Below, piece after piece: positions 1 through 64,000 of a stretch of 64,000 nt of DNA. The DNA comes from Anaeromyxobacter sp. (lineage in GTDB: Bacteria; Myxococcota; Myxococcia; Myxococcales; Anaeromyxobacteraceae), in NCBI GenBank assembly GCA_049840735.1, contig JASGJN010000026.1, forward strand, positions 288,001 to 352,000, given 5' to 3'. The notes beneath the pieces were generated by a model. That model ran no database searches, was not told where the DNA came from, and saw only the letters and a program-made list of their open reading frames with translations. The position numbers were made by a program, and so were the translations under genes. Position 1 is the first letter of the stretch. Each line of letters opens with the position of its first letter.

Positions 1-333
1 GCCGCCGGCCCGGCGCCGCGCCCGGCCCCGTGGAGCGCGCTGGGCGCGCTGGCCCCGGCCTCCGACGTGGTCGTCAACGGGACCTCCATCGGCCTGCACG
101 GCCACCCCCCCCGCGTCGAGGCGCTGGCCTTCCGCCGCGGGCAGCTGGCGGTGGACTGGGTCTACGGCACCACCGCGTTCGCGCAGGCGGCCAGCGAGGC
201 CGGCGCGCGCGTGATCCGCGGAGAGGACCTGCTGGTGCGCCAGGGCGCGCTGGCCTTCAACCTCTGGACGGGGCGCGAGCCGCCGGAGGCCGAGATGGCC
301 GCCGCCATCGCCCGCCCCCAGGGAGCACACTGA
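1..333 (+). CDS. aroE: Shikimate dehydrogenase, C-terminal part (5' end outside window)
   Basis: [10 protein letters not shown]...DWVYG...[18 protein letters not shown] matches AroE C-terminus; directly upstream of aroC. Confidence 0.9.
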
Positions 334-334
334 G

Positions 335-1480
335 ATGAGCCTCCGCTACCTCACCGCCGGCGAGTCGCACGGCCCGGGCCTGGTCGCCATCGCCGAGGGG
401 TTCCCGGCCGGGCTGACCGTCGACTTCGAGGCGGTGGACCGCGACCTGCGCCGCCGCCAGCGGGGCTACGGCCGCGGCGGCCGCATGAAGATCGAGACCG
501 ACTCGGCGCAGTTCCTGGCCGGCATCCGCGGCGGCACCACCACCGGCGCGCCCATCGCGCTGGTGGTCTGGAACAAGGACCACGAGAACTGGAAGGAGCT
601 GGTCAGCCCCTACGCCCGCGGCGGCCGCAAGTTCACGCAGGTCCGCCCCGGCCACGCCGACCTGGCCGGCTCGCTCAAGTACGACCTGGACGACGCCCGC
701 GACGTGCTGGAGCGGGCCAGCGCCCGCAACACCGCCAGCATCGTGGCGCTGGGCGCGCTGGCCAAGGCGCTGCTCTCGCGGCTCGGCGTCCAGGTCTGCT
801 CCCGGGTGGTGGCCATCGGGCCCCGCGCGCAGGCCTTCGCCGAGGTCCCCACCGCCGAGCAGCGGGCGGCCATCGAGGCCTCCGACCTGGGCGTGGAGGA
901 CGAGGCGCTGGCGGCCGAGTGGCGCGCGCTGATCGACGCCGAGAAGGCGCGCGGCGGCGCCATCGGCGGCGCGTTCGAGATTTACGCCACCGGGCTGCCG
1001 GTCGGCGTCGGCAGCCACGTCCACCCGGACCGCCGGCTGGACGCGCGGCTGGCCGGGGCGCTGTGCGGGATCCAGGCCATCCGCGCCGCCGAGATTGGGG
1101 CCGGCACCGAGGTGCACCGGCCCGGCCCGGAGTTCCAGGACGCCATCCAGGCGACCGGCGACCGGCAGTTCACCCGCGCCACCAACCGGGCCGGCGGCCT
1201 GGAGGGTGGGATGACCGACGGCATGCCGCTGCGGGTGAAGGGCTACATGAAGCCCATCCCCACCATGATGCAGCCGCTCCCCTCCATCGACCTCGCCACC
1301 CGCGAGGCGGTGCAGGCCAAGTACGAGCGCAGCGACGTCTGCGCCGTGCCCGCCGCCGCGGTGGTGGGCGAGGCGGTGGTGGCCTGGGAGCTGGCCAGCG
1401 CGCTGCTGGAGAAGTTCGGCGGCGACGCCGTGGTGGACATCGAGCGGGCCCTGGAGGCCTATGCCGCTCGCATCAAGTGA
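335..1480 (+). CDS. aroC: Chorismate synthase
   Basis: [46 protein letters not shown] signatures. Confidence 0.97.
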
Positions 1481-1949
1481 GCTGCTGGCCGTGACCGGCA
1501 TGATGGGGTCGGGCAAGACCAGCACCACCCGCGTGCTGGCGCGCCTGCTCCACCGGCCGGTGATCGACCTCGACGACGAGATTGCCCGCACCGCCGGCAA
1601 GCCCATCCCGGCCATCTTCGAGCAGGACGGCGAGCCCGCCTTCCGCGCCCTGGAGCGGGCCGCGGTGGCCGCGCTGCCCCGGACCTGCATCGCCGACCTG
1701 GGCGGCGGCGCCTTCTGCGATCCGGCGAGCGCCGCGCTGCTGCTGGCCGCCGGCAAGGTGGTCTTCCTGGACGTCTCGCCCGAGGAGGCCGAGCGGCGCA
1801 TCGGCAAGGGCAAGGGGCGCCCCCTGGCGGCGCGCTGGGCCGAGCTGCGCCAGCAGCGCCTGCCGCTCTACCGCCGCGCCCACGTCACCATCGAGGTCGA
1901 CGGCCTCTCCCCCGAGGCCGTCGCCCGCCGCATCCTGGAGGTCCTGTGA
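1461..1949 (+). CDS. aroK: Shikimate kinase
   Basis: Walker [32 protein letters not shown]; aro operon context. Confidence 0.95.
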
Positions 1950-3286
1950 GCCCTCGCGCCTCGAAGAAGCCCGTGATCCGCCCCGCCCCCGGCGTGCTGG
2001 GGACCGCCGGGCGCAAGAAGGCCGGTCGCGGCAAGGTCGCCGCCACGAAACCTGCTCGCGCCGCCACGAAGGCCGCGGGCGGTGCAACGCACTCCGTTCG
2101 CGCTGAGCCTGTCGAAGCGCGAACGGTCGCGCTGGTGGACACGCTGGAGCGCGTGGAGGTCCCCGTCACCCCCGACGTGGTCGAGGTGATCCCCGCCGCG
2201 CAGGGCGACCACGCCTACCCGGTCCGCGTCGGCCCCGGCGCCATCGACGTGCTGCCCGAGCTCCTGGACGGCGTGGATCGCGTGGTGCTGGTGAGCTGCA
2301 AGCCGGTGCTGGCCACGCCCTTCGGCCAGGCCTTCGCCGGCCGCCTGGAGGGGCAGGCCGGCTTCGCCGGCACCATCGTGCTCCCCGACGGCGAGGCCGG
2401 AAAGACGCTGGCCCAGCTGGAGAAGGCCGCGGTGCAGCTGCTCCAGAGCGGCGCCACGCGGCGCAGCCTGGTGGTGGGGCTGGGCGGCGGCGCGGTGACC
2501 GACGCGGCCGGCTTCCTGGCCGCCACCTTCATGCGCGGCATCCGCTGGGTGGCCGTGCCCACCACGGTCCTGGCCATGGTGGACGCCGCCATCGGCGGCA
2601 AGACCGCGGTCAACCTGCCGGTGGCCAAGAACGCGGTGGGCGCCTTCCACCCGCCCATCGCCGTGCTGGCCGACCCGGACGCGCTGGCCACGCTCCCGCA
2701 GCGCGAGCGGGCCAGCGGCAAGGGCGAGGTCATCAAGTATGGGGCGCTGCAGCCCGGGTTGCTCGACACCTTCGCCAGCGCCTGCGCCCGGCCCACGATC
2801 TCCGCCGCCATCCTGGCCACCTGCGCCCGCATGAAGGTGGACGTGGTGGCCGACGACCCCACCGAGCAGGGCCCTCGCAAGCTCCTCAACCTGGGCCACA
2901 CCTACGGCCACGGCGTGGAGGCGGCCGGCGGCTTCTCCCGCTACACCCACGGCGAGGCGGTCGCGGTGGGGCTGGCCTACGCCTTCCGGCTGGCGCGGCG
3001 GCTGGGCCGGGTGGATGATGCGGCGGTCGAGCGGGTGGAGGCGGCGCTGGTGAAGGCGGGCCTGCCCGTCGCGGTGCCGGAGAAGCTGGCCAGGGCCGCG
3101 CTGGGCCACATGGCCTTCGACAAGAAGCGGACCGCGGCCGGGCTGCGCTGGGTGCTGCCGCGCAGCGAGGGGCGCGGCTGGCGGGTGGAGTGGGACGTGG
3201 AGGCCGACGCGGCGGCGGTGGAGGCCACCGCGGCCGAGGTGGTCTCGAAGGAGCGGCGCCCGGCCGGGCGCGGGAGGCGGTCGTGA
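1946..3286 (+). CDS. aroB: 3-dehydroquinate synthase with basic N-terminal extension
   Basis: GEAGKT, GGGAVTDAAGF, PTTVLAMVDAAIGGKT, KNAVGAF, LNLGHTYGH, HGEAVA. Confidence 0.96.
   Translation: MSPRASKKPVIRPAPGVLGTAGRKKAGRGKVAATKPARAATKAAGGATHSVRAEPVEARTVALVDTLERVEVPVTPDVVEVIPAAQGDHAYPVRVGPGAIDVLPELLDGVDRVVLVSCKPVLATPFGQAFAGRLEGQAGFAGTIVLPDGEAGKTLAQLEKAAVQLLQSGATRRSLVVGLGGGAVTDAAGFLAATFMRGIRWVAVPTTVLAMVDAAIGGKTAVNLPVAKNAVGAFHPPIAVLADPDALATLPQRERASGKGEVIKYGALQPGLLDTFASACARPTISAAILATCARMKVDVVADDPTEQGPRKLLNLGHTYGHGVEAAGGFSRYTHGEAVAVGLAYAFRLARRLGRVDDAAVERVEAALVKAGLPVAVPEKLARAALGHMAFDKKRTAAGLRWVLPRSEGRGWRVEWDVEADAAAVEATAAEVVSKERRPAGRGRRS
2094..2126. repeat. Short REP-like repeat in-frame within aroB
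   Basis: CCGTTCGCGCT-GAGCCTGTCGA-AGCGCGAACGG: 11-bp stem, 33 nt, shares CTGAGC/GTCGAAG core with intergenic repeats. Confidence 0.75.
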
Positions 3287-3757
3287 TCCTGTTGTTGAAC
3301 GGACCCAACCTGAACCTGCTGGGCGAGCGCGAGCCGGAGATTCTACGGCTCGACCACGCTGCCGGAGATCGAGAAGCTGGTGAAGGACGCCTGCGCGGCC
3401 TGGGACCTGGAGGTGAAGGCCTTCCAGTCCAACCACGAGGGCGCCCTCATCGACTTCGTGCAGGAGCACCGGAAGGCCGCCCAGGGCGTGATCATCAACC
3501 CCGGCGCCTACACCCACACCAGCGTGGCCATCCACGACTGCCTGAAGGCGCTGCCGGTCCCCACGGTCGAGGTCCACATCTCCAACATCCACGCCCGCGA
3601 GAGCTTCCGGCGCACCAGCGTCATCTCGCCGGCCACCCGCGGCCAGATTGTCGGGCTGGGGATCCGCGGCTACATCCTGGCCGCCGAGTGGCTCTGCGCC
3701 GAGATCGGCGCCGTGCCGCGCGAGGGCGGCGGGCCGCGGCGGCCGTCGGCGGCGTAG
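3283..3757 (+). CDS. aroQ: Type II 3-dehydroquinate dehydratase, one frameshift at ~3341 (probable sequencing error)
   Basis: LLNGPNLNLLGEREPEI joins YGSTTL...QSNHEG...NPGAYTHTS...EVHISN if one T is removed from GAGATTCTAC. Confidence 0.93.
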
Positions 3758-3832
3758 GGGACGGGCCGAGGCGCGGCGCGCGCCGCGCCCGGATCTGCTC
3801 AGCTGCGGCCACGGCTGCGGTACAAGTGCGGG

Positions 3833-4768
3833 ATGCGCGTGGTCTTCCTGCTCATGGCCGTGCTCGGCATGGTCGCGATCTTCGTCGTCGGGCACCGCCT
3901 CTTCGCTCCGCGTCACCCCGCAAAGGCGCCTCCGCCCGCCAAGATCGTCGAGGCGCCCGGCGCGCCGCTGGCTGGCACGGACGTCCCGCTCCCCGCCGAG
4001 CTCGAGGGGTACCGCGCGCAGCTCGAGGCGGCGCTCGCGCCCAGCGCCCGGCTGCAGCCGGGAGGTGAGCCCGTGGCGCGCCTCGGCGGCAAGCCGGGCT
4101 TGCCCGCGGGCGTGGCGTGGCCTCGCTCGCCCAGGGGCGCCATGTCCTTCCTGGGCGCGCTCGACCTGGCGGCGCTGCACCGGGCCGCGCCCGAGGCGGC
4201 GGCGGGCCTGCCCGCCAGCGGGCAGCTCCTCCTCTTCTACGACGCGGAGGAGCAGCGCTGGGGCTTCGAGCCGTCCGACGGCGCCTTCTTCAAGCTCCTG
4301 CACGTCCCCGCAGCCAGCGCAGCGCGGACCGCGCCCAAGGGCGCGGAGACCTTCCCGGAGCGCGTGCTGGGCGCGAAGCCGGTGCGCGTGCTCGGGGACG
4401 ACCCGCTGCCCGGCGCGAAGCTGTCGGACGCCGACGCGGACGCGCTCTACGAACACGCTGCGGCGCTGGCCCCCGAGCCGGACCATCGCGTGGGAGGGCC
4501 GCCGAGCTGGATCCAGGACGACGGAAGGCTGGACGCCGCGATCACCGCGGTGGGCGGCTCCGCGGGATCGCCGAAGCAGGTGGAGGAGGCGCGCCGGACC
4601 CGGTCGCCCGGTCCCGAGTCCGAGTGGCAGCTGCTGTGGCAGCTCGACAGCGACGACGCCGCGGGCTTCATGTGGGGCGACGCGGGCCGCCTCTACGTGC
4701 TGATCCGCACCGCCGATCTCCGCGCCGGCCGCTTCGACCGCGCCTGGCTCGTGCTGCAGTGCTACTGA
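3833..4768 (+). CDS. DUF1963/YwqG-family protein with N-terminal membrane anchor
   Basis: RLGGKP, LPASGQLLLFYD, LLWQLDSD...FMWGDAGRLY, final LQCY. Confidence 0.85.
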   Translation: MRVVFLLMAVLGMVAIFVVGHRLFAPRHPAKAPPPAKIVEAPGAPLAGTDVPLPAELEGYRAQLEAALAPSARLQPGGEPVARLGGKPGLPAGVAWPRSPRGAMSFLGALDLAALHRAAPEAAAGLPASGQLLLFYDAEEQRWGFEPSDGAFFKLLHVPAASAARTAPKGAETFPERVLGAKPVRVLGDDPLPGAKLSDADADALYEHAAALAPEPDHRVGGPPSWIQDDGRLDAAITAVGGSAGSPKQVEEARRTRSPGPESEWQLLWQLDSDDAAGFMWGDAGRLYVLIRTADLRAGRFDRAWLVLQCY

Positions 4769-4945
4769 GCCGCGACCCCCGACCTCCGCGCGCCGGACCG
4801 CGGCGTGTACGCGGGCTGGGCCGACCTGGCCACGGCCGCGGCGCCGGGGAGATCGGCGCCATCCCACACCGCCGCCCCTGCGGCTACCCTTCCACGCCCT
4901 CGCTCGCTTGTCCGACGCGCGGACCGCGCGTACGATCGCCGGCAC

Positions 4946-5585
4946 GTGTTCAACTTCCGCCGCAAGCCGCCCACCCGCGCCGAGCTGGTCGCGCGCGCCG
5001 ACAAGGCCCGCGTGCGCGGTCGGCTCAAGTCGGCCGCGGCCGGCTACCGCCAGGCGCTCGACAAGGACGACCCGACGGATCCAGCGGTGCACGTGAAGCT
5101 GGGCCCGGTGCTGGCCAAGCTCAACGACCACGCCGGCTCGGCCAGCTCCTTCCGCACCGCCGCGCAGCGCTTCCTGGACGCCGGCTTCATCGACCGCGCC
5201 GCGGCGGTGCTGACCAACGCCGCGGCGGTCCTGCCGCTGGAGCCGGGCTTCCGCAACGAGCTGGCCAAGCTGGAGCTGAAAGCGCGGGCGCAAGCGCGAC
5301 GCGGTCGAGACGCTGGCCGACGGCGGCATCACCCTGCTGCACGCGAAGCGCGAGGGCGTGGCGGTGGAGATGCTGCAGAAGGCGCTGGAGCTGGATCCCG
5401 ACCACCTCGAGGCCGGCCTGGCCCTGGCCCCGGCGCTGGCCCGCCGCGGCGAGCGCGTGCACGCGCTGCGCATCCTGCGCCGGCTGGAGAAGCAGGCCCT
5501 GGGCAAGCTCAAGCGCCGGGTGCGCTGGGTGACGTTCCGGGTGGATCCGTCGTTCGGGACGTTCTGGCACTGGCTGCGGGCGTGA
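4946..5585 (+). CDS. TPR-repeat protein, frameshift at ~5280
   Basis: Helical TPR-like repeats (YRQALDKDDP, LQKALELDPDHLEAGLAL); frames join if one A is removed from CTGAAAGCGC. Confidence 0.7.
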
Positions 5586-5693
5586 GCCCGGCGTGGCGAG
5601 GGGTCCCAGCCCCCCGTCGCTCCCCCTGCGCAGGCGCCACCCCACCCCGCCGGAGCGCGCGGCCGCGCGGCGCGGGGCGTATCCTCTCCGTGG

Positions 5694-6531
5694 ATGCCCC
5701 GCCGGCTCGACGCGAAGGAGCAGGAGCGGCGCGCCGCGCGGCGCGGTCCGCCGGCGCCGGTGGCCGCGCCGGCGGGCGAGGCGCTGGCCATGCTGGCGCG
5801 TCGCGGCCTGCATCCGCTGCTGGCCCGGCCCGACCTGCCCTTCCCGCGCGACCTCGACCCCGCCGCGCTGGACGCCGTCGCCGAGCGGCTGGGCCACTGA
5901 TGGGTTCCGGCTCTTCCTGCGCGGCGCCATCCTGGCCCGCGGCCCCTTCCGGCCGGAGGAGGCCACCCGCTACCTGTCCGCCGAGGACGCCCGCCGCGCC
6001 GGGGAGCAGCTCGTGGCGCTGGGGCTGGCGCGCGCGCTCGACGACGGCCGGCTGGCGCTGCGCCAGCGGGCGCGAAGCTTCGGGAGCACGCTGGAGTGGT
6101 GGGTGGCGCGCGAGCTCTCGCGCCGGCTGGCGGCGGACGTGGCCTGCGGGGTCCGCTCCGGCGCGGCAGGGGTGGGCGGCGACCTGGACGTGGTGGCGGC
6201 GCTGGAGGGCAGGCTGCTCTACCTGGAGCTCAAGTCCGGCCCGCCCAAGCACCTCATGCCCGCCGAGGTGGCCGCCTTCTACCGCCGGCTGCGCGCGCTC
6301 CGCCCGCACCTCAGCATCTTCGCGCTCGACACCGCGCTGCGCCTCGGGGACAAGGTGGTGCCCATGCTGGCCGAGGGCGCCGGCCCCTCGGCGCGGCCGG
6401 AGGCGCTGCGGCGCGACGTCTGGCGCATCGCGCCCGGGCTCTACGCGGCCAGCGCCCGGGGCGAGCTGGTCGAGAACCTGTGCCTGGCGGTCGCCGACGG
6501 GCTGGCCGCCCTGGCGCCGGACCCACCCTGA
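5694..6531 (+). CDS. Hypothetical protein with PD-(D/E)XK nuclease-like C-terminal domain, frameshift at ~5899
   Basis: FGSTLEWWV...GGDLDVV...LLYLELKSG; frames join if G5899 is removed (CAC TAT GGG TTC). Confidence 0.65.
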
Positions 6532-6587
6532 GCACGCGCGGCCGAGGTTGACCTTCCCCCGGCCCTTGGCCTACTGATCGCAACAGG

Positions 6588-6631
6588 CCGTTCGCGGTGA
6601 CCCTTCGACAGGCTCAGGGGAACCGCGAACA
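6588..6631. repeat. Short REP-like repeat
   Basis: GTTCGCGGT..CCCTTCGACAGGCTCAGGG..ACCGCGAAC hairpin; reverse of the 2094 core. Confidence 0.7.
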
Positions 6632-6672
6632 GCCCCGTCCGTCCAGTGCCGCCCCGCAGGAGGTTAGCCGCG

Positions 6673-7881
6673 ATGAGGTCGCTGCTGTCGCTGACGCTGG
6701 TGCTGTCCGCCCTGGCCGCCCGCCCGGCCGCGGCGGCGCCGGAGGTGGTGGTCTGGTGCGCCTTCCGCGCCCAGGAGCGGGCCGCCTTCGAGAAGGTGGT
6801 GGCGAGCTACAACGCCCGCCCCGAGGCCAAGGCCCAGGTGCGCGTGGTGGCGGTCCCGTTCGACGCCTTCTCCGACAAGATCTCGGCGGCGGTGCCGCGC
6901 GGCAAGGGGCCGGACATCTTCATCTACCCGCAGGACCGGCTGGGCGGCTGGGTGGACACCGGCAACACGGTCGAGCCCATCGACTTCTACGTCACCGACG
7001 AGGTGCGGGCCCGCTTCCCGGCGCCGGCGCTGGCGGCGCTCACCTACCGCGGGCAGCTCTGGGGCCTGCCGCTCAACTACAAGGCGCTGGCGCTGATCTA
7101 CAACCGCAAGCTCCTGCCGCAGCCGCCCCGCACCACCGCCGAGCTGGAGGCGCTGGCGCGCAAGCTGACCCGCAAGTCGGCCGGCCGCTACGCCTTCGCC
7201 TTCCCCTACGGCGAGCCCTACTACTACGCGCCGCTCATCAACGGCTTCGAGGGCGGCGTGCTGGACGCCAAGGGGCAGGCCACGCTGGACCTCCCGGGCA
7301 ACGTGAAGGCCTTCGAGCTGCTGATGCGCTGGAAGCGGGCCGGGTGGCTGCCGGAGGAGGCCTCGCCGTCGCTCATCACCTCGCTCATGAACGAAGGGAA
7401 GCTGGCCATGGCCTTCTCGGGACCGTGGATGCTCTCGGAGATCGCGCCGGAGGTGGACGTGGGCGTGGCTCCCTTGCCGTCCCTGAGCGAGCACGGAGGG
7501 AAGCCCATGCGCCCGTGGGTGACGGTGGAGGGCGCCTACGTCTCGGCCGGCTCGGCCAACAAGGAGGCGGCCTTCGACTTCATCTCCTACCTCACCGACC
7601 TGGAGGCGGCCCGGGTGATGGCGCTGCAGGGCCGGGAGTGTCCGGTCAACAGCCAGGTCTGGCAGGACGAGGCGGTGGGCCAGGACCCGGTGCTGAGCGT
7701 CTTCCACCGGCAGGGCGAGGTGGGCGTGCCCATGCCCAACCTGGCGGAGATGACGCTGATGTGGCCGCGCCTGACCAAGGCGGGCGGCGAGATCCTGCGC
7801 GGCACGCGGCCGAAGGACGCGCTGGAGAAGGCGCAGCGCGGCCTGGTGGACGACCTGGCGGCGTTCCACCGGAAGAAGTGA
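6673..7881 (+). CDS. Maltose/maltodextrin-type ABC substrate-binding protein (MalE-like)
   Basis: Signal peptide, GKGPDIF..PQDRLG, LIYNRKLL, SGPW, PMPNLAEM; next to a GH13 gene. Confidence 0.88.
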   Translation: MRSLLSLTLVLSALAARPAAAAPEVVVWCAFRAQERAAFEKVVASYNARPEAKAQVRVVAVPFDAFSDKISAAVPRGKGPDIFIYPQDRLGGWVDTGNTVEPIDFYVTDEVRARFPAPALAALTYRGQLWGLPLNYKALALIYNRKLLPQPPRTTAELEALARKLTRKSAGRYAFAFPYGEPYYYAPLINGFEGGVLDAKGQATLDLPGNVKAFELLMRWKRAGWLPEEASPSLITSLMNEGKLAMAFSGPWMLSEIAPEVDVGVAPLPSLSEHGGKPMRPWVTVEGAYVSAGSANKEAAFDFISYLTDLEAARVMALQGRECPVNSQVWQDEAVGQDPVLSVFHRQGEVGVPMPNLAEMTLMWPRLTKAGGEILRGTRPKDALEKAQRGLVDDLAAFHRKK

Positions 7882-7889
7882 GGCCCTGG

Positions 7890-8175
7890 CCTTCGACTCC
7901 GCCGTCGCCGTTGGCGACGGCTACGCTCAGGCCGAACGGTGGACCCAACTCTGAGACCTGAGCCCAGGCCGCACCCAAAGCCCCGTTCGTGCTGAGCGTA
8001 GCGAGCCCGCAGGGCTCGCGGAGTCGGAGGCCAGGGACCGGTCTCAGGCAACGCCCCGTTCGTGCTGAGCGTAGCGAGCCCGCAGGGCTCGCGGAGTCGG
8101 AGGCCAGGGACCGGTCTCAGGCAACGCCCCGTTCGTGCTGAGCGTAGCGAGCCCGCAGGGCTCGCGGAGTCGAAG
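7890..8175. repeat. REP cluster: one reverse copy plus three tandem forward copies (73-bp period)
   Basis: CCCCGTTCGTGCTGAGCGTAGCGAGCCCGCAGGGCTCGCGGAGTCG at 7981, 8054, 8127; between convergent genes. Confidence 0.92.
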
Positions 8176-8183
8176 CACAGGGC

Positions 8184-10070
8184 CTACCGCTCCACCCGCG
8201 CCTTCCACACGCCCGACCCGCGTCCGCCGTCCTTCAGCGCCAGCCGCCCCTCGACCAGCTCCAGCGAGCTCCCCGCCGACGGCTCGAGCAGCGGCTCCAG
8301 CGCGGCGAGGCCGTGCAGCGCCGCGTCCAGCGTGATCTCGGCCGGGGCCCCGGCGCGCGACACCAGGCCCAGCACGGCGGTCTCTCCCAGGAACCGCCCC
8401 AGCAGGATCCGGTCGTCGTCCACGTGCAGGAAGCGGAGCGCGCCCAGCCGCAGCGCCTCCTCACGGGCGCGCAGCGCCACCAGCGGGCGGTAGAGCCCGG
8501 TGAACTCCGGCCGCCAGCGCCGCTCGCTCCACTCCATGGGCAGCCGGACGCCCTCCATGTCCTCCGGCCACCCGCCCAGCCCGACCTCGTCGCCGTAGTA
8601 GACGCTGGGGCTGCCCGGCAGGAGGAACTGCGCCACGACCAGCCCGCGGTACAGCCCCGGCTCGTGGAGGGCCGGGAAGGTGTGCAGGCGGTACAGGTCG
8701 TGCGAGTCGAGCATGTTCATGGCCAGGTACGGGGCCAGGTGCGGCAGCCGCGCGTAGTAGGCCCGGATCATGGCCACCGTGTCCGCGCCGGAGAGCGGGA
8801 AGTCCGCCACCACTGGCCGCGGCGTGGTGCCGTCCACGTACCGGTCGCGCTCGCCGGCGAAGGCGCGCAGCGGCCGGGCGCAGGCGGCGTAGTTCATGAA
8901 GCCGTCCCACTGGTCGCCGCGCAGGTAGTCGGCCGGGTCCTGCCAGGCCTCGCCCACGATCAGCGCCTCCGGGTTCTCCTCCTTCACCGCCTTCCGCACG
9001 CCGCGGAACACCTCGTGGCCGAGCTGCACCGGGCCGCGCCGCGCGGTCTGGTCGCCCACGTCGAAGCGCCAGCCGTCGATGGCGTAGGGCGCGCGCAGCC
9101 ACTTGCGGACCGCGCTCGCCTTCCCCTCCCAGACGAGCTTCCGCAGCCTCGCCGAGCGGTAGTCGAGCTGGGGCAGGGTGGGCACGTCCCACCAGCCCTG
9201 CAGCCTCCCCTCCGGCGTGCGGTGGTAGAACCCGGCCTCCGGCGCGGCCGGGTCGGCCGCGGCCGCCCTGGCCCAGGGGTGGTCCGAGCCGGTGTGGTTG
9301 ATGGACACGTCCAGCACCACGCGCAGCCCGGCCTGGTGCGCCGCGGCGGTGAGCCGCCGGAGCGCCGGGTCGCCGCCCAGGTGCGGATCGACGTGCAGGT
9401 AGTCGATGCAGTCGTAGCGGTGGATGGTGCGGGCCGCGAAGATGGGGTTCAGGTACAGCGTCCTCACCCCCAGGCCGGCCAGGTAGGGCAGCTTCTTGCG
9501 GATGCCGTCCAGGTCGCCGTTGTAGAAGTCGAGGCAGCGGGCCTCGGCGTAGCTGGGCGGCCGGTCGCCCCAGGCCATCTCGCGGGTGGCCACCCCGTCG
9601 AACACGTACTCGCCGGCCTTCACGCCGTGGCTGCGCCGGGCGCGGTGGAAGCGGTCCGGGAAGATCTGGTAGGTGGAACCCTCGGTGAACCAGAGCGGCG
9701 GCCGCTGATCGGCAAGCACCACGAAGTCGCCGTCGGCCACCGGGTGGAAGCGGCCGGCGCCGGCGCGGTTCACGAAGAAGACGCCGTCGTCGCTGTCGAG
9801 GATGAGCGAGAAGCGCAGCTCGGGCTCGCGCTGGGTCAGCGGCAGCGTCCAGGTGGTGAAGCGTCGCCCGTCCCCGGCGCGGCTGAAGGCGCGGTTGTGG
9901 TACTCGCCGTCGAGCCGGCAGTGGAGCATCGCCTTGCGGATGGGCGCCTCCTTCCAGAGCCGGAAGGAGAGCTCCAGCGGCTCGCCCAGCGCCGGGCAGA
10001 GCGGCTTCACGTAGTCAGGGGCGATGTCGAAGGCGAGGCTGCCGAGCCAGGTGGGGAGGGCTGCGCCCAT
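8184..10070 (-). CDS. GH13 maltodextrin glucosidase/neopullulanase-like enzyme
   Basis: YQIFPDRF, GDLDGI, LYLNPIF, HRYD, DVSINHTG, DGWRFDV, GEAW, LDSHD, YYGDEVG. Confidence 0.93.
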   Translation of the reverse strand: MGAALPTWLGSLAFDIAPDYVKPLCPALGEPLELSFRLWKEAPIRKAMLHCRLDGEYHNRAFSRAGDGRRFTTWTLPLTQREPELRFSLILDSDDGVFFVNRAGAGRFHPVADGDFVVLADQRPPLWFTEGSTYQIFPDRFHRARRSHGVKAGEYVFDGVATREMAWGDRPPSYAEARCLDFYNGDLDGIRKKLPYLAGLGVRTLYLNPIFAARTIHRYDCIDYLHVDPHLGGDPALRRLTAAAHQAGLRVVLDVSINHTGSDHPWARAAAADPAAPEAGFYHRTPEGRLQGWWDVPTLPQLDYRSARLRKLVWEGKASAVRKWLRAPYAIDGWRFDVGDQTARRGPVQLGHEVFRGVRKAVKEENPEALIVGEAWQDPADYLRGDQWDGFMNYAACARPLRAFAGERDRYVDGTTPRPVVADFPLSGADTVAMIRAYYARLPHLAPYLAMNMLDSHDLYRLHTFPALHEPGLYRGLVVAQFLLPGSPSVYYGDEVGLGGWPEDMEGVRLPMEWSERRWRPEFTGLYRPLVALRAREEALRLGALRFLHVDDDRILLGRFLGETAVLGLVSRAGAPAEITLDAALHGLAALEPLLEPSAGSSLELVEGRLALKDGGRGSGVWKARVER

Positions 10071-10280
10071 GCCGTCGCACTCTACAGGAGGAGGCGGCGG
10101 CTGGCGTGAACGCGATGTTCACGTTCACCATCGGGTAACCCCGGGGGTTCTCCCCCGGCCGGCGGGGCAGGCGGGGAGGGCGGACGCGCGGTCCGGAGGT
10201 GTTCCAGGCCCGGACCCCCGGTCCGGCCGGAGCCCCGCCCGCCCCGGGATTGTCCCAGGGCGAGCGGGGCCAGACCTACA

Positions 10281-13200
10281 TCACAGCACCCTGATGGCGA
10301 TTGGCGTCGCCACGCCGCGCTCGAACACGTTCAGCTGGCCGCAGCGGGCGAAGTGGTTTCCGCTCGACCAGGGGGCGCCCGGCTGCGAGACCGCGGCCTC
10401 GAAGCCGGCCCCGCCGGAGAGGAAGGACTTCACCTCGAACCAGCCGTTCACGGTCTTGGAGCAGTCCATGTCCACGTCCAGCATCCAGTAGTGGGCGCCG
10501 AAGGTGTTCACCGGCGTCACGCCGTAGCCGTCCACCGCCACCGTGCGGAGCGTGCCCCAGGACGACTGCCACACGTTGGTGGTCCAGTCGGCCGGAGAGC
10601 CCTGCGCCGAGCTGCTCTGGCCGGCCTGCGGGCCGTACCAGTCGAGCAGCGTGTCGCCGACCTTGAGCGGCTGGGTGGTGGCGTTGAGCAGGTTGCGGTG
10701 GCGGATGGGGATGGCACAGAGCTGGTTGGCCGCGGTGCAGGTGCGCCCCAGCGCCGTCCGGGCGTAGGCCTCGTCGATGCCGCCGCGGAGCGAGAGGTTC
10801 TGGCCCACCGAGGTGACCGCCTTCACCAGGACGACCGTCCGCGTCCACTGCGCGCCCAGGTCGGTGACCGTGTAGCGCCTGGTCAGCTCGTCGAAGGTGA
10901 TCCGGTACCTGCTCTGCAGGAGGCGGATGTCGGCGCCGTTCTGGTCGGCCACGCCGTCCAGGTCCTGGTCGCCGTAGTTGACGCTCCAGTCGCCGTTGAG
11001 GTCGAACTTGAAGCGCGGATCGGCGTCCGGCCCCTGCGTCACGTCCACCGACCAGAGGTAGTCACCCACCAGCTTCATGGCGGTGCTGCCCCAGGCGTTG
11101 GCCGTGCCACGGAAGTAGAGGCGCGCCAGGCCGTGGCGGAACGGGACCGCGCGCGTCTGGCCGCCGCCCGGGCCGCCCACCTCCGGCCAGTCGGAGCGAC
11201 CCTCGACGCCGCCGGCGAGCGCCTCCTCCCAGTCGTAGAGCTGCCCGCCGGCGCCGACGGCGAACACGTCCAGCTTGCCGTTGCCGTCGATGTCGCCCAG
11301 CGCGGCGGCGCCCATGGAGCCGAACATGCCCATGCGGTGCGGCCAGCCGGGGAGCAGCCGGCCCTGGTAGTCCAGCGCGAAGACATGCGCGCCGCCGGCG
11401 TAGAAGAACGCGCCGGCCGGCGCCGCCGCCACCGGGGCCACGGTCAGGTCGTGGTGGGTCCACTGGCCGAGGCCGAAGAAGGCCTCGAAGGGATAGCCCG
11501 CCACCGCCGTGCCGTCGAGGTGGAAGCCGTAGAGGCCGGTCAGGTCGGCGATGGCCACGTCGGTGACGCCGTCGCCGTCGAGGTCGGTGAAGACGGCCGG
11601 CTCGTGGTTGCGGGGCGGGAGCACGATGGGCCAGCCCGGCAGCTCGGTCCCGTCGGCGCGCAGCATGAACGCGGTCCAGCCGCCGGGGGTGTAGCCCACC
11701 GAGAAGATCTCGGCCTTGCCGTCGTGGTCGGCGTCGATCAGGTGGACCTGGCCGAAGTCGCTCACGCCCTCCGGCGGGGAGATGTCGCGGACGCGCGTGC
11801 CATCGGCCTCGAAGATGGTGAAGGTGTCGTAGCCCCAGGAGGTCTCGGTGGTGCCGGGCCGAGAGGCCACCACCAGCTCGGGCTGGCCGTCACCGTCCAC
11901 GTCGGCGACCCCGTTCGACTTCACGTCGGGGATGGTCGGGCTGACCTGCTGCGGCCAGCCGGCCCGGGTGCGGCCCTGGGCGTCCACCACCGTCAGCTCG
12001 AGCTGGGCGACGGTGCTGGTGACGGCGATCAGCGTCTGGGCGATCTCCGGCTTGCCGTCGCCGTCCAGGTCGGCCGCGATGGCCGGCTCGGTGGCCTGCA
12101 CGTAGAGCGTGCCGGCCGGAACGGTGGGGAGGCGGCCGGCCGGGAAGCCCGGCACGAGCGTGCCGTCGGCGCGGTAGGCGTAGATGGGCGCCTGGCCGGG
12201 CGGGACCACCAGCGAGAGCACCAGCTCCGGCTTCCCGTCGGCGTCGAGGTCGGCCACGGTCACGGGGGTGAGCGCGGGGTAGGGGAGGGCGAGGGGGAAG
12301 CCCGCCACCGCGCTGCCGTCGCCGCGGTAGGCGTGGATGCTGGCCTCTCCGGTGACGACCACGGCGCGCTTGCCGTCGCCGGCCAGATCCACCAGCACCG
12401 GCGAGCGCGCGGCGAACGTGGTGTACATGTCCTCGATGTTCCTGGGCCAGCCGGGCTTCATGGCCGGGTCCACCAGGAAGCGGCTCTGGAACTCGTTGCC
12501 CTGGCCGTTCAGGTCGCGGACGCGCAGGCGGACCACCACCGGGTCGGCGCCGGAGAGCTGGGCGGGGTCGAGCGAGCCCAGCAGCCCGTTCACCACGCGC
12601 GCGGTGCCGGTCTCGAAGGGGGTGAAGACCAGCGTGCCGGTGCCGTGGTCCTGCGCCCAGGCCAGCTCGTACGAGGCGAAGCTGGAGCCGGTGGCGGTCC
12701 CGGTGACGGGGATGGCGGCGCCAGCGCTGGTGGCGCTGAAGCGGGCCGGGCCGGTCAGCAGGGCGGTGGTGTCGGGGATGGACTGGCCGGAGAGGACGTA
12801 CAGGAGGGCCTCGTCGGCGCGGACGGCGCCGGCGCCCGCGTCCTGCCCAGGGAGCGGGCTGGCGGTGTGGCGCAGCACCCAGCGCACCTGCTCGGGCGTC
12901 AGGCCGGGGCGGGCGGAGAGGAGCAGGGCCGCCACGCCGGAGACGTGCGGCGCGGCCATGGAGGTGCCGTCCAGCCGGACGTAGCTCCCGCCCACCACCT
13001 TCTCCGGGTACCAGCCCTGGAAGTGGCCCTGCGCCGCCGCCAGGGAGAGGACGTCGACGCCGGGGGCGCCCACGTCGACCCGGTCGCCGTAGTTGCTGAA
13101 CGAGGCGCGCTGCGCGGCGGCGTCGACGGCGGCCACGCAGAGGCCGCCGGCGGCGCGCGCCGGCGAGAAGACGGTGGCGTCGAAGCCGTAGTTGCCGGCG

Positions 13201-14231
13201 GAGTTCACGACCACGATGCCGCGGTCGTGCAGCGAGGCCACCACGTCGTCGAGCAGCCGCGAGGCGCTGCCGCCCCAGCTGTTGTTGATCACCTTGGCGC
13301 CGCGGTCGCCGGCGTAGATCATCGCGCTGGCCAGCGTCAGCGTGTCGCCGCCGCCGTTGGTGTCGAGCGCCTTCACCGGGAGGATGGTGGCGCTGGGCGC
13401 CACGCCCACGATGCCCAGGTGGTTGTTGGCGTTGGCGGCGATGGTGCCGGCCACGTGCGATCCGTGGCCCATGTCGTCGGTCGGGTCGCCGTTGTTGGCG
13501 ACGAAGTTCCAGCCGTGGACGTCGTCCACGTAGCCGTCGTGGTCGTCGTCCACGCCGTTGCCGGGGATCTCGCCGGGGTTGGTCCAGGCGCGCCCCTGGA
13601 TGTCCTCGTGGGCGAGGTCGAGGCCGGTGTCCACCACCGCGACCAGCACGCCGTTGCCGCTGGAGAAGTCGAGCGCGCGGTCGCCGCCCACGTCGTGGAA
13701 GCCCCACAGGTCGCCGAAGGCCTGGCCCCAGGCGCCGCTGCTGTTCAGGTAGGGGTCGTTGCCGGTGAAATCGGCCTTGTAGCGGTAGGCCGGCTCGGCG
13801 TACTCGACCGCCGCGTCACGGGCGAAGAGCCGCGCCATGACCGAGACGTCCACGGTGCTGCTGCGGACCACCAGCACGCGGTCCAGGCCGACCGCCTCGG
13901 CCGCGCGCAGGGCCGCGCCGCTGCTGGCGGGCACGCGGAAGGGCTGCGCCGTCGCGCCCAGGCGCGACATGAGGCTGGAGAGCTCCGAGGCCTTGGCCCC
14001 CGGGGCCAGCAGGGCGCTGGCGCTGCCGGCGCCGGGCCGGAGCTTCACGATGAGCTGCCCGGGGATCACCTCGGGCTTCGGCGGGAGCTTGCCCAGATCC
14101 ACCACCGGCGCGACGCCGCCGCCCTGCCGCTGCTCCTGCTTCTCCGGCTGTGCGCCGCACGCCGTGAAGAGCGCCAGCGCCACCACCGCCGCCGCGACCG
14201 ACCTCGAACCACGAACGAATGCCTGCAGCAT
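10281..14231 (-). CDS. Lipoprotein S8 subtilase with FG-GAP repeats and C-terminal amylase-associated domains
   Basis: Lipobox LFTAC; triad VAVVDTG, GHGSHVAG, GTSMAAPHV; DLDxDGKPE repeats; LYFRGTANAW module; YWMLDVDMDCSKT domain. Confidence 0.9.
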   Translation of the reverse strand: MLQAFVRGSRSVAAAVVALALFTACGAQPEKQEQRQGGGVAPVVDLGKLPPKPEVIPGQLIVKLRPGAGSASALLAPGAKASELSSLMSRLGATAQPFRVPASSGAALRAAEAVGLDRVLVVRSSTVDVSVMARLFARDAAVEYAEPAYRYKADFTGNDPYLNSSGAWGQAFGDLWGFHDVGGDRALDFSSGNGVLVAVVDTGLDLAHEDIQGRAWTNPGEIPGNGVDDDHDGYVDDVHGWNFVANNGDPTDDMGHGSHVAGTIAANANNHLGIVGVAPSATILPVKALDTNGGGDTLTLASAMIYAGDRGAKVINNSWGGSASRLLDDVVASLHDRGIVVVNSAGNYGFDATVFSPARAAGGLCVAAVDAAAQRASFSNYGDRVDVGAPGVDVLSLAAAQGHFQGWYPEKVVGGSYVRLDGTSMAAPHVSGVAALLLSARPGLTPEQVRWVLRHTASPLPGQDAGAGAVRADEALLYVLSGQSIPDTTALLTGPARFSATSAGAAIPVTGTATGSSFASYELAWAQDHGTGTLVFTPFETGTARVVNGLLGSLDPAQLSGADPVVVRLRVRDLNGQGNEFQSRFLVDPAMKPGWPRNIEDMYTTFAARSPVLVDLAGDGKRAVVVTGEASIHAYRGDGSAVAGFPLALPYPALTPVTVADLDADGKPELVLSLVVPPGQAPIYAYRADGTLVPGFPAGRLPTVPAGTLYVQATEPAIAADLDGDGKPEIAQTLIAVTSTVAQLELTVVDAQGRTRAGWPQQVSPTIPDVKSNGVADVDGDGQPELVVASRPGTTETSWGYDTFTIFEADGTRVRDISPPEGVSDFGQVHLIDADHDGKAEIFSVGYTPGGWTAFMLRADGTELPGWPIVLPPRNHEPAVFTDLDGDGVTDVAIADLTGLYGFHLDGTAVAGYPFEAFFGLGQWTHHDLTVAPVAAAPAGAFFYAGGAHVFALDYQGRLLPGWPHRMGMFGSMGAAALGDIDGNGKLDVFAVGAGGQLYDWEEALAGGVEGRSDWPEVGGPGGGQTRAVPFRHGLARLYFRGTANAWGSTAMKLVGDYLWSVDVTQGPDADPRFKFDLNGDWSVNYGDQDLDGVADQNGADIRLLQSRYRITFDELTRRYTVTDLGAQWTRTVVLVKAVTSVGQNLSLRGGIDEAYARTALGRTCTAANQLCAIPIRHRNLLNATTQPLKVGDTLLDWYGPQAGQSSSAQGSPADWTTNVWQSSWGTLRTVAVDGYGVTPVNTFGAHYWMLDVDMDCSKTVNGWFEVKSFLSGGAGFEAAVSQPGAPWSSGNHFARCGQLNVFERGVATPIAIRVL

Positions 14232-14382
14232 GTGCCTTCTTTCCCCTCTGTGAAGCTTCGAGGGCAGGACGCCGTCCGGGAGGCGCCAGGAAAGAGACCC
14301 GGGCACGCCCTGCCGTGATGTGGGGTCGTCTGGCGAGACCCCGTACGCACCGCTGAATGCCTGGAGCCGCCGGGATTGCACG

Positions 14383-14398
14383 GCGATTGCGCAATCGC
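14383..14398. promoter_or_regulatory. 16-bp perfect palindrome, candidate operator
   Basis: GCGATTGCGCAATCGC upstream of the S8 gene; half-sites recur at 15469 and 15492. Confidence 0.4.
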
Positions 14399-14559
14399 TG
14401 CCGTTCGCCGCGCGCGCACGCGCCCGGCTCCAACCAAGAAATGCAAATGCCCCGAACGCCGCGGGCAAGGGCCTGCGGCGAGCCGGCGCTGCCTGTCTCC
14501 GGTCCTCCTGGGCCCTCCGGTCCCAGGCAGGCGGAGTGGGAGGCCGGCCGGGCCCCGCG

Positions 14560-15327
14560 CTACGGCAGCGCCAGCGCGTAGTTCGCGCCGTTGTTGTTGT
14601 CCCAGTAGGTGCGGCCCGCGACCGTGTACGCGACGGCGTACTCGATCCGCCTGGTGCCGGCCGGCGCCGTGGCGTTGAACGACCAGGCCTCGGTCCCGGA
14701 GACCGTCGGGTAGCTGATCGAGCCGCCGTACGCGTACTGGTGGGCGCCGTCGAAGGTGGCGCTCACGGTCCTGGTCGTGGCCCAGCCGTCGGTGCTGTAG
14801 ACCACCGTGACGGCCTTCGCATGGGCCAGGTTGCGGACCAGCACGTTGCCGTAGAAGCTGACCGAGCCCTGGCCGTTCACGTAGGCGCTGGCCCACTTGA
14901 GCAGCGCGTTGCCGGCGATCAGGTGATCGCCCTCGTTCTTGTCCACGCGGAAGTTCCGGCCGCCGTCGTTGTCCCAGTACTCGCGGCCGTCCACCACGTA
15001 GCGGATCACGAACTGGTTGCCGAAGAGCTTGCCGCCGCCGAGCGCGGTGACGCTGGCGCCCATGCGCCAGAGCTCGGTGTTGCCGCCGGAGGGCTGCACG
15101 TAGGTGCCGGCGCCGACCTCCTGCCAGGAGCCGTCGGCCATCTCCGCCCAGAACGAGAGCTGCTTCGCGTAGCCCAGGTTCTGCACCCGGACCAGCGCCT
15201 CGCGGTTCTCCGCGTAGATGCCGTAGTGCGAGGTCTGGTAGGCCTCCACGGTCAGGAGCTGGACCTCTCCGGCGGCGAAGGCGAGCGCGGGCACCAGGGC
15301 CAGCGCGGACAGCAGCAGCTTATTCAT
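14560..15327 (-). CDS. Secreted protein with two CBM21-like starch/glycogen-binding domains
   Basis: Signal peptide; twice VxNLxxAK...YxVxGxxYWDNxxGxN(F/Y). Confidence 0.8.
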   Translation of the reverse strand: MNKLLLSALALVPALAFAAGEVQLLTVEAYQTSHYGIYAENREALVRVQNLGYAKQLSFWAEMADGSWQEVGAGTYVQPSGGNTELWRMGASVTALGGGKLFGNQFVIRYVVDGREYWDNDGGRNFRVDKNEGDHLIAGNALLKWASAYVNGQGSVSFYGNVLVRNLAHAKAVTVVYSTDGWATTRTVSATFDGAHQYAYGGSISYPTVSGTEAWSFNATAPAGTRRIEYAVAYTVAGRTYWDNNNGANYALALP

Positions 15328-15636
15328 GGCGTCTTCCCCCTCGGTTCAGGCTTCCTGGCGCGGCAGCCTGTTCGACGACCGAGCCTCCTGGCACACGTTC
15401 TGGCCTCGGGTGGGCGGGGATGAAAGCCCCTCCCAGGGTCAATTCACGAAGGGTAAGATTTGCAGCTGGCGCAATCTGAAAGAGCTGCAACGCGCAATGT
15501 GAGCGTGCCAGACGGCTGGGAGAGAGGCGAAGGGCGCAGGCGCGCACCGGCCCTGCCGCGGGCGGCCGCGGCGGGATGTCTCGGCACCGGGCGACAAAAT
15601 GCCGGAGTGCGACAGGCGTTGGCGGTAGGCTGGAGC

Positions 15637-16641
15637 ATGCCCCGCGTCGCCGTCCTGATGCCTGCGCGCGACGCCGCCGCCACGGTGCGCGCGGCGGCGG
15701 CCTCGATCCTGCGGCAGACGGAGCGGGACCTGGCGCTGATCTGCGTGGACGACGGCTCGACCGATGCGACCGCCGAGGTGCTGGCCAGGCTGGCGGCGCG
15801 CGATCGCCGGGTGCAGGTGCTGCGCACCGGGGGCGCGGGCATCGCCGGTGCGCTGAACCGGGCGCTGGCCGCGGCGGACGCGCCGCTCCTGGCGCGCATG
15901 GACGCCGACGACGTGGCCCACCCGCGCCGCCTGGCGCTGCAGCGCGAGGCGCTGGAGGCCGACCCGGCGCTGGCCGCGGTGGGCGGCCGGGTGCGCCTCT
16001 TCCCGCGGCGCGCGGTGCGGGAGGGGATGCGCCGCTACGCGGCCTGGCTCAACGGCCTCACCACCCCGGCGCTCTGCGCGCGCGACCTGCTGGTCGAGGC
16101 GCCGCTGGTCCACCCGGCGGTCACGCTGCGCGCCGGCCCGCTGCGCGCCGTTGGCGGCTGGCGGGACGGCCCGTTCCCGGAGGACTACGACCTGTGGCTC
16201 CGGCTGGCCGCCGCCGGCGGGCAGCTCACGAACCTGCCGGTCCAGGTGCTCGACTGGCGCGAGTCCGGCGGCCGCGCCACCCGCACCGACCCGCGCTACG
16301 CGCTGGCGTGCCACGTGGCGCTCAAGTGCGCCCACCTGGCCCGCCACGTCCTGCCCGGCCGCCGCCAGGTGGCGCTGTGGGGGGCCGGCCAGACCGGGAA
16401 GGCCTTCGCCGACGCGCTGGCCGCCGAGGGGATCGCCGTGGCCCTCTTCGTGGAGGTGGACCGGAACAAGATCGGCCGGACCGTCCGCGGCGCCCCGGTG
16501 ATCGCCGCCGCCGAGGTCGAGCGCGTCCGCGGCCTGCCGCTGCTGGTGGCGGTGGGCGCCCCCGGCGCCCGCGACCTGATCCGCGCCGAGCTGGCGAGGG
16601 CGCGGCTCGAGGAGGGGCGGGAGTACTGGTGCGTGGCGTGA
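15637..16641 (+). CDS. Glycosyltransferase family 2
   Basis: VAVLMPARD, CVDDGSTD, ARMDADD, EDYDLWLR. Confidence 0.93.
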   Translation: MPRVAVLMPARDAAATVRAAAASILRQTERDLALICVDDGSTDATAEVLARLAARDRRVQVLRTGGAGIAGALNRALAAADAPLLARMDADDVAHPRRLALQREALEADPALAAVGGRVRLFPRRAVREGMRRYAAWLNGLTTPALCARDLLVEAPLVHPAVTLRAGPLRAVGGWRDGPFPEDYDLWLRLAAAGGQLTNLPVQVLDWRESGGRATRTDPRYALACHVALKCAHLARHVLPGRRQVALWGAGQTGKAFADALAAEGIAVALFVEVDRNKIGRTVRGAPVIAAAEVERVRGLPLLVAVGAPGARDLIRAELARARLEEGREYWCVA

Positions 16642-16645
16642 GGGA

Positions 16646-17056
16646 CTACGGCCTAACCTTCGCCCGCTCGAACTCCACCTCGATGGCGTCGATCGAGAGC
16701 CGGATCTCGTGCACGCAGTAGGCGAGCGAGCCCACGAAGCAGCCCAGGGCCGCGACGAAGAAGCCCTGGCCGACGGCCGGGAACCCGTTGGCCAGCGCGC
16801 CCATCGAGAGCGCGGCCAGCGTGATGGCGGCCAGGCCGAAGAGCTGCATGCGGCGGATGAGGTGGAGGCGGAAGCGCAGCGAGCGGAGCTGGACCTCCCA
16901 GTGCGGCTGCGGGTCGGCCAGGTGCTCCCGCAGCATGGCGCGCGCCACGCTGGTCAGGCCCAGGAAGCGCGTGGTGTAGGAGATGAACAGCAGCGAGATG
17001 GCGGGGAAGATCAGGGCCGGGATGGAGATGCTGAGGGCCGGGGTGGCGTCGGGCAT
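16646..17056 (-). CDS. DUF2721 membrane protein
   Basis: PALIFPAISLLFISYTTRF...LRFRLHLIRRMQ...EIRLSIDAI. Confidence 0.8.
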   Translation of the reverse strand: MPDATPALSISIPALIFPAISLLFISYTTRFLGLTSVARAMLREHLADPQPHWEVQLRSLRFRLHLIRRMQLFGLAAITLAALSMGALANGFPAVGQGFFVAALGCFVGSLAYCVHEIRLSIDAIEVEFERAKVRP

Positions 17057-17087
17057 GCGGCGCAGGTTACCGCCCGGCCCGCCCTGA

Positions 17088-17897
17088 TCAGAAGTGGTAC
17101 ATGGCCGCGACGCTGCCGGTGAAGATCGACCAGGGCTCGGTGCCGCGCTGGGTGGTGATCCCCCACTGCCGCGATGACCGCTCGATGGGGCCGACCTCGG
17201 TCTTGACGCTGTCGTAGCTGATGGCCGCGCCCATGCTGGCCTCCATGGCCAGCTGAGGGATGCCGATGAAGCCGAAGTAGATCTCGAACCCCGCCCGCGC
17301 GCCCAGCCGCGCCGACCAGCCGGTGTACTTGGTGTCGTCGCCGCCGCTGTCGAGCGAGGGGATGGTCTCGTGGGCGTAGATGAGGTCGGCCTCGGGGACC
17401 AGCTCGAAGGTCGCGTGCTGGTGGTGGGTGAAGGCCAGCGGGAGGCCGAAGTGCAGGCCGAAACCGGAGAGGGAGGGGCCGTCGTTGGTCTGGAGCTGCC
17501 CGGCCTGCGGCGAGGTCACCGAGCTCTTGCGGTAGACCAGGCCGACGCCGGCGTCGACGCCCCAGTTCTTGGCCTTCCACCAGCCCTCCTTGGTCCAGTG
17601 GCGGAGGCCGACGGTGTAGACCGTGAGCGGGATGGGATCGGCCCCGCCGCTGGCCGGGAACTCGAACGGCTTGGTGTTGAAGACCACCAGCGCCCAGGTG
17701 CCCATGGCCCGCTGGCTGTCGCTCTCCGGCTTCTCCGGCTGGACGTAGCGCGTCACCGCCGCCGCGGGCGGGGGCGGCGGCGCAGGCGCGGGCTCCGGGG
17801 CCGGCGACGCCTGCCTGGGCGCGGGGGCGGCCAGCGCGGTGCCGGCGGAGCAGAGGAGGAGGACGGCGACGGCGCGGGCTTGGGACGAAGGGCGCAT
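17088..17897 (-). CDS. Probable outer-membrane beta-barrel protein
   Basis: Signal peptide, Pro-rich linker, alternating hydrophobic strands, C-terminal YHF. Confidence 0.7.
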   Translation of the reverse strand: MRPSSQARAVAVLLLCSAGTALAAPAPRQASPAPEPAPAPPPPPAAAVTRYVQPEKPESDSQRAMGTWALVVFNTKPFEFPASGGADPIPLTVYTVGLRHWTKEGWWKAKNWGVDAGVGLVYRKSSVTSPQAGQLQTNDGPSLSGFGLHFGLPLAFTHHQHATFELVPEADLIYAHETIPSLDSGGDDTKYTGWSARLGARAGFEIYFGFIGIPQLAMEASMGAAISYDSVKTEVGPIERSSRQWGITTQRGTEPWSIFTGSVAAMYHF

Positions 17898-18101
17898 GCA
17901 GGGGCCTCGGACGGGAAGTGGACCTTCTTGGTGCGCGGCCCCGGGCAGGACAAGCCCGTGCTGGGGCGTGCGGTGCACTGTCCGTCACGTGCACGGAGGG
18001 TGAGGTGCGCGGGTGTGCGACCCGCACCCCGGACCCATGCAAGGCGGCTGAACGGGTGGTCGCGCCACGCTCCCAGCCCTAAAGACGTGCCTTTCCCCGG
18101 A

Positions 18102-18701
18102 GTGGAACATGCGCGCCGAAAGACCGTCCTGGCCGGCCGGCGAAGGTCCGTTCGTCTCGAGCCAGCGGGCCCGGACGGCCCGCGGAGTCGAAGGGCGAAG
18201 GGCGCGCGGGCGCTCTCGCCGGTGCTCGCAGCCGCCGCGGCGCTGCTGGCCTGCGCCGGCGCAGAGGGCAACGGCTCCACCACCGAGCCCCCGCCCGGCC
18301 AGACCACCTGCCCCATCCCCAGCGCGCAGGACCTGCCCACCTTCCGCGCCACCGTGCTGCCCATGCTGCAGTCCACCTGCGGGGCCAACAGCGCCATCTC
18401 CTGCCACGGCACCCCCTCGCCGCGCGGCCACGTCTCCTACTCGCCGGCGCTCACCGCGGACGACATCTGGGCGGAGCTGGTGGACGTGGAGCCGTCCAGC
18501 GCGCCGCCCGGCGCGGGCTGGCTGCGGATCGCCGCGGGCGATCCCTCCCGCTCCTGGCTGATCGAGAAGGTCACGCAGGACGACCCCGGCGGCGCCGGCC
18601 AGGCCTACGGCAACCGGATGCCGCTGGGGCTGCCCGACCTGTGCGACCCGACGGTGCAGACGCTCCGGACCTGGATCCTCCTCGGCGCACAGAACGACTG
18701 A
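18102..18701 (+). CDS. Lipoprotein with atypical heme-c-like motif (start uncertain: 18102 or 18222)
   Basis: LLAC lipobox; CGANSAISCH; GDPSRSWLIEKV...RMP...LRTWI like planctomycete-type cytochrome c domains. Confidence 0.65.
   Translation: MEHARRKTVLAGRRRSVRLEPAGPDGPRSRRAKGARALSPVLAAAAALLACAGAEGNGSTTEPPPGQTTCPIPSAQDLPTFRATVLPMLQSTCGANSAISCHGTPSPRGHVSYSPALTADDIWAELVDVEPSSAPPGAGWLRIAAGDPSRSWLIEKVTQDDPGGAGQAYGNRMPLGLPDLCDPTVQTLRTWILLGAQND
18148..18195 (+). repeat. REP-like repeat
   Basis: CCGTTCG..GAGC..GCGGGCC-CGGAC-GGCCCGC-GGAGTCGAAGGG. Confidence 0.75.
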
Positions 18702-18703
18702 CC

Positions 18704-20338
18704 ATGGCCGACCTCACCCCCATCACCTCCTGGACCGCCGACGACGTGCTGCACCTGGGCCGCCGCGCCGGGTTCGGCCTCACGCCCGAGGCGGCCGCCG
18801 CGCTCGCCGCCCAGGATCCGGGCACCGCCATCGCGGCCTGGGTCGGCGGCGCCGGCGCCTCCACCGCCGCCTTCGACGCGGCGCTGGCCCACGCCGACCC
18901 GGTCGACCAGCCCGCCAGCGGCGCCGCGGGCCCGGTGGCCGGCCCGCACGCCTACCTGGTCGAGGGGCGCGACGCCTGGCGCAACGACCTCTCCCGCGCG
19001 CAGGGCTACCTCGCCTTCCGCATGCAGTACGCGCCGGATGCCATGCGCGAGCGGCTGGGGCTCTTCTGGCACAACCTGTTCGCCACCGGCTGGTCCAAGG
19101 TCGGCAGCGTGGCGCTGATGCTCCAGCAGCAGGAGACGCTCCGCGCGCGGGCGCTGGACCGCTTCGACGACCTGCACGTGGCGGTGTCCAAGGATCCGGC
19201 CATGTGCATCTGGCTGGACTCGATCCTGAACCACGCGCGCGGGGACGACGTCCCCAACGAGAACTACGCGCGCGAGGCGATGGAGCTCTACTCGCTGGGC
19301 GCCGACAACGGCTACAACCAGCAGGACATCACGCAGCTGGCGCGCGCCCTCTCCGGCTGGGCCTACACCGTGGCGGCCGCCGACCTGGTGCAGGATCCCA
19401 ACGGCGGGCGGGCGGCCGCGCGCGGCACGTTCCGCGTCTACGACGGCTCGCCCGTCTCCGGCGAGTACGTGTGGTGGGACCAGGGCGCGGACACGCTGCC
19501 CACGCAGCTGCCGGACGTGCGCGCCACCGGCGGCGTGACCTTCCTGGGCAAGGCCTTCGACGACCTCTCCACCGCGCCCGAGGGCCTGGCCGCGGGCGAG
19601 GACGTGCTGCGCGCCATCGTGAGCGAGCGCGGGCCCCAGGTGGCGCAGTTCCTGGCCCGCCGCCTGGTGCTGGGGTTCGTGACCGGCGCGCCCGTCCAGG
19701 CCGACCTGGACCAGGTGGCCGACCTCGTCCGCGTCGAGGCCGGCTTCGACCTGCAGGTGGTGCTGACGCGGCTGCTCTCCAGCCGCTGGTTCTTCGACCC
19801 GGCCAACCGCTTCGCGCTGGTGGAGGGGCCGGTTTCCTGGACCGTGCGGGCGGCGCGCGCCCTGGGCTACCCGCTGGCCGAGGCGTCCGGCGCCAGCGCG
19901 GCGACGAACCGCTTCCCGGCCTGGGCCGAGGTGGCCGAGTACTTCGATGCGGCCGGCATGAAGCTGCTCGACCCGGCCGGCCCCAATGGCTGGCGCGAGG
20001 ACCTGGCCTGGCTCAACAGCGGCACCATCCGCGCCCGCACCCGGCTGGCCGCGGCGCTGGCGCTGGGCGAGACCTGGTGGCAGGGCGGCGCCGAGCGCGC
20101 CTTCTTCCCGGCCGATCCGCAGCGCTGGTTCCCGTCCGCGCCGGCCAGCCCGCAGGCGGTGCTGGACCGGCTGGTGGCGTTGCTGCAGCCCGCGCCCATC
20201 CCGGCCAGCGTCTCCGACGGCTGGCTCGCCGCCCTCTGGCCGGACGCCGCCGCCTTCGCGTGGGACGCGGAGGGGCAGCTGCGCGCGCGCGAGCTGGCCT
20301 ACCTCGTCCTCTGCTCCCCCTCGGCCCAGGTCTACTGA
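18704..20338 (+). CDS. DUF1800 family protein
   Basis: HLGRRAGFG, ERLGLFWHNLFAT, DPAMCIWLD, PNENYAREAMELYSLG. Confidence 0.93.
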   Translation: MADLTPITSWTADDVLHLGRRAGFGLTPEAAAALAAQDPGTAIAAWVGGAGASTAAFDAALAHADPVDQPASGAAGPVAGPHAYLVEGRDAWRNDLSRAQGYLAFRMQYAPDAMRERLGLFWHNLFATGWSKVGSVALMLQQQETLRARALDRFDDLHVAVSKDPAMCIWLDSILNHARGDDVPNENYAREAMELYSLGADNGYNQQDITQLARALSGWAYTVAAADLVQDPNGGRAAARGTFRVYDGSPVSGEYVWWDQGADTLPTQLPDVRATGGVTFLGKAFDDLSTAPEGLAAGEDVLRAIVSERGPQVAQFLARRLVLGFVTGAPVQADLDQVADLVRVEAGFDLQVVLTRLLSSRWFFDPANRFALVEGPVSWTVRAARALGYPLAEASGASAATNRFPAWAEVAEYFDAAGMKLLDPAGPNGWREDLAWLNSGTIRARTRLAAALALGETWWQGGAERAFFPADPQRWFPSAPASPQAVLDRLVALLQPAPIPASVSDGWLAALWPDAAAFAWDAEGQLRARELAYLVLCSPSAQVY

Positions 20339-20351
20339 CAAGGGAGCGCAC

Positions 20352-21730
20352 ATGCTCACCCGCCGCCACCTCCTCCAGGCCACCGCCGCAGGCGCCGCAG
20401 CGCTGACGCTGCCGCGCTGCGCGCCCGCCGACCGGATCATCGAGCCCGCCACGCCGCGCCCGGCCAGGCCCATCCTGGTGGTGGTCTTCCTAGACGGCGG
20501 CAACGACTGGCTCAACATGATGCCGCCCACGGTGGGGCAGGACCGCGCCGTGTACGAGCAGCGCCGGCCCACGCTCCGCATCGGCAGCCAGGGGCTGGTG
20601 GAGATCGGGCCCGGCTACGGCCTCAACAAGGACCTCACCGGCCTGAGCCTGCTCTCGGACCGCGGCCGCGTGGCCTGGGTCCCGGGCGTGGGGATGAACA
20701 ACCCCAACCTCTCCCACTTCGTCTCCGCCGACCTGTGGGGCCAGGGCTCGGCGCAGCCGGACGGCACCGGCTGGCTGGGGCGCTTCGCCGACCGCGCCTT
20801 CGACCCCGGCGGCGACGCGCTGCGCGGCGTGGCGGTCACCGGCGATCTCCCGGTGATGCTGCGCGGCCAGACCCGCGCCTTCGTGTCCATCGACGGGCCC
20901 AGCGGCTACGTCTACCCGTCGAAGCTGCAGGGCGGGAAGCTGGGCGGCCCATGGACGCCGCCGCGCTGGAGGCCGGCTTCGACGCCGCCGTGAACGCGCC
21001 CACCGCCGGCGCGCCGCCGGGCCAGGCCGCGGCGGCCCGCGTCGGCAAGGCCTTCCTGGACGCCACCCGCGCCTTCGGCGTGGAGGGCCGGCTGCCCTCG
21101 CGCACGCCCGCGGTGCCGTACCCGGGCGACCCCACCTACCCGCTGCGCCGGCTCGACGGCGGCCAGCTCGGCGGCGGGCTGGCCCGCCAGCTGAAGCTGG
21201 TGGCCCAGATGATCGCGGCCGGACTCGAGACGCAGGTCTTCTTCGCGCGCATCGGCGGCTGGGACACCCACGCCAACCAGGCCGTGGACCACGCCAACCT
21301 GATGCGGGCGCTGGGCGGCACGCTCTCCGCGTTCTACGACGACCTCGAGACCATCGGCACCGGCGAGGACAACGCCCAGCGGCGCACGCTGGTGCTGGCC
21401 TGGAGCGAGTTCGGCCGGCGCGTGCAGCAGAACCAGAACGGCACCGACCACGGGGCGGCCGGCCTCTCCTTCTGCATGGGGCGCGGCGTGAAGGGCGGCT
21501 TCTACGGCGCCTACCCGGACCTGGCCGCGCTGGACGGCAACGGCAACATGCACTTCACCGTCGACTTCCGCAGCGTCTACGCCAGCGTGCTGGAGCAGTG
21601 GCTGGGGCTGCCGGCCGCCTCCACCGACGCGCTGCTCTTGCAGGGGGCGGCCATCACGCCCTACCCGCGCCTGCCCTTCGTGCCGGAGGCGGGGGCGGGC
21701 GCGCTGCGGCGGCTGGTGGCGCGGCGGTAG
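20352..21730 (+). CDS. DUF1501 family Tat-exported protein, frameshift at ~20949
   Basis: MLTRRHLL, LDGGNDWLN, NLSHF, GGWDTHANQ, SEFGRR, GTDHG, VDFRSVY. Confidence 0.92.
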
Positions 21731-21738
21731 GATCCCTG

Positions 21739-22011
21739 CCCTTCGACTCCGCGCCGCTGACGCGGCGCTACGCTCAGGGCGAACGGACGCTCGAGCACCT
21801 TCGGCCTGAGCTCCACGGCAACTCCGCGCGAGCGGCTGTTGCAGCCCCGTTCGGCCTTCGACTCCGCGCCGCTGACGCGGCGCTACGCTCAGGGCGAACG
21901 GACGCTCGAGCACCTTCGGCCTGAGCTCCACGGCAACTCCGCGCGAGCGGCTGTTGCAGCCCCGTTCGGCCTGAGCGTAGCGAGCCCGCAGGGCTCGCGG
22001 AGTCGAAGGCC
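21739..22011. repeat. REP cluster: two reverse copies in a 115-bp tandem duplication plus one forward copy
   Basis: CTTCGACTCCGCGCCGCTGACGCGGCGCTACGCTCAGGGCGAACGG at 21741 and 21856; forward copy from 21961. Confidence 0.92.
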
Positions 22012-22017
22012 AGCGGT

Positions 22018-23940
<1,923 letters not shown>

Positions 23941-24049
23941 CCGGGGATCCCTAGCAGAAACCCTGCGGCGAAGCACGCCAGGGGTGCCTCCTGAGCGGCT
24001 CCCTCGAAGTGGCTCGAGCAGTCTGCGCAGCAGGCGGGGAGAAACGCCC

Positions 24050-25729
24050 CTACCCGCGAGCGCGGCGCAGCAGGCCGCGCACGCCGCCGGGCGTGCCCGC
24101 CAGCGCGAGCGCCAGGTAGACCACGCCGAACACCGCCACGATGGGCAGCGCGGCGAGGACGGGGTGCAGCCGCGGCGGCGGGAGGAAGCCGCCGCCCCAC
24201 TCGCCGGCCAGGCCGGGCATCTCCCCGCGCCAGCGCACCAGCGCCGCCTTCACCGCCAGTGCGGCAGCGCTGGCGGCCGCCGCCGAGGCCCAGAGCCGGA
24301 CCATGCGCCGGCCCGGCACGCCGGTGGGCCCGATGCGCCGCCCCAGCGCCCGCCGCAGCAGCGCGTACTCCACCCAGGCCGCCAGGCCGGTGGTGGCGGT
24401 GATGCCCACCAGCCCGACCTCCTGCGGCACCCCCAGCTGCGCCGGCATGCGGACCGCCGACCACCAGGCCAGGCCGGCGGTGAGCGCCAGCCGCGTCACC
24501 GCGAACCAGAGCGGGGTGCGGGTGTCCTTGAGCGCGTAGAAGGCCGAGGCGTAGAGCCGCCCCTTGGCCGCCGCCACAAGCCCCACCGCCGAGCCCATCA
24601 GCACCAGCCACAGGTAGCGGGTGTCGGCCGGCGACTGCCGCCCGGTCTGGAAGAGCGCGCCCGCCAGCACGTCGCCGATGGCCAGGAAGGCGGCCGCGGA
24701 GGGGACCACGAAGAGCGCCAGGCGCGAGAGGCCGGCGTCGAGGCGCCGGCGCAGCGCCTCGGCCACCGCCTCCGGCGTGCCGGTGGCGGCGCTCATGGCC
24801 GGCAGCTCGCTGGCGGAGATGGCCATGCCGAAGAGGCTGATGGGCAGGAGGTAGAGCACCTGCTGGTACCCGAGGATGGCCAGGCCGCGGGTCCCGACGT
24901 AGGAGGCGTAGATGGTGTCCACGAACGCCGAGAGCTGCACCACGCCGCGGCCGACCAGGGCCGGGCCGAAGTTGCGCAGCACGGTCCGCACCGAGGCGCG
25001 GGCCACCGAGAGCGTGGGGCGGAACCGGCCCAGCAGCGCGAAGACGCTGGGCAGCTGCACGCCCACCTGCAGCACCGCCCCGGCCACGTAGCCCCAGGCC
25101 ACCCACAGCCCCAGCCGCTCCTCCTCCAGCCGGCCGCCCAGCGCCACCAGCACCGCGATGACGGCCAGGTTGTTCACCACGGGTGCGGCATAGGAGAGGA
25201 AGAAGCGGCGGTGGCTGTTGAGGACCCCCAGGCACCAGGCCGAGAGCACCAGCGTGGCGGTGGAGGGGAAGAGGATGCGGACCAGCTGCACCGCCAGCGC
25301 CCGCTCCTGGCCGGAGAGGCCGGGGGTGATGGCGTCCACCAGCCAGGGCGCGCCCAGGATGCCGGCCACCACCAGCACCGCGGTGACCGCCGAGAGCAGC
25401 CCGGCCACCGCGCCGGCCACGCGGTCGGCCTCCTCCTCCTCGCCGCGCGCCAGCAGGTTGGCGTAGACCGGGATGAAGGAGGAGCTGAGGATCCCCTCGC
25501 CCAGCATGTTCTGGAGCAGGTTGGGGATGCGCAGCGCGGCGGAGAAGACGCCGGCCACCACGCCGCTGCCCAGCGCGTGGGCGAAGACCCGCTGGCGGAC
25601 CAGCCCCAAGAGCCGCGAGAGCAGGATGCCGGCGGCCACCAGGAAGGCGTGGCGGCTGCCGTGGTCGCGCGGGCGCGCCGGGCCGGCCGGCGTGGCGGCG
25701 GGGGAGGAGGGGGAGGGGGACGTGGTCAC
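24050..25729 (-). CDS. murJ: Lipid II flippase MurJ (MviN)
   Basis: [47 protein letters not shown]. Confidence 0.95.
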
Positions 25730-26131
25730 TGGAGGAGGATCACCCGCCGGCACGAGCGGCTTGGTGGCACGGATCGGCCCCTCGCGGCAAGAGCAACCCG
25801 GGGCGAGCCCCGGATCTTCCCGGCGCGCGGGCGGTCGCCCGGCGGGCCGCGCGCGCCCGCCGTGGCCGAGGTGCCTCACGCCTCCGCCTGCGGGCGCCGG
25901 CCAGGAGCGGCCCTGGATCCGGCGAGCGCCCTCCCAGTGAAGTCGCGGAGCCGATCGCCGGGCCTCGCGCGCCGGGTGACCGAGGCCGCGCGGTCCGACC
26001 CCGGATCGATGGACACGGCCGCGGGGTGGCGCCGCTCCTGCGCCGCGGCTCCAGGGCGCCGCGATCGAGTTCGCACGGACCCAGGGTGGATGCACCCCCG
26101 GCGCTCGGCCCTGGGTGCAGGTCGCGGCGGG

Positions 26132-26147
26132 CGGCACAGCCGGTGCA
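26132..26147 (+). promoter_or_regulatory. Sigma54-type promoter of the MCP gene
   Basis: CGGCAC-N5-GTGCA with GG-N10-GC spacing, 14 nt before the ATG. Confidence 0.5.
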
Positions 26148-26161
26148 CTGGCCGATGCTCC

Positions 26162-28690
26162 ATGAGCCTCGGCCTTCGCACCTCGACGCAGATCGGCCTC
26201 AGCCTGGCGCTGCCGTGCCTGCTCCTCCTGGGCGTCGCCGGGTACGGGTATGCCAACCTGCGCAAGCTGATCGTCCACGCGCGCGAGGTGAGCCGCACCG
26301 AGGAGGCCATCGCGCTGGGCGACCGGCTGGTGGCCACGGTGGTGGACCAGGAGACCGGGATGCGCGGGTACTTCGTGACCGGCGCGGAGGAGTACCTGGA
26401 GCCCTACGACCGCGGGAAGGAGGCCTTCGCGACGGCGCTGGCCGACGCCCGCGCGCACGTGGAGGGGGACCCGGAGCAGCTCGAGCGGCTGGACGCGATC
26501 GAGGGCCTGGCGAAGGACTTCGACCAGCAGATGGCGGCGCCGGCCATCGCCGGTGAGCGCAAGGCGCACGCGCAGGGCAAGACCACCGATCCGTTCGAGC
26601 GCGTGCTGCAGGCCGGGACCGGCAAGCGGATCATGGACGGGCTGCGCGCCCGGGTGAAGGCCTTCCGCGAGGCGGAGGAGGCGCGCCTGGCGGCGCGGCG
26701 CGAGGTGGCCGAGCGGCTGGTGCAGCGCGCGGCGCGCGAGGCCGCGGCGGTGGCGCTGGCGGCGGTGCTGCTCTCGGCGCTGGCCACCATGGCGCTGGCC
26801 CGCCGGGTGGGGCGCACCGTGCGCCGCCTGGACGGCGAGGCCCGCCGCCTGACCGCGGCGGTGGAGGCCGGGCAGCTGGAGGTCCGGGCCGAGCCCGGGC
26901 TGGTGCCGGCCGAGTTCGCCGGCGTGCTGGGCGGGATGAACCGGACCATGGACGCCTACGTGCGCCCGCTGGCGGTCACCACCGACTACGCCTCGCGCCT
27001 GGCCGCGGGCGACCTGCCGCCGCCCATCGCGGAGCGGTTCGAGGGCGACTTCGAGCGGCTGCGCGAGAGCATCAACCGGCTGGTGGAGATCGAGCACGCC
27101 CGCGCCGCCGACCTGGAGGGGCTGGTGGCCGCGGCGCTGGAGGGGCGGCTCGACCACCGCGCCGACCCGGCGCGCTACGCCGGCGAGCACGCCAAGGTGA
27201 TCGACGGCGTGAACCGCGTGCTGGACGCGCTGGTGGCGCCGGTGCAGGCCGCGGCCGAGGCGGTGGCCCGCATCGCCCGGGGCGAGATCCCGGCGCCCAT
27301 CGCGGCCGGCTACCGCGGCGAGTTCGGCGTGCTGGAGCGGAACGTCAACACCTGCATCGCCTCGGTGGGCCGGCTGGTGCGGGACGCCGACGCGCTGGCC
27401 GCGGCGGCGGTGCGGGGCGAGCTCTCGGCTCGCGCCGACGCGTCCGCGCACGCCGGCGACTTCCGCCGCATCGTGGACGGCTTCAACGCCACCCTGGACG
27501 CGGTGCTGGGGCCGGTGGAGCGCGCCGCCGCCCACGTGGCCTCCCTGGCGGCCGGCGGGATCCCGCCGCCGCTGGGCGCGGGCGAGGGCTGGCCAGGGGA
27601 CTTCGCCCGGCTGCGGGCCAGCCTGGACGGCTGCGCCGAGGCGGTGCGCCGGCTGGTGGCCGACACCGACGGCCTGGTGGGCGCGGCCCTAGCCGGCCAG
27701 CTCGCCACCCGCGCCGACGCCGCCGCGCACGCCGGCGACTTCCGCCGCATCGTGGAGGGCGTGAACCGCACGCTGGACGCGCTGCTGGCGCCGGTGGGCG
27801 AGGCCACCCGCGCGCTGGAGGCGCTGGCGCGGCGCGACCTGCGGGCCCGCGTGGCCGGCGAGCTGCCCGGCGATCACGCGCGCATGAAGCGGGTGGTGAA
27901 CGCCACCGCCGAGGCGCTGCACGAGGCGCTGGTGCAGGTGGCGGGCGCGGCCGAGCAGGTCTCGGGGGCCGCGGCGCAGATCTCCGGCTCCTCGCAGGCG
28001 GTGGCCGCGGGCGCCTCGCAGCAGGCCTCGGCGCTGGAGCGGACCACCCGGTCGATCGCCGAGGTGGCCGGGAGCGCGCGCGGCGCGGCCGCCGAGGCGG
28101 CCCGGGCCCACGCGCTGGTGGGGACGGCGCAGGCCGCCGCCGGGCAGGGCGCGGCCGCGGCGGCGGGGCTGGGCGAGGTCATGACCCGCATCCGCGCCTC
28201 GGCCGAGGGGACCAGCGCCATCATCCGGGACGTCTCGGACATCGCCTTCCAGACCAACCTGCTGGCGCTCAACGCCGCCGTGGAGGCGGCGCGGGCCGGC
28301 GAGGCCGGCCGCGGCTTCGCGGTGGTGGCCGAGGAGGTCCGCTCGCTGGCCCTGCGCGCCAAGGAGGCCGCCTCCCGCACCGAGGCGCTGATCCGCCAGT
28401 CGGTGAAGCAGGCCGGGGAGGGCGAGGCCGCGGCGCGGCTGGTGGCCGGCAAGCTGGCCGAGATCGGCCAGGGCGTGGCCAGCGCGGCCGAGGTGGTGGG
28501 CGGGATCGCCAGCTCGGCGCGCCAGCAGGCGGCCGGGATCGCCCAGGTGGACGCCGCCACCGCCGACGTGGACCGCGTCACCCAGCAGAACGCGGCCAGC
28601 GCGCAGGAGTCCTCCTCGGCCGCGGCCGAGCTCTCGCAGCAGGCCGAGCGGCTGGCCGCGCTCATCGCGACCTTCGAGCTGGAGCGCTAG
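26162..28690 (+). CDS. Methyl-accepting chemotaxis protein (CHASE3 sensor, poly-HAMP)
   Basis: [14 protein letters not shown]; repeated GDFRRIVxGxNx[38 protein letters not shown]. Confidence 0.95.
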
Positions 28691-28742
28691 CGCGCCCCTC
28701 CCGGGCCACGCGCGCGGCGCGCCGCGCGGGCAGACTCGGGGG

Positions 28743-29696
28743 ATGCGCGCCATCGTGCTGTCCCGCTTCGGCGGCCCCGAGGTCCTCGAGCTGCAGGAGC
28801 TCCCCACCCCCGCGCCCGGCCCGGGCGACCTGCTGGTCCGCGTCCACGCCTCCGGCACCAACCCGGTGGACGCCAAGATCCGCGCCGCCGGCGGCTGGGC
28901 CGGGCTGCCCCTGCCCTGCGTGATCGGCTACGACGCCAGCGGCGTGGTGGAGGCGGTGGGACTGGGGGTGAAGGACTTCAAGCCCGGCGACGAGGTCTTC
29001 TACACGCCGGAGATCTTCGGCAATCCGAACGGCACCTACGCCGAGCTGGCGCTGGTCCCGGCCGCCATCGCCGGGAGGAAGCCGGCCCGCCTCTCCCACG
29101 CGCAGGCCGCGGCCATCCCGCTGGCCGGCGGCACCGCCTACGAGGCGCTGGTGCGCCGGCTGCGCGTCCGGGTGGGCGAGACGGTGCTCGTCCTGGGCGG
29201 CGCCGGCGGGGTGGGCACCTTCGCCATCCAGATCGCCAAGGCCGCCGGGGCCCGTGTCATCGCCACCGCCGGCCCGGAGAACCAGGAGACGCTGCGGGCG
29301 CTGGGCGCCGACGTCTGCCTCGACTACCGCAAGGACGACGTGGTCAAGGCGGCGCTGGCCGAGACCCGCGGGCAGGGCGCCGACGCCACCTTCTCCACCG
29401 TGGGCGGGCCGGGGCTGATGCAGGCCTTCGGGGCCACCCGCCCGTTCGGCCGGGTGGCCACCATCCTGGGCGCGCAAGGGGACGTGACGCCGCTCTACCT
29501 GCGCAACCAGGAGCTGCACGGCGTCTTCCTCCACCGCGAGGGGGCCCGCCTGCGCGAGCTGGCGGCGCTGGTGGAGCAGGGGAAGCTGGAGCCGGTGGTC
29601 GACGCCGTGCTGCCGCTGGAGCGCGCGCCCGAGGCCCACCGCCGGCTCGACACCGGCCACGGGCGCGGCAAGGTCGTGCTGCAGCTGGTCGAGTAG
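28743..29696 (+). CDS. NADPH:quinone oxidoreductase-like MDR family protein
   Basis: FGGPEVL, NPVDAK, GYDASG, GGAGGVG, GKVVL. Confidence 0.92.
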   Translation: MRAIVLSRFGGPEVLELQELPTPAPGPGDLLVRVHASGTNPVDAKIRAAGGWAGLPLPCVIGYDASGVVEAVGLGVKDFKPGDEVFYTPEIFGNPNGTYAELALVPAAIAGRKPARLSHAQAAAIPLAGGTAYEALVRRLRVRVGETVLVLGGAGGVGTFAIQIAKAAGARVIATAGPENQETLRALGADVCLDYRKDDVVKAALAETRGQGADATFSTVGGPGLMQAFGATRPFGRVATILGAQGDVTPLYLRNQELHGVFLHREGARLRELAALVEQGKLEPVVDAVLPLERAPEAHRRLDTGHGRGKVVLQLVE

Positions 29697-29764
29697 TCGC
29701 TCGCCCCAGCTCCGCTCGTGGTCGGGCCCGTCGAACCGGGAGCCGGTGCACGGCGCCGCGTGGC

Positions 29765-29891
29765 AGGATGGCGGCGGAAGCCCGGACCCGTTCGGCCTGA
29801 GCGTAGCCGCCGGAGGCGGCGGATGGGATGGCGGCGGAAGCCCGGACCCGTTCGGCCTGAGCGTAGCCGCCGGAGGCGGCGGAGTCGAAGG
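29765..29891 (+). repeat. Two tandem REP copies (60-bp period)
   Basis: CCGTTCGGCCTGAGCGTAGCCGCCGGAGGCGGC twice, then GGAGTCGAAGG. Confidence 0.9.
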
Positions 29892-29907
29892 CCAGGGAGT
29901 CGACCAC

Positions 29908-30636
29908 GTGCCCCAGGAGCGCTGGAAGGCCGCCATCTTCACGCCGCTGCAGGTCGCGGCCACGCTGCTGCTCTTCGCGGAGGTCATCCTGGTGCTGGGC
30001 CTGGCGGCCGCGCCGGGCGTGGCGGCGGTCGAGTGGGCCGCCGGCCGCTTCCCCTCGCCCGGGCCGGCGCGGGCGGTGGCGCTGGGCGTGGCCGGGGCGG
30101 CCGGCTACTTCGCCTTCGGGCTGGTCCAGCTCTTCCTCCTGCCCCTGCTGCGCTGGCTCACCTTCGCGGTGGGCACGCCGGTGGGGCGCTTCCCGTACCT
30201 CTCGTTCGGCGCCTGGCGCTGGGCCAGCTACAACGCGCTCACGCTGGTGTTCCGCTTCAGCTTCGTGAACTGGGTCCGGGTCACGCCGCTCCTGCCGCTC
30301 TTCCACCGGCTCATGGGCGCGCGCATTGGCCGGCGGGTGCAGATCAACACCGCCGTGGTGGCCGACCAGAACCTGCTGGAGATCGGCGACGACTCGGTGA
30401 TCGGCGGGGACGTGACGCTGGTCTGCCACTCGGCCGAGCGCGGCCGGCTGGTCACCGCGCCGGTCCGGATCGGCCGCAACGTGACGGTGGGGCTGATGGC
30501 GGTGATCCTGCCCGGCTGCGAGATCGGCGACGGGGCGGTGATCGCGGCCGGGGCGGTCCTCTCCAAGCACGCCCGGGTCGGCCCGGGCGAGACCTGGGCC
30601 GGCGTCCCGGCGCGGCGGGTGGGGCGGCGGGAGTGA
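29908..30636 (+). CDS. Membrane-anchored hexapeptide-repeat acyltransferase
   Basis: TM helices then RLMGARIG, IGDDSVIG, PVRIGRNVTVG, WAGVPA; SD AGGGAG. Confidence 0.85.
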   Translation: MPQERWKAAIFTPLQVAATLLLFAEVILVLGLAAAPGVAAVEWAAGRFPSPGPARAVALGVAGAAGYFAFGLVQLFLLPLLRWLTFAVGTPVGRFPYLSFGAWRWASYNALTLVFRFSFVNWVRVTPLLPLFHRLMGARIGRRVQINTAVVADQNLLEIGDDSVIGGDVTLVCHSAERGRLVTAPVRIGRNVTVGLMAVILPGCEIGDGAVIAAGAVLSKHARVGPGETWAGVPARRVGRRE

Positions 30637-30658
30637 GCGCTCCCGTCGCCGGCTCCGC

Positions 30659-31237
30659 TCAGCCGTCGCAGCTCAGCGACGGGTTCCACTGGGCGAACAT
30701 GCCCGACGGGTTGGGCGCCCAGATCCAGACGTGCTGGTCGTAGTGCCAGGGCATCATCGGGTTGTGCCCGGCCATGGGGCCGTTGAAGGGGAAGCCCGGG
30801 AACAGCGTCGGCGCGGGCGGCGGGTCGGCCGGCGGGCAGCTGTTGTCGTTCGCGCCGCAGCCCCAGTACGGCCCCTGCGCGGTGACGATGGGCTGGACGT
30901 ACTCGACGGCCACCAGCTTGAGGCCGCCCTCCCAGGGAACGTACAGCAGCACCTCCGGCTGCAGCGGGTCCAGCGCCAGGTCGAGGCGGGACGGGTTCAC
31001 GTAGTGGATGCCCATCACGCCGGCGGGCGACTGCTCGCAGTCGCTGGCGGGCACGTAGCCGTCCGCCAGCGCGGCGGCCACGTCGTGGTAGCGCGCCGTC
31101 ACCCGGCGCACCTGCGCGAGCTGCGCGTTCAACCCCGCCGACAGGGCGGCGGCGTCCGGCGCCTGCCCGGCCTCCGTCCCGCCGCACCCGATGCACACGC
31201 CCGCCGCCAGCGCCGCGAGCAGCCTCGCACGACCCAT
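30659..31237 (-). CDS. Hypothetical lipoprotein
   Basis: Lipobox-like IGC; TARYHDVAAALADGY, MGIHYVN, PEVLLY, HVWIWAPNPSGMF; SD GGAGG. Confidence 0.8.
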   Translation of the reverse strand: MGRARLLAALAAGVCIGCGGTEAGQAPDAAALSAGLNAQLAQVRRVTARYHDVAAALADGYVPASDCEQSPAGVMGIHYVNPSRLDLALDPLQPEVLLYVPWEGGLKLVAVEYVQPIVTAQGPYWGCGANDNSCPPADPPPAPTLFPGFPFNGPMAGHNPMMPWHYDQHVWIWAPNPSGMFAQWNPSLSCDG

Positions 31238-31422
31238 GGTCCACCTCCGGGAAAGTGGGTGATGGAGTCATCACCGGCGCAGCTGCGAGCCAGTCCCCGG
31301 AGCGCGCAAGCATCCGCTTTCCGGGCGCGCAGGCGGGTGCAGCGGCCGCCCCGCCCCGCGCGTGTGGCGACGGCGCGCGATCGCGGTTGCCCAGCCTCGC
31401 CGAAAGTGGAACCGTCCGTTCC

Positions 31423-32703
31423 ATGGCCCACGCCCACACCCGCTCCGCGTACGACCGGCTCACCGAGCGGCTCAACCGCTTCCCGCAGGGCGCGCCGCCC
31501 TCGCGCCACCTCTTCGAGATCCTGAAGATGCTCTTCAGCGAGCGCGAGGCGGAGCTGGTCTCGGTGCTGCCCATCAAGCCGTTCCGGGCCGAGAAGGCGG
31601 CGCAGATCTGGAAGACCAGCCTGGACGAGGCGCGCCAGGTGCTGGACGCGCTGGCCTCGCGGGCCCTGCTGGTGGACGTGCAGACGCCGGAGGGGATGGA
31701 GTACGTGCTCCCGCCGCCCATGGCCGGCTTCTTCGAGTTCTCGATGATGCGGGTCCGCCAGGACATCGACCAGAAGGCGCTGGCCGAGCTCTTCTACCAG
31801 TACCTGAACGTGGAGGAGGACTTCGTCCGCGCCCTCTTCGCCGGCGGCACCACGCAGCTGGGGCGCACCTTCGTCTCCGAGCCGGCGCTCTCGGAGGACA
31901 ACGCGCTGTACGTGCTGGACTACGAGCGGGCCAGCGAGGTGGTGAAGACCGCCAGCGTGCGCGGCGTGAGCATGTGCTACTGCCGCCACAAGATGGAGCA
32001 CCTGGGCAAGGCCTGCGGCGCGCCCATGGACATCTGCATGACGTTCAACGCCTCGGCCGAGTCGCTGGTCCGCCACGGCCACGCGCGCGAGGTGGACGTG
32101 GCGGAGGGCCTGGACCTGCTGGCCCAGGCACGCGACCACGGGCTGGTGCAGTTCGGCGAGAACGTGCGGCAGGGCGTGAACTTCATCTGCAACTGCTGCG
32201 GCTGCTGCTGCGAGGCCATGATCGCCGCCCGCCGCTTCGCCTCGGCCCACCCCATCCACACCACGCCCTTCCTGCCGGTGGTGGAGGAGGGGCGGTGCAA
32301 CGGCTGCGAGAGGTGCGTCCGCGCCTGCCCGGTGGAGGCCATGGCGGCGGTCTCGGCCAACGATCCGAGGAAGCCGAAGCGCAGCCTGGCCCGGCTCGAC
32401 GCGGAGCGCTGCCTGGGCTGCGGCGTCTGCGTGCGGGCCTGCAGCCAGGGCGCGCTCACGCTGGAGGCGCGGGAGAAGCGCGAGCTGACGCCGCTCGACG
32501 GCGCGCACCGCGCGGTGCTGATGGCGCTGGAGCGCGGCAAGCTGCAGGACCTCATCTTCGACAACCGGCTGCTGGCCAGCCACCGGCTGCTGGCGGCCTT
32601 CCTGGGCGCGGTGCTGAAGCTGCCGCCGGCCCAGCGGCTGATGGCCACCGAGCAGGTCCGCTCGCGCTACCTCGAGGCGCTGATCCGGCGGTTCGCGGCG
32701 TGA
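31423..32703 (+). CDS. 4Fe-4S dicluster protein
   Basis: CYCR, ICNCCGCCC, two CxxCxxCxxxC motifs. Confidence 0.9.
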   Translation: MAHAHTRSAYDRLTERLNRFPQGAPPSRHLFEILKMLFSEREAELVSVLPIKPFRAEKAAQIWKTSLDEARQVLDALASRALLVDVQTPEGMEYVLPPPMAGFFEFSMMRVRQDIDQKALAELFYQYLNVEEDFVRALFAGGTTQLGRTFVSEPALSEDNALYVLDYERASEVVKTASVRGVSMCYCRHKMEHLGKACGAPMDICMTFNASAESLVRHGHAREVDVAEGLDLLAQARDHGLVQFGENVRQGVNFICNCCGCCCEAMIAARRFASAHPIHTTPFLPVVEEGRCNGCERCVRACPVEAMAAVSANDPRKPKRSLARLDAERCLGCGVCVRACSQGALTLEAREKRELTPLDGAHRAVLMALERGKLQDLIFDNRLLASHRLLAAFLGAVLKLPPAQRLMATEQVRSRYLEALIRRFAA

Positions 32704-33400
32704 GCCCCGCGCGCGGGGCCGGTCGCCCTGGTTCACCGAGGGGCTGTTCGTGTTCCTGGAGGAGCTGCGGCTCCACAACGACCGCGACTGGTTCGAGCGC
32801 CACCGGGAGCGGTACCTGCGCGACGTGCGCAATCCCATGCTCCGCTTCATCGGCGACGTGGGGCCGGTGCTGGCCCGGCTGGCGCCGCGGCTGGTGGCCG
32901 ATCCGCGCCCGGTGGGCGGGTCGCTCTTCCGCATCCACCGGGACACGCGCTTCGCCGCGGACAAGACGCCCTACAAGACCAACGCCGCCGCCAGCTTCCG
33001 GCACCAGGCCGGGCGCGACGTCCACGGCCCGGGGCTCTACGTCTCGCTGGCGCCGGGCGAGGTGGAGGTGGGCGGCGGGGTGTGGCACCCGGAGGCCGAG
33101 CCGCTGCAGCTCATCCGCCGCTCCCTGGTGGACCGGACCGCGGCCTGGCGCAGGGCGCTGGCCGCGCCGGGGCTGGACCGGCTGAGCTGGTGGGGCGAGG
33201 AGCTGAAGCGCACCCCGCGCGGCTTCCCCGAGGACCACCCGCTCGACGCCATGCTGCGCCGCAAGGACTTCGCCGCCGGCCTGGAGCTGACCGAGCGCGA
33301 CGCGCTGCGTCCGGACCTCCTGGACCGCTGCGTCGAGGCCTGGCGCCCGCTGGGGCCGGCGCTCAAGCTGATGGCAGGCGCGGTGGGCCTGCCCTGGTGA
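32700..33400 (+). CDS. DUF2461 family protein; probable frameshift near 32705
   Basis: FLEELRLHNDRDWF, FRIHRDTRF..DKTPYK; a GTG overlapping the upstream stop joins the frame if one C is added. Confidence 0.85.
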
Positions 33401-33474
33401 GGGGCGCGCTCCGCAGGCATCGGGCCTCGGACCTCAGGCCACAGGTGAGACGTCCAGCAGCGAAGAGGCCTCAC

Positions 33475-33525
33475 CCCGAAGCCCGAGGCCTGAAGCCTGA
33501 GGCCTGAGGCCTGAGTCCGAAGCCC
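33475..33525. repeat. Degenerate heptamer tandem repeat (CCTGA(A/G)G-like)
   Basis: CCCGAAG CCCGAGG CCTGAAG CCTGAGG CCTGAGG CCTGAGT; reverse-oriented units near 33420. Confidence 0.6.
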
Positions 33526-33600
33526 TGGTGCCCCGCCTGGATGTTGCCACTCCCACCCGCCCGCCGTGTCATCCTCGTGATGCCCAGCCCGGAGAAGCAC

Positions 33601-36357
33601 ATGCGCCGCCTCGCCCTGCTCGCCGTCACGCTCGCCCTGGCCTGCACCGGCTCGGGGAAGGGCCCACCCGACACGTCCCACCAGCCCGGGGACGAGGTGT
33701 TCGTCTCGACCGCGCCCGGCGGCGGCGTGGGGGGCGACGGCACCGTGCCGCCCGCGGCCGAGCCCGGCACCGCCGGCCCCTCAGGCCCGTCCGGCCCGTC
33801 CGGCGACGGCGCCGGCACGCGGGCGCTGGTGGAGGCCGACGTCTACGCCCGGCGCGGCGCGCTGGTCTACGTGCAGAACACCTACCGCGGGCTGCAGGTG
33901 GTGGACCTGGCCGACCCGGCCCACCCGCGCCTGCGCGGGCAGCTGCCGCTCACCGGGACGCCGGTGGGGCTGTACCTGGTGGGCGACGTGGCGCTGGTCA
34001 CCGCCTCGGACGTGCTCCGCTGGCTGCCCTCCGAAGGCGACGCGCCGGCCCAGGCCAGCTACGGCGCCCGGCTCTGGGCGGTGGACATCTCCGACCCCGA
34101 CCACCCCGCGCTCCTCTCGGAGCAGCCGGTGGCGGGCGCCATCACCGACTCGCGGCTGGTGGGGGACGCGCTCTACGTGGTGAGCCGCAACCTGCCGTAC
34201 TGGTGCCTCACGCCCATGGCCGGCGACGTGGCCGGCAGGCCCTGGCCTGCGGCCGACCAGGTCACGGTGGCCAGCTTCGACGTGTCGTCGCCGGCGGCGC
34301 CGCGGCCGGTGGATCACCTCGACTTCGCGCAGTCCGGCTGGTCGATGCACGTCCACGTCACCGCCGAGCGGATCACCGTGGCCGGGTCCGGCTGGGAGGC
34401 GGGGAACGACGCGGGCGTGACCCAGCTCACGGCAGTGGACATCTCGGACCCGGCCGGCCGGCTGGTCGAGGGCGCGCGGATCACGGTGGCGGGGCAGGTG
34501 CAGGACCGCTGGGCGCTCGACCTCGACGCGGCCACCGGCACCTTCCGCGTGGTCACCGCCGACCAGTGGTCGAGCGGCGCCCGGCTGCACGTCCTGGCCT
34601 GGGCGGCGCCGGACCAGGTGGCGCCGCTGGGCGGGCTCGACCTGGACGTGCCGGAGCGGGTCACCGCCGCGCGCTTCGACGGCGCCCGCGCCTACGTGGT
34701 GACCGCGCTGGCCATCGATCCGCTCTGGGTGGTGGACCTGGCCGACCCGGCGCAGCCGGCGCTGGCCGGGCACCTCGAGATGCCGGGGCAGCTCGACTAC
34801 CTGGTCCCGCGCGGCGACCGGCTGCTGGCGCTGGGGCACGGCGGCACCGGGGCCGGCTTCCAGCTCCACGTCTCGCTGCTGGACGTGGCCGACCCGGCCC
34901 ACCCGGCGCTGCTGGCGCGCCGCGTCCTCTCGCCGGACTGGGCCTTCGTGCCGGCCTCGCCGGACGATCTCCAGAAGGCCTTCCAGGTGCTGGACGAGCA
35001 GGGGCTGATCCTCCTGCCCTATCAAGGCTACGACCGCGAGACCTGGAGCTGGTCGGGCGGCACGCAGCTGTTCAGCTTCACGCGCGACACGCTGGTGCAG
35101 GAGGGCTTCGTGGCCCACCTGGGCGATCTCAAGCGCGCCTTCCCGACCGACGCCGCCGGCGTGCTGGGCGCCTTCTCCGACCAGGCGCTCCAGACCATCG
35201 ACGCCCGCGACCGCGCCCACCCGGTGCAGCTGGGGCAGGTCGACCTGGCGCGGCCGGTGTGGGACCTGATCGTCTCCGGCGACCGGACCCTGGAGCTCTC
35301 CGGGCTGCCGTGGTGGGGCGGCATGACCGAGCTGGCGGTGACGCCGGCGGCCAATCCGGAGGGCGCGCCCAGCTGGCGGACGCCGCTGGCGGCCTGGTGG
35401 ACGCGGCTGCTGAAGGTGGACGAGGTGGGCTGGGTGGTGGGCAGCGCGCCATACGACGGCACCGGGCAGGGCCAGACCTTCGTCCAGGCGGTGGACCTCT
35501 CCGGCGACGCGCCGCGGCTGGCCGGGCGGCTGGAGCTGGGCAGCAGCTCCGGCTACTGGTACGGCGACCCGGCGCAGGTGGGCCGGGCGCTGGTGGTGCC
35601 GGAGGTGACCTGGGACGGCGCCTCCGGCTACGACGCCACCTTCTCGGTGGTGGACCTGTCCAGCCCCGACGCGCCGGCCGTGGTCTCCGAGGTGGCGCTG
35701 CCGGTCCACGACTGGATGGGCGGGGTGACCGGGATCGGCCACACCGCCTGGTTCTGGCACTACGACTGGGCCGAGCCGTACACCACGGTGCGGTACGCGC
35801 TGGGCCGGCTGGACCTGGCCGACCCCGCGCACCCGGTGCTCCTGCCGGAGGTGAACGTTCCGGGCTGGTTCTTCTCGGCCTCCGACGACGGACAGCGGGT
35901 CTACACGCAGGAGTACGAGTGGGACGGCGCGGAGGCGCGCATCCGGCTGCACGCGCTGGAGCTGACCGACCACGGCACCGCCCGGCTGATCGGGTCGGTG
36001 GCCATCCCGGGCTGGACCACCAACGCCGTGCGCGTGGGGCAGCACGCGTACCTGACCGGCTGGCGGAGCGGCGGCGAGGCCGTGCTGTACGTGATCGACC
36101 TGGACGCGATGGCGCTGGTGGCGCAGGTGCCGATCCAGGCCAGCTGGATGTGGGCGATCGGCTCTGGCGGCGGGAAGCTCTTCCTGGCCACCGGGTGGCC
36201 GGCGCCCTCGGTGCTGGTGGTGGGGATCGACGACCCCGCGCACCCGGTGGTGGAGCAGACGGTGCCCACCAGCGGCTACCAGTACCGCGTCGAGGTCGGC
36301 GCCGGAGCCGCGTACCTGCCGGCGGGCGCCTACGGCGTGCTGCGGATCCCGCTCTGA
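33601..36357 (+). CDS. Beta-propeller domain lipoprotein
   Basis: LALAC lipobox; VEADV, AARFDG..AYVVT..IDPLWVVDL.DP..P, LEMPG; repeated DLADPAHP. Confidence 0.85.
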   Translation: MRRLALLAVTLALACTGSGKGPPDTSHQPGDEVFVSTAPGGGVGGDGTVPPAAEPGTAGPSGPSGPSGDGAGTRALVEADVYARRGALVYVQNTYRGLQVVDLADPAHPRLRGQLPLTGTPVGLYLVGDVALVTASDVLRWLPSEGDAPAQASYGARLWAVDISDPDHPALLSEQPVAGAITDSRLVGDALYVVSRNLPYWCLTPMAGDVAGRPWPAADQVTVASFDVSSPAAPRPVDHLDFAQSGWSMHVHVTAERITVAGSGWEAGNDAGVTQLTAVDISDPAGRLVEGARITVAGQVQDRWALDLDAATGTFRVVTADQWSSGARLHVLAWAAPDQVAPLGGLDLDVPERVTAARFDGARAYVVTALAIDPLWVVDLADPAQPALAGHLEMPGQLDYLVPRGDRLLALGHGGTGAGFQLHVSLLDVADPAHPALLARRVLSPDWAFVPASPDDLQKAFQVLDEQGLILLPYQGYDRETWSWSGGTQLFSFTRDTLVQEGFVAHLGDLKRAFPTDAAGVLGAFSDQALQTIDARDRAHPVQLGQVDLARPVWDLIVSGDRTLELSGLPWWGGMTELAVTPAANPEGAPSWRTPLAAWWTRLLKVDEVGWVVGSAPYDGTGQGQTFVQAVDLSGDAPRLAGRLELGSSSGYWYGDPAQVGRALVVPEVTWDGASGYDATFSVVDLSSPDAPAVVSEVALPVHDWMGGVTGIGHTAWFWHYDWAEPYTTVRYALGRLDLADPAHPVLLPEVNVPGWFFSASDDGQRVYTQEYEWDGAEARIRLHALELTDHGTARLIGSVAIPGWTTNAVRVGQHAYLTGWRSGGEAVLYVIDLDAMALVAQVPIQASWMWAIGSGGGKLFLATGWPAPSVLVVGIDDPAHPVVEQTVPTSGYQYRVEVGAGAAYLPAGAYGVLRIPL

Positions 36358-36483
36358 GCGGGTGGCGGGGCCCGCCGCTCGCCGCCCGTCGGAGGGCGAG
36401 CGGCCCCGTGGTTGCGGCGGCGTGTCCGTGACCCTGCGCCGCCTGGCCGCGGGGGACATCCCTGACCGCCCCGCGGCCTGGGC

Positions 36484-38487
36484 GTGTCCCGCACCCAGCG
36501 TCTCGCGCGGTCGCGCGCCGACGTGCTAGAGCCGGAGGGTTCGCCCAAGGCAGCGGAGGGGACCCTGCTCATCCCGGTTGGACTCGACGAGGCCCGGCTC
36601 TCGCGCCTGCCCTGGGCGTCGATCGTCATCCTGGCGCTGAACGTGCTGGTGCTGGCGTGGCAGGGGCTGGCCTCCAACGACCGCGCGCTGGAGGCGAGCG
36701 CGCGCGCGCTGGTGGAGTACTGGTCCGAGCACCCGCAGCTGGAGACGCCGGCCTCGCTGCAGGGCACCCCCTACGACCGCGAGTGGATGCTGTGGGCGAC
36801 GGACACCTCGCCGGACGAGGTGGGCAGCAGCGCGGGCGATCCGGCCGAGCTGGAGGCGCTGGGCGAGGAGCTGGCGGCGGCGCGGGCGCGGGATCCCGAG
36901 GTGGCGTACGGCCTGGTGCCGGCGCGCGGGCTCTCGCAGCCGGGCTGGTTCACCGCCATGTTCCTGCACGGCGACCTCTTCCACCTGCTCGGGAACATGC
37001 TGATCTTCTGCCTGGTGGTGGGGCCGTTCCTGGAGGACGCCTGGGGCCTGGCCTTCTTCCTGGGCCTGTACCTCTGCGGCGGCCTGGCGGCCGGGGCGGC
37101 GCAGGTGGCGCAGGACGCGTCCTCGACCGTCCCCATCATCGGCGCGTCCGGGGCCATCTCCGCCTGCCTGGGGGCGTTCGCGCTGCGCTTCGCGCACCGC
37201 AAGGTGAGGATCTTCTACTGGTTCTGGTGGTTCATCCGCGGGACCTTCTTCATGCCGGCGTGGCTCTTCGCCTTCTTCGGCTTCACCATGGACCTGCTCA
37301 ACCTCCAGCTGAGCCGCGGCGGCTCGGGCGGCGGCGTCGCCTACGCCGCGCACGTGGGCGGGTTCCTGGCCGGGCTGGCGGTGGCGATGGTGGTGCGCGC
37401 CACGGGGCTCGACGCGAAGCTGGGGCGCGAGGGGGTCGGCAAGTGGGGGGCCAGCTTCGCCGCCTCGCGGGCGCAGGACGCGCTGGCGAGCGGCGACCTG
37501 TTCGCGGCGCGGCAGCGGCTGGAGGCGGCGGTGGACGCCAAGCCGCGCGACCTCGACGCGCTGCTGGAGCTGGCGCGGCTGGAGGCGAAGCGGTTCGACC
37601 GCGCGCGCGCCACCGAGCTGGTGGAGCGGGCGCTGGGGATGCAGCTCACGGCCGGGGATCGCGCCGGGGCCAAGGCGCTGCTGCTGGAGCTGGGCGGCTG
37701 GATCCAGCCCGAGCTGCTGCGCCCGGCCACCGCCTTCCGCGCGGCCGAGCTGGTCGCGGCGGAGGACCCTGGGCTGGCCGACCAGCTCGACGACGCCGCG
37801 GCCGCGGGCGGCGGCGCGGTGGGCGCCAAGGCGCTGGCGCGGATGCTGCGGCGCGCGCGGGCTGGCGCGCCGGAGCGCGCGCGGGCGCTGGCCGAGCGGC
37901 TGGTGGGGTTCCCGGGCGCGCCGCCCGAGCTGGTGGAGCAGGCGCGGGCGCTGCTCTCGCAGCTGGCGCCGCCGCCGCCGGAGGACCGCGCCATCTCGCT
38001 GGAGCTGGAGCTGCCGGCTGCGCCGCCGCCTCCGCCAGCGGCCGGAGCGCTGGGCCAGGGCCCGGTGCAGGTGCTGCACTGCCGGATCACCGGGCTGCTG
38101 CCGCAGGGGCTGGCGGTGGTGGACGGGACCGGGAGGGCCGGGGTGGTGGCGCTGGGGCGGGTGGCGGCGGTGGCCGCCGGGCTGGTGGAGGCCGCGCCCA
38201 CGCCGGCGGCGGCGTCCGCGCCCAGGCTGCTGCTGGACCTGCTGCTGGTGCCGGCGGAGGGGCACCCCGCCCGCACCGTGCTGCGCGTGCCCGCCCACGG
38301 GCTGGGCCTGCAGGCGCTCTACCCCGGGCTGGCGCCCGCCGACGCCTGGGCCCGGCTGGTGGAGGCGCTGGTGGCGGGCGGGGCCAGGCCGGTCCCGTCG
38401 CACGCCGCGGTGGCTGGCCGGCCCTTCGGACGCCACGCCGACGCGAGCGCCTTCGAGGCGGCAGCCTGGGGCCGCCCGCTGGCCTGA
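36484..38487 (+). CDS. Rhomboid intramembrane serine protease with helical C-terminal extension (start uncertain)
   Basis: MFLHGD..HLLGNM, IGASGAI, AYAAHVGGF. Confidence 0.9.
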   Translation: MSRTQRLARSRADVLEPEGSPKAAEGTLLIPVGLDEARLSRLPWASIVILALNVLVLAWQGLASNDRALEASARALVEYWSEHPQLETPASLQGTPYDREWMLWATDTSPDEVGSSAGDPAELEALGEELAAARARDPEVAYGLVPARGLSQPGWFTAMFLHGDLFHLLGNMLIFCLVVGPFLEDAWGLAFFLGLYLCGGLAAGAAQVAQDASSTVPIIGASGAISACLGAFALRFAHRKVRIFYWFWWFIRGTFFMPAWLFAFFGFTMDLLNLQLSRGGSGGGVAYAAHVGGFLAGLAVAMVVRATGLDAKLGREGVGKWGASFAASRAQDALASGDLFAARQRLEAAVDAKPRDLDALLELARLEAKRFDRARATELVERALGMQLTAGDRAGAKALLLELGGWIQPELLRPATAFRAAELVAAEDPGLADQLDDAAAAGGGAVGAKALARMLRRARAGAPERARALAERLVGFPGAPPELVEQARALLSQLAPPPPEDRAISLELELPAAPPPPPAAGALGQGPVQVLHCRITGLLPQGLAVVDGTGRAGVVALGRVAAVAAGLVEAAPTPAAASAPRLLLDLLLVPAEGHPARTVLRVPAHGLGLQALYPGLAPADAWARLVEALVAGGARPVPSHAAVAGRPFGRHADASAFEAAAWGRPLA

Positions 38488-38518
38488 GCCGAGCCAGACC
38501 GAGGGGTCCGCCGCGCGG
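38488..38518 (+). repeat. 31-bp repeat, inverted partner at 40620-40650; partial copies at 39504-39517 and 39714-39733
   Basis: GCCGAGCCAGACCGAGGGGTCCGCCGCGCGG is 29/31 identical to the reverse complement of 40620-40650. Confidence 0.85.
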
Positions 38519-38581
38519 ACCCCGGTACGCGCCGCGGACCCTCGCCGGCGGGCAGATGTCCCGCTGGCGTGAGCTTCGCGC

Positions 38582-38596
38582 TGGCACGCGGGCTGC
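38582..38596 (+). promoter_or_regulatory. Sigma54-type -24/-12 promoter
   Basis: TGGCACGCGGGCTGC; predicted +1 near 38608, GTG at 38610. Confidence 0.6.
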
Positions 38597-38609
38597 GATG
38601 CCGGCCGGC

Positions 38610-39503
38610 GTGACCGCTCCTCGACGCATCGTGCCTGGCGCCTCGTATCTCGCCTCCCGTCGCTGCTCGCAGCGGGAGTTCCTCCTCAAGCCGTCCAAGC
38701 TGACGAACCTCGTCATCCGGTTCGTCCTCGCCGTGGCGGCGGCCCGCTACGGCATCCTCATCCACGCGGTCTGCGTGATGAGCAACCACCTGCACCTGGT
38801 CCTCACCGACCCCCTCGGCAACCTGCCCGAGTTCAGCCACCTCTTCTTCGGCGTCGTCGCCAAGGCGCTCAACGCGCTCCACGGCCGCTGGGAGAACTTC
38901 TGGGCGCCGGACAGCTACAGCGCCGTCGAGCTCGTCTCACCGGACGACATCGTCGAGAAGACCGCCTACACGCTCGCGAACCCGGCGGCAGCCGACCTGG
39001 TCGAGCACGGCCGCCAGTGGCCGGGCGTCTGGACCGCCCCGCAGGACATCGGCGGGCCTGCGCAAGCGGTGAAGCGCCCCGGCCACTACTTCGTCGAGGA
39101 GGGCGCCATGCCGAAGCGCGCGGAGCTGGTGTTCACGGTGCCGAAGGGGTTCGCGTCCGCAGAGGAGTTCCGGGCGCGTGTCACGGCCCGCGTGAAGGAG
39201 CTCGAGCAGGCCGCGGCCGAGAAGCGCGAGCAGGCCGGCAAGCGCGTGCTGGGCGCCCAGCGCGTGATGAAGCAGAAGCCCACCGACCGGCCCACCACCG
39301 GCGAGCCGCGGCGTCGCCTCAACCCCCGCGTCGCCGCAATGGACAAGTGGAAGCGGATCGAGGCGCTGCAGCGGCTGAAGTCATTCCTCGAGGCCCACCG
39401 CGAGGCGCTGCTGCGGTTCTGCGGCGGCGACCGCGCCGCGGTCTTCCCGCGCGGCACCTACCTGATGCGCGTGCGGTTCGGGGCCTGCTGCGCCTCAGGC
39501 TGA
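38610..39503 (+). CDS. HUH/Y1 transposase, RAYT-like
   Basis: PRRIVPG..Y..SRRC, CVMSNHLHLV (HUH), FW..SY, AYTLANP (catalytic Tyr), QWPG. Confidence 0.88.
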   Translation: MTAPRRIVPGASYLASRRCSQREFLLKPSKLTNLVIRFVLAVAAARYGILIHAVCVMSNHLHLVLTDPLGNLPEFSHLFFGVVAKALNALHGRWENFWAPDSYSAVELVSPDDIVEKTAYTLANPAAADLVEHGRQWPGVWTAPQDIGGPAQAVKRPGHYFVEEGAMPKRAELVFTVPKGFASAEEFRARVTARVKELEQAAAEKREQAGKRVLGAQRVMKQKPTDRPTTGEPRRRLNPRVAAMDKWKRIEALQRLKSFLEAHREALLRFCGGDRAAVFPRGTYLMRVRFGACCASG

Positions 39504-39744
39504 GGTCCGCCGCGCGGTGGTTCCAACCTGGAGCCAGGGCGACCCGCGCAGCGGAGGCCGGGGTGCGTTCTTCGCTCGCGACGTTGCGCCCGCCGAGCGC
39601 GCCCGGGTGCGTCGAGGAAGCCGCGCGCTGCCCTCGGGCCAGGCCTGGGTCGCCGCCTCGCTTGTTGACGGGGCGGCGACTCCCCTTGCGGGCCCGCCGG
39701 TGCTCCGGTCGCCCGGCGGACCCCTCGGTCCGGTCAGGCCCGGG

Positions 39745-40476
39745 TCAGGCCGCCAGCTGGGACTTCCCCTCCGCCTCCTTGCCGCTCTCGCCGGCCACCG
39801 CCGGGTAGACGAGCCCCGCCGCTACCGCGCCCACCAGCGGCGCGACCCAGAACGCCCACAGCTGCGCCAGCGCCCAGCCGCCCACGAAGAGCGCCGGGCC
39901 GGTGGAGCGGGCCGGGTTCACCGAGGTGTTCGTGACCGGGATGCTGATGAGGTGGATGAGCGTGAGGCACAGGCCGATGGCCACCGGCGCCAGCGCGGCC
40001 GGCGCCCGCCGGTCGGTGGCGCCCAGGATCACGAACAGGAAGCCGAAGGTCAGGACCGCCTCGCAGATCAGGCCGGCCCCGAGCGCGTAGCCGCCCGGGG
40101 AGTGCTCGCCGTAGCCGTTGGAGGCGAACCCGGCCGCGAGGTCGAAGCCTGGGCGGCCGGACGCCACCAGGTAGAGCGCCGCGGCCCCGACGATCGCGCC
40201 GGCCACCTGGGCGACGACGTAGGGCAGCACCTCCTTGCCCGGGAAGCGCTTGGCCACCGCCAGGCCGACGGTGACCGCGGGGTTCAGGTGGCAGCCGGAG
40301 ATGTGGCCGATGGCGTAGGCCATGGTCAGCACCGTCAGGCCAAAGGCGAACGAGACGCCCAGCAGGCCGATTCCCACCTCCGGGAAGGCAGCCGACAGCA
40401 CCGCGCTCCCGCAGCCGCCGATGACCAGCCAGGCCGTTCCGATGAGCTCCGCCACGACACGCTTTCCGATCGGCAT
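39745..40476 (-). CDS. aqpZ: Aquaporin Z
   Basis: [40 protein letters not shown]. Confidence 0.97.
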
Positions 40477-40619
40477 GGATTCCTCCATCAGGTGTGCGCG
40501 CGAGCCTACCCGCCCCGCGGCTCGCCGGAGATGGCCACTCAGGTCAGGGGCGGGTTCGCCCCCGCCGGTAGCGCCCCTGGCGGACGCGTCCAAAGGAGGG
40601 GCCCGTGCAGACCCACCGG

Positions 40620-40650
40620 CCGCGCGGCGGACCCCTCGGTCCGGCTCAGC
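40620..40650 (-). repeat. Inverted partner of the 38488 repeat
   Basis: CCGCGCGGCGGACCCCTCGGTCCGGCTCAGC. Confidence 0.85.
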
Positions 40651-41170
40651 GGCGCTTGCCGGACGGCTTGCGCGCGCTGACCCGCGCCCGCGCCGTCACT
40701 GCGGCCTTCCCCTTGGCAGCCGGCTTGCGCGCCTTGCCGAAGACCGGCCGTGGGCGGACGCTCAGGACCTTGTCCTCGGCCAGGAAGCTCACGCCGTCGA
40801 AGTACCAGGCGTAGTCCGGGCAGGGGCTCTCCTCCCGCAGCTGTACCTCGCCGTTGGCGCGGATCACCAGCATGGCGGGCGTGCTGTTGAGCTGGCCGCC
40901 GGGCAGCACCGCGCGTTGATACGTGACGAACCGGTCGGTGGCTGGGCGCATGCCGGCGGGCAAGGTGAAGATGGCGTAGGGGCCGTTGGTGGGGTGGGGC
41001 GGGGGCTGGAAGAGCGGCGAGATCCCCACCGCGCCGCGCAGGTGGACGACGCCGGTGCCGCCCACGCCGCCCGTGTCGACGACCTGGAGCGGCTCCTTCC
41101 AGGCGCCGAAGTTGCTGAACGCGAACAGGTTCGGGATGAGCGTCGGGACGACGATGCTGACGGTGGCCAT
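40646..41170 (-). CDS. Hypothetical protein, phage-tail-like beta domain plus basic tail
   Basis: VHLRG...[10 protein letters not shown]...IRANGEV...FDGVSF; SD GGAGG. Confidence 0.7.
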
Positions 41171-41397
41171 GGGCTCCCCTCCGGGCGGCCGGATCGACCG
41201 CGGGTGAAGCGCGCACGCTAGCCCAGCGCGGGGGGCGGCGGGATCCTCCCAGGTGGGACGTACCGCCGGTGCGGACTGCGCAGCGCGCCGCGCCGTCCGG
41301 ACGAGCCGCCCCGGGCAGGAATGTGACAGCAGGTGAACGCGCCGGGGCCGCGACGGCTTTGCTTCCGGCCGCCCCCGCCCTTTGTTAAGGGTCAGGG

Positions 41398-43569
41398 ATG
41401 CTCCTCGCGCCCCTGCTGGCCGCGGCCCTCTCCGCCACCCCCGCCCCGGCCGCCCCGCCCCGCCCGCAGCCGCAGCTGACCCCCGACCCGGGCGTCGAGC
41501 TGGCCGGGCCCGAGCTGGGCGCGGTGCGCGAGCCGTCGGCTCCCGGCGCCTGGGGCGGACCGCGCACCGGGCGCGAGCCGACGCTCTCGGACCGGGTGGC
41601 CAGCTACGTCCTCCGCGCGGAGCTCGATCCGGTGAAGCACACCATCGAGGGGACCGAGCGGCTCACCTGGCGCAACCGCAGCGCGCTGCCCATCCGCAGC
41701 CTCTACCTGCACCTCTACCTGAACGCGTTCGAGTCGGAGGGCTCCCTCGCCAGCCTCGACCGGCGCCGCTTCGGCGACTTCCGCTACGGCCTGGAGACCG
41801 AGGACGGCGAGTGGGGCTCGATCACCCTGCGCTCCGTCCGGCAGGGCGGGCGCGACGCGCGCTGGGCCTTCGTCCACCCCGACGGCGGGCCGGACACCGA
41901 TCACACGGTAATCCAGGTGGAGCTGCCCGAGGCCGTGCCGCCGGGGGGCACCGCGGTGGTGGACCTCGCGTTCCACGATCGGCTGCCGCGCGTGGTGGCC
42001 CGCAGCGGCTGGTTCGACACCTTCCACATGGTGGGCCAGTGGTACCCGAAGGTCGGCGTGCTCGAGCTCCCGGGCGAGCGCGGCGCCACCCGGCCGCGCT
42101 GGAACTGCCACGCGTTCCACATGCTCAGCGAGTTCTACGCCGACTTCGGCAGCTACGACCTGGAGGTGGTGGTGCCGGAGGGCTACGTGGTCGGCGCCGT
42201 GGGCGCGCTCGCGGGCGCGCCGGCCCGCGCCGGCGGCCGGGTGACGTACCGCTTCCGCGCCGACGACGTGCACGACGTGGCCTTCGTCGCCTGGAACGGC
42301 TTCGCGCCGCCGCTGGAAGCCACCTGGACCGGGCCGGGCAGCCCGCCGGTGAAGGTGACGGTGCTCCACCCGCCCGAGTTCGAGCGCTCGGCGCGCGAGA
42401 CGCTGCAGGCCAACCTCGACGCGCTGACCTGGTTCTCGAAGGCGCTCGGGCCCTACCCGTACCCCACCAGCACCGTGGTCATCCCGCCCTACAACGCCGA
42501 GGAGGCCGGCGGGATGGAGTACGAGACCTTCTACACCAGCGTCGGCGCCAACGAGGGCTACACCGCCTCGCCCGGCATGGCCCGCTACGTGGCGGTCCAC
42601 GAGTTCGGCCACGGCTACTTCATGGGCATCCTGGCCTCCAACGAGTTCGAGGAGCCGCTGCTGGACGAGGGGGTCAACGAGTGGCTCGACGTCCGCATGA
42701 TCGGCGACGACGCGCCGGCGCTGGACGTGATCCCGGCGCCGCTGCGCTGGCTGGGCGTGGAGCGCCCGCGCGTGCGCCACTGGGACGTGGAGCGGGCCGC
42801 CGGCCGGCCCGACGAGATCAAGGACCCCATCTCCGGCAACGCCTGGCACCGCTGGTCCGCCGGGAGCTACTTCCTCATCTACCCGCGCTCGGTGCTGGTG
42901 TTCGAGGACCTGGCCGCGCAGCTGGGCCAGGAGACCGCCGACCGCGCCATGAGGCGCTACTACGAGCAGTGGCGGTTCCGGCACCCCAGCACCGCCGACC
43001 TGCGCCAGGCCTGGCTCGACGTCGCGCCGGACGCGGCGGCCCGCGCCACTGTGGACCGCTGGTTCGAGGAGCAGGTCTACCGCGGCACGCCGCTCGACGA
43101 CCGGGTGGTGGCCCTGGAGAGCCGCGAGCTGCTGCCCGAGCTGGGGCTGGGGGCGGACGGCGCCGAGCTGACCGCGGCGGCCCGCGACGCGCGCGTGGAG
43201 CAGGCGCGCGAGGCCTGGCGCAAGGCGCACGGTCCGCCCGATCCGAAGCAGCCCGGCCCGTTCCCGTTCCGCACCACGGTGAGCGCGCGCCGCAAGGGAG
43301 CCCACGTGCCCCGCGCCCTCGAGGTCACCTTCGAGGATGGCACCACGGAGCGGCTGGCCTGGCCCGCCGGCGAGGCCTGGGGGCGGTGGGAGCTGGACCG
43401 GCCGGTCCGCGCCAGCGAGGCGAGGCTGGCCCCGCCCGCGCTGCTCATCGACGCCAACCGCCTGGACGACGGCCGCACCCGCGAGGCGCACCCCGGGACC
43501 TCCGCCGGCCTGGCCCTCGCGGCCGAGGGCTGGCTCCGCTACCTCTACGCGCTCGTGGGTGCCCTGTGA
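41398..43569 (+). CDS. Secreted M1-family metalloaminopeptidase
   Basis: GGMEY, HEFGH-x18-E, QWYPK, WRFRHP. Confidence 0.93.
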   Translation: MLLAPLLAAALSATPAPAAPPRPQPQLTPDPGVELAGPELGAVREPSAPGAWGGPRTGREPTLSDRVASYVLRAELDPVKHTIEGTERLTWRNRSALPIRSLYLHLYLNAFESEGSLASLDRRRFGDFRYGLETEDGEWGSITLRSVRQGGRDARWAFVHPDGGPDTDHTVIQVELPEAVPPGGTAVVDLAFHDRLPRVVARSGWFDTFHMVGQWYPKVGVLELPGERGATRPRWNCHAFHMLSEFYADFGSYDLEVVVPEGYVVGAVGALAGAPARAGGRVTYRFRADDVHDVAFVAWNGFAPPLEATWTGPGSPPVKVTVLHPPEFERSARETLQANLDALTWFSKALGPYPYPTSTVVIPPYNAEEAGGMEYETFYTSVGANEGYTASPGMARYVAVHEFGHGYFMGILASNEFEEPLLDEGVNEWLDVRMIGDDAPALDVIPAPLRWLGVERPRVRHWDVERAAGRPDEIKDPISGNAWHRWSAGSYFLIYPRSVLVFEDLAAQLGQETADRAMRRYYEQWRFRHPSTADLRQAWLDVAPDAAARATVDRWFEEQVYRGTPLDDRVVALESRELLPELGLGADGAELTAAARDARVEQAREAWRKAHGPPDPKQPGPFPFRTTVSARRKGAHVPRALEVTFEDGTTERLAWPAGEAWGRWELDRPVRASEARLAPPALLIDANRLDDGRTREAHPGTSAGLALAAEGWLRYLYALVGAL

Positions 43570-44699
43570 TCCCTGGCCTCCCTTCGCTGCTCCGCCTGGG
43601 GCTGGTCCGCGCCTCGCGCTGGCGGGTGCTGGCGCTCTTCTCCACGCTGGCGCTGGTGGCGTCGGCCGCGGCCGTGCTGCCGCTCTGGGCCTACCTGGCG
43701 GGCCAGCTGGACCACGCCGTCGGGCCGGACGCGACCGGCCCGGTCACCACCGGCCTGCTGCTGGAGCTGACCCGCGGCCTGTCCGAGAACGGCGGCGGGG
43801 TGTCGATCGGGCTGGGGCTGGTGGGCGGCCTGGCGCTGTCCCTGCTGCTCGGCCCCTGGTCGGCCGGCGCCGCCATGGCCGAGGCTCGCGCCGAGGCGCC
43901 GCTCCGGTTCCGGGCGCTGCTGGGGGCGGCGGGTCAGCTCTACGGCCGGCTGCTGCGGCTCTGGCTGGTGGCGCTGATCCCGCTGGGCGCGGCGGCTGGC
44001 GTCTCCGCGGCGCTGGTGCACCACGCCGGCGATCGGGCCGCGCACGCGCTCACCGAGGCCGAGGCGCTGGCGGCGCAGCGGCACGGGCTGTGGGGCGCCC
44101 TGGCCGTGGTCTTCCTGGCGCAGCTCACCGTGGAGGCCGCGCGGGCCGAGCTGGCCGCCCGCCCGGAGCGGCGAAGCGCGCTGCTGGCCTGGGCGGCCGG
44201 CAGCTGGCTGGTGCTGCGCAGGCCGGTCCGGACGCTGGTGTCCGGCGCGCTGGGCGTGGCGCTGGCCCTGCTCGCCAGCGGCGCGTTCATGGCCCTCCGC
44301 GGCCGGCTGCCGTCCGGCGCGGGCTTTACCGCGCTGGGGTTCCTGCTGGCCACCCTGGCCAGCGCCGGCGTGGCCTGGGGGCGCGCGGTCCGGCTCGGCG
44401 CGCTGGCCGAGCTGGCGGCGCACGACGAGGTGGTGCGGGCGGAGCGCAGGGCGCGGCGCGCCGAGCGCAAGCAGGCGAGACGCGCGGCGAAGCAGCAGGC
44501 GCGCCAGGCGGACGGGGCCCCGGCGCCGGTCGCCCCGGCGCTGCCGCTCCAGCCCGACGCGCCGGCCGCGTTCGAGCCGGCGCTGCCGTCCGGCGTGCCC
44601 GCCGCGCCGGAGCCCGCGTCGCAGCCCCCGGCGTCGCCGGCCACGGAGGCAGCCCAGGCTCCCGGCCCCGCGCCGGACCCCGGCGTCGCAGACCCGTGA
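43566..44699 (+). CDS. Polytopic membrane protein coupled to the M1 peptidase gene
   Basis: GTGA overlap; several hydrophobic helices; Pro/Ala-rich tail. Confidence 0.75.
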   Translation: MIPGLPSLLRLGLVRASRWRVLALFSTLALVASAAAVLPLWAYLAGQLDHAVGPDATGPVTTGLLLELTRGLSENGGGVSIGLGLVGGLALSLLLGPWSAGAAMAEARAEAPLRFRALLGAAGQLYGRLLRLWLVALIPLGAAAGVSAALVHHAGDRAAHALTEAEALAAQRHGLWGALAVVFLAQLTVEAARAELAARPERRSALLAWAAGSWLVLRRPVRTLVSGALGVALALLASGAFMALRGRLPSGAGFTALGFLLATLASAGVAWGRAVRLGALAELAAHDEVVRAERRARRAERKQARRAAKQQARQADGAPAPVAPALPLQPDAPAAFEPALPSGVPAAPEPASQPPASPATEAAQAPGPAPDPGVADP

Positions 44700-44717
44700 G
44701 TCCCTGATCGGCGGCCG

Positions 44718-44879
44718 CTACAGCCGCCCTTCGCCCTCGCCGCCGGGGGAGCCGCTCTCCTGGTCGTAGCCCGACCGTTCGCGCCGCTCCTCGAAGGCCA
44801 GGTCACCCCTGGCCCGCCGCTCCCGCTCCGGCGAGTCGCCCGACTCCGGCGCCAGGTGCTCGTCGTCCTTCTCCGGCAC
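44718..44879 (-). CDS. Possible small acidic hydrophilic protein
   Basis: VPEKDDEHLAPESGDSPERE..., GC-rich third positions; start uncertain. Confidence 0.35.
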   Translation of the reverse strand: MPEKDDEHLAPESGDSPERERRARGDLAFEERRERSGYDQESGSPGGEGEGRL

Positions 44880-45011
44880 GTCCTTGCGTTCGGTGGGATC
44901 CGATGACGAGACCGTGGGGATGCCCGCGGGTCCCTGCAATCCGGGCAGGCGTGCGTGCCGCGGGTTGCCCCCGACGCCGTCCTGCCGCAGGGTCCCGCCG
45001 CCGGGTCGCCC

Positions 45012-45086
45012 CCCCGTTCGGTCTGGGCCCTTCGACTTCGCGCCCGCTGCGCGAGCGCCACGGTCCAGGCGGGCGGAGTCGAAGGG
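45012..45086. repeat. Composite REP-like hairpin
   Basis: CCCTTCGACTTCGCGCCCGC...GCGGGCGGAGTCGAAGGG. Confidence 0.65.
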
Positions 45087-45150
45087 CACGGTCCCGACAC
45101 TCCGTCCCCGAGGGGTCGCGGATGTGCCGTCGCGCTCCAGGAGGCGGATC

Positions 45151-46585
45151 ATGGAGCCGATCGTGTCCCGTGCCTCGCGAGCCCTGGCGGCGGAGCGGCC
45201 GGCGGCCGTGGCCGGCTCGTTCTACCCCGGCGCGCCGGTCGCGCTGCGCGCCCAGGTGGAGGCGCTGCTGGCGGCCGCGCCGGTGCGCTGCGCCCGCCGG
45301 CCCAAGGCGCTGGTGGTCCCGCACGCCGGCTACGTCTACTCCGGCCCCATCGCCGCCAGCGCCTACGCGCAGCTGCGGGCCCCCGGCGCGGCGGTGCGCC
45401 GGGTGGTGCTGCTGGGGCCGGCGCACCACGTGGCGGTCACCGGGCTGGTGCTGCCCGGCGCGGCGGCCTTCCTGACGCCGCTCGGCGCCGTGCCCGTCGA
45501 TCCCGAGGGCGTGGGGCAGGCGCGGGCGCTCCCGCAGGTGGGCACCAGCGCCCACGCCCACGCGCTGGAGCACTCGCTGGAGGTGCAGCTGCCCTTCCTG
45601 CAGGTGCTGCTCCCGTCCTTCTCGCTGGTGCCGCTGGCGGTGGGGCGCGCCTCGCCGGAGGAGGTGGCGGACGTGCTGGAGGCGCTCTGGGGCGGGCCGG
45701 AGACGCTGCTGCTCATCTCCACCGATCTCTCCCACCACCTGCCGCTGGCCGAGGCCCGCCAGGTGGACGGCCGCACCGCACGGCAGGTCATGGCGCTCGA
45801 CGCCCACGGGCTGGCCTGGGAGCAGGCCTGCGGCCGGGTCGGCCTCTCCGGCCTGCTGCTGGCGGCGCGCCGCCGCGGCCTCGCGCCGGAGCAGCTGGAC
45901 CTCCGCACCAGCGCCGACACCGCCGGCGATCCGGAGGCCGTGGTGGGCTACGCGGCCTTCGCCTTCCACGAGCCGCCCGGCGAGGGCGCGGTGGCCACCG
46001 GCGCCGAGGTGGCGGCCGCGCCGGGCGCGGAGGCCGAGCACCGCCGCCGCGCCGCGCTGGCCACCGGCCTGGCCCGCGCCGCCATCGCCAGCTGCTTCGG
46101 GGCGCCGGCCCCGGCGCCGCCCGCCGGCGAGGCCTGGCTCGCGGCCGAGCGCTCCTGCTTCGTCTCGCTCCACCTGGGCGGCGACCTGCGCGGCTGCATC
46201 GGCGCGGTCTGGCCGCGCGGGGCGCTTGGGCCGGGAGATCATCCGCTGCGCGCAGGCGGCGGCGCTGGAGGACCACCGCTTTCCGCCGCTGCGCGCGGAG
46301 GAGCTGGCCGGGCTGGAGATCGAGGTCACGGTCCTCTCCGCGCCGGAGCCGGTGCCCGCCGCCACCGAGGCGGAGGCCTGCCGCGGGCTGCGCCCCGGCC
46401 TCGACGGCGCCCTGCTGCAGGCGGAGGGGCGGCAGGGCGTCTTCATCCCGCAGATGTGGGCGCAGCTCCCGGACCCGCACGACTTCCTGCGCCAGCTGCG
46501 GCGCAAGGCCGGGCTGGCCGAGGGCTGGTCGCCGGACACCCGGCTCTGGCGCTTCACCGCCGAGGTGCTGGAGGCGCCCCCGTGA
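45151..46585 (+). CDS. amrB: AmmeMemoRadiSam protein B (Memo-like) fused to protein A (AMMECR1-like), frameshift at ~46226
   Basis: RPAAVAGSFYP, PHAGYVYSG, EHSLEVQLPFLQ, STDLSH; then CFVSL, LRGCIG, EDHRF, FIPQMW. Confidence 0.9.
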
Positions 46586-47655
46586 TCGGCCCGGGCCACG
46601 CGCGCTGGTGGCACGCCCTCCCGGACGGACGGCTCCAGTGCGACCTCTGCCCGCGGGAGTGCCGGCTCCATGAGGGCCAGCGGGCCTTCTGCTTCGTGCG
46701 CCAGCGCCAGGGCGACCGGCTGGTGCTCACCACCTGGGGCCGCTCCAGCGGCTTCTGCGTGGACCCCATCGAGAAGAAGCCGCTGGCCCACTTCCACCCC
46801 GGCACCAGCGTCCTCTCCTTCGGCACCGCCGGCTGCAACCTGGGCTGCCGCTTCTGCCAGAACTGGGACATCTCCAAGGCCCGCGACTGGGATCGCCTGG
46901 CCGACCAGGCCAGCCCCGAGGCCATCGCGAGCGAGGCGGTGCGGCTGGGCTGCCGCAGCGTGGCGTTCACCTACAACGACCCGGTCATCTTCGCCGAGTA
47001 CGCCATGGACGTGGCCGACGCCTGCCACGCCCGCGGCGTGGAGACCGTGGCGGTCACCGCCGGCTACGTCTGCCCGGAGCCGCGGCGCGAGCTGTTCGCG
47101 AAGATGGACGCCGCCAACGTGGACCTGAAGGGCTTCACCGAGGGCTTCTACGAGCGGCTCTGCTTCGCGCGGCTCGGGCCGGTGCTGGAGACGCTGGAGT
47201 ACCTGGCGCGCGAGACCACCTGCTGGCTGGAGGTGACCACGCTGCTCATCCCCGGCCAGAACGACTCGCCGGAGGAGGTGGGGCTGCTCTGCGCCTGGAT
47301 GGCGGAGCACCTGGGGCCGGACGTGCCGCTCCACTTCACCGCCTTCCACCCCGACTTCAAGCTGACCGACGTCCCCGCCACGCCGGCGGAGACGCTGCGC
47401 CGGGCCCGCCGGCAGGGGCTGGACGCCGGCCTGCGCTACGTCTACGTGGGCAACGTCCACGACGTGGAGGGCGACACCACCTGGTGCCCGCGCTGCGAGG
47501 CGGCCGTGATCGCCCGCGACTGGTACGAGATCATCGACTACCGGCTCGACGCCGAGGGGTGCTGCCGCGCTTGCGGCCAGCGCATCCCCGGCCGGTTCGA
47601 CCCGGCGCCCGGCCACTTCGGGCGGCGGCGGCTGCCGGTCCAGCTGTCACCCTGA
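46582..47655 (+). CDS. amrS: AmmeMemoRadiSam radical SAM enzyme
   Basis: CDLCPREC, DPIEKKPL, CNLGCRFCQNWDIS, TYNDP, YVGNV. Confidence 0.95.
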   Translation: MIGPGHARWWHALPDGRLQCDLCPRECRLHEGQRAFCFVRQRQGDRLVLTTWGRSSGFCVDPIEKKPLAHFHPGTSVLSFGTAGCNLGCRFCQNWDISKARDWDRLADQASPEAIASEAVRLGCRSVAFTYNDPVIFAEYAMDVADACHARGVETVAVTAGYVCPEPRRELFAKMDAANVDLKGFTEGFYERLCFARLGPVLETLEYLARETTCWLEVTTLLIPGQNDSPEEVGLLCAWMAEHLGPDVPLHFTAFHPDFKLTDVPATPAETLRRARRQGLDAGLRYVYVGNVHDVEGDTTWCPRCEAAVIARDWYEIIDYRLDAEGCCRACGQRIPGRFDPAPGHFGRRRLPVQLSP

Positions 47656-47725
47656 CAAACACGCCGCGACCCAGCTCACCCACCAGCCGAGCTGGCCGCC
47701 GCGGTGGCCGAGCTGATCCCGAAAG

Positions 47726-47775
47726 CCCGTTCGCCCTGAGCGCAGCCGTGGCGAAGCCGCGGCGGAGTCGAAGGG
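47726..47775 (+). repeat. REP-like repeat between convergent genes
   Basis: CCGTTCGCCCTGAGCGCA-GCCGTGGC-GAA-GCCGCGGC-GGAGTCGAAGGG. Confidence 0.85.
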
Positions 47776-47795
47776 CGGCGCCGCCCGAGGCCTGC

Positions 47796-49817
<2,022 letters not shown>

Positions 49818-49916
49818 CTAGCGGTCCCGACGCGCCGCGCCGCGTCACGGGAGGGACGGGTCCTGGTGTAGATTGCGCGGTGGGGCCCGCGCTCGGGGGC
49901 CCGAGGAGTCCCGAAC

Positions 49917-50792
49917 GTGAAGGTCTCAGGGTTCACCTTCGTCCGCGACGCGGTCCGGTTCAGCTACCCGGTGGTCGCCGCCATCCGCTCCATCCTCCCG
50001 CTCTGCGACGAGCTGGTGGTCAACGTCGGCGTCTCGCAGGACGGGACCCTGGACCTGGTCCGCTCCATCGACGACCCGCGGCTCGTCATCTTCGAGTCCA
50101 CCTGGGACGAGGGCCTGCGCAAGGGCGGCGCCATCCTGGCCCAGCAGACCGACCTGGCGCTGGACCGGTGCACCGGCGACGTGGGGATCTACGTGCAGGC
50201 CGACGAGGCCATGCACGAGGACGATCACCCGGCGGTGCGCGCCGCGCTGGAGCGGCTGCACCAGGACCCGCGCGCCGAGGGGCTGCTCTTCGACTACGTC
50301 CACTTCTACGGCTCCTTCCACACCGTGGGGGTGGCGCGGCGCTGGTACCGGCGCGAGGTGCGGGCGGTGAAGCTGGGCGTGGGGGTCCGCTCCTGGCGCG
50401 ACGCGCAGGGGTTCCGGATCGGCGAGGGCCCGTCGGCGCGCAAGCTGGCGGTGCTGCCGGCCGGCGCGCGCATGTACCACTACGGCTGGGTCCGGCCGCC
50501 CGAGGCCATGGGCCAGAAGGCGGCCGACTTCCACCGCTGGTACCACGGCGACGAGGTGGTGCGGCGGGCGATGGAGCGGCAGTTCACCTACGACGTCGAG
50601 GAGCGGGTCCGCCCCTTCACCGGCACCCACCCCGGCCCCATGCGCGACCACGTGGCGGCGGCCGACTGGCCCTTCACGCCGCGGCCGCAGCGGCTGGTCC
50701 GGCGCGGCCGGATCCGGCGCGACCTGCTGGACCTGCTCGAGCGCGCCACCGGCGTGCGGCTGGGCGAGTACCGGAACTACCGGGAGCTGTAG
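49917..50792 (+). CDS. Glycosyltransferase (GT2-like)
   Basis: KVSGFTFVRDA, SQDGT, QADE, YHYGWVRPP. Confidence 0.85.
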   Translation: MKVSGFTFVRDAVRFSYPVVAAIRSILPLCDELVVNVGVSQDGTLDLVRSIDDPRLVIFESTWDEGLRKGGAILAQQTDLALDRCTGDVGIYVQADEAMHEDDHPAVRAALERLHQDPRAEGLLFDYVHFYGSFHTVGVARRWYRREVRAVKLGVGVRSWRDAQGFRIGEGPSARKLAVLPAGARMYHYGWVRPPEAMGQKAADFHRWYHGDEVVRRAMERQFTYDVEERVRPFTGTHPGPMRDHVAAADWPFTPRPQRLVRRGRIRRDLLDLLERATGVRLGEYRNYREL

Positions 50793-50835
50793 CGCGGCGG
50801 TTGTGGGACGAGGTTCACCGTGCGAGGATGACACG

Positions 50836-53482
50836 GTGAGTACGTCCACGCGCCGCGCGAGCCCGCCGCTCCTCCACGTCCCCGCCCTGCTCCTCCTGGC
50901 CGCCCTGGGCTGCCAGTCCGCCAGCACCGGCGGCGAGCAGCAGCCGCCCCCGCCCGGCGCCCGGGTGGGCGAGGAGCTGCTCTTCCTGGCCGACGACCTG
51001 GTGGCCGCGGCGGGCGACACGCTGCCCGACCCGCTGCACGCCCGCTACCTCTGGACGTTCGGCGACGACCGCGGGCCAGGGGCAGAGGCCCGGTCCGCCA
51101 CCTACGCCTATGGCAGCCCGGGGACCTTCACCGTCCGCCTCGAGGTGACGCCCGCCACCCACGCCGGCGACGGTGGCACGCCCGCCAACGACGACGACGA
51201 CACCTGGACCTTCGCCGACGCGGACACCCGCGTCTACACGCAGCAGGTGACCGTCACCGGGACCGCGCCGCCCCTGGCCCCGGTGGTGCCCGACGCGCCG
51301 CTGCTGGCGGCGTCCTTCGACGGCAGCCTGGCCTCCACCGGCGCGGCCCTGGCCTGGCGGGACGACGCGCGGGGCGCCTGGGTGAACGGCTACGCCGGCC
51401 AGGGGCTGGACCTCTCCGGCGGCGCCGCCCTGGTGGTGGACCCGGCCACGCTGGTGCAGGGGCGCGGGGAGCTGACCGTCTCCTTCCGCTCGCGGCGCAC
51501 GGCCCTCGACGCCGAGGCGAGCGCGCTGGTCTGGCAAGGGACGGCCAACACCTACCAGCCGGTGATCCGGTTCCTGATCGGCAGCGAGGGCACGACGGAG
51601 CTGCTGCAGCTCTACACGCTCTCCTCGGCCGGGGCCAACACCGCCGCCTTCAACCTGGGGCGCGACCTGGCCTGGCACCACTACGCCTTCACCTACTCGG
51701 CCTCCGCCGGCCGGGCCCGCATCTACCGCGACGGCGCGCTGGTGGCGGAGAAGGCGGTCTCCGGAGCGCTGGCGGCCGGCACCACCCCGCTCCTGCTCGG
51801 CCACGGGGAGGTCCAGACCTCGGCCGGCCTCGGGCAGCACCACTTCCGCGGCGTGGTGGACGACCTGCGCGTCTACGGCCGCGAGCTGTCCGGCGCCGAG
51901 CTCTCCCGCGCCTTCGCGGTGCGCCACGCCGACTTCCACGGCCACGTGGCCCAGCCCATCCTGGTGGAGGTGCCGGACGCGGTGGTGGCGGACGCCGGCG
52001 CGCGGCTGCGGGCCACCGTCTCCGGTGGCGCCCTGGGCTCGCCGCTGGTGCTGCTGGACCAGACCGGGCTCGACGCCACCACGCGCCTGGTGCTGCGCAA
52101 CGCCGAGCTCCCTGGCTCCCCGGCGGACTACGCGCTCCAGGTCGAGGTCCGCGACGGCCAGGGCTCCGTCCTGTTCACGCAGCGCGAGCCCTTCCGCAAG
52201 ACCCACGACGGCCCGCCGCGGGTGGGCGTGGACGAGAACGGCGCCGTCTGCCTGGACGGCGTCCCCTTCTTCCCGGTGACGCCCTGGGGGCTGAACGACG
52301 CCGACGTGGGACCGTGGGTGGAGGCCGGGTACGTCAACGCCATGTACGGCCAGGGCTTCTGGCCCGGGACCCGCACCGTGGCCGGCTACCAGGCCTACCT
52401 GGACGCCGCCGGGGCGGCCGGCGTGGGCGTGATCGGCCCGGCCAGCTGGGACGGGATGGGAACGTGCTCAACTACGGGACCCCCAGCTACCCGTTCATCC
52501 GCTGCTCGTCGCTGGACGGGCTGCGCGCCTACGTGACCGCGCTCCGGGACCACCCGGCGACGCAGATGTGGCAGTGGATGGACGAGCCGGAGCTGCGCGG
52601 CGCCACCGCCCAGACCGTGCGCAGCTGGACCCGGGCCAGCCACGATCTCGAATCCGCAGCACCTGGTGGCCACCAACTACATGGGCCACCCCTACTCGTA
52701 CACCAACGGTCCGGGCTCCTGGTGGCACCGGGAGCGGCACACCTACGCGCTGGGCTGGAACGACGCCGTGTTCGGCGGCGGGCGAGCCGTCACCGACGTG
52801 GTGGGCGTCGACTACTACCCGCTCGACGGGGTCCGCGCAGGCATCACCGACACCATGCACCGGCTGGGCACCGTGCTCGACACCATCCGCGACGAGAACC
52901 TGGGGCTCCTGCCGGTCTTCTCCTACGTGGAGACGGCGGACGCCGGCAACACCGGCGGGACCGGCCACCCCACGCCCTGGAAGCCCACCCCGGCGCAGCT
53001 GCGGATGATCACCTGGTTCAACGTGGCCCACGAGGCGAAGGGCATCGACTGGTTCCACTACTTCAGCGGCGGGCAGGGCTACTCGACGCCGCCGGAGGAC
53101 CTGGTGGAGCTGGCCACCTTCACACGGCAGATTGGCGAGCTCTCCCCGGCCGTGCTGGGGCCGCGCACCGGCCGCACCGTGACGGTCGCGGCCAGCGGCG
53201 GCGGGCGGGTGGACACGCTCCTGCGCCGGCACCAGGGGCGCTGGCTGCTGATCGCGGTGCGGGTCTCGGAGTTCGCCTACCAGGACGCCACCGCCACCAC
53301 GCCGCCGCCGCCGGCGCAGCCCGACCCCATCACCGTCCAGCTCTCGATCGACGGGGCGCCCCTCGAGGACGCCGCGGCGGAGGTGTACGAGGAGGGGCGG
53401 ACGGTGCAGGTGTCCGGCGGGACGCTGACCGACACCTTCGCGCCCTACGCCGTGCACATCTACTGGATTCGACGGAGCGTGA
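50836..53482 (+). CDS. Lipoprotein with PKD, LamG and putative glycoside-hydrolase-like barrel; frameshifts at ~52460, ~52651 and probably ~53468
   Basis: ALGC lipobox; WTFGD..PGTFTVRL; WHHYAFTY..IYRDG..DDLRVY; LDGVPFFP, WMDEP, VDYYP, GIDWF; three frames join with single-base edits. Confidence 0.75.
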
Positions 53483-53501
53483 CGGCGACGCCCCGGGCCT
53501 G

Positions 53502-54317
53502 CTACTGCCCCGTCAGGCTCCCGCCGTCCCCGCGCCCCTCGATCACGTCGGTCAGCCGCCGCACGAAGTAGGGGGCCACCGTCACGGCGAAGTCGTGATC
53601 CGGGTGGCTGTCGCCGGCCGAGTAGGCGTCGTTGAGGTACAGCCCCTCGGTCGAGCCGGCGGTCTCCAGCGCGCGGAAGTCCCAGACGAAGATGTTGTCC
53701 CCCGCCACGTCCCAGGTGCCCTTCACCCAGTCGGCGAAGGCCTGCGCGCGCAGCGCGTGTTCGCGGCTGGTCTCGCCCTGCTTGCGCGCCGAGCCGGTCC
53801 AGACCAGGAACTTCTTCTGCGGGAAGGCGTGCAGCCGCGTCTTGAGCGCCGCGTACTGCAGCTTGTAGTTGGGCAGGGTCTTCTCCGCGCTGCTCACCGA
53901 GGCGGTGCCGTCCGGCGCCACGTCGCTCACCGGGAAGCAGTGCTTGAAGACGATCACGTCGTAGAGCGCGGCCAGGTCGTCCAGGTTGAGCTCCTGGCGG
54001 TCGCGGCTCGAGCCGGTGTGGGCCACCCACAGGTTCCAGTAGTCGTAGGGGTAGTTGTCCCAGGGGTAGCCGTTGGCGGTGAGCGGGTAGTCCCGCTGCT
54101 CGATGGTGTAGCTGGTCCCGTGGGCGCCGTTGTACGCGGTCAGCAGGTCGGCCACGCCGCCGCCCCAGACCACGCCCCCGGTGCTGTGGTGCAGGTAGCC
54201 GACGCGCGCCGCGCCGGGCGGGGTGACGACGTCGGAGGAGCCCGCGCCGGCGGAGCAGCTCGCGGCCAGCAGGGCGAGCGCGGTCGGGAGGGCGAGGCTC
54301 GGGCGGAGGGCGCGCAT
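53502..54317 (-). CDS. Hypothetical lipoprotein, possibly SGNH-like
   Basis: AASC lipobox; YLHHSTG, FKHCFP, DSHP. Confidence 0.75.
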   Translation of the reverse strand: MRALRPSLALPTALALLAASCSAGAGSSDVVTPPGAARVGYLHHSTGGVVWGGGVADLLTAYNGAHGTSYTIEQRDYPLTANGYPWDNYPYDYWNLWVAHTGSSRDRQELNLDDLAALYDVIVFKHCFPVSDVAPDGTASVSSAEKTLPNYKLQYAALKTRLHAFPQKKFLVWTGSARKQGETSREHALRAQAFADWVKGTWDVAGDNIFVWDFRALETAGSTEGLYLNDAYSAGDSHPDHDFAVTVAPYFVRRLTDVIEGRGDGGSLTGQ

Positions 54318-54453
54318 GGAGGGACCTCGGGGAGGCGAGGGCAGTCACCGATGGTGATGCGGGAGGCGGGACCATCCTAGGCCCGGCGGCGCAGCCTGGC
54401 CAGCGCGCGCACGTACCGACAGCCCTGGTCGCACTCCCTCGGGTCAGCGCCGT

Positions 54454-54879
54454 TCAGCGCCGGGGTAGGCCCAGGGCCTCCAGCCGGCGCTCCACCGCCT
54501 CCAGGCAGGGATCGCTCTCGGCCTGCCGGTGCTCCGGCGACGCGCAGCGGACCCGCACCCTCACCTCGACCTCGTCCGCGCCGGGCACCTCGGTCGAGGC
54601 GTGGAGCGCGCGGGTGGCGGCGGGCAGGAACTCGGTGACGTCCTCGGCGCCCGCCCGCACCGCCTGCTCGGCGAAGGCCCGCAGCTCGCGCTCCAGCGCG
54701 GCGCAGCGCTGGCAGCCGGGCGCCCGCAGCCCCGCCTCGCCGTGCGTGGCGAAGAGCCGGAGGTCGTGCGCGACCACCTCGCGCCGGCCTCCGGCCTCCA
54801 CCGTCTCGGGCTCCACCTCGCAGTGCACGTGGTGCTCGCGGACGAACCGGCTCAGGTCCTGCTGGCTCGCGGGGTCCAT
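54454..54879 (-). CDS. Hypothetical protein
   Basis: GC3-rich ORF, CxxC, fills gap between genes. Confidence 0.65.
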   Translation of the reverse strand: MDPASQQDLSRFVREHHVHCEVEPETVEAGGRREVVAHDLRLFATHGEAGLRAPGCQRCAALERELRAFAEQAVRAGAEDVTEFLPAATRALHASTEVPGADEVEVRVRVRCASPEHRQAESDPCLEAVERRLEALGLPRR

Positions 54880-54918
54880 GCCCCAAGATGCGCCCGCCCC
54901 CGCGCAGGCGCCGGACGG

Positions 54919-55791
54919 CTACCACCCGGGCGGCGGCTCGGCGTACGAGCCGCGGAACGGCTGGGCGCTGTCGCGCAGGCTGCGGTCGTCGGCGCGGGCC
55001 AGCCGCCGGTCCACGTCGATGCCCACCGCGGCCAGGCCGCGCCGGTCGTCGTAGCGGAGCGTGAGCACGGCGGCGGGCGCGTCGCTGGCGCGGTCGAACG
55101 GGACCTCCTCGACGGCCGAGGTGTGCGCCTCCCCGAACTCCGTCCCCAGCCCCGGCCGCCCGGCGCTCCGCTCCGCCTTGCTCGCCGCCGGCGGCGGGGC
55201 CGCGGGCGCCTGGGCCACCGGCCCGGAGGCGTCGGCCTCGGCCTGCGGGGCCGGCGCGCTGCGCAGCCCCAGGTCGTCCTCCTCCTCCCAGCGGTGGTGC
55301 GGCCGCGGCACCACGACCACCGGGCGCGGCCGCTCCGGGAAGACGGCCACGCCGATCACGCCCACGTCGCGGGCGTCGCCCATCCGCGCGGCGTAGGAGC
55401 GGGAGACGCTGGAGAACCGGAAGGCCGCCACCTCGGCCTGGCTGAGCCTGAAGCCGTCCACGGTGAGCGTGCCCCAGGCGTCCACCAGGTAGCCGCGCTT
55501 CTCCACCGAGGCCGGGCGCCCGTCCACCACGTCGCGCCCGTCCACCGAGGCCACCACCTCGACCCGCTGCGCCGAGCCGTTGTGGAAGCGGAGCAGGTAG
55601 CGCTGGCCCTTCTGGCCCAGCACGTAGGTGCGCCCCTGGTGCTGGAAGGTGGGGAGCGCGCGCCCCGCGGCGTCCACCAGCTCGAACGACCACGGGCCGG
55701 AGCGCGACGCGGGGGTCAGTGCAGGGGTGCGGGCGGGGGCGCAGGCCAGCAGGGCGGCGCAGAGGGCGAGGGCGAGGGGGGCGCGGGACAT
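54919..55791 (-). CDS. Conserved hypothetical lipoprotein
   Basis: LLAC; SVDGRDVVDG, DGFRLS..VAAFRF, GVIGVAVF, GLGTEFGE; SD AAGGAG. Confidence 0.8.
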   Translation of the reverse strand: MSRAPLALALCAALLACAPARTPALTPASRSGPWSFELVDAAGRALPTFQHQGRTYVLGQKGQRYLLRFHNGSAQRVEVVASVDGRDVVDGRPASVEKRGYLVDAWGTLTVDGFRLSQAEVAAFRFSSVSRSYAARMGDARDVGVIGVAVFPERPRPVVVVPRPHHRWEEEDDLGLRSAPAPQAEADASGPVAQAPAAPPPAASKAERSAGRPGLGTEFGEAHTSAVEEVPFDRASDAPAAVLTLRYDDRRGLAAVGIDVDRRLARADDRSLRDSAQPFRGSYAEPPPGW

Positions 55792-55890
55792 GGACGGCTC
55801 CTTTCGAAGCCTCGAACGCACCAGCCCGGGAAAGGATCTGTCCGGGCGCGCAGCGCGCCCGCCGGGACCGGTCGCTGCCCCTGGGCGGCG

Positions 55891-56787
55891 TCAGCCTCCG
55901 ACCAGCGCCGCCTCGACCGCTCGGAAGTCCTCCGGCGCCGGCGCCTCCAGCACCAGCCGCGCGCCGGTCACCGGGTGATCGATCTCCAGCCGCGCGGCGT
56001 GGAGCATGACCCGCGGCACGGCCTGCTCGCCGACGCGGCGGGGGCCGCCGTAGCGCGGGTCGCCCAGCAGCGGCGCGCCCAGGTGCGCGAGGTGGACGCG
56101 GATCTGGTGCGTGCGCCCGGTCTCCGGCCGCGCCTCGACCAGGGCGGCCTGCGGGCCGGCGCGGAGCGTGCGGTAGCGCGTGGCGGCGGGGTCGCCGGCG
56201 GGATCGACCCGGCGCAGGCCGGCGCGGGCCGGGTCCTTGCCCAGCGGCGCCTCCAGCCGCCCCTCGGGCGGCGCAGGCGGCCGCGCCACCAGCGCCAGGT
56301 AGGTCTTCTCCGGCGCGCCGGTCCGGAAAGCCTCGGCCAGCGCCGCGGCCGCGGCCGGGGTGCGCGCGAAGATGGTGACGCCGGAGGTCTCGCGGTCGAG
56401 CCGGTGGACCAGCGTCACCGGCGCGCCCAGCAGCGCCCCCACCAGCTCCGGGAGCGTGCCGCGGTCGGTGGTGAGCGTGGGCTGGGAGGGCACGCCGGCC
56501 GGCTTGTCCACCACCGCGATGTCGGCGTCGGCGTAGATCAGCCGCTCGCGCGCGAGCGCGGCCGGGGCCTCGGCGGCGCGCCCGCCCTCCTCCAGGTTCA
56601 CGACCACGCGCTGCCCGGGCCAGAGCGTGCGCGCGGCCACCTTGCAGCGCTTGCCGTCGAGGAAGACGCCGCCGGCGTCCAGCGCCCGGCGCGCCAGCCC
56701 GCGCGAGATCCCGCCGCGGGCGGCGATGAAGCGGTCGATGCGCTGGTTGGCGTCGCCGTCGGGGACGACCAGCGAGAGCTTGCGCAC
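55891..56787 (-). CDS. RluA/RluD-family pseudouridine synthase with S4 domain
   Basis: DKPAG, VHRLDRETSG, TGRTHQIRVH, GDPRYG. Confidence 0.95.
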   Translation of the reverse strand: MRKLSLVVPDGDANQRIDRFIAARGGISRGLARRALDAGGVFLDGKRCKVAARTLWPGQRVVVNLEEGGRAAEAPAALARERLIYADADIAVVDKPAGVPSQPTLTTDRGTLPELVGALLGAPVTLVHRLDRETSGVTIFARTPAAAAALAEAFRTGAPEKTYLALVARPPAPPEGRLEAPLGKDPARAGLRRVDPAGDPAATRYRTLRAGPQAALVEARPETGRTHQIRVHLAHLGAPLLGDPRYGGPRRVGEQAVPRVMLHAARLEIDHPVTGARLVLEAPAPEDFRAVEAALVGG

Positions 56788-57083
56788 TACGCCGCGCTCT
56801 TCGAGGCGGGGCAGCCGGCGCAGCAGTCGGACTTCGCGCCGCCGCCGCCGTCGGACGCCTTCTTCTCGCCGGCCTTCTCACCGTTGCCGGTGATGGCGGC
56901 GGGGTTCTTGCCGCCGTAGTCGGTGATGTAGAAGCCCGAGCCCTTGAAGGCGAAGCCGGCCGCCGAGATCAGCTTCTTGACCGGCGAGCCGCACACGTCG
57001 TGCAACTCGAGCGCCGGGGCGGACATCTTCTGCAGGGCGTCGAACCGCCCGCACTTGGGGCACTCGTACTCGTAGATGGGCAT
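56787..57083 (-). CDS. FmdB-family zinc ribbon protein
   Basis: MPIYEYECPKCG, FKGSGFYITDY. Confidence 0.92.
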   Translation of the reverse strand: MPIYEYECPKCGRFDALQKMSAPALELHDVCGSPVKKLISAAGFAFKGSGFYITDYGGKNPAAITGNGEKAGEKKASDGGGGAKSDCCAGCPASKSAA

Positions 57084-57242
57084 ACTCGTGCGACCTCTCT
57101 GCTCAGCAAACCTAAAATCCGGCGCCGCCCTGTCAAGCGGCCGCGCCCTCGCAGCGGCCGCCGCGGGACGCCCGGGCGCGTGCTAAGTAGGCGTCGTCCC
57201 GGAACATCCCCGGGCGGGGCGGACGAAGGGAAGGGATTTAGC

Positions 57243-58625
57243 ATGTCGCGGGCCGAGCTGGAAACGGTGCCACTCGAGATCGACACGCTGGTGGAGGCGC
57301 TGGATCAGGAGCGCGCGCGGTCGATCGCCGGGGTGGAGAGCGACCCAGGGCTCGTACGGCTGTATGCCGCCCACTCCAGGGTGGCCCACCGCCAGACGGT
57401 GACCGACCTGCGCGAGGCCGGGCAGGCGGCGCTGGCCGCCCGGGTGGCGGCGCTGCGGGCGGAGCGCGCCGCGGCCGAGCACGAGGAGCGCTGGCGGGCG
57501 CTGGAGGCGGCGGCGCACCAGCCGGGGCCGGACGGCGACGCGCCGCTGGCCGCGCTGGAGCTGGCGGTGCTGCGCGAGCCGGACCGGACCCGCCGGCTGG
57601 CGCTGGCGCGGGCCGCGGCGGACGCGCTGGAGCCGGCCGCGGCGGCGCGCGAGGCGGCGGTGGAGGCGCGCGCCCGGGCCGGCGCCGAGGTGGGCCTGGC
57701 GCCGGACTGGCGGGCGGTGGTGGAGGGCGACCAGCTGCTCGCGGCCAGCGACGACGCCTGGCGCGAGGTGCTCGGCTTCCGCGCCCGCCACGACCTGGGG
57801 CTGGCGCCGTCGCCGGGCGGGGACCTCACCCGCGGCGACCTGCTCTTCCTGCTGACGCTCTCGCGCTGGGACGGGCTGTTCCGCCCGGCGGCGCTGCGGG
57901 CCGCCGTCCACGCCACCGTCACCGCGCTGGGGCTGGACCTCTCCCGCCTCCGCATCGACGAGGGGACGCGCCCGGCGCAGTGGCCGGGGGTGCACGTGGT
58001 GGGCGCGCGGGTGGCCTGGCGCCCGCGGGGCGGGGCCGGGGACTGGCAGGACCTGCTGGCCGGCCTGCCGCGCGCGCTGGCCGCGACCCATGCCTCGCCG
58101 CACCGGCGCGAGCCGCTGCTGGGCCACGCGCTGGGGTGGCTGGTGGAGTCGCTGCTGCTCGAGCCGCGCTGGCTGGCGGACCACGCCGGCGTGGAGCGCA
58201 AGGTGGCGCCGGACCTGATCCGCGACCTGGCGCTGCGGCGCCTGTTCACGCTGCGTGCGCGGGCGGCCGCCTTCCGGATCGCGACCGAGGTGGAGCGCGG
58301 GCTCTCCGGCGCCGCCTGGCGCGAGGCCTACCGCGAGGCGCTCACCGCCGCCACCGGCGCGGCCTGGGAGGGCGTGCGCGCCGCGCGCGACGCGGACGGC
58401 GCGGCGCACGCCGCGGCGCTGGCCGGGGCGGGCGCCGGCGAAGCGCTCCGCCTGGCGGTGCGCGAGCAGCTGGACGAGGACTGGTGGCGCAACCCGCGGA
58501 CCGCCGCGTTCCTGGCCGGCCTGCTGGCCGGCGGCGCGCTGCCGGACCCTGAAGCCGGCGCGCCGCGCGAGCCGGCGCTGGCGGCGCAGGCCCTCGCGGC
58601 GAGGCTGGAGGGGAGCGCTCGCTAA
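57243..58625 (+). CDS. Helical hypothetical protein, possibly a degenerate M3-like zincin
   Basis: LLLEPRWL, EDWWRNP; no HExxH; stop TAA completed by the first base of the inserted element. Confidence 0.75.
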   Translation: MSRAELETVPLEIDTLVEALDQERARSIAGVESDPGLVRLYAAHSRVAHRQTVTDLREAGQAALAARVAALRAERAAAEHEERWRALEAAAHQPGPDGDAPLAALELAVLREPDRTRRLALARAAADALEPAAAAREAAVEARARAGAEVGLAPDWRAVVEGDQLLAASDDAWREVLGFRARHDLGLAPSPGGDLTRGDLLFLLTLSRWDGLFRPAALRAAVHATVTALGLDLSRLRIDEGTRPAQWPGVHVVGARVAWRPRGGAGDWQDLLAGLPRALAATHASPHRREPLLGHALGWLVESLLLEPRWLADHAGVERKVAPDLIRDLALRRLFTLRARAAAFRIATEVERGLSGAAWREAYREALTAATGAAWEGVRAARDADGAAHAAALAGAGAGEALRLAVREQLDEDWWRNPRTAAFLAGLLAGGALPDPEAGAPREPALAAQALAARLEGSAR

Positions 58626-60606
58626 GAGTTGTCCCACAATTCGCCAATCGGCGAAGCGTGGGCCGGGTCGGTTCGCCATCGGGCCCGCTCGGGCGTGGTC
58701 TGGCCGGAGCCAGCCTCATCCCGGGTTGGGCCCGTGGCCGTGCCGACGATTCGCCGAGCCACCGGTTTGCTTGCCGGTGTGGACGTCCGCCATGCGAAGG
58801 ACGGCTCGCGGGCGAAGAGGTCGGTTGACTCGGACCGGACGTCTTGCCGCCCGGGACAGCGAGGATCAAGAAGGTTTCCGATGGCGGCGCGGGCCTGCCG
58901 GGTGGCGTCGTAGTCGACGCGCGCCGTGGCTGGCTCGCCGGGCCGATCGAGGACGAGGAAGGCGCCGAGGACCGCGGAGACGGCGTCCCTGTCCCCTTCC
59001 AGCCCGCAGCGAGGGCAGCGGTGGACCCGGTCGGCGAGCGACTTCTCGACCCGGACGCCGCAGGGGCAGTGCTGGGAGAGGGCGGTGGTCTGCGTGGGGA
59101 TCCTGACCACGCCGCCAACGTTGCCAGCGACGGTTGCGGTGGCACGCGCCTCCCGGTCGATAGCCGCGAGCAGCGTCCCCGGCGTGAACGTGGCCACCCC
59201 GCGCCCCCAGGTGCGCGCCCAGGCGGTGATGGTCACGTCCTCGACGGCGAGCTGATAGCCGTGAGTGCGTACCACCTCGGCGGCGACCTGCCGGGCCCGG
59301 TCGCGCCGGGCCTGCGTCCACGACGACGCAGCGGCAGCCTGCTCAGCCCGGAGGAAGCGGTAGCGCTTCGAGAGCGTGTCCCGCCGGTAGGCCTGAAGCG
59401 GGACGCCGTCCGACCGCGCCAGCCGCGGGCCTCCAGGGATCACCTCGACCGGCGTGAGGCCGGCGGCGGCCCGCCGGCGGGCGCGCTTCTCCTGGCGCCT
59501 GGAGAGCCGGTACTGGGCCCGGTTCGCGGCCCGGCGCGACCGCTCCAGGGCCCGCTGCCTGCGCCGCTCACGGCGACTGCGGCCTCGGTCCCGCGCCTTG
59601 GCCTGACCGTCTAGCTCCACCCTGGTGAGCCGCAGGTCGCCCCCAGCCACCTGGGAGGCGATGGTCAGGTTGGACACGTTGACGTCTATCCCCGCCACGC
59701 GCTCCGCCTCGTCGTTGGCCGCAGCTTCCCGCCGTGCCTGCGCCGAAGGCGAGACGTACGGCTGGGCGAGGACCATCAGATGCGCCTCGTACCGCCAGCC
59801 ACCGGGCGCATGAGGCGACCGCGTACGCACCAGGTCGACCTTGTGCCAGCGGGCCGGGTCGGCCAGGTGATGGTCGAGGATGGGCTGGTTGCACGGCGCG
59901 GTGGGGAGGCGAACCGGCAGGACCAGGGCGCCTCCGGGGAGGCCGCTGAAGAGACCAGCGCCAGAGGCCCCTGATAGGACCACCAGTCAACGCGCCGATC
60001 GGCGGCCCCCGGGACCTGGAGGTGCCGCGGCTGGACGAAGTCGCCGCCGGGCCTGGTGTACCTGCCCCGGTGGCCTGCGAGGGAGCCGTGGAGCCGAAAG
60101 GTCTCCCATTTCCGCTCCCGGGTGTGTGACCGGGCCCGGCCAGGAAGCCGTGAGAAGTCGAACCAGCGCCCGACGCGGAGAAGTCCCTGCCGCTTGCCTT
60201 TCGCGTCCGGGAACAGGTGGCGCTCCACCGGCGTCCAGACCGAGTCGGCGAGGTGCATCGCCAGCGCCTTGGTGACGTTCCGGCGGAGGTGGGGCGCCGC
60301 GTCGAGGTGCGCGTAGGCCGCCTGCTCCAGCGCCTCGCGCGAGAGGCCGAGCCTGGCCCGGGTCTCGGAGGCGCTCCGGGCCCGCGCCTTCGTCGCCGCC
60401 CAGTAGGCCCGCACCCGGTCCCGCGCCGTCCGCTGGAGCGCGCGCCGGACCTGGTAGGCCCCGGAGAAGATACCTTCGAGCCGTCGTCGCTGCACCGGGT
60501 CGTGGAGGTCCAGGGCGAGCCGGAGCACCGACACCCCGTCCTCGCGCCGGCGGATCCAAGGCCGCTGCCGGTTCGGACCACGGGTTCGCTTGGCAGAGGC
60601 GCTCAC
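58622..60606 (-). CDS. Large TnpB/Cas12-like RuvC + zinc-ribbon nuclease (~660 aa), frameshift at ~59951; start uncertain
   Basis: RuvC-I VAGIDVN, Arg-rich helix, RuvC-II LAVED, SQHCPCG..HRCPRCG, RuvC-III DRDAVSA. Confidence 0.85.
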
Positions 60607-60940
60607 CCGCTCATCGTGAACCCATGCCCTGACATCTTGTTCAGTGAGGGTTGGCTTCCGCCGGTGGCCCGGGAAACGAGGCCACCGTGTTGTCCTCGCC
60701 GATGGCGGATACCGGGGAGTCCTGGGTCTTCGTATCCCGGTCTTCCGCCACAACCGGGTCGTCCGCGACGCCGCCTGGCGCCGTCACCGCAAACAGCGCG
60801 CCCGGGTCGAGCACGTCCTCGCTCGCCTCAAAGACTGGCGCGTCCTCCGGGACCACCGGCGGCGGGGGCGACACCTCGGATCCACGGTCGCCGCCGTGGC
60901 CTTCCTCTACAACCTCAAGCTCGAATTTCGGGACAGCTCC
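58625..60940. mobile_element. IS5-like inverted-repeat element with TA duplication, carrying a TnpB/Cas12-like gene and a transposase remnant
   Basis: Left AGAGTTGTCCCACAATTCG vs right (reverse complement) GGAGCTGTCCCGAAATTCG, 15/19; TA at 58623-24 and 60941-42. Confidence 0.85.
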
Positions 60941-60943
60941 TAG
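60651..60943 (+). pseudogene. C-terminal remnant of an IS5-like (DDE_Tnp_4-type) transposase
   Basis: ASAGGPGN, then after a frame change VLADGGYRG...HRKQRARVEHVLARLKDWRVLRD...AFLYNL, ending in the right IR. Confidence 0.85.
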
Positions 60944-61275
60944 CTCTTCTTCCGCAGCGCCCGGAGGATCTTCTCCTTCGTGCGGGAGGGCTGCGGGGCG
61001 GCGCGGCGCGCGACCGGCGCCGGGGCGGCCTCGGCCTGCGCCTCGCGGCGGCGCAGGAAGGCCTCGATCTCGTAGGAGAGCAGCTCGATCTCGAGGTCGC
61101 TGCGGGGCGGCGCGGCCCGCTCCAGCGGCGCCGCGCGCGGCAGCGCAGCGCCCAGGCGCATGCGCATCACGCGCTCCTCGTCCGCGGCCAGCTCCCGGAC
61201 CGGACCGCGCCGGAGCGCGGCCTGGGCGGCTGCCTCCGTCACGACCGCGGTGGTCCCCGTCTTCTTCGTCTGCAT
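60940..61275 (-). CDS. Small hypothetical protein
   Basis: LAADEERVMRMRLG, KEKILRALRKKS; GC3-rich. Confidence 0.75.
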   Translation of the reverse strand: MQTKKTGTTAVVTEAAAQAALRRGPVRELAADEERVMRMRLGAALPRAAPLERAAPPRSDLEIELLSYEIEAFLRRREAQAEAAPAPVARRAAPQPSRTKEKILRALRKKS

Positions 61276-61520
61276 GGTCCACATGGTAGGGGCCAGGGCT
61301 GACCTGTCCATTTTTCGCCGGCCCGCGACCGCGTCCCGCCCGGGCGGCCAAGCGCCCGTCCGGCAAGGGCTTTCCGTCTCACCCGGCCGGCGGCGATATC
61401 ACACACCCGTCCCCGGCCGATGTCTTGCGGGGCGGCTCGTCGGCGGTAAGGCTCCAGGGCGGCGGGGCCCGCCTGGCAGCGCGGCTGCCGGGCCGCGCAC
61501 CGCGGCGGGAGGCGCGATCC

Positions 61521-61973
61521 ATGGCCGGCTGGCAAGACAACCTGCTGGAGGACGACGAGCAGCTCCGGGCGCTGCTGGCCACCGTCCGGCGCGTGGCGGT
61601 GCTGGGCATCAAGACCGAGGCCCAGGCCGGGCAGCCGGCGTTCGACGTCCCCGAGGTCCTCGCCCGCGCCGGGCTGGAGATCGTCCCGGTGCCGGTCTAC
61701 TACCCGGAGGTCCAGGCCATCCTGGGCCAGCCGGTGTACCGGCGCGTGGCCGACGTGCCCGGCCCGCTCGACCTGGTGGACGTCTTCCGCCGCCCCACCG
61801 ACGTGCCGGCGCACGTGGACGACCTGCTGGCCAAGCGGCCTCGCGCGGTCTGGCTGCAGCTCGGCATCCGCAGCGACGCGGCCGCCGAGCGCCTGGCGCG
61901 CGAGGGGATCCAGGTGGTGCAGGACCGCTGCCTGAAGGTGGAGTGGCGGCGGCTGGGGCCGGGGAGGGCCTGA
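61521..61973 (+). CDS. CoA-binding protein (YccU-like)
   Basis: RVAVLG, DLVDVFRR, VWLQLGI, VVQDRC. Confidence 0.92.
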   Translation: MAGWQDNLLEDDEQLRALLATVRRVAVLGIKTEAQAGQPAFDVPEVLARAGLEIVPVPVYYPEVQAILGQPVYRRVADVPGPLDLVDVFRRPTDVPAHVDDLLAKRPRAVWLQLGIRSDAAAERLAREGIQVVQDRCLKVEWRRLGPGRA

Positions 61974-62112
61974 GGGCCCGTCGAACCGCGGCTGCGCCCC
62001 GTTGCTTCGTGACGCCAGGTGAACGGCGCTGCGCCGTCCGCCCCGGGTGCTGCTCTTCGGCCCCCGCCGGCGCGCCAGGGAACGCGCCGGCGGTTCGCGG
62101 CCTGCTGCGCCG

Positions 62113-62274
62113 CTACCTCGCCGCCGGGACCGAGACGGCCGGCAGCACCGTCATGACCTGCGGGGCGGTGACATAGCGGGGCGGAGAGGAGAGCTGCGCG
62201 GTGAACGTCGCCAGCAGGATGATGGCGAGCGCCAGGCAACCCCAGCCTTCGTACGTGCGGATCTTGACGACCAT
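62113..62274 (-). CDS. Small (53 aa) single-TM protein
   Basis: SD GGAGG; MVVKIRTYEGWGCLALAIILLATFTAQLSSPPRY... Confidence 0.6.
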   Translation of the reverse strand: MVVKIRTYEGWGCLALAIILLATFTAQLSSPPRYVTAPQVMTVLPAVSVPAAR

Positions 62275-62494
62275 GGTGCGACCTCCGTTGAGCGACGCAG
62301 AGAATCATACGCCCCGGAGGCAAGGCTATTTCATCCCGACAAGTACGAGGTCAGGACCACACCATGGGTCAACCTGAAGGATGCGACACCCTTGGTGACT
62401 GCGCGCTTGCGCGCGGCGCCGCAGCGGCGCGCGCAAGAGGCTGGGACCACTGGTGAAGCGGTTGGCGCACCTGGGCGGCGTGCGCCATACGTCG

Positions 62495-63442
<948 letters not shown>

Positions 63443-63523
63443 CCCTCAGGGGAAACCACTCTTCGGGGCGCGGCGCAACTTCGGGCCATGCGTCCCGCAA
63501 GGGGGCGGCGGGGTCGGCGCCTG

Positions 63524-63901
63524 CCCTTCGACTCCGCGGGCCCTGCGGGCCCGCTACGCTCAGGGCGAACGGATCCCCTGTCGCCGTTCGTCCTGAGCGT
63601 AGCGCCCGCTCAGCGGGCGCGGAGTCGAAGGACAGGCCACCACCGCCAGGGCGAACGGTCCGCCAGTCCTCCGTTCCTCCTGAGCGTAGCGCCCGCTCGG
63701 CGGGCGCGGAGTCGAAGGACAGGCCACCACCGCCAGGGCGAACGGTCCGCCTGTCTCCGTTCGTCCTGAGCGTAGCGCCCGCTCGGCGGGCGCGGAGTCG
63801 AAGGACAGGCCACCACCGCCCGGGCGAACGGATCCGCCTGTCCTCCGTTCGTCCTGAGCGTAGCGCCCGCTCAGCGGGCGCGGAGTCGAAGGACAGGCCA
63901 C
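63524..63901. repeat. REP cluster: one reverse copy plus four tandem forward copies (86-88 bp period)
   Basis: CCGTTCGTCCTGAGCGTAGCGCCCGCTC(A/G)GCGGGCGCGGAGTCGAAGGACAGGCCACC at 63584, 63671, 63757, 63845. Confidence 0.93.
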
Positions 63902-64000
63902 CTCGCTACGGATTCCCCAGCCCCAGGTCCGGCGACTCTGCCCCGGTGCTGCCGCGCGGCGGCGGCGCGGTGTCGGACGTGGAGCCTGTCGGGCTCGCGT

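Follow-up and report, generated by a model that had tools for sequence, protein, structure and literature searches.

Background

TnpB nucleases encoded beside DDE transposases have already been catalogued as the branches DDE-1 to DDE-6 (Altae-Tran et al. 2023, PMC10691335), whose partners have been named as ISL2, IS630 and IS1031 (PMC13565253). As far as the accessible text of PMC10691335 goes, these elements have tnpB beside the transposase, inverted terminal repeats, a tnpB 3' end near the element end and solo copies with identical ends, and no RNA structure, guide register, TAM or experiment is given for them. A 2026 review asks why a DDE transposon with DNA-breaking excision carries a guided nuclease (PMC13565253, section 6.2) and proposes the pseudoknot as a restriction on the kinds of transposon able to carry one. 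Our literature search, which covered mostly sources other than subscription journals, found no experimental study of an IS5-linked bacterial TnpB.

In ISDra2, an IS200/IS605 element, the omegaRNA of TnpB overlaps the disordered C-terminal tail, the bases directly preceding the guide are paired with its 5' stem loop, a hairpin lies just upstream and the guide comes from the variable flank (Nakagawa et al. 2023, PMC10097598); a homing model has been put forward for elements of this type (bioRxiv 10.1101/2023.03.14.532601). IS607 and Fanzor provide precedents for a scaffold that borrows target bases (Yoon et al. 2023, PMC10711439): according to the accessible sections of that work, fixed flanking or duplicated bases belong to the scaffold of IS607 TnpB and of the TIR-bound Fanzor2* and Fanzor1, the repeats are part of the RNA, and the pseudoknot is kept in TnpB and Fanzor2 and lost in Fanzor1. 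Small elements that lack a protein gene but retain both ends and a guide scaffold have been described as Ghost Spu-1 loci (Saito et al. 2023, PMC10432273) and PATE-like elements (bioRxiv 10.1101/2023.03.14.532601).

Here, we describe an IS5-family element carrying tnpB in a 64,000-nt stretch of an Anaeromyxobacter sp. contig (the window, to which all coordinates refer). It shares the gene arrangement, repeats and solo copies of the DDE branches, and its predicted RNA has the layout of ISDra2. Unlike ISDra2, which moves by Y1 peel-and-paste, it has a DDE transposase, inverted repeats and a TA duplication; its scaffold is longer (about 232 nt against a 116-nt core), as is the ordered part of its protein (about 630 residues against about 380), and its pseudoknot would use a target-site base. 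The IS5-family RNA appears to keep the pseudoknot through this duplicated base and, in contrast to Fanzors, does so in a bacterial host.

The element and its insertion site

The element lies at 58625..60940 on the minus strand (2316 bp), inserted at CTAG, and is an internally deleted form of full elements of 2.63-2.83 kb. It has the HTH and DDE transposase, short inverted repeats, short duplication and CTAG-like target of the IS5 family, and we presume that it belongs to the ISL2 subgroup. The DDE transposase and tnpB sit within common inverted repeats, as in other DDE-associated TnpB loci; the transposase, the repeats and the TA on both sides rule out an IS200/IS605 or IS607 identity. What remains of the transposase is a 3' stub (60644..60943, plus strand), recognised by sequence and domain matches. 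Pfam assigns HTH_Tnp_4 and DDE_Tnp_4 to the transposase, and its best NCBIfam model is IS5_4, with a score below the cut-off of that model. The transposase gene adjoins tnpB in full elements and is missing from many copies; no intact transposase was found in the assembly.

The terminal inverted repeats, at 58625..58643 on the scaffold side and 60922..60940 on the transposase side, match at 15 of 19 positions. The original prediction had singled out two differences between them as bases that pair in a hairpin; these do pair, but the repeats differ at four positions (58625, 58629, 58636 and 58637), and the third difference to be considered, 58625, falls in a predicted pseudoknot. Sequence and flank logos place the scaffold-side TA duplication at 58623..58624. 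On the other flank, CTA at 60941..60943 (minus strand) contains the second TA and may also serve as TAM. Among 29 called 5' flanks, about three of which start from ends that look miscalled (L014, L023 and L049), these positions are C in 25, T in 25 and A in 26. Behind the scaffold, the flanks of 67 elements are variable from the fourth base on, and conservation in the homolog comparison drops abruptly past the flanking TAG.

In five of nine relatives' loci the element is absent and 17-175 bp separate the orthologous host genes. These nine loci and the flanks of actinobacterial insertions (three taken, two compared) yielded no exact empty allele, all being too diverged at the site to reveal the duplication. 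Precise excision, a predicted step for the IS5-tnpB family, has been reported for IS5 and IS1301, according to the accessible part of PMC5493358.

Architecture of the predicted scaffold

From the sequence comparisons, the last 232 bases of the element, read on the minus strand (58622..58853, including the target-site TAG), likely form the omegaRNA scaffold of TnpB, as covariation, a codon-phase test and an RNA model suggest. An omegaRNA-like scaffold ending at the element boundary, followed by a variable flank, had been anticipated in the original prediction and is well supported: its bases covary, it is conserved irrespective of codon position, a pseudoknot is predicted and copies free of the protein gene retain it. 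It extends well beyond the two hairpins noted at first.

The scaffold would begin with stem P1 (58836..58853, minus strand, as for all stems below), in which 96% of cells are paired and three of six pairs show double changes; its 6-nt loop holds the 5' strand of the pseudoknot (58842-58845). P2 (58828-58833 with 58754-58759) closes a domain at 58754..58833 that encloses P3, P4 (58790-58812) and P5 (58760-58779), the last being a hairpin already placed at the same coordinates by the original prediction. The long P6 arm (58667..58747), made of four stacked helices, shows the strongest covariation. The terminal hairpin P7 (58629..58666), the 3' arm of which is the inner part of the inverted repeat, contains the other hairpin predicted earlier, whose position on the minus strand (58633-58662, its end 8 nt short of the boundary at 58625) we could confirm; three lower pairs of P7 are not formed in the local copy. 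RNAalifold had proposed other pairs (columns 34-37/261-264 and 123-125/222-224), which were dropped by eye in favour of P2 and P7, P2 being preferred because of a compensatory change and its persistence in Actinobacteria.

The region 58600-58900 folds with a z-score of -2.78, none of 100 shuffles being as stable, and the terminal hairpin of the local copy with -2.6. When the final 54 nt of 46 non-redundant homologs were folded, z fell below -2 in 25 as sense and in 28 as antisense, whereas a coding control did so in 1 of 46; the hairpin folds better as sense in 25 of 46. Since it is stable on both strands, the terminal hairpin alone cannot tell the strand; the structure was drawn on the sense strand, and even there G-U outnumber A-C combinations by only 114 to 68.

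Where the guide would begin

The predicted pseudoknot joins the P1 loop to the 3' strand at 58624..58627 (minus strand), which consists of the three terminal bases of the element and the T of the TA duplication. With this T in the pseudoknot, the target site would complete the scaffold and, by analogy with ISDra2, the guide would most likely start at 58621, after TAG. With ends called independently of the final four bases, 69 of 77 scaffolds allow all four pairs. Among the eight incomplete cases, L044, L057, L059 and L065 are miscalled ends, L077 is cut by a contig end, L093 has lost its end and L064 has a doubtful loop call, which leaves L038, with one broken pair, as the sole real break. Earlier counts of 68/68 for the terminal T and 65/65 for the pseudoknot were discarded as circular, the end finder having required a TTAG-like motif and so dropped 13 of 78 loci, L038 included. 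Three of the four pairs hardly vary, and the variable one, which by itself is not significant in the 29-sequence test (E about 54), has switched between A-U and G-C at least three times on a 44-protein tree.

The predicted guide is some 16 nt of host DNA at 58606..58621 (minus strand), with a start possibly at 58622. The flank-derived guide of the original prediction is consistent with the variable flank; its choice of TA as guide start needs correcting, as the T is predicted to be scaffold. Placing TAG at -3 to -1 agrees with ISDra2 and Cas12m2, in which A at -2 forms a non-canonical pair and position -1 is free. We predict CTA(G) as the TAM, with 58622 supplying the G once the site is empty. 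The 29 called 5' flanks show no conservation upstream of CTA, which led us to reject any longer TAM and with it the sequences first proposed (...AAGAGC or ...AGCTA).

A different register of the same RNA and homing process, in which TA closes the scaffold, the G at 58622 is the first guide base and CTA or NCTA serves as TAM, is less probable but has to be taken seriously. For Fanzors, the duplicated bases alone are described as scaffold in the accessible sections of PMC10711439, and a palindromic CTAG target fully accounts for the conserved G; the A at -2 and free -1 of ISDra2 and Cas12m2, however, fit TAG, and IS607 TnpB draws a fixed flanking base into its scaffold.

Under the TAG register, the filled junction would read T-TAG and be spared through that one base. 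In 71 of 77 cases the element closes with T, and C-TAG occurs at none of the scaffold-bearing ends; at the opposite end, the corresponding base is A in 20, G in 6 and C in 3 of 29. The invariant terminal T fits the pseudoknot as well as self-sparing, and the data do not separate the two. A C16 remnant that lacks P1 ends in C-TAG, which counts against the explanation favoured here. A search of the genome for a second target found no CTAG site followed by at least eight matching guide bases.

The TnpB protein

The tnpB gene (58622..60606, minus strand, about 660 codons, its start taken from homologs) carries a frameshift near 59951-59954 and takes its stop codon from the target-site TAG. As first predicted, the reading frame extends past RuvC-III to the element end, by 122 codons and not about 100. 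The RuvC D/E/D residues and a zinc finger are present, and the gene is intact in the C20 paralog P0002; D353, E501 and D586 are invariant in 94 homologs. NCBIfam TnpB models score the product below their curated cut-offs. The predicted fold of P0002 matches TnpB and Cas12, best Cas12m2 (E 1.6e-10, 15% identity), although TM-scores to TnpB and Cas12f are similar to that of Cas12m2 (Cas12m TM 0.41).

Cas12m (type V-M; PDB 8hhm, PMC10442227) also resembles the protein in size and in being arginine-rich, the protein having a long stretch of this kind, and differs from it by an H-D-D site and in not taking its guide from a transposon end. A Cas12m or CRISPR type V identity was rejected on the D-E-D site and on the lack of a CRISPR array among the repeats found at 55000-64000; PADLOC matches are weak and confined to the C-terminal part. 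The likeness nevertheless bears on what the nuclease does. We consider it unlikely that the RNA guides binding without cutting, TnpB sitting on the empty site as a roadblock, protector or mark in the manner of Cas12m. Such a role would suit the top fold match, Cas12m2, which binds without cutting, and the arginine-rich stretch, and restoring D-E-D in Cas12m2 failed to bring back cutting (accessible part of PMC10442227). Against it stand the canonical D-E-D, invariant in the 94 homologs, the similar TM-scores to TnpB and Cas12f, and guides made of variable flank DNA in place of fixed promoters.

Whichever the activity, cutting of the empty site, as originally proposed, cannot come from the local frameshifted tnpB. 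Given this frameshift and the lack of an intact transposase in the assembly, the guide could act only with the intact paralog P0002, in trans; the local copy is broken and probably idle, and the homing loop is probably dormant in this Anaeromyxobacter genome.

Conservation of the predicted RNA structure

The original prediction had proposed a covariance model from homolog 3' ends, and covariation was indeed found. When MAFFT aligned the 29 homologs without reference to structure, 89.1% of cells were paired, compared with 77.5% in shuffles and 33-42% with partners slid, and 40 of 71 proposed pairs show double changes. Under a tree-aware null, three of 27,730 pairs tested pass E<=0.05, all of them proposed and all in the P6 arm; at E<=1, seven of eight are proposed pairs. 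Invariant columns fall on codon positions as 46/56/3 in the protein core and 22/22/22 in the scaffold (44 sequences). The RNA model from the 29 sequences also detects, on the tnpB strand, actinobacterial ends outside its training set. It matches in 5 of 60 other genomes of the taxonomic family and in none of 150 drawn from the phylum, for which only 13 candidates were scored per genome. No Rfam covariance model matched 58622-58853 up to E 5.

These patterns make it quite improbable that the conservation reflects end recognition of the DNA by the transposase, or constraint on the protein tail, with no guide RNA involved. The terminal hairpin is indeed equal on both strands and overlaps the inverted repeat, the frame is open to the element end in most homologs, and a C22 derivative kept both repeats with only the last ~35 nt of the scaffold. 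Yet covariation reaches 230 nt inward and codon periodicity is lacking; the tail is predicted to be disordered (pLDDT below 50 over residues 629-707 of the AlphaFold model of P0002, where the scaffold begins), and several homologs carry frameshifts in it; in L014, L019 and L023 the loop base tracks the repeat on the scaffold side and not its counterpart; and the fold is kept, but without P4 and with the upper part of P7 shortened, in protein-free copies.

A possible homing cycle

We therefore regard a flank-guided omegaRNA scaffold, read in the TAG register with a CTAG TAM and serving homing to the empty site, as the probable and best explanation of the whole. The guide RNA would be processed from a transcript that crosses tnpB and continues past the element end, and TnpB would read as TAM the CTAG that is also the transposase target. 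A look for sequencing runs over 57600-61600 listed none, which bears neither way on expression. Precise excision would leave C-TAG followed by the guide match; TnpB would cut this site, and repair from the sister chromosome would restore the element. Cut-and-paste excision already leaves a break (PMC13565253, section 6.2), which makes a guided nuclease less useful and counts against homing. That the RNA and TnpB instead steer the transposase back into the empty site, by RNA-guided insertion and not recombination, is very improbable: the predicted TAM equals the transposase target and full elements carry both genes together, but the nuclease keeps its active site, the transposase is missing from many copies, and the flank differs in every copy with no sign of repeated targeting.

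More tentatively, though still as a real possibility, the family may be an active bacterial cut-and-paste one whose guide RNA is completed by a duplicated base. CTAG would then be at once TAM, stop codon for both genes and last pseudoknot pair, the terminal base would keep the occupied site from being cut, and mini-elements carrying only the guide and a promoter of their own would use the nuclease in trans. If true, this would be a bacterial parallel of the capture of Fanzors by eukaryotic transposons, and it would show directly that precise excision of IS5-type elements is frequent enough for homing to be selected. The family offers an exact test of the review's question, with a scaffold model, a predicted guide start and a predicted TAM, and as material intact members, a minimal scaffold of 184 nt that occurs in nature and a rescue mutation that has arisen naturally at least three times; it would also represent an uncharacterised clade of RNA-guided nucleases with a predicted rare four-base TAM.

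Protein-free copies

The 184-nt minimal scaffold belongs to a 341-bp element (G053 L115:2454-2794) with both repeats and no tnpB match. It resembles the Ghost Spu-1 loci and PATE-like elements, from which it differs in being a bacterial IS5-type element, with a function in trans that is predicted. Promoter scans returned nothing in the local element or in the one mini-element scanned; read by eye only, the mini-elements show a promoter-like stretch.

A probable RNA scaffold at the end of tnpB

On the basis of sequence, the minus-strand segment 58622-58853 is likely a real omegaRNA scaffold of functional type; the kind of element carrying it is already catalogued, and the copy in the window is broken. 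Both hairpins of the original prediction (58633-58662 and 58760-58779) were recovered, and the region 58600-58900 folded more stably than 100 of 100 shuffles (z = -2.78). We aligned 29 of 46 non-redundant tails, all from outside the actinobacterial clade, with MAFFT (the Micromonosporaceae/Nonomuraea group and the deleted locus L071 were left out), and a 71-pair structure with helices P1 to P7 was drawn using RNAalifold and a pair scan. Paired cells amounted to 89.1 % in these 29 ends versus 77.5 % in shuffled and 33-42 % in slid controls, the shuffle being blind to kinship and the structure coming from the same alignment; double changes were found in 40 of the 71 proposed pairs. A tree-aware null of our own was therefore run on 27,730 column pairs: three pairs reached E ≤ 0.05, all within the proposed long arm P6 (58667-58747), and eight reached E ≤ 1, seven of them proposed.

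Counts of invariant columns at the three codon positions, taken from 44 sequences, were 46/56/3 for the protein core versus 22/22/22 for the scaffold. On the tnpB strand, the covariance model matched 71 of 72 sources searched, among them actinobacterial ends on which it had not been trained. The window copy forms 65 of the 71 pairs, and no Rfam model matched 58622-58853. Long additional hairpins extend some actinobacterial scaffolds (L050, L053, L059 and L066) to about 320 nt, so large insertions are tolerated by the scaffold.

Altae-Tran et al. (PMC10691335) described six branches of TnpB that are linked to DDE transposases and have inverted repeats, and suggested related guide use for them; these branches may include the present clade. 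In a 2026 review (PMC13565253), the partners are named as ISL2, IS630 and IS1031, and the benefit is regarded as an open question. A search of mostly open-access papers listed no experimental work on TnpB linked to IS5.

The element and its copies

The IS5-family element (58625-60940, minus strand) has TA at both sides. Its minus-strand tnpB is interrupted by a two-base duplication near 59951-59954, and its second gene content is a 3' stub of a DDE transposase. The terminal inverted repeats mismatch at 4 of 19 positions, including the pair of bases within the terminal hairpin (58633-58662) that the original prediction had pointed out. The insertion point corresponds to the overlapping stop codons (58622-58625 and 60940-60943) of convergent host genes at 57000-58625 (plus strand) and 60940-61311 (minus strand), both of which retain a stop; transcription of the latter could continue into tnpB and the scaffold. 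At 63512-63919, four REP-like palindromic repeats stand in tandem with a spacing of about 87 nt, accompanied by one inverted copy, and a similar motif adjoins the orthologous host gene in locus L085.

Six pieces of this family were found in the source genome, five with a scaffold match; among them, only the copy on contig C20 has an uninterrupted tnpB ORF (P0002, 707 aa). A full-length transposase homolog used as query returned only fragments, i.e. no intact transposase, from this assembly (94 % complete). Two deletion derivatives in this genome have both repeats: C13 617630-618177 kept the whole scaffold and a transposase 5' piece, and C22 684348-685389 kept no more of the scaffold than its final ~35 nt. 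A decayed remnant lacking P1 and ending in C-TAG (L070, C16 ~37950-38043) abuts the C16 copy, and its CTAG appears to have been the insertion site of that copy.

Across species genomes, the scan gave 68 homologous loci in Myxococcota, Actinomycetota and others. Full elements measure 2.63-2.83 kb and encode a divergent HTH_Tnp_4/DDE_Tnp_4-type transposase, whose top NCBIfam model, IS5_4, scored under the cut-off. For the 29 elements with a called 5' end, the flanking bases are C (25), T (25) and A (26), with no conservation beyond CTA; the 3' flank is TAG, variable thereafter. The stop codon of both element ORFs is usually a target-site TAG. No exact empty allele was found among the relatives' loci compared. 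CTAG occurs 1415 times in the source genome versus ~15,800 expected by base content, and hence both the transposase target and the predicted target-adjacent motif (TAM) are rare. Actinobacterial copies L052, L055, L138 (genome G090) and L044, L046, L047 have their 5' flank in common, suggesting that these copies are nested within the end of a different repeated element.

Predicted pseudoknot, guide start and TAM

The element's three terminal bases, together with the T of TA, are the complement of the P1 loop AAGA (58845-58842). In 77 scaffolds whose ends were called blind to the last bases, all four pairs of this predicted pseudoknot are possible in 69. The variable pair is A-U in 41, G-C in 30 and G-U in 3, and a tree of 44 rows (L037 and L076, too short, were left out) calls for a minimum of three A-U/G-C switches in it; alone, it fell below significance in the 29-sequence test. 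The ISDra2 pseudoknot spans -6 to -2, counted back from the guide, with the A at -2 paired non-canonically and -1 free (PMC10097598); the layout at -2/-1 is identical in Cas12m2 (PMC10442227). Mapped here, this register would place TAG at -3 to -1, with a guide from 58621 and CTAG as TAM, a placement by analogy that we consider reasonably probable; a guide from 58622 with CTA as TAM is a doubtful second option. As in IS607 TnpB and Fanzors, where fixed flank bases are taken into the scaffold (PMC10711439), flank bases are predicted to join it here.

TnpB protein and proposed mechanism

No variation was seen among 94 homologs at residues D353, E501 and D586 or at four cysteines. The structure model (mean pLDDT 75; below 50 for residues 629-707) matched the folds of Cas12m2, Cas12f and TnpB at 10-16 % identity. 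The codon of G632 falls in the first scaffold stem, and the ORF extends 122 codons past the RuvC-III aspartate, not the ~100 first estimated.

In the model established for IS200/IS605, scarless excision leaves an empty site, which undergoes guided cleavage and is then repaired with the sister copy as template (bioRxiv 10.1101/2023.03.14.532601). Such a homing loop in this IS5-family element would need precise excision. IS1301 is also a member of the IS5 family. Precise excision has been reported for IS5 and IS1301 (PMC5493358). Empty and filled sites differ by a single base before TAG (C vs T). Of 77 scaffolds, 71 have T as the final element base and none ends in C-TAG; unlike this T, the mirror base at the opposite end is variable. 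With CTAG as TAM, the terminal T would spare the filled site (T-TAG vs C-TAG) from the element's own nuclease; as the pseudoknot also requires this T, the counts do not prove self-sparing. In the source genome, the window-copy RNA would be loadable only by the C20 protein, the C20 scaffold differing from that of the window at 13 of 232 positions. Since no empty site would arise without an intact transposase, the guide system is probably dormant in this genome.

Protein-free mini-elements

One element in genome G053 measures 341 bp and has both repeats, flanked by CTA and TAG. It gave no tnpB match, and from its 184-nt scaffold both P4 and the upper part of the terminal hairpin are missing; a second variant shows 87 % identity. 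The tnpB search of this genome gave fragments only. Ghost loci are known in Fanzor (PMC10432273). Protein-free loci with a compact scaffold are L115:2454-2794 and L115:14313-14650 (contig C107 of G053), as well as L111, L113 and L114. Four scaffold matches and a weaker fifth lie within 20 kb of one contig, and the mini-elements contain an AT-rich stretch that, read by eye, is promoter-like.
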